From positions 6,284 through 52,526 of the forward strand of contig PS015256.1 of assembly GCA_048213135.1 (NCBI GenBank): DNA of 46,243 nucleotides. The letters run 5' to 3'. Within the stretch, counting starts at the first letter, position 1. Each line of letters begins with the position of its first letter. This stretch comes from Reclinomonas americana ATCC 50394 (taxonomy: Eukaryota). Positions 1 through 46,243 of the stretch are shown here, in pieces. The translations under genes and the position numbers were made by a program. The notes beneath the pieces were generated by a model. The model ran no database searches and had not been told where the DNA came from. It saw nothing but the letters and a program-made list of their open reading frames with translations.

Positions 1-606
1 CTTGTTGCTGGCGTGGCATCGCAGCAAGATGATGAGCTCATCCTCGGCCGTCGTCCACTCGTCGCTTCTCACATTGGGATCCAGGTGATTCCAGTAGCGC
101 TCTCGGCACTGTTTGCCGACGCGACCGGAGCCGAGCATACGCGCCACCAGCGACCAGCGACTCGTGCCGTGCACAATCACCAGCTGGATGTCGACGAGGA
201 GAGACAAGTCAGCGACCAAAAGAAACGAAATGAGAGAGCGTAAAAAGCATGCGCAACTCGACGCAGACGCTCGTCTTCCTCGGCGGTCCACACGCGCTTC
301 GAGGAGCCGGAGCGCTGGAAACGACCTGTGTGTGCCCGCGGTGAGTGGCCAAGGAGGGAGAGGGAGAAGGAAAGGGAGAGGGAGAGGGAGAAGGAAAGGG
401 AGAAGGAAAGGGAGAGGGAGATGGAAAGAGAGGCAGGGGAAAGCAAGAGGAAACGCACGTTCTTGCGTGTTCTCAATCACTTGCAGCAGCTCTGATGCGG
501 TGGCTGATGTTCCCATGGGGCTCGACTCGGACGCTGCGTTGTCACCGCCGCAGTCGGTCACATGGACGACGCCACCGGCCGGCGACATGAGCATGGGCGA
601 CGACAT
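1..606 (-). CDS. R2R3-Myb transcription factor (Myb-A); 3' end runs off the window, true start may lie upstream
   Basis: Removing introns 458-326 (GTGCGT..CAG) and 257-184 (GTTGCG..CAG) gives KRVWTAEEDERLRRLVIVHGTSRWSLVARMLGSGRVGKQCRERYWNHLDPNVRSDEWTTAEDELIILLR, with typical Myb Trp spacing and the KQCRER..NHLDP motif. Confidence 0.9.
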   Translation of the reverse strand, partial: MSSPMLMSPAGGVVHVTDCGGDNAASESSPMGTSATASELLQVIENTQERAFPLAFPCLSFHLPLPFLLPFLLPLPLPFLLPLPPWPLTAGTHRSFPALRLLEARVDRRGRRASASSCACFLRSLISFLLVADLSLLVDIQLVIVHGTSRWSLVARMLGSGRVGKQCRERYWNHLDPNVRSDEWTTAEDELIILLRCHASNK

Positions 607-959
607 GGTGGTTGGCGGTGGTGGTGGTGGTGGTGGGGGTGGTAAAGGCTGGAGGGTGTCAGCGGGTAAAGGTCTGCGCACAACCAGCGAGAGAAAAAAG
701 GCAATGCCGCGAATTAAGCAACCACAACACCCACAAAGCAGGCTTCACCAAATGGACAGCGCACAACAAGGAAAGCAGCAGTGATGCGAGGGGTGCGCAT
801 GTGCAGCGCGCGATGACCGTTCAATTGGAGGTGGAGGTGGGAGAGGGACGGAGAAGGGGGGAGGAAAGGGGGAAGGTGAGAGGGGGAAAGAAAAGGAAGG
901 GGAGAGGAAACCAAGGTGAGTTGGAGCGATTCCTTGGTCGAGACAAGTAGAGCACCGAT

Positions 960-1800
960 AAAGGATGCAAAGTGAGGGAAAATGTGCGGAGAAAAACATG
1001 AATGATGCGGGGAGGGAGGTGAAGAGAGAGGAGGAAGGAGGAAGGGAGAAGGGAAGGGGGAGGGAGAAGGGAAGGGAAAAGGGAAGGGGGAGGAAGAAGG
1101 GAAGGAGGGAACGGAGAAGGCAGAAGGGAAAACGAGGGAAAGAGGAAGGGAGAGGAGAGTGCGAGGGCAGGGGGAGGAAGAGGGACGAGAGGAGGAAAGA
1201 CAAGTGCATGATGCGAGAAACAGCAGGTTTTGCGCAAGAACACAAACTGGATGCAGAGGATGGGAAGGGAAAAGAGGCGAAGCGCAACCAGAAGAGGAGT
1301 AAAGAGAGAAGAGAGTAAAGAGAACAAGCTCGAGTGCATGATGCGAGAAACAGGAGGTTTTGCACGGGAAAACAAGAAGAATGAAGGGGAAGGGGGAAAA
1401 AGAGAGAAAAGTGACCTGAGAAGATATGGAAAACGCTGAGGGAAGAGCTCAGGGGCAAGAGCGGCGCTTGTGGTGAGAGTCTTTGCACAGGAGGAGCGGC
1501 CAGAGAGGAGAAAAGAGAAAGAGCCAAACAAGGCGGTTCCCCTGATGTGAGAAAGACAGAAGAATTCGCACAGGAACACAAGGAGAAGCGCGAGGAACAT
1601 GAGAGGCCAGAGAGGAGAGAAGAGAAAGGGCCAAACAAGAATCGGTGCCCGTGATGTGGGAAAGACAAGAGCACAGGAAAACAAGGAGAATGAAGAGGGC
1701 GAGAAGCGCAAGGGCATGAGAGGCCAGAGAGGAGAAAAGAGGAAGGGCCAAACAAGGCGGTTCTCCTCAGACAAGAGGATGCGCACAGGAACGCAGGTAA
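960..1800. repeat. Purine-rich degenerate tandem repeat / low-complexity region
   Basis: The block ggccagagaggagaaaagag..gccaaacaag recurs at about 1498, 1605 and 1722. The block gtgcatgatgcgagaaacag.aggttttgc recurs at about 1204 and 1334. Confidence 0.75.
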
Positions 1801-1934
1801 GATGAGAGACAGAGAGAAGACTCGCAAAAGATAACAACGGAGAATCAAGGAAAGCGGGAAAGAGCACACCAGAGTGGAGGGTGAGAGAACAGGCAGTGGA
1901 AGAGAAAAGCCGCATCTGCGATGACGAGCAACAG

Positions 1935-1965
<31 letters not shown>

Positions 1966-2753
1966 ACCAAAACACAGCAAGTATTTGGCGGAAAAGCCAT
2001 CAAGTGCAAACACGCAAAAAAAGGAAGAGGATAGACGAGGTGCGCGCGGGCAATGATTGTGTGAGTATGAGTGAGTGTGTGCGTGTGCAATGATGTTGGA
2101 AAAAAAAGGAGATGAACACACGAGATCTCGGACGCTGATCATTGTGCGAGAGAAAGCATTCTCATGAATATAGTGGCAAGAGCGCGCTTATGTGGAGCGA
2201 TCATAGACACCCACTACATGTGTGAGCGTGGAAAAAAGGAAGAGCGCAGGGGACTCAAAGAGAGAGAGGAGCGTCTTCTCGCCCTTCGAACACGAGAAAT
2301 CGAACACATGGACCCGCCGCTCACACACACTCACACACTCTCACCGCAACACACTGGAGACCTCTGCGCGTGCGCGCTCTATCAGGCACTTCAATTGCTC
2401 ACACAGCGCAAGAGAGAAGAACACGCAATAGGAGAACACTCACACTTGATCAGCGCGAGAGCATTGAATGTGCAGTTCACTCTCGGAAGAAGCAGGAGAA
2501 GAACAGAGGCGATGCTCACTCACAGTGTGCGCGTGTGCGTTTGTGTGTGAGAGAGAAGGGGAGGGAACTCGTGACAAGAGTGGTGTATATGTACGTTGCA
2601 ACGGACTTGGCGCGCGCTCACCTCTTGTGTGTCAACAGATCGCCTCTTGCGCCACCAGACCAGCAAGAGCGCCACTCGCTTCTACTGTTGCTCGCTTGGC
2701 GCACGCGCCTCACCACGTGTACACGTGTGCGTGAGTGTGAGTGTGTGAGGTTA

Positions 2754-3200
2754 CTATGACTTCTCTCGCCTCGCAAATGAGATTGTTGGAGTGGGTGCAA
2801 TTGAGGCGATGATTGCGCGCGCTCGTCGGCCAACTGCATCTTCGTTGTGCACGCGCGGCAGGTACCCTTTCCGGTGGCGGGAGGCGTGCCGTACTTCAAA
2901 ATGGCTACGGTGAATCGTGCCGGTCATGATTGAAGGGGATCCGGAGAGTGTGGCGGTGCAAGTTGAGCTGCAAAATGAATTCGCATGTGTGAGCTCGTGA
3001 ATCTGACACTGCGTGTTGTGTCTCTGCGGTCTGTGTACCCACCAGTGCCACGTACTTGATCCACACTGCGGGTGGGGCATCTGAGAGCACCAACAAGAGT
3101 GTGATTTCGAACTCGTGGACAACTGTTTGTTGTGGTTTTGCGCCATGCAGGATTCGGTGCGTCGTGTTGCAACCGCAACCAGGCGCAAGGCAGGTGCACC
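2754..3200 (-). CDS. Putative terminal exons of a hypothetical protein
   Basis: ...LLLVLSDAPPAVWI, then a GTACGT..TTTGCAG intron, then STCTATLSGSP...ISFARREKS* joins in frame. No family recognised. Confidence 0.3.
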   Translation of the reverse strand, partial: GAPALRLVAVATRRTESCMAQNHNKQLSTSSKSHSCWCSQMPHPQCGSSTWHWWVHRPQRHNTQCQIHELTHANSFCSSTCTATLSGSPSIMTGTIHRSHFEVRHASRHRKGYLPRVHNEDAVGRRARAIIASIAPTPTISFARREKS

Positions 3201-3544
3201 GGCTTTGGGCCGTTGCCGCATGCACGATTCGGTGGGGGACCGGGTCAAGGGCAAGCGGAAGGGACGAGACATGTACAGCAGCTGCTGGGTCCGGGTCCGG
3301 ATCGATCCGTCACTGCTGCAGCTGCCATGAAGGCAAAAGGCTTGCTATCCGTCGAAGCTGTTCTCGTATGCAGGATTCGATGGAAGAGGCGCGTGGGACT
3401 GTTGAATGTCAGAGGAGAGAACAAGGGCATGAGAGAGGAAGGAGACCGCAGCTGCGTCCGGTTCCTTGCTTTCGTTGGTCGCTGAAGGCAGCGACCGAGG
3501 GAAAAGCGAAACCGCGGCGCGAATGCTTGACTCTCTGTGGAGCT

Positions 3545-3885
3545 GGACGATGAGCCGGGAGGAGCACAAGAGCACGAGACGGTCCGGACTTCCTTCCCCG
3601 ATAGAACTGAAGGCCAAGGCCGAGGGAATGCTCTCGCTCTCCTTCGAAGCCACTGCCGGAAGCTTGTCTCCGTGGAGGCAACAGCAGCGGGCACATGGAC
3701 GAAGAACCGGGAGGAGCACAAGAGCACGAGACGGTCCGGACTTCCTTCCCCGATGTGGCTGAAGGCCGAGACCGAGGGAATGCTCTCGCTCTCCTTCGAA
3801 GCCACTGCCGGAAGCTTGTCTCCGTGGAGGCAACAGCAGCGGGCACATGGCCGAAGAGCCGGGAGGAGCACAAGAGCACGAGGGA
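3545..3885. repeat. 152-bp tandem repeat, about 2.3 copies
   Basis: ggagcacaagagcacgag starts at 3561, 3713 and 3865, with near-identical sequence between copies. Confidence 0.9.
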
Positions 3886-4357
3886 GGAAAACAACGGTGA
3901 TGGTTCTCGTGTATCGCTGCGGTCGCTGAGGGCCGCTCTTGATCTGACCTTGATCTCTTCCGCAGCTGCTGTCGGATGCTTGATTCTGCGCGCGTTTAGT
4001 GGAGCGTGCTAGGAATTCAGTCGATGTACAAGAGAAAGGAGAAGCAACTCACCTCCAGAGGTGCGATCGCACCGCGATCACCGCTGCAAACGATGCAAAG
4101 TGAGGGCCAAGTGCTCGTGCACACGCAACACAAAGTACCATCTCGGGCGCTGCTGATCCCGGCCAGCGACAGAGAGGATCATGCAGCGTTGCTTCGCTGA
4201 GCGTGATGCCAAACACAACAAGAGGGAGAACGCACTGCAACACACCACAACAAGCACTTCACTACCACCCCTCCTCTTCACGATACACATACAATCAACG
4301 CCACTGTGCAGCGGGTGATCCGCACACCGCGCGGTCGCCGGAAAAAATCGACGAGTA

Positions 4358-4850
4358 TCACCACCCTCGCAAAGTAATAGCAAACTGATCCCACTCCTTC
4401 ACAGCTGCGTGGCTGTGAGACGTGATGCATAAGAGCTGCGCTTCCAGTGTGACCAAAAGCCGCTCAACATCCTCTGCGACTTCCATCTTCGGCAGGCAAG
4501 CAGCAAGCACTCGCCGCATCGCCATCACTGTCTCTTGTGCCTCCTGCGTGCGCTGCGCCATCATGCAGTCGTTGTAGTGCAACACCACATACATGTGGTT
4601 CCCGGTCGCTTGCACCCCAGCAATCGTCTCCGGCTTGAGAAAGGGATTGCTCGCCGGGTCCACGTACCGCCTGTTGTCGGAGAAGTACTCGAACTCCGCC
4701 GCGAAATGCCTGTCGCGCATCGCTTGCTGCGAAGGAGTGCGAGTGTGCGGGTTGCGGTAGGAGGCGACGAGTTCTTCGAAAGTCAGGTCATCGCGGGTCG
4801 ACATGGATTTGATGCGTGGCAAGAGGTCCTGCAGGGCGACGTGTGGCATG
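4358..4850 (-). CDS. Hypothetical protein, unknown domain, copy B
   Basis: Open frame YRNPHTRTPSQQAMRD..YVDPASNPF..GNHMYVVLHY..TLEAQLLC..KEWDQFA aligns with the ORF at 5617-6078 through conservative substitutions. Boundaries uncertain. Confidence 0.6.
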
Positions 4851-5616
4851 CACGCTGTCGAGTGGACGTCGAGTGCACCGCAACCAGACGCAAGGCGGGT
4901 GTACGAGGAAGAACGACGACGTACTGGACCGCATGCAGACTCATGATCATGTCGGAAAATGGCCAACGGAAAGGCGAAGCCACTGCCGGATGCTTGATTT
5001 TATATGGACGAAACAGCAGCGGGCCGGGGGGTGGGGGTGGGGGGTGGGGCGGGAAGAGTTGGGAGGAAAGCAACGCTTACGACGGTCCACCTGCCTTCGC
5101 CGACGCGGCTGAAGGCAAAGGCCGAGGGGAAAGCTCTCGATCTTCTTCGAAGTCGCCGGATCTTGATCCTCTGTGAAGGCAACAGCAGCGTGCAACAGGG
5201 CGGAGAGCCGGGAGGGTCACAAGAGCACGTGTCATGAAAACAAAGATGTCCTCGTATTCCGCTGCCGTTGCCGATGGGCAAGACCGCTCTTGATCTCTTT
5301 CGTAGCCACTGCCGAAAGCTTGAGATTCTGCGTGCGTGTAGCGCCGTGTGCCAGCAAGTCAGTCAATGATCAACGATGAGGCGCCAGAGAAAGGAGAAGC
5401 AGCCCACCTCCAGAGGTGCGCATCCGTGTTCTCACTGCAGGCACCGCTGAACACGAAGTGATACAAGCACCGCCAAGTACCGCCATCTCGCACACGGATC
5501 GCCGCCAGCCGCAGTGCTGACCTGCCCAGAGCGAGAATGCACCGCAATACAATACAACAAGCACTTCACTGCCATTTCTCCTCTTCACCACACGCCACTG
5601 CACGCTGCGGGGGCAA

Positions 5617-6078
5617 TCATCGACCACCGCTGTCGCCACCTCCCAATGCCGTCGCAAACTGACGCCACTCCTTCAGTCCTTCTTCGGAGTGACAGCGGAG
5701 ACATTCGAGCTGCGCGTCCAAGGTAAGCAAACACTCCTCGATGCGCTGCATATGGCCGATCGCCACCACGTCCATTTCACGACGCAAACGCAGCCAGTTG
5801 CGCAGGCAATCCATCGAGCTCATCACCTGCTGCATCTCGTACGCGCGCATCGCCGTCATGCATTCGCTGTAGTACAACACCACCATCACGTGATTGCCGC
5901 TCGCCTGCAGCGCGGCAATCACCTCCAGGTCGATAAAGGGATTGCTCGCCGGCTCCACGTATCGCTTGCTGTCGGAGTAGAACTCCAACTGTGACGCGTA
6001 ATAATTGTCGCGCATCACTCGCTGCAAAGGCGAGCACTTGTGCGGGTCGCGGTAGAAGACGGCGCTCGCGAGCTCCAT
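5617..6078 (-). CDS. Hypothetical protein, unknown domain, copy A
   Basis: YRDPHKCSPLQRVMRD..YVEPASNPF..GNHVMVVLYY..TLDAQLEC..KEWRQFA; paralog of 4358-4850. Start taken at MELAS (6078) and is uncertain. Confidence 0.6.
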   Translation of the reverse strand: MELASAVFYRDPHKCSPLQRVMRDNYYASQLEFYSDSKRYVEPASNPFIDLEVIAALQASGNHVMVVLYYSECMTAMRAYEMQQVMSSMDCLRNWLRLRREMDVVAIGHMQRIEECLLTLDAQLECLRCHSEEGLKEWRQFATALGGGDSGGR

Positions 6079-6122
6079 CGAGAAGACAAGACAGAGCTGT
6101 TGCGTGTCCTGTGTCTTCGTCA

Positions 6123-8034
6123 ATGGCCGCGTTGCACGTGACAGGTGCGTCGCCTCCTCCACCACGACGTCCACTCGCTCGCTCTCACTGCTCACTCACA
6201 GGACTCGCTGGCTCCGGCAAGCACACGCTGCTCGTGCAGACATGCGCCTCCTTCTCCTCCTCGTCGCTGGAGTCCACGTTCTGGGTGCATCACTTTACGC
6301 CGGCACTGCTGCAGCTGTTGGAGAGTGCGACGCAGGAGGTTGATGGGGCGTTGCAGGTGGAGGCGTTGGAGGCGGCGGGGGTGCTGTTGAAGCGGCTGGA
6401 GGAGTGTTTGGTGGAGGTGCGAGAGGGGCAGGTGGAGCAGGAGGAGCTGCGGCGGTGTGCGGAGGCGGTGGTGCGGGTGTGTCGGGAGCATGGGTTGGTG
6501 GAGGTGGTGTGGAGGGATGCAGGTGGGTGGGTGGGAAGGAGGGAGGGAGGAGAGAGGGAGAAGGGAGATGAATGCAGAGGCTCTGTGAGGGTGGCAGATA
6601 AGGAGGAGTGGATGAGGAAGCTCTCTCTTTCTCGTGTCTCTCCTCTCTTTGCAAGCTGGACTGTGAGTATCAAGTATTTGGGAATCGCGGACTTGGCTGC
6701 CTCCTCTCTTCCCTCGCTTGCTCTTGCCCTTGGTGTGCGAGGAATCTATCTCCTCCTGTCTTGTGCTTTGCGATCAACGACCAGACTTGCTTATAATACG
6801 TGACCCAGTGTCAAGGGCTCTATGTGTTGGAGAGAGTGGCTTGCATTTCTTTCCCCGTTTTTTCTGAGACAACTCGCTCCACCGTTACCCCCCCTCCGCA
6901 GTCGTGCAGAACGCTTTTGCCTTGAGACATCACACGGCACCCGAGTGTCCATCATGGCTGGCGTAGTTTTGTTTTTCTGCCTCCCCCTTCGCACATTCGC
7001 GATTCCGACTTCTTATCCTTCGTGTGGCGCAGCGTTCTCGACCAATTCGACCGCCTCGCCACACCTGGCGCCCGGCTGACCGCCGAGGATGTGGCGCGCC
7101 TCGGCTCCGTTCTGCACCCACAGCTGCTGGCGGAACCAGTGTCACTGCCCGACGGCACCACGTGCGTCCACTGTCCCCCCTCCTTCGCCTCCTCGCATCT
7201 CCTCACACACTCTTCACACAGCCTCGTCACCGACTCGAGTCTTGCCGCCGCCTCCGTCGACATTGACACAATTCTCTTCCTGTGCGCCGCCTCTGACCTC
7301 GCGCAGCTGCCGGCCGCCCTCGATGCCTTCCAGCAGCTGTGCACACGCCACAAGAGAGTACCGCACATTGCCGTGGCGCTGACGCACACCGACGCACTGT
7401 TTCTGTCGCTGCCGCCCGACTCGGCGCTGCCGATGAGTGCCGCCTTTGATGCGCACGGCCAGGTGTCGTGGGAGGGCGTGGTGTTTCCGTCACACCGACT
7501 GTCGTTCCTGCCGCGCGAGTTGATGGCGTCGTCGCCGGCGGGCACGCTTCGGGAGGACGAGTGGTATCGCACAGGGCAGGCGATGCAGGCCGCGATGGTG
7601 GAGCCAGGTGTGTGTGTGTGTGAGTGGCAAAGGAGTGGGAGACACTTCCTTCTCACCCTTGTTTACGTGGCAGACGCCGTGGCGCTGGCCATGGAGCGCC
7701 GCCCCGGTTGGATTCCGCTCCCACGACGCGAGCGACAACGGTACGCCGAGGCACTCCGGCAGCTGTGCCCCGAGTTCGAGTGCGGCGATGAGGACGACCT
7801 GGCGGGTGTGTGTGTGTGCATCGATGCAAGTACAAGGAGTGGTGCGTCTCACACTGACGTGTGTGCACAGACTTCACGATCCTGAACGCGCTGGCATGCG
7901 AGGCCAATGCCTTTCGCGAACGCGCGGCTGGTCGCGACTTGCGGATATTCGCCGTCAACATGCTGGACCAGGACGATGCGGTGGCGCTGGTACAGTCGTT
8001 GGTGGAGGAGGATGGGGGTGGCGTGACGAAGTAA
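6123..8034 (+). CDS. Highly divergent heterotrimeric G-protein alpha-subunit-like protein (probable pseudo-GTPase)
   Basis: Exons 6123-6144, 6201-6522, 6902-6962, 7033-7161, 7222-7607, 7674-7805 and 7871-8034 join in frame through GT-AG introns. Galpha landmarks occur in order: LHVTGLAGSGKHTLL (P-loop), a helical insert ending WRDAVVQNAF, LDQFDRLATPGARLTAEDV, IDTILFLCAASD, IAVALTHTD, LRQLCPEF, RIFAVNMLD. Confidence 0.72.
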
Positions 8035-8980
8035 ACAACGAACTTGTCCCCCAGTCCCATTTCTCCGACATGCATGCAGCGAGAGCAGCAGCAGCAGCAG
8101 CTCTGGTCTGGATCTCTTACAGCTCACTCTCTACCCTCGCCTGCTGCTGACGCCCTCCTGTCACACAGCCACTTGTTTTTCTGCTGATCATCCTCGCTGC
8201 TCGTTACGCATCACTCTCTCTCTCTCTCTCTCTCTCGACTCTCGTCTCTCTCGTCTCTCGTCTACTCGTCTCCTCTCGTCGTCGTACCGTCCGTACCGTA
8301 CCGTCGTCGTCGTACGTCGTCGTCGNNNNNNNNNNNNNNNNNNNNNNNNNNNNNNNNNNNNNNNNNNNNNNNNNNNNNNNNNNNNNNNNNNNNNNNNNNN
8401 NNNNNNNNNNNNNNNNNNNNNNNNNNNNNNNNNNNNNNNNNNNNNNNNNNNNNNNNNNNNNNNNNNNNNNNNNNNNNNNNNNNNNNNNNNNNNNNNNNNN
8501 NNNNNNNNNNNNNNNNNNNNNNNNNNNNNNNNNNNNNNNNNNNNNNNNNNNNNNNNNNNNNNNNNNNNNNNNNNNNNNNNNNNNNNNNNNNNNNNNNNNN
8601 NNNNNNNNNNNNNNNNNNNNNNNNNNNNNNNNNNNNNNNNNNNNNNNNNNNNNNNNNNNNNNNNNNNNNNNNNNNNNNNNNNNNNNNNNNNNNNNNNNNN
8701 NNNNNNNNNNNNNNNNNNNNNNNNNNNNNNNNNNNNNNNNNNNNNNNNNNNNNNNNNNNNNNNNNNNNNNNNNNNNNNNNNNNNNNNNNNNNNNNNNNNN
8801 NNNNNNNNNNNNNNNNNNNNNNNNNNNNNNNNNNNNNNNNNNNNNNNNNNNNNNNNNNNNNNNNNNNNNNNNNNNNNNNNNNNNNNNNNNNNNNNNNNNN
8901 NNNNNNNNNNNNNNNNNNNNNNNNNNNNNNNNNNNNNNNNNNNNCGTTACCGTACGTACGTACGTACGTACGTCGTCGTC

Positions 8981-9186
<206 letters not shown>

Positions 9187-9259
9187 TCTGCTGTGTTCTC
9201 TCTCTCTCTCTACTCCCTCACCTTCTCTCGCTGACCCCTCCACACTCACACACACGCAG

Positions 9260-11958
9260 ATGCCTCCTCGACCACATGCACCTTCCCCTGGTCACTCTTC
9301 CGCGACTCGGCCACCACCTCCACACACCTCCTCACCGCACCCTTTCGCATTCATCGCGAGTGCGCGCGCCAACATCGCGCATGGTTGCAGCTCAATGCGC
9401 AGCTGCTTAGCCTCACTGCACCGCGATATGGCGCCGAGCAGGTGTTGTGGGATGAGCAGGAGGAGGAGGCGGCGAGTGAGGCGATTGTGCGGGCGGGATA
9501 TCGTCTGCGTCGGCATGCGCAGTTTGATAGGGTGAGCGGAGAGAGGGAGGGCGAGGGAGGGAGGGAGGGAGGCAGTGTGACTGCTGTTCTTGGTCTTGAT
9601 CACCTGGGTGACTGCATGCAATCTCGGGAAACGGTCGTAGCTTGCAGTGAGATTTGCTTGCTGTTCTTGGGCTCGAGCTGAAGGAGTCAAGTGAGGAAAA
9701 GGCTTCAGGGTGTGTGCGTCTCGGGAACGGGTGGCAGTGTTTCAGTGAGAGCTGTGTCATCGCCTGCTGAGAGACAAGTGAGGGGATTGTCGGGCGTGTG
9801 GCTGTATTCGTGAGAAGGCCTCGAGAAAGCTGTGAGGAAGAGCAACTGTCTGTGAATCTCGAGTGGTGGCAAGGCTGGCTGTGCGACAACGAGTGTTTGC
9901 AGCTCTCAGTCTCTGGGGAGTCAAGTTGGTTGTGTATGTGAGGAAAAGGCTTCAGGGTGTGAGGAAGAGCGACTGTCTGTAAATCTCGAGCGATGGCAAG
10001 GTGGCAGTGTTGCAGCGAGGTTTTGCATGTCTTTGCATCGCGGTGCAGAGAGAATGCGAGGAAACGTTTCCAGCAGTGAGCGCATTGCGTGTCGAAGATG
10101 GGAAGCGGGAATGGTTGCGACTGCAGCTACACTGTTGTCTGTTGCAGTCGCTATGCTGAGAGGCAGCACCGTTTCCTTCTCTCTTTCTCTCTCCCCTCTC
10201 TTCCCCTTTCGCACCTCCTCACTTCCCCCTCCTCCTCCCCACAGAACACCGGCTACTTCGACATGAACTCTGTGGTGCAGCTGCCTCACCCTCGCCCTCC
10301 CTCCCCTCCCTCGCCCCTTTTCCACCCCTCATTTTCCGTCGTCCTCGACAATGCCGTTGCGTTTTCCCCTTTGTTCACCACCTTCCCCCATCCCCCTCAC
10401 TTAATGCACTTCAGCTGGTCTCCCCCGACGACGAAGTATTCACGGCGCAACACGTCTTTCTCGCCCGCTCATGTATGCCGCGCAGTCGCGACTTTTCGTA
10501 CATGTGGACAGCGGAGTCGTCGGTGCTGCTGGTCGACACGGTGTTGCCGCTGCTGCAGCACCACTCGGACGCATTCTTCCACATTATTGTCGAGTCGCTC
10601 ACGCGCCTGATTCAGGTGTGGCGCACCTCCCCGTGCTGCAACACGCTCCCCTTCTCAACTCAGCTGCGTACAGGTGTGGAGCGAAGTGTATCCGAATCGC
10701 AGCATCCTCATCCTCGCCAAGACGAGCCACTACGGACCGGCTGTGACCTACGAGCTCTTTGAGAGTGTGGGCATTCCGCGTGAGCGAGTTTCGTAGCGTC
10801 GACGCATGTGGTGGGTCAAAAGGTGCTCTCTTTCTTACTTTCTTCGCACAGATCATTCTCGATCCACCACCCGTGATGGCCCGCAAGGTCTACTTTGTCA
10901 GCGGCGTGTCGTGCTGCCAGCCGCACCCACAGTTGGTCACCGAGTTGGCGCGGGTGGTGAACGTGGTGCATGGTGAGATGGTGCGCGTTGCCATGCGAGA
11001 GGTGTTTGAAGGTGCGCCGGGGGGAGGGAAGTGCAAAGGGAAAGGGAGTGGAGGGAAAGGGAGGAAGGTGTACGTAATGCTCACGATCAATCACCGATTG
11101 ATCTCGCGGTGAGAGAGAGAATTGCGTAGACTTCATATGAAAAAGGGTGGAGGTGGGGGGCGGAGGGGGGTGGGTGAGAGAGAGAGGGGGAGGAGAGAGA
11201 GAGAGAACTGCATGCGTAGGGTGCAGTGAGTGCCTACTCGCTTACCGCACTCAGGCAGTCGATGCACTCCCTCATCCGCTCACTTGAGACGCACAGCATC
11301 CACGCTCTGCATGCTCACAAGCCCTTCTCCTCTCTTATCCTTAGGCCAGCAACTCTGGTGGTCCTCGCCCGCCCACCTCGCCCACCACCGCCGCCGCCGT
11401 CGCGTTCTCATCCTCCGTCGTCTGGGCACTCGACAACTCACCAATCACGACGAGGTGTGTTTCCCCAGTCCCCTCTTCCTTTCCTCCATCCCTTCCTCAC
11501 ATCTCCCACTGCAGGTGATTGCCATGATGATCGACAAGTTCCCGCACTTTGACCTGGCGGTGATGGGCCCCTCCGCCTCGGTGGCGGAGGGCATGGCGCA
11601 GGCGGCTCGTGCCGACATTGTGTTCGGGCCTCACGGCGCCGGCTTTGCGTTCCGCGCGCTGGTCGCTCGTCGGCCGTGTGCACACGTAGAAATTACGCCG
11701 GCGTCGGGCTTCCCCGCCAGCCAGCCGTGGGATCCGTGTCAAGTGGTCGTGGCGGTGGCGCAGGTGAGTGAGAGATGAGGGAGGGGAGCGACTGATACAA
11801 AGAGCGTGCTGTTCACTGATCTGTTTGTGCAGGGCTGTCAAGCATTCGTGTACACGGACAAGAATGCCACGCGCAACACCGACCTCTATGCGCCCGTCGG
11901 CGACGTGCAATGGTTGCTGGAGCAGGCGGATCATTACCTCGAATCGCAGGGTGGCTGA
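9260..11958 (+). CDS. Glycosyltransferase family 61 (DUF563)-like protein, multi-exon; 5' end probably in the gap
   Basis: DAFFHIIVESLTRL, RVLILRRLGTRQLTNHDE and ARADIVFGPHGAG..HVEITP occur in the order typical of GT61. The last exon GCQAFVYTD...ESQGG* stops at 11956-11958. Confidence 0.7.
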
Positions 11959-12569
11959 TCCTATCTGGCAAGCGCCATCATTCTCATGAGGTGAGTGTAT
12001 CACGCTGCAGTACTGTAGTGCTGAGCACTCATCAGCTGTTGTATTGCAGCCAGTGCTCGTGTGTTGATCGCTTTGTGTTTAGCGCTGCTCAACGCAGACG
12101 GCGAGTGGTCGGTGATCAGCACAACTTTGGAGTTGTGGTGAGCTTCTGCAAGCGTCATCACTCCTCAGCATGGACTGTAGCTGATGGTTGCACACCAGTT
12201 GTGTGAAGTAGTGCTGCAGCACCCAGTCACTGCGCTGCTGGAGCTATCCGTGTTTTTGTCGACTGCTCGAATGACAACTCGGTGCACTTGGCTTGCGTGG
12301 CATTTGCGTTAAATCTTTTTGGTGGCCGGTCTCTCATCTCTCATTACAGCAGCTCCAATAGTTGCTCCTGTGTTGACACCAAGCAGGACGAGTATCCAGC
12401 TCATGGCTGCTCATCGAGAGTGCGTCTTTCGCTCTTTCGTTTGACTCCAGCACTGCTCAGCACTCATCTAGAGTTGCAGTTTGCAGCAGTCGCTCTGACA
12501 TTAACTCAAGCTCTTCCGAACGCTTATCTGCCACACGACAAGCGATGGAGCTGCGTCGTTTCTCGTTGA

Positions 12570-13300
12570 TGGTGCTGCGGTAAGTCTGTCACGCTATCGT
12601 TTTGCTCAACCACTGCTTGACACTCACCTACTTCTGCAGGTTCCTGAGGGCAGATAATCAGCTCATAGTCAGAGAGTGCCAACTGTTAGTCTGTCACGCA
12701 TTCAATTTGCTCGGCCACCGCTCAACGCTCATCTGCATCTGCAAGGTGATCACTGCATACAGTGGTGCTGCGGTGAGTCTGTCACGCTTTTGTTGGCTCA
12801 ACCACTGCTTGATCCTCACCTCCGTCTGCAGGATTAAAGGGTCAGAAGATCAGCTCATAGGTGTGCGGAGAGTGTCAACTGTGAGTCTGTCGCGCGTTCG
12901 TTTTGCTCACTTACTGCTCTTCACTCATCAGCATCTGCAGGTTCCCGAGGCAGTCTTGAATCGGGAGCGAGCAGTGCATAGAGTGACGACTCGGTGAGTC
13001 TGTCTCACCTTACGTGCATCAGCCACTGCTTGGCACTCATCTGCATCTGCAGGTTCCCAAGGCAGTCTTGAATCGGGAGCGAGAGGTCAGATATTCAGTA
13101 CATAGAGTGTCGCGGTGAGTCTCCTTCAATTTGCTTGGCTCGGTCACTGCTTGACACTCATCTGCATCTGCAGGTTCCAACGCTCCGTTGTGATTTTGGG
13201 TGCGAGTGGTTATCTCATAGCTGTGCATAGATTGGCGACTCGGTAAGTCTGTCTCACCTCATTTGCCTCAGCTACTGCTCGCCACTCATCTGCATCTGGT
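12570..13300 (+). repeat. Array of seven related ~60-nt intron-like units
   Basis: Units of the form GT(G/A/T)AGTCT...actgct...ctca.ctgcatCTGCAG at 12580, 12685, 12773, 12881, 12994, 13115 and 13243. Confidence 0.8.
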
Positions 13301-13503
13301 CTTCCCAGTGTCTCCCGACTTCTCCCACTTGCCTCCACTGTCATGTCGATGCCCTCCGCCCCTTTCCCTTCACCCTTTCCCCCCACCCTTTCCCCTTCTT
13401 GTTTCACATCTCCATAGTACACTCAAACCACCATCATGCGCGCAACACTCTCGCACACACTCTTTAAAAATTGCCTCCCCTCTTTTTCTTCCGACTACTT
13501 TTG

Positions 13504-16473
13504 TTACACCCACGGCCACCCGGTCACCGCCGCCGACGGCGACACCCCACCAAGCACCCACATGTCGACGGANNNNNNNNNNNNNNNNNNNNNNNNNNNN
13601 NNNNNNNNNNNNNNNNNNNNNNNNNNNNNNNNNNNNNNNNNNNNNNNNNNNNNNNNNNNNNNNNNNNNNNNNNNNNNNNNNNNNNNNNNNNNNNNNNNNN
13701 NNNNNNNNNNNNNNNNNNNNNNNNNNNNNNNNNNNNNNNNNNNNNNNNNNNNNNNNNNNNNNNNNNNNNNNNNNNNNNNNNNNNNNNNNNNNNNNNNNNN
13801 NNNNNNNNNNNNNNNNNNNNNNNNNNNNNNNNNNNNNNNNNNNNNNNNNNNNNNNNNNNNNNNNNNNNNNNNNNNNNNNNNNNNGGCGGCGGACGACATG
13901 ATTTCGGGACCGATTGCCGATGACCCTCCAGTGGCCAAATCGTCAAATACCGAGTCCACCACGCCTGGTATTAGTGACGGTGGTGGGGGCGGTGGCGGAA
14001 GCGAGAGAAACTCGGCCGACGTGCGAATGCTGGCGGGCAAGTGTAGCGAGAGCGGGCGCGGCGGCACAATGGCGGCGCGCGTGGGCGACACATTGGCCAC
14101 GGGTGTCGTCGGCTGCTGCATCCAGTTGTCGCGCAACTGCGCGACCACCAAGTGCGGCGCCGGCGTGCGCGGATCTGCAGCCGCTTGCTGCTGATATGCC
14201 ATCATCTGTGTGTCCACAGAGAGCTGCCACGGAGTGGTCGGTGTGCCGGCAGCAGGTGCCGCATGCTGCTGCTGCTGCTGTGCTGCTGCTGTTGCTGTTG
14301 TTGCTGCTGTGGTTTACATCGTTTTCGCGGCGGAGCGCGCGGCCGACTNNNNNNNNNNNNNNNNNNNNNNNNNNNNNNNNNNNNNNNNNNNNNNNNNNNN
14401 NNNNNNNNNNNNNNNNNNNNNNNNNNNNNNNNNNNNNNNNNNNNNNNNNNNNNNNNNNNNNNNNNNNNNNNNNNNNNNNNNNNNNNNNNNNNNNNNNNNN
14501 NNNNNNNNNNNNNNNNNNNNNNNNNNNNNNNNNNNNNNNNNNNNNNNNNNNNNNNNNNNNNNNNNNNNNNNNNNNNNNNNNNNNNNNNNNNNNNNNNNNN
14601 NNNNNNNNNNNNNNNNNNNNNNNNNNNNNNNNNNNNNNNNNNNNNNNNNNNNNNNNNNNNNNNNNNNNNNNNNNNNNNNNNNNNNNNNNNNNNNNNNNNN
14701 NNNNNNNNNNNNNNNNNNNNNNNNNNNNNNNNNNNNNNNNNNNNNNNNNNNNNNNNNNNNNNNNNNNNNNNNNNNNNNNNNNNNNNNNNNNNNNNNNNNN
14801 NNNNNNNNNNNNNNNNNNNNNNNNNNNNNNNNNNNNNNNNNNNNNNNNNNNNNNNNNNNNNNNNNNNNNNNNNNNNNNNNNNNNNNNNNNNNNNNNNNNN
14901 NNNNNNNNNNNNNNNNNNNNNNNNNNNNNNNNNNNNNNNNNNNNNNNNNNNNNNNNNNNNNNNNNNNNNNNNNNNNNNNNNNNNNNNNNNNNNNNNNNNN
15001 NNNNNNNNNNNNNNNNNNNNNNNNNNNNNNNNNNNNNNNNNNNNNNNNNNNNNNNNNNNNNNNNNNNNNNNNNNNNNNNNNNNNNNNNNNNNNNNNNNNN
15101 NNNNNNNNNNNNNNNNNNNNNNNNNNNNNNNNNNNNNNNNNNNNNNNNNNNNNNNNNNNNNNNNNNNNNNNNNNNNNNNNNNNNNNNNNNNNGCCCTGCA
15201 CGTGGAAAGGCGGCATGGTGCGCGGCGACACCTCGTCCATCTCCTGGTCGTCACCAGCAAAGCCGTATCCGTCGCCCCCTCCTTCGTACTCGAGTTCCCC
15301 TTCCTCTTCTCCTTCCTCTTCTTCGTCGGCGAATTCTCCTTCTCCCTCTTCGACCTGATGACCGTAGGGCGCGAGTGGAGCGGCCACCACGGCGGCTGCG
15401 CTCATTTCGTGATCGTCGTCGGTCTCCATGTGCACTGACTGCGCCGGCGCCGCGGAATAGAAGCGAATGCTCACATCGCTCGACGCCAGATCGTTCTCGT
15501 GCACCATCACACTGATCTCGGAGCTGGAGGCTGTCGACGAGGTCAAGCTGTTTCTCCGCGGTCGATCGCGTGGCGTCGACATTCCACTCGTGCCGCCGCT
15601 ACCCATGCCACCACCACCACCATTACCGTGAACCCCACCGCGACCGGCGATCGTGCTACGTGTGCCATACGAGTGGTGCTGGCGGGCGCTGGCGGGCGCC
15701 GGTGGCAAGTCGTCCTCGTCGAAATCGAAACCCTCATCGCCATCGTCCGACTCATTGCTGTCTGTGTCGTCGCGCATGCGCTTGCGTGGACTCTCCGACT
15801 CCTGGCAACGGAAAGGGGGGGAGACGTGAGCGTCGATAAGCAATATAAGAAGACTGATATCGATTAAAACTTGCCATGAGCACCGGCAGCTCGGGGATGC
15901 GTCGACACGCGGCCGCAAACGACAAGTCCAACGAGTCGAACTCGCCACGCGACACACGCCGCCGCAGATTGGAGAACCAGCTGCGCGAGGAATCGTTGGC
16001 GTGAGCGAAACGCATCGCGCGGAGAGCGCGACTCGCCACAAACGTACCGATTCTTGATGCTCGAAGGGCTCCTGCCTGGCAGCGCCATTTGTAGCACGGC
16101 CCATTTGTTGCCGCAGTGCTCCCGCAGAAGCAGCACGCGCACGTCCTGCGTGGGGAATGACAAGAGTCGGAAAATCGAAAACAGCCGGCGTCTCTCTTCT
16201 CCACACAAACCTCCTCGGCCTCCCACGGATCGGTACGCAGATCGGGATCGAGATGATTGCAGAAGCGCTCGCGACACTGCTTCCCCGTGCGTCCGGTGCC
16301 CAGTCTCCGCGCGACCGCCGCCCAGTGGCCACGTGGAATCGCTTGCACGGCCCTGTTGGTCGTAGCACACACATCATGATCAATGATCTTTTCTCGCACA
16401 ATACTTGAGCACCTGTGGCAAGAGAGAGAGACGCAACTCTCTCAACCGCGCATCCTCCCTCTCCGTCCACACG
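13504..16473 (-). CDS. R2R3-Myb transcription factor (Myb-B), main body, interrupted by gaps
   Basis: VWTEREDARLREAVQAIPRGHWAAVARRLGTGRTGKQCRERFCNHLDPDLRTDPWEAEEDVRVLLLREHCGNKWAVLQMALPGRSPSSIKNRWFSNLRR, followed by acidic, Gln-rich and Pro-rich regions. The 3' end is uncertain because of gaps. Confidence 0.88.
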
Positions 16474-16493
16474 NNNNNNNNNNNNNNNNNNNN

Positions 16494-16920
16494 GTCGGCG
16501 CAGAGCACCACAGGTGCCTGGTCGTGCAGCTCGCTGGTGGCCTCGGTCGCCGACCTGACACCCGGTGTGCTGCGCACATCGAGACCAAGTGACGCCTCCG
16601 AGATCGCGTGGGTCACAGCCATTGCGGTGGCCACACTCGAGGTTTGAGCAGCATGTGGCGAGGAACGATTGATGCATGAGTGCTCACGCGTGGATTTTCC
16701 TCTCACTGCACAGGTCAAGTTTCCCGAGTATCGCAAGGAGTGGATGTCGGGTGAGTGTGTGTGGCAAAAGAAGAGGGATGTTGTGTCGATGTCGAAGTGT
16801 TCGGTTTCTTATTCGTGTTCGATATATATCGCAGCCGACTCAAGGGCCAACGCGTACCTTTACACCGCTCGTGCGACGCATCTGCTCGCACCAGCGCGCG
16901 GCTGCGTAGTCACCAGCTGA
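16494..16920 (+). CDS. C-terminal exons of a protein with a VWA5A/PARP4 C-terminal-like domain (on an apparently inverted contig)
   Basis: Exons 16494-16641, 16714-16750 and 16835-16920 give SAQSTTGAWSC...AWVTAIAVATLEVKFPEYRKEWMSADSRANAYL, resembling the Q..DGSW...WATA.A.A.L....EW.....KA..WL pattern. Confidence 0.65.
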
Positions 16921-17104
16921 CGACGCGCAAGAGGGAAGGAAAATAGAGAGAAAGAAATCAGACAATCAATTATAATGGGGTAAAAATATCATGTTTGGCG
17001 GGACAAGCTAACACCCATCGCGCGCGTCGTTTCGTTGCACCCGTCCGCCTCCCATACTCCACGGTGCTGGGTACGACGAGACAAACACCTTCTGAGAAGA
17101 AAAA

Positions 17105-17388
17105 ATGAGCCAACCTCATCCGAGCATTCCGCCACTCCCGAGCTTGCCTCCTCCACTCGTGAGCCATTTCGGGTCCTCGTCATGGGTCTCATCGCCACGA
17201 GACACGGGCATGATGATGATGATGATGCCAACTGGTGCAGCAACAGCAGCAGCCGCGTATCATCATGTAGTGCCTGTCATGCCACTGAGCGCACGATCGT
17301 CGAGCAGCACAGTGATCCCCTCGCTGCGGCTGCGCCAGGAGGAGGGCTCGCGAACAAAGCGAACGCAGCGCAAGGGCTCGGGCAAGCG
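17105..17388 (+). CDS. N-terminal part of Myb-B (on an apparently inverted contig)
   Basis: MSQPHPSIPP...RTKRTQRKGSGK ends in ggcaagcg, which joins the minus strand at 16473 (cgtgtggacg) to give GKRVWT, matching SKRVWT of Myb-A. Confidence 0.75.
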
Positions 17389-17408
17389 NNNNNNNNNNNN
17401 NNNNNNNN

Positions 17409-17999
17409 AACATCCATCGCAACCGGCTCGGCACACCGGTTTCCTGCGACGCCACCACCGCAGGCGCCGGCTTCTCTGGCTTGCCGTACGTGTCGCCCAT
17501 CATCTCCAGCTGTGCGGGCGTGAGGAACACCGACTCCTTGCGCGGTGCCATGGACTCCTTGCGGAGTGCAGCACCGGCGCCACCCTTTGTCGGTGCGATG
17601 CTGAGTCGCTTGGCGGTAGTGACTGTCGTGGGTCGCGAGCTCGACGAGGATCCTGTGACCTCTATGGAGGTGCCTGTTGCGGCGGCTGTCGTGGTTGATG
17701 ATGATGATGATGACGCTGATGATGACGATGATCCAGCAGATTGTGGCCCCGACCCCGACCCTCTGCCCTTCAGCGGACCGTACGTGCCAATGACGTTGTT
17801 ACCGACGGGCGGCAGTAGTGTTGTGTGTCGCACGCCCAGTTTCCTGTGACACACCGAAGAGTGAGAGACTGAATCGAAAGAGAGCGTGACAGCGCGTGCC
17901 ACACACTCACCCATCGCTACGGAAGGAGACGGCCAACACACCGCCGCGCTCTCCAATGGAGGTGGAGTAGCGCTGGGCGATGCCACTGGACCCAAACAT
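17409..17999 (-). CDS. N-terminal low-complexity part of the VWA5A-C-like protein
   Basis: MFGSSGIAQ..RSDG, a GTGAGT..CAG intron, then KLGVRH..Ser/Thr-rich..SRLRWM; ends in atgtt, which joins gtcggcg at 16494(+) in frame (WMLSAQ). Confidence 0.65.
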
Positions 18000-19466
18000 G
18001 GTCACCGCACCAGAGTTGTACAGGTCACGCTGTGTGCGCGACGGGTGCGAGTATGTGTGAGCGTCGATTTTTTTCGACTGACGGAGAGAACAGAAACGGG
18101 GAGATTCACACACACACACACACACACAACCCAACACACACTTGTCTCGCTCGCTCTCTCTCTCTCTTCTCTCTATGTGATGAAGGACAGTACGAATGAG
18201 ATGCAGGAGACAACACCGAAAGACGAGGAGAAGGCGAATGAGGCAAGTGCAACAACCGATCCGTTTTTTTGTTCAAGCACCGCGCCCTTATTGCAATAAC
18301 GCACCGGATCCGATGAACGATACATCGTAGCAACTCTTGCACGTGAGTCGAGCGAGAGCGTGCGGAGGGAGCGTGAGTGAATGTGATTAAGTCCTCGCTC
18401 CGACTCTGCCCCGAAAAAAACTGTTGTTGATTGCCGATTTCGAACAACGCAGCGGTTGAGATTTGTTGAGTTGTCCCACAGGTGGCACATATCCGCCGGA
18501 GGCAAATCACGGAGTGGACGCATCCATTTCGCATGCGGCCCGTGCTGCACTCGTTACAGTGCCGCGATGAGTGCGCGCGCTGATACGTGATGTTGTTGTT
18601 TTGGCGAGGAAACTGGTCCGCGTTCGTGATTCCGTATCCAGCAAGACTGAGAGAGGCGTCCGAAATCTTGTACAAGGTGGGAGGAAGAAAGGTGGGAGGA
18701 GAGGGTGGGTCGTCGTCGATGAAGAGGGGTCTGGGATCAGTTCCAATCACAAACAAAAGTTCGTTGTTGATAATTTCCTCCGAACAATTTCACTGCAAAA
18801 ATTAGATCATATTTATTGCGCACAACTGTCTTCGCTTTCAAGTTTACCGATGAGGCTGCGATGATGTTGTGACTGCGGGATGGCGCGAGGGAAAGTCGGC
18901 TGGAAGAGTCAGTTTTGATCGATACCTTGGGCGATCGAGACTGCCTTTGCTTGTCTGTAGATCACAGTTCTCGACTTGTTCGGAGCTCCGAGAGCGAACA
19001 CACACACACAAGGAAGCTGCCGCAAGACTGGTGTCAGTGTTGATGTTTTGGATGCAGTTGAACTTGGTCGTCAAGACAGCTGTTGCTTGTTGTTGGTGAA
19101 CGAATTTGATGCTGTTGCAACGTTGTTCATGGCGCGCGAGTGCAATTTGCAATGGAAACAGCTCTGCATTCTGGTGCGCTATTGTCGCCCTGTAACGATC
19201 CAGCTCCACCGACGATGGCCAGCCAAATGCAAGCATTCTCCCCTTCCAGGATTATACCGTCGCATGTGTTCGAATCAAATACCGCAAAGCTCGACGTCCT
19301 CGTCAACCTCGACAGACCCACGCACACGACCACACACGCAACCCATCTCCATCTTCATCAACAGCGCTTGTGGGCACCCGCAGCGCCGAGTCCGCGACTC
19401 CCTTCTCGACTTCATCACTTCGCAGGACATTTTCCCACCCACCCCCTTTCCCTCTACGTATCTCGC

Positions 19467-20710
19467 ATGGACGCCCTCGCCAACTCGCCCCTCGTGTGGA
19501 GCGTCGGCGCCGCCACCCTCGTCTCCCTCCTCTCCGTCGTCGGCATCTCCATCATCCCGCTGACCACCAAACGCTTTTCGCGCGCCAATTCCGCCGACGC
19601 CAAGAAGAAAAAGGACGACGATGCAGTCGACACGGCCTCCTCCGCCGCTGCCACGTCACCACTGCCCAGCTGGGCCATGTGCTTCCTCCTGGCACTGGCC
19701 GCGGGCTCACTGATGGGCGAGTGTGCCACACACTCACTGCCCGAGGTGTGTGTGTGTGCATGTGCGGCGATTCTTTTTCCGCGAGTTGTCTCTCTCACAC
19801 TGAATGGCAGGTGTTCTCCGCGCACGATCACGACGAGTCCTCCAGTCGTGGTCTCTACTTCCTCCTCGGCTTTTTCGTGTGCGCTGTGGTCGATTCCATT
19901 GTGCATGTGTTCAACTCGCACCACCACCACCATCATGGCCACAAGCACCACCAGCATGACAAGAACAGCAAGCACACGCGTGTGTTTGGCTGGGTGAATC
20001 TGTTTGCCGACCTCGTGCACAACTTCTTTGACGGCCTGGCTCTCGCGGTGGCGTTCCGTGGCTCGTGGACCGCCGGTGTCAGCACGACTGTGGCGGTGAT
20101 TCTGCATGAAATCCCGCAAGAGCTGGGCGATTTCGGTGTGCTGCTGGCAGCCGGCTTCTCGGTGCGTGGTGCACTGGTCGCCAATGCTATCAGTGCCCTG
20201 TCGTGTGTCGTGGGCTCGGTGGTGCCGTTTGTGCCGGCGCTGGTGATGTTGGCCGACAAGGGCGGTGCGTTTCACAAAGCGTTATTGTCAGTTGTCAGTC
20301 TCCTCTCCCTCACTCTGGATCCCTGAGCAGTGTCGACGCCACCGTGGATGGCCGCCGTGTCGGCCGGTGCACTGATCTACACGGCATGCGCCTGCATCGT
20401 GCCGCAGCTGGTGGAGGAGATTAGCCGCAGTTCGCGTCGAGGCACCCTGCTGAATGCGGTGCTGGCGCTGCTGGCGCTGTCGATTGGCATCTACGTGACG
20501 GTCATTGCGCACTCCCATGATCACGGCCACGGCGGTCATGCGCATGGTCACAGTCACGGACACCACGACAGCCACGGACACGCCCACGCTCACCACGAGA
20601 GTCACGGACACAGTCATCACCACGAGAGTCACGGACACAGCCACCACCACCATGGCAGTCACCAACATCATGCGATTCTCCACCAACACGACCACGACCA
20701 CCACCATTAA
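19467..20710 (+). CDS. ZIP (SLC39, LIV-1 subfamily) zinc/metal transporter
   Basis: Introns 19746-19810 and 20265-20330. Motifs LALAAGSLMGECATHSLPE, NLFADLVHNFFDGLAL, ILHEIPQELGDFGVLL and AGALIY, plus a His-rich loop and tail. Confidence 0.93.
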
Positions 20711-20768
20711 GTAGAAGCGCGCATAGGAGAACCTGGATTGTGAACAATATACAAATTTTCCTACTGCA

Positions 20769-23700
20769 TTATGAGGGTCGAGTCGCCGCCGCCGCCGCCG
20801 CACCACCACTTCCACTACCACCTGTCGCCGCCGCGGCCGCCACCGACGGCACGGGGATCTTGAGCTCCTCGAATTTGTTGCGATACACGCGATTCTACGA
20901 CACAGCAATGAGCATCAGCAGTCGATGCATGCAGTGAAGGCGCGCGAACGTGCATACCTGTTCCACGGCCACCTGATGCTTGAGTTTCAAATCCTGCAAC
21001 TGGCGGAAGAACTCGGGCGTAAAGGGTGCCAGCTCGGCACGCAACGCCTCGTTGTCCTCTTTGAGTTCCTCGACTTGCAGCTTGTGCTGCTCAAAAGCGT
21101 CGCGGATGGTGTGGTAGCGTTGTAGCAGCGATTCGTGTTCTGCGAGGAGGCGGGGAGACGGAAAGAAACGTGAGTAAAGAATTGATTGGGTTGTCTTTGC
21201 TTGTGCTTTCCCTGTCGGTCACTGTGCGCTCCCTCCCTTCTCGGTCACTGTGCGTTCCCTCCCTTNNNNNNNNNNNNNNNNNNNNTCATCTCCATTCCCC
21301 TCCTTTCCCCTCTTTCTCCCTTCCACATCACCCAACCCAACCTTTCGCCTGCGTGCCGTCACCACCACTCAGCGCACGCGCCAATCGCTGACTCAGTTCC
21401 TCTCGCTCTCCCTTCAGCCGCTCCACTTGTCGAGAGAGCGCATCAAACTGTGCTCCGGGAAGAAAGTCAGAATGTGCTAGCACGCGTAGAGAGAGCGCAC
21501 ACGAAAAACAAACCTCCATCGAGCGGTCGACAGACGAGCCAACACCAGCACTGCCTCCGGTTGACGACTTGGCCTGCTCCAGCTGATCCACCGCACGTTG
21601 CAACTCTTGCTTCAGCTGCAGAATCAGTGCATTCTTGCGCTCAATGTCGCCGAGCTGTGCACATTCAGGATTACAAGATGCATCTCGACGACCACGCAGA
21701 GCACCTTCCACACAAACCAGTCGCTGGCACTTTTCTTCGGAAGCCGCCAGTGCACGTGCATCGGCGGCACCTCCAGCAGGAGGCGCAGCACCTGCAGCAC
21801 CGGCGCGAGCACGAAGTTCGCGTTCCTTGTCGCGCCACTCGTTCTCCTTGTCGTGCAAGCGCTGTCGGTAGGTCTCCGCCTCCAATTCCACACTGGTGAC
21901 TTTCTGTGCCAGCGCCGCACGCTCGCGATCCCACTGTGCCCGCTCCGCATTCAACTCGGCGATGGCGTCCTTGTTCCTCCGCATCGCTTGCTTCTCGCCG
22001 CTCAGTTTTTGCTCCAGCTGCTGTTGCGCCTCGGTGGCTCTGCCGCGCGATGCAACAAAAATAAGTCGCCATTCTCCTCGTCTTCCCCTTCCCTCACAGC
22101 AACATACCTGGCCAGCTTCTGCTGCAGTTCCTCGACCTGCGCACGCTTCTCCTCCAGCTGCTTCAGCTGTCCCTCCAGTGCCGCATTGGCGTCCTTGACA
22201 GCGCGCAGTTCACGCACCACCTGTTCGAGCGCCGAGTGAGTGCAATGCATGTATGAATGGAGAAAGAGGAAGCACAGCAGCGCACCGCCATGTGCTTGGA
22301 GGGCGGGACTGCATTCTTCTGCAGCGTGTCGTTCTTCGCCTGCAACTTCTCCACCAGCTTGCGCAGCGCCAGCACCACCTTTTCCATCTCCGACGCACTT
22401 TGCTGGCCTGGAGGTGCTGCCGACCCGGCGGCCGACCCACTGGCACCTCCAGCACCCACTGCTCCTCCCGCTCCCCCACCAGCTGCAGTCTTTCGTTTGC
22501 CCGGGGCTGCATGCACGCATGATAAGCTTCTCGGTTTCTGGCATCCTTGCAAGTGGCTGGTTACCTTGATTAGCGATATCCTCGGCGTGGTCCTGCAGCG
22601 CAAGGTTGATGATCTCCAACTCACGCACTCGTCTCTCCAGGCGTGAAATCTGCCACACGCCAGCCGTCAGCAAACCAAATCAAAACCCACATCACAACAT
22701 CACTCTCTTTCCCTTTCCTCCCTACCTTGGCATCTCCCGTCTCATGCTCGAATCTCAACTCCGTGTTCTTCGCCTCCAGCTCCAGATTGCGTGCCTCGGC
22801 TGCGCGCAGACGCTGCTGCAGCACCTCCTCCTGCCGCAACAGCTGTGTGACACCGGCCTCGCCGTCGGTCGCAGCCTCAGCGGCGGCGGCCAGAGTGCGC
22901 GAAGTGGCACGTACTTCGGCGAGCTCCGTCTGTTCCACCAAAACAAGCGCATGTGAGACGCACATGACTTCCACACCCACACACGCACCCCACAATGCAC
23001 GAAACTGTCGCTGCCTCGAGGCGGCGAGTCAACGACTGAATCTCGGCCGGCTTGTCGACCTCGGCAATCTGCACGCGAAGAGGTAAGAGCCGCGCATTCC
23101 CACCATTCACATGTCACACGCGCTGAGCGGCCTTCACCTTTTGGAGCCTGCTGATTTCTCGCTCAAGGTCTGAAACACGCTGCCGCGCCCCGGAAATGTT
23201 CGACAGCTCGGCCAAGTCCACACGCGGCGCCAGCGAAGGCACACCGCGGCCTTGCTGCTGCTGCTGCAGTTGCCGTCCGAGATCCGAGACGCGAGTCTGC
23301 AAATCGTCGCGCTCGCGCGTAAGTCGCTCAATGGTGCGTCGATCCTCTTCGCGGTCTTTGTTGGCCTGCTCCAGCATGTGTTTCTGCACGCGCGTGCGCC
23401 AAGAATTCAGACAATAGCAGTGCTGATAATGATTCGCACCAGCTGGATACACACCTTTTCGTCGACCTTGGTCTTCAAAATCGCCAGCTGCCGCTGCATC
23501 TTCTTCTCCAGCTCCCATCGCTCAAAGGCACCTTCGAGGGTTAGACGACTATCGTCAGCTCGTAACACACAAGAAGAGCGTGAGAGAGAGACACACACAA
23601 TCCACTCACTCTCTTGATCGCCAGCCTTCGCCTCCTCTGCAGGTCGACTACTCGGTCGATCCTTGCTAACGGCCATCTCTAGCCGTCTTTCCGAGTCGTG

Positions 23701-37700: not shown

Positions 37701-38365
37701 CGAAGAAGAAAAAGAAGAAGAGAAGGAGAAAGAAAGGAGGAGGACGAAGGAGAAGATGAGGAAGAAGAACAAGTGCAATGTGGAGAAGAAGGGGAGGCAC
37801 ACCAAGGAGAGATCGAGACGAGCAAGGAAGAAGAGGAAGAGGAAGAGACAGTCAAGAGTAAGAGACAAGAGGCACTGACCGTTCTCCGCGGCACACGCCT
37901 GCGCCACAGCCACTGCCGCGGCCATATTATACCGCCACAGCTCATGCACCGAGGCCACGCGCAGCACCAGCGTAAAATACAAATTCCCCACCGTCGTTGC
38001 ACCCTCCACCTCATCCTCTTCGTCATCCCTATCGAAATCAATCGTGCGCGGCGGCATCTTCACCTGCGCATTCGCAGCTGGCGATGCAAATGATCGACCT
38101 GATCGACCTCGACCTGCACGTTGTTCCTCTGCCAATACGATCATTCCGTGTGGAGCATCATCGCGATCGACCAGCTCACGAGCATCGTCCTTACGTTTTA
38201 CATTGTGAGCTGGCCTGGATGCGTTTCTTTATGTATTTCTTGCGCGTGTTGTCGTACCTGCGTTGACTCTGTGGATTGGTAGTACACTGCGCGATGTCGA
38301 CCGAGCGATTCGGTTTGGAGCTCTTGTTGGAAGCGGCGCCAGAGGAATGCCGAGCGCAACAACAT
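36898..38365 (-). CDS. Biotin--protein ligase (BirA-like, no HTH domain)
   Basis: STESTQDDAR, IVLAEEQRAGRGRSGRSFASP, GNLYFTLVL, IKWPNDVWIGERKVCGLL, GIGVNV, and a C-terminal G.AVGFTEDGLLRV..GDV. Confidence 0.92.
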
Positions 38366-38859
38366 CGATGTTTTGATTGTTGATTTTCCAGAGGCCGATT
38401 GGTCGGTCGGGCGCGGAGACTCAATCACAAATGAGCTGTTGCGTGTGGGTTGTGTTCGATTGCGCCGCGCGTGTGCGTGCGTGTGCAAGGGAGAGGGCGG
38501 CATAGAGAGTGTGCGTGTTCTGGTGTGCTGTGTGTGTTGCTTGTTGGGCGTGTGCCGTTTTGTAACGGTCTGGGCATCTCGTGCGCGTGTTGCGTGTGTG
38601 GCTTGCTTGTGTGGCGGGTGTGTGGTGGTGTGTGTGGTGCGCGATGCGGCGCGGTGTGTGGCGTTTCGTTGGTGACGTGTGTGTGTTGCTGGGCGCGGTG
38701 ATTTCCGCTCTCTTCGCCCGTACTTTGCTGTCACTGTGTGTGTGTGTTCGTGTGCACATCGTGAGTGTGCGTATGTGTGAGAGTGAGAGAGTGGAGAGAG
38801 CGGAGTGTGTGTGTGTGTGTGTGTGCGTGCTTGTGAGAGAGTGGTTGACATCTGGGGGC

Positions 38860-41800
38860 ATGGCCACGAACACGCACGCACTCGCGCAGTCAGTGTGTTT
38901 TGCGTGTGTGCGAGGCGAGCTGCAGAGGAGAGAGTGCGAGTGAGAGAGACAGCAGCAGCGAGTGCGTTTTGCGCCCAAGTGATCTCATTTTCGTTTTGTT
39001 CTTTTGCCCATTCAGCGTACACGGGCGACCTTGTTGGCGGTGAGTGTGTTGTGTGGGTACAGCATGCACGCTGAGTACTCCTGTGTCTAATCCGTCATCT
39101 TAGGCAAGCGCCACGGTCGTGGCAAGCTGGTGCTGGAGAATGGAGACGTGTATGAGGGCGAGTGGAAGGTGCTTTGATGATGATAACGATGATGTTGTTG
39201 GCGAGAGTGTGTGTATTGACTCCGTGCGTGCTGAGTAGGACAACCGCATGCATGGCCGCGGCGTGTATGTGTGGTCGGATGGCGCCAAATACGACGGCGA
39301 GTGGAGGGATGGTCAGCGCACGGGTCAGGGCACACTCCGGGAGGTGAATGGATGGGTGTGCACGGGTCAGTGGGTGGACGGCGCTCTGCATGGACAGGGT
39401 GTGCAAGATGGTGCCGATGGCAGTCGGTGCGTGGGCGCAGTGCTGGGAGCGTGCGCGTGCAGCCGAGGTTGGTGACCGATTGATTTGACGCAGGTACGAG
39501 GGCGAGTGGGTCAAGGGCAAGAAGGAGGGCTACGGAGAGGTATCTTGCTTGCATGCATGCACCTCGATCACGACGGGATTCCTTACTCACACGCATGCAT
39601 CGTTGTTGCTTTCCCGACATTGCAGTTCAGATTCCCAGGTGTGTGTGCACGCTCGGCACGCTGCGAGAAGCCGCATGCAGTTTCTGTGTGAGCGAGTGAC
39701 TGACGTCATGTGGTTCCTGTGTGATTCAGATGGCGAGCGATACACGGGAGAGTGGAAGGTGTGCATCGCATCATCACGTCTCGCAGTATATGTGTGTGAT
39801 TGAGCAAGTGAGTGACGGTCGGTGTGATGATGCGTGCAGAACAATCGCCGACACGGCCAGGGCACATGTCAGTACGCCGACGGCACGATCTACAAGGGCC
39901 AGGTGGGAGAGTGATGGGAAGACGGGGCGCTCTTGCAGCAGTGTGGCCGACGCGTGTTTCCCTCTTTATCTGTGCAGTGGAAGAACGGTCTGCAGCACGG
40001 CCACGGCATGCGCGAGAATCCCAACGGCATGAAGTACGACGGTGAGGGCACGGCGTCATTATATTCTCTTGCCGCCCACCCACTGGTCCTTAATGTCGTG
40101 CATTGTCCTTGTGCAGGCGAGTGGGTGGAGGGACAGCACGAGGGCGTCGGTCACCACGTGTGGCCCGATGGTGAGTGCATGCATGCTCACTGCCTGCAAA
40201 GTAATCTGTTACGAACAGCATGCTCACGTTGGTTGTGCGCAGGTGCCGAGTACGCTGGAGAGTGGAAGGCCCACAAGATGTGCGTCCTTCTTGATGTTGT
40301 GCGCGTGTAGGAGTGCTCTGGGAACTCACTTGGGTGCATTGCTGTGCAGGCACGGCAAGGGCGTGTTGAGGCAAAAGGTTGGGGGATTGATGGATCGTCG
40401 ACTCTGTTGGTGGAGAACTGTGCATTGTCTGACACGTGGAGACGGTGGTGAGTAGAATGGCGCGGTGTACGATGGTCAGTGGGAGTTTGGCAAGCGCAGT
40501 GGCTATGGAATCGCCACCGGTCCGGACAACACGAGATACGAGGTGGGTGACAGGAGGAGTCACTGTTGTCCGCCAGGTTTCTGTTGGTGAGCCGACGTGC
40601 TCACGTGCATGCGCAGGGCGAGTGGAAGCTTGACCGCAAGCACGGATTTGGTGTTTATCGCTGGGAGGATGGCGCCGTGTTGGTGGGTCCTGTGTTTTGC
40701 AGGAGTGCGATGTACGTGACCGCGACTGATGCGTTGTTTCGTCTCGTGCGCGCAGGAGGGTTACTTTGCCGACGGACACATGAATGGACCCGGCATTGAG
40801 ACGGAGGCCGATGGTCGTGTGTTTGATGTCGTGTATCGTGATGGAAAGTGCATTCGCAAGGTGGAGCGCACGGAGCCGAAGCCCGTTGGTTTGTGTTTTT
40901 ATTGCGACGCAGCACCGACCCGTCGGCATGGGAATTATCTCACTGCAATTTCCGTGGACGCAGGCAACACGGATGCCCAAAAGGCAGCCATTGCGCGCAT
41001 TGCTTCCGAATCGGTGCCGGCCAGCTCGTCCGGTCAGTCGGCAAGCACCCCATCAGGGTCGTCACACCAGGCCGAGGAAACCGAACGCATGCAGGAGGCT
41101 GTCACACTTGCAGCAAAGGTCGGCGCTCATGTCGTTGTTTGATGCAGTCAGTCTCGCGCTGTGGCGACTCACACGTGGAGCACAGGAGCAACAAAATCGC
41201 GAGGCCACATCGAATGCGTCCATGCCAGCCGCCTTTGCCGCAGATTCCAACTCGTTCGCCTCGGCACAGTCCTTCCTGCCGACTCAGCCAGCACGTGGTG
41301 CCACCGGTTCATCTGGTGTGTGTGTGTTGCACGTCACAGGTTTTCTACTGCAGGTCAAAGACAGAGGACTGACTGAGGTGTTCCTCGCGGTGTAGCTGCT
41401 GGAGCCGAGGCCGCTGTACAGAAAGGATTCAAGACGGTTCGGTTGCCCAACGGCGACATGTACGAGGGCGAGACAGTTGACAATCAGATGCATGGGTGTG
41501 TTTTTATGGCAGACAACTTGACCTCCAAAGTGCTGATCTGACATCCTTTTGTATTCTGTCGGGGTTGTGCGCAGCTTTGGCACGTACACGTTTAGCGATG
41601 GCACAGTGGTGCGTCTTCTCCCGATGTTTGTTAAGATGCAGAATGTGTGTTCTTACTCTCTTGGTCGTCGTCATTGCAGTACGTCGGCAACTGGGTTCAC
41701 AACCAGAAGAGCGGGCGCGGTGTACTGCGTGAGCCGGAGGGAGTGACGTATGACGGCGAATGGTTTGTGGTGTGCCTGAGGAGCGTGGAGTAGGAAGTGT

Positions 41801-43438
41801 GGGGCTCACGTTATTCTCACCAGGTACATGGATCACATGCACGGACGCGGCACGCAAACATTCCCCGACGGGAGCTCGTACGAAGGAGGTTTGTGAAATG
41901 ACGATGTTTTGTTTCCATGTCGGCAGTCACTCACTGTCGTCTCTTTTCATGTCACAGAATTCCAGGTAAACACAATGCAACGACACGTCCTGCATCGACG
42001 GACTTCATTGATTAATCATTGTTTGTGCAGGGTGGAGTCAAGCACGGCAAGGGTGTGCAGCGATTCGACGACGGAGGTTTGTTTGTCGCGACGTCCTCAT
42101 TGAATCTGCGCTCTTGCTGATCTTCAGTTGCACACTATAGAATGCTACGAGGGCATGTGGAAGAATGATGTGCGACACGGCCACGGAAAGGCGGTGTATG
42201 CTGGTGAGTGGTTNNNNNNNNNNNNNNNNNNNNCTGACTGCAGGGCGAGTGGGCTGATGGCAAGAAGAACGGCTGGGGCAAGATTGTGCACTCGAGTTGA
42301 GTTGCCTGTGTTTCTCTCTCTCTCGCATCTTCCTCAGCGCCACTCACTCCCTCACCCCTCCACAGACGGAATGAGCTACGAGGGCGAGTGGAGGGATTCA
42401 CGGCAGCACGGTCAGGGCACGCACCGCTGGCCCGACGGCTCAGTCTACGAGGGCGGCTGGTTCGAGCACCGCATGCACGGCTACGGCATTTTGCGCCGCG
42501 CCAATGGCGTCGTGTACGAAGGGTGCGCCCGGATTTTCACCGTCTTGAATGCATAGTGTTTGCCGCTCACGAGTTGAGGTGTGACACAGAATGTTTGAGA
42601 ATGGTAAGCAGAATGGACACGGTGTGTTGAAGCTGGCCGACGGAGCGCGCTACGAAGGCGAGTTCCGCAATGGACAGCGACACGGCCACGGCGTCTACAC
42701 GTGGGCTGACGGGTGAGTCCAGTTTTCCGCCACCTCCGCAAGTTTCGTCGCTTCTTTTACTGACTCGTTTTTTTGCAGTGGTACCTACGAGGGCAACTTT
42801 ACCGATGGTGCGCGCAGAGTCACCCCTTACTTTCCCGCATGTGCGCACGCTTATGCATCCTCTTGTGCAGGCCTGATGGACGGCGAGGGCATTGAGCGCG
42901 AGAGCGACAAGATCTTTGATGTGGTGTACCGGGAGGGCCAGTGTGTCCAAAAGGTGGAACGAGTAACAGAGACCACGGCTGCGCTGGCCGCCGCTCACGT
43001 GGCCAAGGAGTTTGGTGGTTTGACGCTGGAGGGTGGCTCTGTGGTCACCGCAACACCGGCACCGCCCGCCGCACCGTCAGCGTCCGCACCACCGTCGGTC
43101 GGCGGCTACATGTCGGCGCAGTCGGTTCATGTCGGCGCCGCCGGCGGCTCCAACATTACGCGCAACATGAGCATTGTCGACTTTGTGGCCGAGGTCGGCG
43201 TGCGCCGCAAGTGGCAGGCCGCTCAGATTCAGGACATTACCGCAAAACTGAGCGACAATGTTGCGTCTCAACGCACTCACTGCCAACGCTCCTCGTGCCT
43301 CACTGACTCGCACTCTTTCTGCAGATGATTTGCGATGTGCAAACGCTGCTGGAGAACACGGACATTCTGACGACCGAGTGCGGCATTCCAAAGCCGGCCG
43401 CTCGCGTGCTCGAGCAGCATGCCAAGGAGGCCGAGTAA
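38860..43438 (+). CDS. MORN-repeat protein with two MORN arrays and a small C-terminal (SAM-like?) domain
   Basis: Many YEGEW..G..HG.G repeats split over short exons and micro-exons. A linker joins the two arrays in frame; stop TAA at 43436-43438. Start uncertain. Confidence 0.87.
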
Positions 43439-43625
43439 TTCTTTTGTGTATCGTGGAATAAGTGTTGGGGAAGAGAAGTGTGATGTGCTTTTTTTCTCTC
43501 TTTTTCAACCATTTGTGCAGCACCATTAAAGAGAATGAGGGGAGAAGTACGCGCCTGTCGCAAACCAACGCACAACAGTCCGGCGAGCCATTTTTTTACT
43601 ACTCTGGCAAACTGACGCGCCGGCC

Positions 43626-46115
43626 TCAGAAGCGCATCGACTCACTGCCGTCCATTTCGACGCGACGCCGTGATGGACTTCCTCTGCGCAGCGAGCGAGC
43701 AAGTCAGAACAGGAGGCAGGGGGGAAAGGGAGAGAGGGAGAGGAAGGGGGAAGGGGGAAAGGAGGAAATTGACGAGGGGAACAAGTGCATGATGTGAGAA
43801 ACAAGAACACAAACTGGATGCAGAGGATGGGAAGGGAAAGGGAGAGAGGGAGAGAAAGGGGGAAGGGAGGAAATTGACGAGGAGAACAAGTGCATGATGT
43901 GAGAAACAAGAACACAAACTGGATGCCGAGGATGGGAAGGGAAGGGAGAGAGAGAGAGGAAGGGGGAAGGGAGGACATTGACAAGGAGAACAAGTGCATG
44001 AAGAACACAAACTGGATCAGAGGATGAGAAGGGGACAGGAGCAATGCGCACGAGGGAGAAGGGGCTTAACAGGAGGAGATGGACACATTCATACAGACAA
44101 AACACTGTCACACACAACTGTCCCCCCTTACCCCATCCCTCTTCCTCTCTCTCTCTCTCNNNNNNNNNNNNNNNNNNNNTTCTTACTTTTTCGTTTCCCC
44201 TTCGCCTTCTCCTTCTCTCACCTCTCTCTCCCCACTTCCCCTTCCCTCTTTCCCCCTTTGCCCTTCCCTCCCTCTCCCATCTCTCACAAGCAGAGTGATA
44301 CACGCACACGCAACTCGACATCGGGGGTCGCCGGCGTGGCGGTCCGCTTCATGCCCAGATCCTGATTCAGCTTCTTAAAGTGCACGCACTGCTTCATAAC
44401 ATACTCCAATATCCTCTTGGCGGCCACGTGCGGCATCACCACGCCATCCTCGTTGTCCTTTTCGACGTTGATGTTGAGCACTTGTCTGTCGAGGTGGCAA
44501 ATGCGTGAGTGGCAAGAGATCACTTGGAAGGCACCGCACTGACGACTCACCCGCACTGCTGTACATAGTAGACAATGTCCTCGCGATCGCACTTGTTGGT
44601 CAGCTGCGCCAATCGAGCACGCTCCGATGCAAACTCCTCGTCCAGGTCGAAAAGATCGAGTCCCGGTGGTGGCGGGTCACGCACAATCGGTGCAAACACC
44701 GCCGGCGTCAGCGGCGGCAGTGGCGTCTCGAACTGCGAGGTCGAAAACACGTGATGAGGCGGTGCACACAGAGACGGAGAGACAATTTAGGAAACACAAA
44801 ACCTCTGGCGGGATGAGTGTCAGCGACTCGTGCTTCACACCAAGCTCGGCATACAGTGCCACCGTCTCTGGCACCAGCGCCATGTCAAACGTGAAAAGAT
44901 CCTCGGAGAAGAGCGATAAGTAGTCCTTGGAGACCTCCTCGGTCTCCTGTAGACAATTCTTGGCTTTCTCTGCCAGACTCTGAATGTCGGGTACGAAGTT
45001 GTAGTCGTTGACCTGCAGAGACAATGGACAGTGGATGAGTGGGTGACGAAGAGAGGATTAGGAGGGAAGGTTATCACGGCACCTCGGGGTTCTTGGCATC
45101 AATGCGGTTCAGCTTGATGATCTCTGCCGTCTTGGCGGTGTCCACCATGCCCTTGGCCTTCAGCTTCACCTCCTCGCCCGCTTGCAGCAGCCATCGCATC
45201 ACAATCTGCACGCATGACATGCGTGAGGAGAGCCGCAAGGGAGAAAGGGAGTGGCGGGAGAGCGCACATCGTGAAGCGTGTTGTTTTCCTCTTTTGACCA
45301 CCACGCGTCCTCAAAGATCAACTCGCTGCCCATCACGACCATGCGACCGCCGCCCTCCACCTTCAAACAATGACAGCAGTCAATAACAACAAGCAGCAGG
45401 GGGGTGTAACGACAACACACAGACTAACCTCGCAAAAGGCGCACACTGGCCGGTTCAGTGGGTACGCGACAAAGCCGGTGGTCAGCACTGGGATTGCGGG
45501 CTTTTGTACATCCAGTGTGGCACCGTAGGGATAAACAAAGGTGAGGTTGTTGCTGCATGCGCAAGCGAGAAGTGAGAAGACTGCCGCGGTGTGCAGTGAC
45601 TGCACACTCCATAAAACGCAACGACATGCCGGTGACTGTCCGATCGGCGTACATGTCACCCACTGGCTTGCCGGCAGCCTGGTTAATCGCGCGATTGCAC
45701 ACACCGTTCGTGATGGCGCACTGTGGACGGACAGAGATGAGAAGGGCAGAACGGAGACAACAAGATGTAAACGAGCGACAGCACCTCCTTGGGGTGGAAA
45801 TACTTGTAAAACACAGCGCGAATGACAGCATCGCTCGACACCGACACGCCGTACTCCTCCAGCAGAAAGTTGATGTTGGTGTTGTGCGACTTCTCACCGC
45901 CCTCGCCAATCATCACCAGCAGACTCTTGCCCGCGGCCAAGAACGACTTGAGCGCGTCAAACTGCGGGCACACACGTGAGACAACATCTCAAGGCCGTCT
46001 GTGTCTCTCCCACTGGTGACTTGCCTCCTCGCCCTTGAAGGGTGCGTTGGGTCCATTGATCACAAACAGATCGCACTGAGAGAGCGCCGCCTCACTGATT
46101 TCATCGTCGTTCAAT
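43626..46115 (-). CDS. IFT52: Intraflagellar transport protein 52; 5' end outside the window
   Basis: NINFLLEEYG, YKYFHPKE, LTFVYPYGATL, AYPLNRPV, FETPLPPLTPAVF and LFDLDEEFASE. The last exon 43626-43683 is inferred via intron 44314-43684; the alternative stop is at 44284. Confidence 0.95.
43755..44035. repeat. ~105-bp tandem repeat, three copies, in the probable last IFT52 intron
   Basis: acaagtgcatg at 43781, 43886 and 43990, each followed by aagaacacaaactggat. Confidence 0.88.
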
Positions 46116-46157
46116 CTGTGTTGCAGGAAGATGATGATCAGTGAACGTGTGAGGGAG

Positions 46158-46191
<34 letters not shown>

Positions 46192-46243
46192 GGAGGGGGA
46201 GGGGGAGGGGAGGGGAGGGAGGGAGGGAGGAGAGAGAGAGGAG

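Follow-up and report, generated by a model that had tools for sequence, protein, structure and literature searches.

A seven-exon gene of Reclinomonas americana with modest resemblance to heterotrimeric G-protein alpha subunits

Pseudo-GTPases keep a GTPase fold in which the capacity to bind or to hydrolyse nucleotide has been lost. The primary survey on atypical relatives of the heterotrimeric G-protein alpha subunit (G-alpha) is said to be that of Anantharaman et al. 2011. Deviant catalytic motifs are reported for G-alphas of Dictyostelium, Naegleria and plants, the plant proteins being the XLGs (PMC8584482). Some of these deviant G-alphas are described there as having no N-terminal tethering residues; their nucleotide-dependent activity is given as reduced or lost, and that of the XLGs as nucleotide-independent (PMC8584482). 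According to the same source, the XLGs are extended at the N-terminus by a long Cys-rich stretch and retain binding to G-beta-gamma and RGS (PMC8584482). A literature search found no publication coupling pseudoGTPase, G alpha and heterotrimeric. Here we analyse a locus in a 46,243-nucleotide stretch of DNA (the window, meaning the whole stretch analysed) whose product we consider, with a probability of roughly 60%, to be a G-alpha-derived pseudo-GTPase of ~400 aa, a reading that comes from sequence comparison.

The spliced protein resembles canonical G-alpha (PF00503) in the order and spacing of its parts and in keeping the Lys of the P-loop and the Asp of both G3 and G4. Unlike canonical G-alpha, it has no alphaN helix, no lipidation site and no recognisable G5 or alpha-5; it has His in G1, neither the Arg nor the Thr of switch I, DSSLA at G3, THTD at G4, a switch II shortened by 8 residues, and ~100 extra residues after G4. 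With the atypical G-alphas (XLG, Naegleria, Dictyostelium), it would have in common a domain that derives from G-alpha and deviates in its catalytic motifs. It differs from the XLGs in the absence of an N-terminal extension, in the shortened switch II and in being far more diverged. With pseudo-GTPases it appears to share a GTPase-type architecture, replaced catalytic motifs and a predicted scaffold role. The original prediction had suggested an undescribed class. This was too strong, since degenerate G-alphas are already on record in Dictyostelium, Naegleria and plants (PMC8584482), and the locus is therefore an extreme variant rather than a new kind. The gene and its upstream neighbour are made up as follows.

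5620-6078, minus strand: divergent neighbour gene, 153 aa, an orphan, with a third-position GC (GC3) of 0.79
6123-6144, plus strand: exon 1, the sole in-frame ATG plus 7 codons, equivalent to the beta-1 strand directly before the P-loop
6145-6201, plus strand: intron 1, 57 nt, GTGCGT..CACAG, in frame and stop-free
6202-6522, plus strand: exon 2, degenerate P-loop GLAGSGKH (6202-6224), then ~95 residues forming the bulk of the helical insert
6902-6944, plus strand: exon 3, a micro-exon of 43 nt aligning with the conserved alphaE region that follows the Trp in G-alpha
7033-7161, plus strand: exon 4, alphaF/linker-2-like motif (7037-7099) and beta-2 region
7222-7607, plus strand: exon 5, DSSLA (7232-7246), beta-4 (7265-7297), alpha-3 and THTD (7382-7393)
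7674-7805, plus strand: exon 6, 44 codons of coding-type composition that resemble nothing searched
7871-8034, plus strand: exon 7, the last 54 codons, then the stop codon TAA

As had been predicted, the seven exons, all flanked by GT..AG, splice into one frame, which encodes 398 aa and ends with TAA at 8032-8034. The frame is invisible to the track of open reading frames (ORFs), none of the single ORFs carrying it. Coding-type GC periodicity was seen in 7/7 exons (GC3 0.64-0.86, second-position GC 0.38-0.50) and was absent from five of the six introns, the exception being the 57-nt intron 1. Over the whole gene, the GC content at codon positions 1, 2 and 3 is 0.72, 0.455 and 0.81, and that of the introns is 0.55. 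For comparison, six coding segments in frame, from the ZIP, biotin ligase, GT61, cyclase, neighbour and coiled-coil genes of the window, have values of 0.58-0.73, 0.37-0.50 and 0.74-0.92 at the same positions; a seventh segment was out of frame and was left aside. The introns of the gene are 57-88 nt long, plus a single one of 379 nt, with donors GTG... and acceptors CAG. Two introns of the ZIP gene, placed by alignment to homologues, measure 65 nt (GTGTGT..GGCAG) and 66 nt (GTGCGT..AGCAG). The codon bias and intron style are thus like those of the other genes of the window, suggesting that this is a real protein-coding gene. Three of its introns are in frame and stop-free, which for intron 1 makes retention possible. 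Read-through of intron 1 has a third-position GC of only 0.37, with GC uneven by position, and its retention left the G-alpha score unchanged. Exon 3 has an alternative donor, GTAGTT, that would move its end from 6944 to 6962, lengthening it to 61 nt and the protein to 404 aa; with either donor the frame is kept and the G-alpha scores are equal. Gaps of N begin in the window at 8327, and the stop codon of the frame precedes them. The locus is most likely an intact, real seven-exon protein-coding gene with a predicted product of ~400 aa.

With beta-1 as its start, the protein has 7 residues ahead of the P-loop, and no alphaN exon was detectable, in agreement with the original prediction. In the hhalign alignment to a G-alpha profile, residue 1, encoded by exon 1, pairs with column 59, where beta-1 begins. 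The N-terminus reads Met-Ala and, without Gly2, offers no N-myristoylation site; a Cys lipidation site is absent from it as well. We scored 958 six-frame fragments of the window with the profile, introns and upstream region included, and no alphaN-like fragment was among them. An upstream exon that restores alphaN or the switch motifs, the alternative envisaged when the locus was first described, did not appear in this set either. The ATG codons of the gene (6123) and of the divergent neighbour are 44 bp apart, leaving no space for an upstream alphaN exon. The neighbour has a tandem paralogue at 4361-4807 on the minus strand (45% identical, E=2e-43), and a homologue search with it gave 59 candidates and no homologue.

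The G-alpha profile was built from 36 natural full-length ORFs, 36/36 of which are Pfam G-alpha (best E=1.3e-141). In a single directed test with this profile, the spliced protein scored 6.2 bits with HMMER (E=3e-4 for one target), residues 60-151 aligning with profile positions 78-179. None of 2000 shuffles reached this score, the maximum being 4.4. Residues 1-151 alone gave 9.2 bits (E=3.8e-5, 0/3000 shuffles), with residues 12-150 aligned to profile 47-178 in a single collinear domain. When parts were tested separately with HMMER, residues 60-151 gave E=1.3e-4 with 0/3000 shuffles as high, and the P-loop and beta-4 parts were equalled by 30 and 66 of 3000 shuffles, respectively. These three parts fell on the expected profile positions, and Fisher combination gave p ~3e-5. 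With hhalign, the spliced protein matched at E=3.2e-4 (residues 105-214 against profile 150-281), and a second run gave Prob 70.6 and E=3.9e-5 over residues 1-380 against profile 59-383. Identity to G-alpha in the hhalign alignment is ~17%. A score of 42.9 was reached by 0/169 shuffles, whose distribution is heavy-tailed (mean 14.7, maximum 31.9). A run with hhalign -glob returned a meaningless 17-column alignment and was set aside.

Single exons were also aligned to the profile with hhalign. Exon 2 placed its P-loop on that of G-alpha (E=8.3e-4, 0/238 shuffles as high), exon 4 aligned residues 2-23 with profile 182-203 (E=7.1e-4, 0/761), and exon 5 aligned residues 13-42 with profile 243-282 (E=0.002, 0/205). 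These three exons match the P-loop, alphaF/linker-2 and beta4-alpha3, respectively, and preserve the G-alpha order. Leaving out exon 3 lowered the HMMER score of the spliced protein from 6.2 to -1.6 bits (E from 3e-4 to 0.071) and weakened the hhalign E value from 3.9e-5 to 4.8e-4. This micro-exon was picked by splice logic, yet the G-alpha score rises with its inclusion. As controls, the 958 window fragments (at least 25 aa) scored at most 3.1 bits and 254 non-G-alpha ORFs or proteins at most 2.9 bits. All 71 true G-alpha ORFs and fragments scored above 25 bits, and the 6.2 bits of the spliced protein are far lower. The combined p values of 1e-6 to 3e-5 become borderline once corrected for ~24,700 Pfam families, and belong to a hypothesis that was picked from inspection of the same motifs later tested. 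Collectively, these results lend modest yet consistent statistical support to a resemblance to G-alpha that is weak in score.

An insert of 134 residues separates Lys14 of the P-loop from Asp148 of linker 2; judged by length and position, it corresponds to the ~120-aa helical insert that distinguishes G-alpha between G1 and switch I. The last third of the insert aligns with the alphaE-alphaF/linker 2 of G-alpha, and the kinship covers that third only. To our knowledge, the alphaE-alphaF/linker-2 stretch is specific to G-alpha. The linker-2 Asp and the G3 Asp are 28 residues apart in the spliced protein; in G-alpha-i1 the same distance is 27 residues. The statistics support a putative order of beta-1, P-loop, ~120-aa helical insert, alphaF/linker-2, beta2-beta3 hairpin, beta-4, alpha-3 and beta-5, as in G-alpha. 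The view that G-alpha landmarks follow one another in the right order thus stands for the first ~240 residues, which are collinear with the profile, and does not extend to the last ~160, which are unmatched.

For the motifs, canonical residue positions were assigned by the G-alpha-i1 numbering. The strings on which the prediction was built, GLAGSGKH, DVARLGS, TDSSL, THTD and NML, are all present in the spliced protein. GLAGSGKH aligns on the P-loop of the family, with the Mg-binding Ser replaced by His, as had been proposed, and the Lys kept. The RxxT of switch I is indeed gone, its Arg and Thr positions being occupied by Gly153 and His157 in the hhalign alignment. G3 is degenerate, only its Asp being kept, but the register given for it (TDSSL) was, by hhalign, one residue off: DVGGQ pairs with DSSLA (D176-A180), and the Gly-Gln of G3 becomes Leu-Ala. 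In the same alignment, 8 residues are missing from switch II and 10 from the start of alpha-3. G4 NKxD reads THTD (7382-7393), as claimed, with only the Asp kept, in a stretch of low alignment confidence. The conserved residues are the P-loop Lys and the Asp of G3 and of G4. The assignment of NML to G5 (TCAT) was not borne out, as exon 7 gave an hhalign E value of 0.62 and residues 241-398 had no HMMER match. A C-terminal alpha-5 helix was not recognised in exon 7 by hhalign or HMMER. In exon 5, the ~70 residues after THTD are without detectable similarity. Since the last ~160 residues show no similarity to the G-alpha profile, the long insertion described after G4 is interpretation only.

Libraries were searched with unspliced pieces, 6123-6524, 7034-7804 and 7873-8031 (exons 1-2 and 4-7). 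The check proposed at the outset, a search with the G-alpha profile, came out differently for the two kinds of query: the unspliced pieces had no match to Pfam G-alpha at E<=10, and the spliced protein was matched by our own profile. For the pieces, which matched G-alpha neither in Pfam nor in the PDB, this formally amounts to an outcome that had been named as speaking against the prediction. Five phmmer queries of PDB sequences returned 0, 2, 3, 0 and 0 matches, all at E>=0.5 and none a GTPase. The read-through of exons 4-6 gave 3179 candidates in a search for homologous proteins, 0 of them at E<=0.01, and phmmer found no G-alpha for it among 1.84 billion protein representatives. Its sole match there, a repeat protein matched in 15 stretches, was judged spurious. 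Exon 5 had 218 pattern matches in metagenome contigs, 0 of which were confirmed; in the ESM Atlas it gave only leads below 0.9 (Dynamin_N/MMR_HSR1, Gtr1_RagA and AIG1), and exon 2 gave no usable match there. The P-loop piece matched nSTAND_NTPase5 (PF25199) at E=2.9e-4. AF2 run on a single sequence gave a pLDDT of 40.0 for 7034-7804; for exon 2 it gave helices at residues 21-44, 50-73 and 79-95 with a pLDDT of 60.7. Foldseek with the exon 2 model returned generic helical bundles throughout, 195 at E<=10 and none at E<=0.001.

Searches with the unspliced pieces found no orthologue of the spliced protein, and tblastn found no paralogue of it in the window. The best off-locus tblastn match, at 24897-25169 (E=0.003, 32% identity over 100 aa), was judged a chance match. 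No Pfam family at E<=1 was found for four antisense or alternative-frame ORFs at the locus, and Rfam and tRNA scans of the whole window found nothing. We used a ZIP exon to gauge database coverage; it had 379 matches with a best identity of 59%. The lack of homologues therefore says little, because the well-conserved ZIP transporter of the window tops at 59% and a real paralogue pair finds none.

We weighed three other explanations of the locus. It might encode an orphan P-loop protein unrelated by descent to G-alpha, for example a diverged STAND-type or other NTPase with a helical insert, whose resemblance to G-alpha is due to chance and a generic beta-alpha-beta pattern. Such a protein would fit the library results, in that the sole library-wide match is to a STAND family, Pfam, the PDB and large protein libraries yielded no G-alpha, and the weak exon 5 leads in the ESM Atlas name other GTPase families; the p values of the directed test are also indecisive after correction for all families. 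However, the STAND match is no argument against G-alpha, because 2/36 true G-alphas show the same cross-match. The strongest signal, moreover, lies outside the P-loop, in alphaE-alphaF/linker-2 (E=1.3e-4, 0/3000 shuffles; exon 4, 0/761), and three exons match their expected positions in order and with G-alpha-like spacing. A second hydrophobic strand ending in Asp is found ~175 residues past Walker A, a distance that we infer to exceed that of Walker B in STAND proteins. We regard an orphan origin as unlikely, while giving it real weight.

The degeneration of every G box, together with homologues being found in no search, could also mark a non-functional relic, either a G-alpha pseudogene in decay or a never-expressed ORF. 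Neutral decay to ~17% identity should, however, break the frame, whereas all seven exons are open with GT..AG intact, and the GC3 of 0.81 is that of working genes, against a GC of 0.55 in the introns. The missing homologues are themselves a weak argument, given the 59% of the ZIP protein and the paralogue pair with none. This makes a relic improbable. The gene model leaves some room for error in its ambiguous exon 3 donor, its three stop-free in-frame introns and the N gaps from 8327, so that a canonical G-alpha could have been mis-modelled, with alphaN, switch II and G5 in overlooked exons. Against this, none of the 958 six-frame fragments, introns and upstream region included, exceeded 3.1 bits, a real gene on the opposite strand starts 44 bp upstream, intron retention gives no gain in score, and the stop codon ends the frame before the N gap. 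We consider a hidden canonical G-alpha very improbable indeed.

If the protein is a G-alpha-derived pseudo-GTPase, as we favour, it would be predicted from its motifs to be unable to hydrolyse GTP or to switch. Canonical holding of G-beta-gamma is probably impossible for it, because alphaN and switch II are missing. It may serve as a constitutive scaffold that is soluble and binds partners with either no nucleotide or a permanently loaded one, and the ~160 unmatched residues at its C-terminus may bear a lineage-specific function. More tentatively, and with considerable doubt, the gene might be a selected and expressed descendant of G-alpha that keeps the architecture with a helical insert, has lost alphaN, switch II and every one of the five G boxes, and founds a lineage-specific class beyond the XLGs, independent of nucleotide and of G-beta-gamma, with a new module of ~100 residues, in a host without close database relatives.

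A G-alpha ancestry, if true, would show how far G-alpha can drift with the gene intact, only the two-domain architecture being retained and hydrolysis, switches, membrane anchor and G-beta-gamma handle all being lost. It would widen the range of nucleotide-independent G-alpha relatives known from XLGs, Naegleria and Dictyostelium, and would provide a natural test of what a bare G-alpha scaffold is able to do.

The nSTAND NTPase 5 family (PF25199) resembles the spliced protein in the P-loop and the next helix, and differs from it in that the match spans 50 residues only and reaches 21.1 bits, below the cut-off of 34. Annotation may profit from one side result, namely that nSTAND_NTPase5, a Pfam model, also picks up the P-loops of true G-alphas (2/36).

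No single long ORF crosses positions 6123-8034 on the forward strand. The original prediction that seven exons here make one frame hidden from the ORF track was borne out: spliced together, the seven segments read as a single open frame, 398 codons long, that closes with a TAA stop (8032-8034).

Exons of the G-alpha-like gene, all GT..AG-bounded and joined in frame
Exon 1: 6123-6144 (+)
Exon 2: 6202-6522 (+)
Exon 3, a 43-nt micro-exon: 6902-6944 (+)
Exon 4: 7033-7161 (+)
Exon 5: 7222-7607 (+)
Exon 6: 7674-7805 (+)
Exon 7, carrying the stop: 7871-8034 (+)

The introns measure 57, 379, 88, 60, 66 and 65 nt. Their donors are, in the same order, GTGCGT, GTGGGT, GTGTCC, GTGCGT, GTGTGT and GTGTGT, and all six acceptors end in CAG. 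A six-exon alternative lacking the micro-exon is likewise open (385 aa), and an alternative exon 3 donor at 6962 (GTAGTT) gives 404 aa. The 57-, 60- and 66-nt introns are in frame and free of stops, so, judged from sequence alone, they could be retained; third-position GC in the frame of the 57-nt intron is just 0.37.

GC at codon positions 1, 2 and 3 of the whole model frame was 0.72, 0.455 and 0.81. Each exon taken singly kept this coding pattern (GC3 0.64-0.86, GC2 0.38-0.50), and the periodicity was absent from five of the six introns (pooled intron GC 0.55). The same signature (GC3 0.74-0.92) was observed in six in-frame segments of the window, namely the ZIP, biotin ligase, GT61, cyclase domain, neighbour and coiled-coil genes; a seventh segment, read out of frame, was left out of the comparison. 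The two introns of the ZIP gene, fixed by alignment with database homologues at 19746-19810 (65 nt, GTGTGT..GGCAG) and 20265-20330 (66 nt, GTGCGT..AGCAG), match the proposed introns in size and splice signals. Four other ORFs at the locus, antisense or in alternative frames, had no match to any Pfam family. On these compositional and splicing grounds we conclude that the locus appears to be a real protein-coding gene, unless it is a copy whose inactivation is very recent.

Database searches were performed on contiguous translations: single exons and two read-throughs, one of exons 1-2 (6123-6524) and one of exons 4-6 (7034-7804). On these unspliced pieces Pfam detected no G-alpha at E<=10; its only matches were to nSTAND_NTPase5 (PF25199), on the P-loop and sub-threshold (21.1 bits against a cut-off of 34, E=2.9e-4), and to PRK (E=0.069). 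PF25199 also cross-matches 2 of 36 bona fide G-alphas from metagenomes at E<=1e-3. The match is therefore neutral and, taken alone, is no sign of a STAND NTPase. Five PDB sequence queries returned no GTPase, word-indexed searching of 5.8 billion proteins produced no match, and no relative was found in metagenome contigs. Exhaustive phmmer comparison with 1.84 billion representative proteins yielded a single match, a repeat protein with 15 matched stretches, judged spurious. Caution is needed over these empty searches, as the source organism lies outside database coverage. The top database identity of the conserved ZIP exon is 59% and the named ZIP matches are bacterial or archaeal, so close relatives of the organism are missing from the protein collection. 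Similarly, no homologue of the 153-aa neighbour gene was found among the 5.8 billion proteins, although it is certainly real, since it has a tandem paralogue (45% identical, E=2e-43).

For a directed comparison, the G3/switch II motif was written as a degenerate DNA pattern, which drew G-alpha references from at least 118 metagenome or metatranscriptome contigs. The profile was built from 36 ORFs with a start, a stop, a P-loop and 320-430 aa, all confirmed by Pfam as G-alpha (best E=1.3e-141), and 82 partial or intron-split loci were left out. The spliced 398-aa protein scored 6.2 bits in HMMER (E=3e-4, one target), a score reached by none of 2000 shuffles (maximum 4.4), with residues 60-151 aligned to profile positions 78-179, corresponding to alphaE-alphaF and linker 2. 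Residues 1-151 by themselves scored 9.2 bits (E=3.8e-5, 0/3000 shuffles), aligning collinearly in a single domain that runs from P-loop to linker 2. The natural negative controls peaked at 3.1 bits (958 six-frame window fragments) and 2.9 bits (254 non-G-alpha ORFs or proteins).

HMMER matches of separate parts of the protein (shuffles reaching the score in brackets)
Residues 1-59: best match at the family P-loop (30/3000)
Residues 60-151: best match at alphaE-alphaF/linker 2 (0/3000)
Residues 152-240: best match at beta-4 (66/3000)
Residues 241-398: no match reported

With hhalign, the spliced protein gave E=3.2e-4 (residues 105-214 against columns 150-281) and, using a pre-built profile and greedy realignment, Prob 70.6 and E=3.9e-5 (residues 1-380 against columns 59-383). 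The score of 42.9 was reached by 0 of 169 shuffles, whose distribution is heavy-tailed (mean 14.7, SD 2.8, maximum 31.9). The micro-exon had been chosen on splice and frame grounds, and including it improved E from 0.071 to 3e-4 in HMMER and from 4.8e-4 to 3.9e-5 in hhalign. Fisher combination over the separate parts gave p of 1.3e-6 to 3e-5, with order and spacing uncredited.

hhalign matches of unspliced exons (shuffle counts from a local run)
Exon 2, as the exon 1-2 read-through 6123-6524: E=8.3e-4, columns 62-82, P-loop (0/238 shuffles)
Exon 4: E=7.1e-4, columns 182-203 (0/761)
Exon 5: E=0.002, columns 243-282 (0/205)
Exon 7: E=0.62, no columns

The statistical evidence for a G-alpha relationship is moderate, because G-alpha was picked as the family after inspection of the same motifs, because the result becomes borderline once all ~24,700 Pfam families are corrected for, and because the score is far under that of true G-alphas (71/71 ORFs or fragments >25 bits). 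For a single orphan sequence, the homology statistics are weak though consistent. Correction for P-loop families alone, which number a few hundred, would leave the result significant. The strongest signal lies outside the generic P-loop, in the G-alpha-specific alphaE-alphaF/linker-2 stretch, which counts in favour of real kinship. So does the spacing: the P-loop Lys and linker-2 Asp are 134 residues apart, and the linker-2 Asp and G3 Asp 28, compared with about 127 and 27 in G-alpha-i1. The main rival, an orphan P-loop protein unrelated to G-alpha, seems rather unlikely, and the profile matches suggest that the protein quite probably descends from G-alpha. The best reading, to which we give a probability of roughly 60%, is that a real gene encodes a G-alpha-derived pseudo-GTPase without an alphaN helix or working switches.

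Taken together, the results largely confirmed the original observation and partly supported its interpretation as a cryptic pseudo-GTPase. G1 reads GLAGSGKH, retaining the Lys and, as proposed, replacing the Mg-binding Ser with His. The switch I Arg and Thr positions are occupied by Gly153 and His157, consistent with the predicted absence of RxxT. G3 (DVGGQ) aligns with DSSLA, one residue from the proposed TDSSL; the Asp is retained, Gly-Gln is gone, and the switch II said to be largely deleted is 8 residues shorter than in G-alpha, as is the alpha-3 start by 10. The proposed G4, THTD for NKxD, does align and keeps its Asp, in a part of low alignment confidence. Downstream of G4 there are about 145 residues versus roughly 50 in G-alpha, with undetectable similarity, so the claimed insertion and G5 (NML) remain conjecture. 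Residue 1 aligns with the start of beta-1, the protein begins Met-Ala with no Gly2 or nearby Cys, and no alphaN-like fragment was found among the 958 six-frame window fragments, in agreement with the predicted loss of alphaN. The ATG of the opposite-strand neighbour gene lies 44 bp upstream.

A review (PMC8584482) describes some G-alpha subunits whose catalytic motifs deviate, in Dictyostelium, Naegleria and plants, the absence of N-terminal tethering residues from some of these, and the nucleotide-independent operation of plant XLGs. By that account the kind is already known. The present protein lacks the Cys-rich N-terminal extension of plant XLGs and is hence no XLG, and most of the traits that define the canonical family are missing from it. 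Judged against the review's descriptions, it would count as an unusually extreme variant of the deviant G-alphas.

If the protein is G-alpha-derived, GTP hydrolysis would be impossible, since the Arg finger, the catalytic Gln and any Ser or Thr to bind Mg are all absent. Both switch I and switch II would be non-functional. AlphaN and switch II are the canonical G-beta-gamma contact surfaces, and both would be missing, together with the lipid anchor. Given these losses, the most likely role would be that of a soluble, constitutive scaffold on the G-alpha fold. The Lys of the P-loop is kept, as are the Asp of G3 and that of G4, so a nucleotide may be held as a structural cofactor; alternatively, the protein may be nucleotide-free.

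The neighbour gene is head-to-head with the G-alpha-like gene, and given the 44 bp between their ATGs, the pair may share a bidirectional promoter. Whole-window scans found no tRNA genes or Rfam families.

Other features of the window
1-744 (-) and 15752-16441 (-): two ORFs resembling, by eye, Myb DNA-binding repeats
4361-4807 (-) and 5620-6078 (-): tandem paralogues, orphans of ~150 aa, the second being the neighbour gene; neither has a Pfam family above cut-off
10160-11775 (+): ORF 10160-10759 with no Pfam family, then ORF 11230-11775 with a glycosyltransferase family 61 (GT61) domain (E=9.8e-7)
~19490-20560 (+): ZupT-like ZIP metal transporter gene with two short introns (Pfam Zip, E=4.7e-26)
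~21300-32200 (-): series of long coiled-coil-like ORFs, probably exons of one very large structural gene
34828-35118 (+): ORF fragment encoding the catalytic domain of a class III adenylate/guanylate cyclase (Pfam Guanylate_cyc, E=9.8e-8), bordered by N gaps and by long low-complexity translations (Ser/Leu, Glu/Arg and poly-Arg)
37239-38228 (-): biotin/lipoate protein ligase domain ORF (BPL_LplA_LipB, E=3.4e-8), broken up by a long low-complexity region rich in Ser, Leu and Pro

For residues 42-140 of the G-alpha-like protein, tblastn gave a weak match in the coiled-coil-like region, at 24897-25169 (E=0.003), judged to be chance. The assembly of the window is fragmented and rich in repeats, with N gaps at 8327-9030, 13570-13880, 14350-15200 and elsewhere, and long (CT)n, (GT)n and (GAG)n microsatellites.
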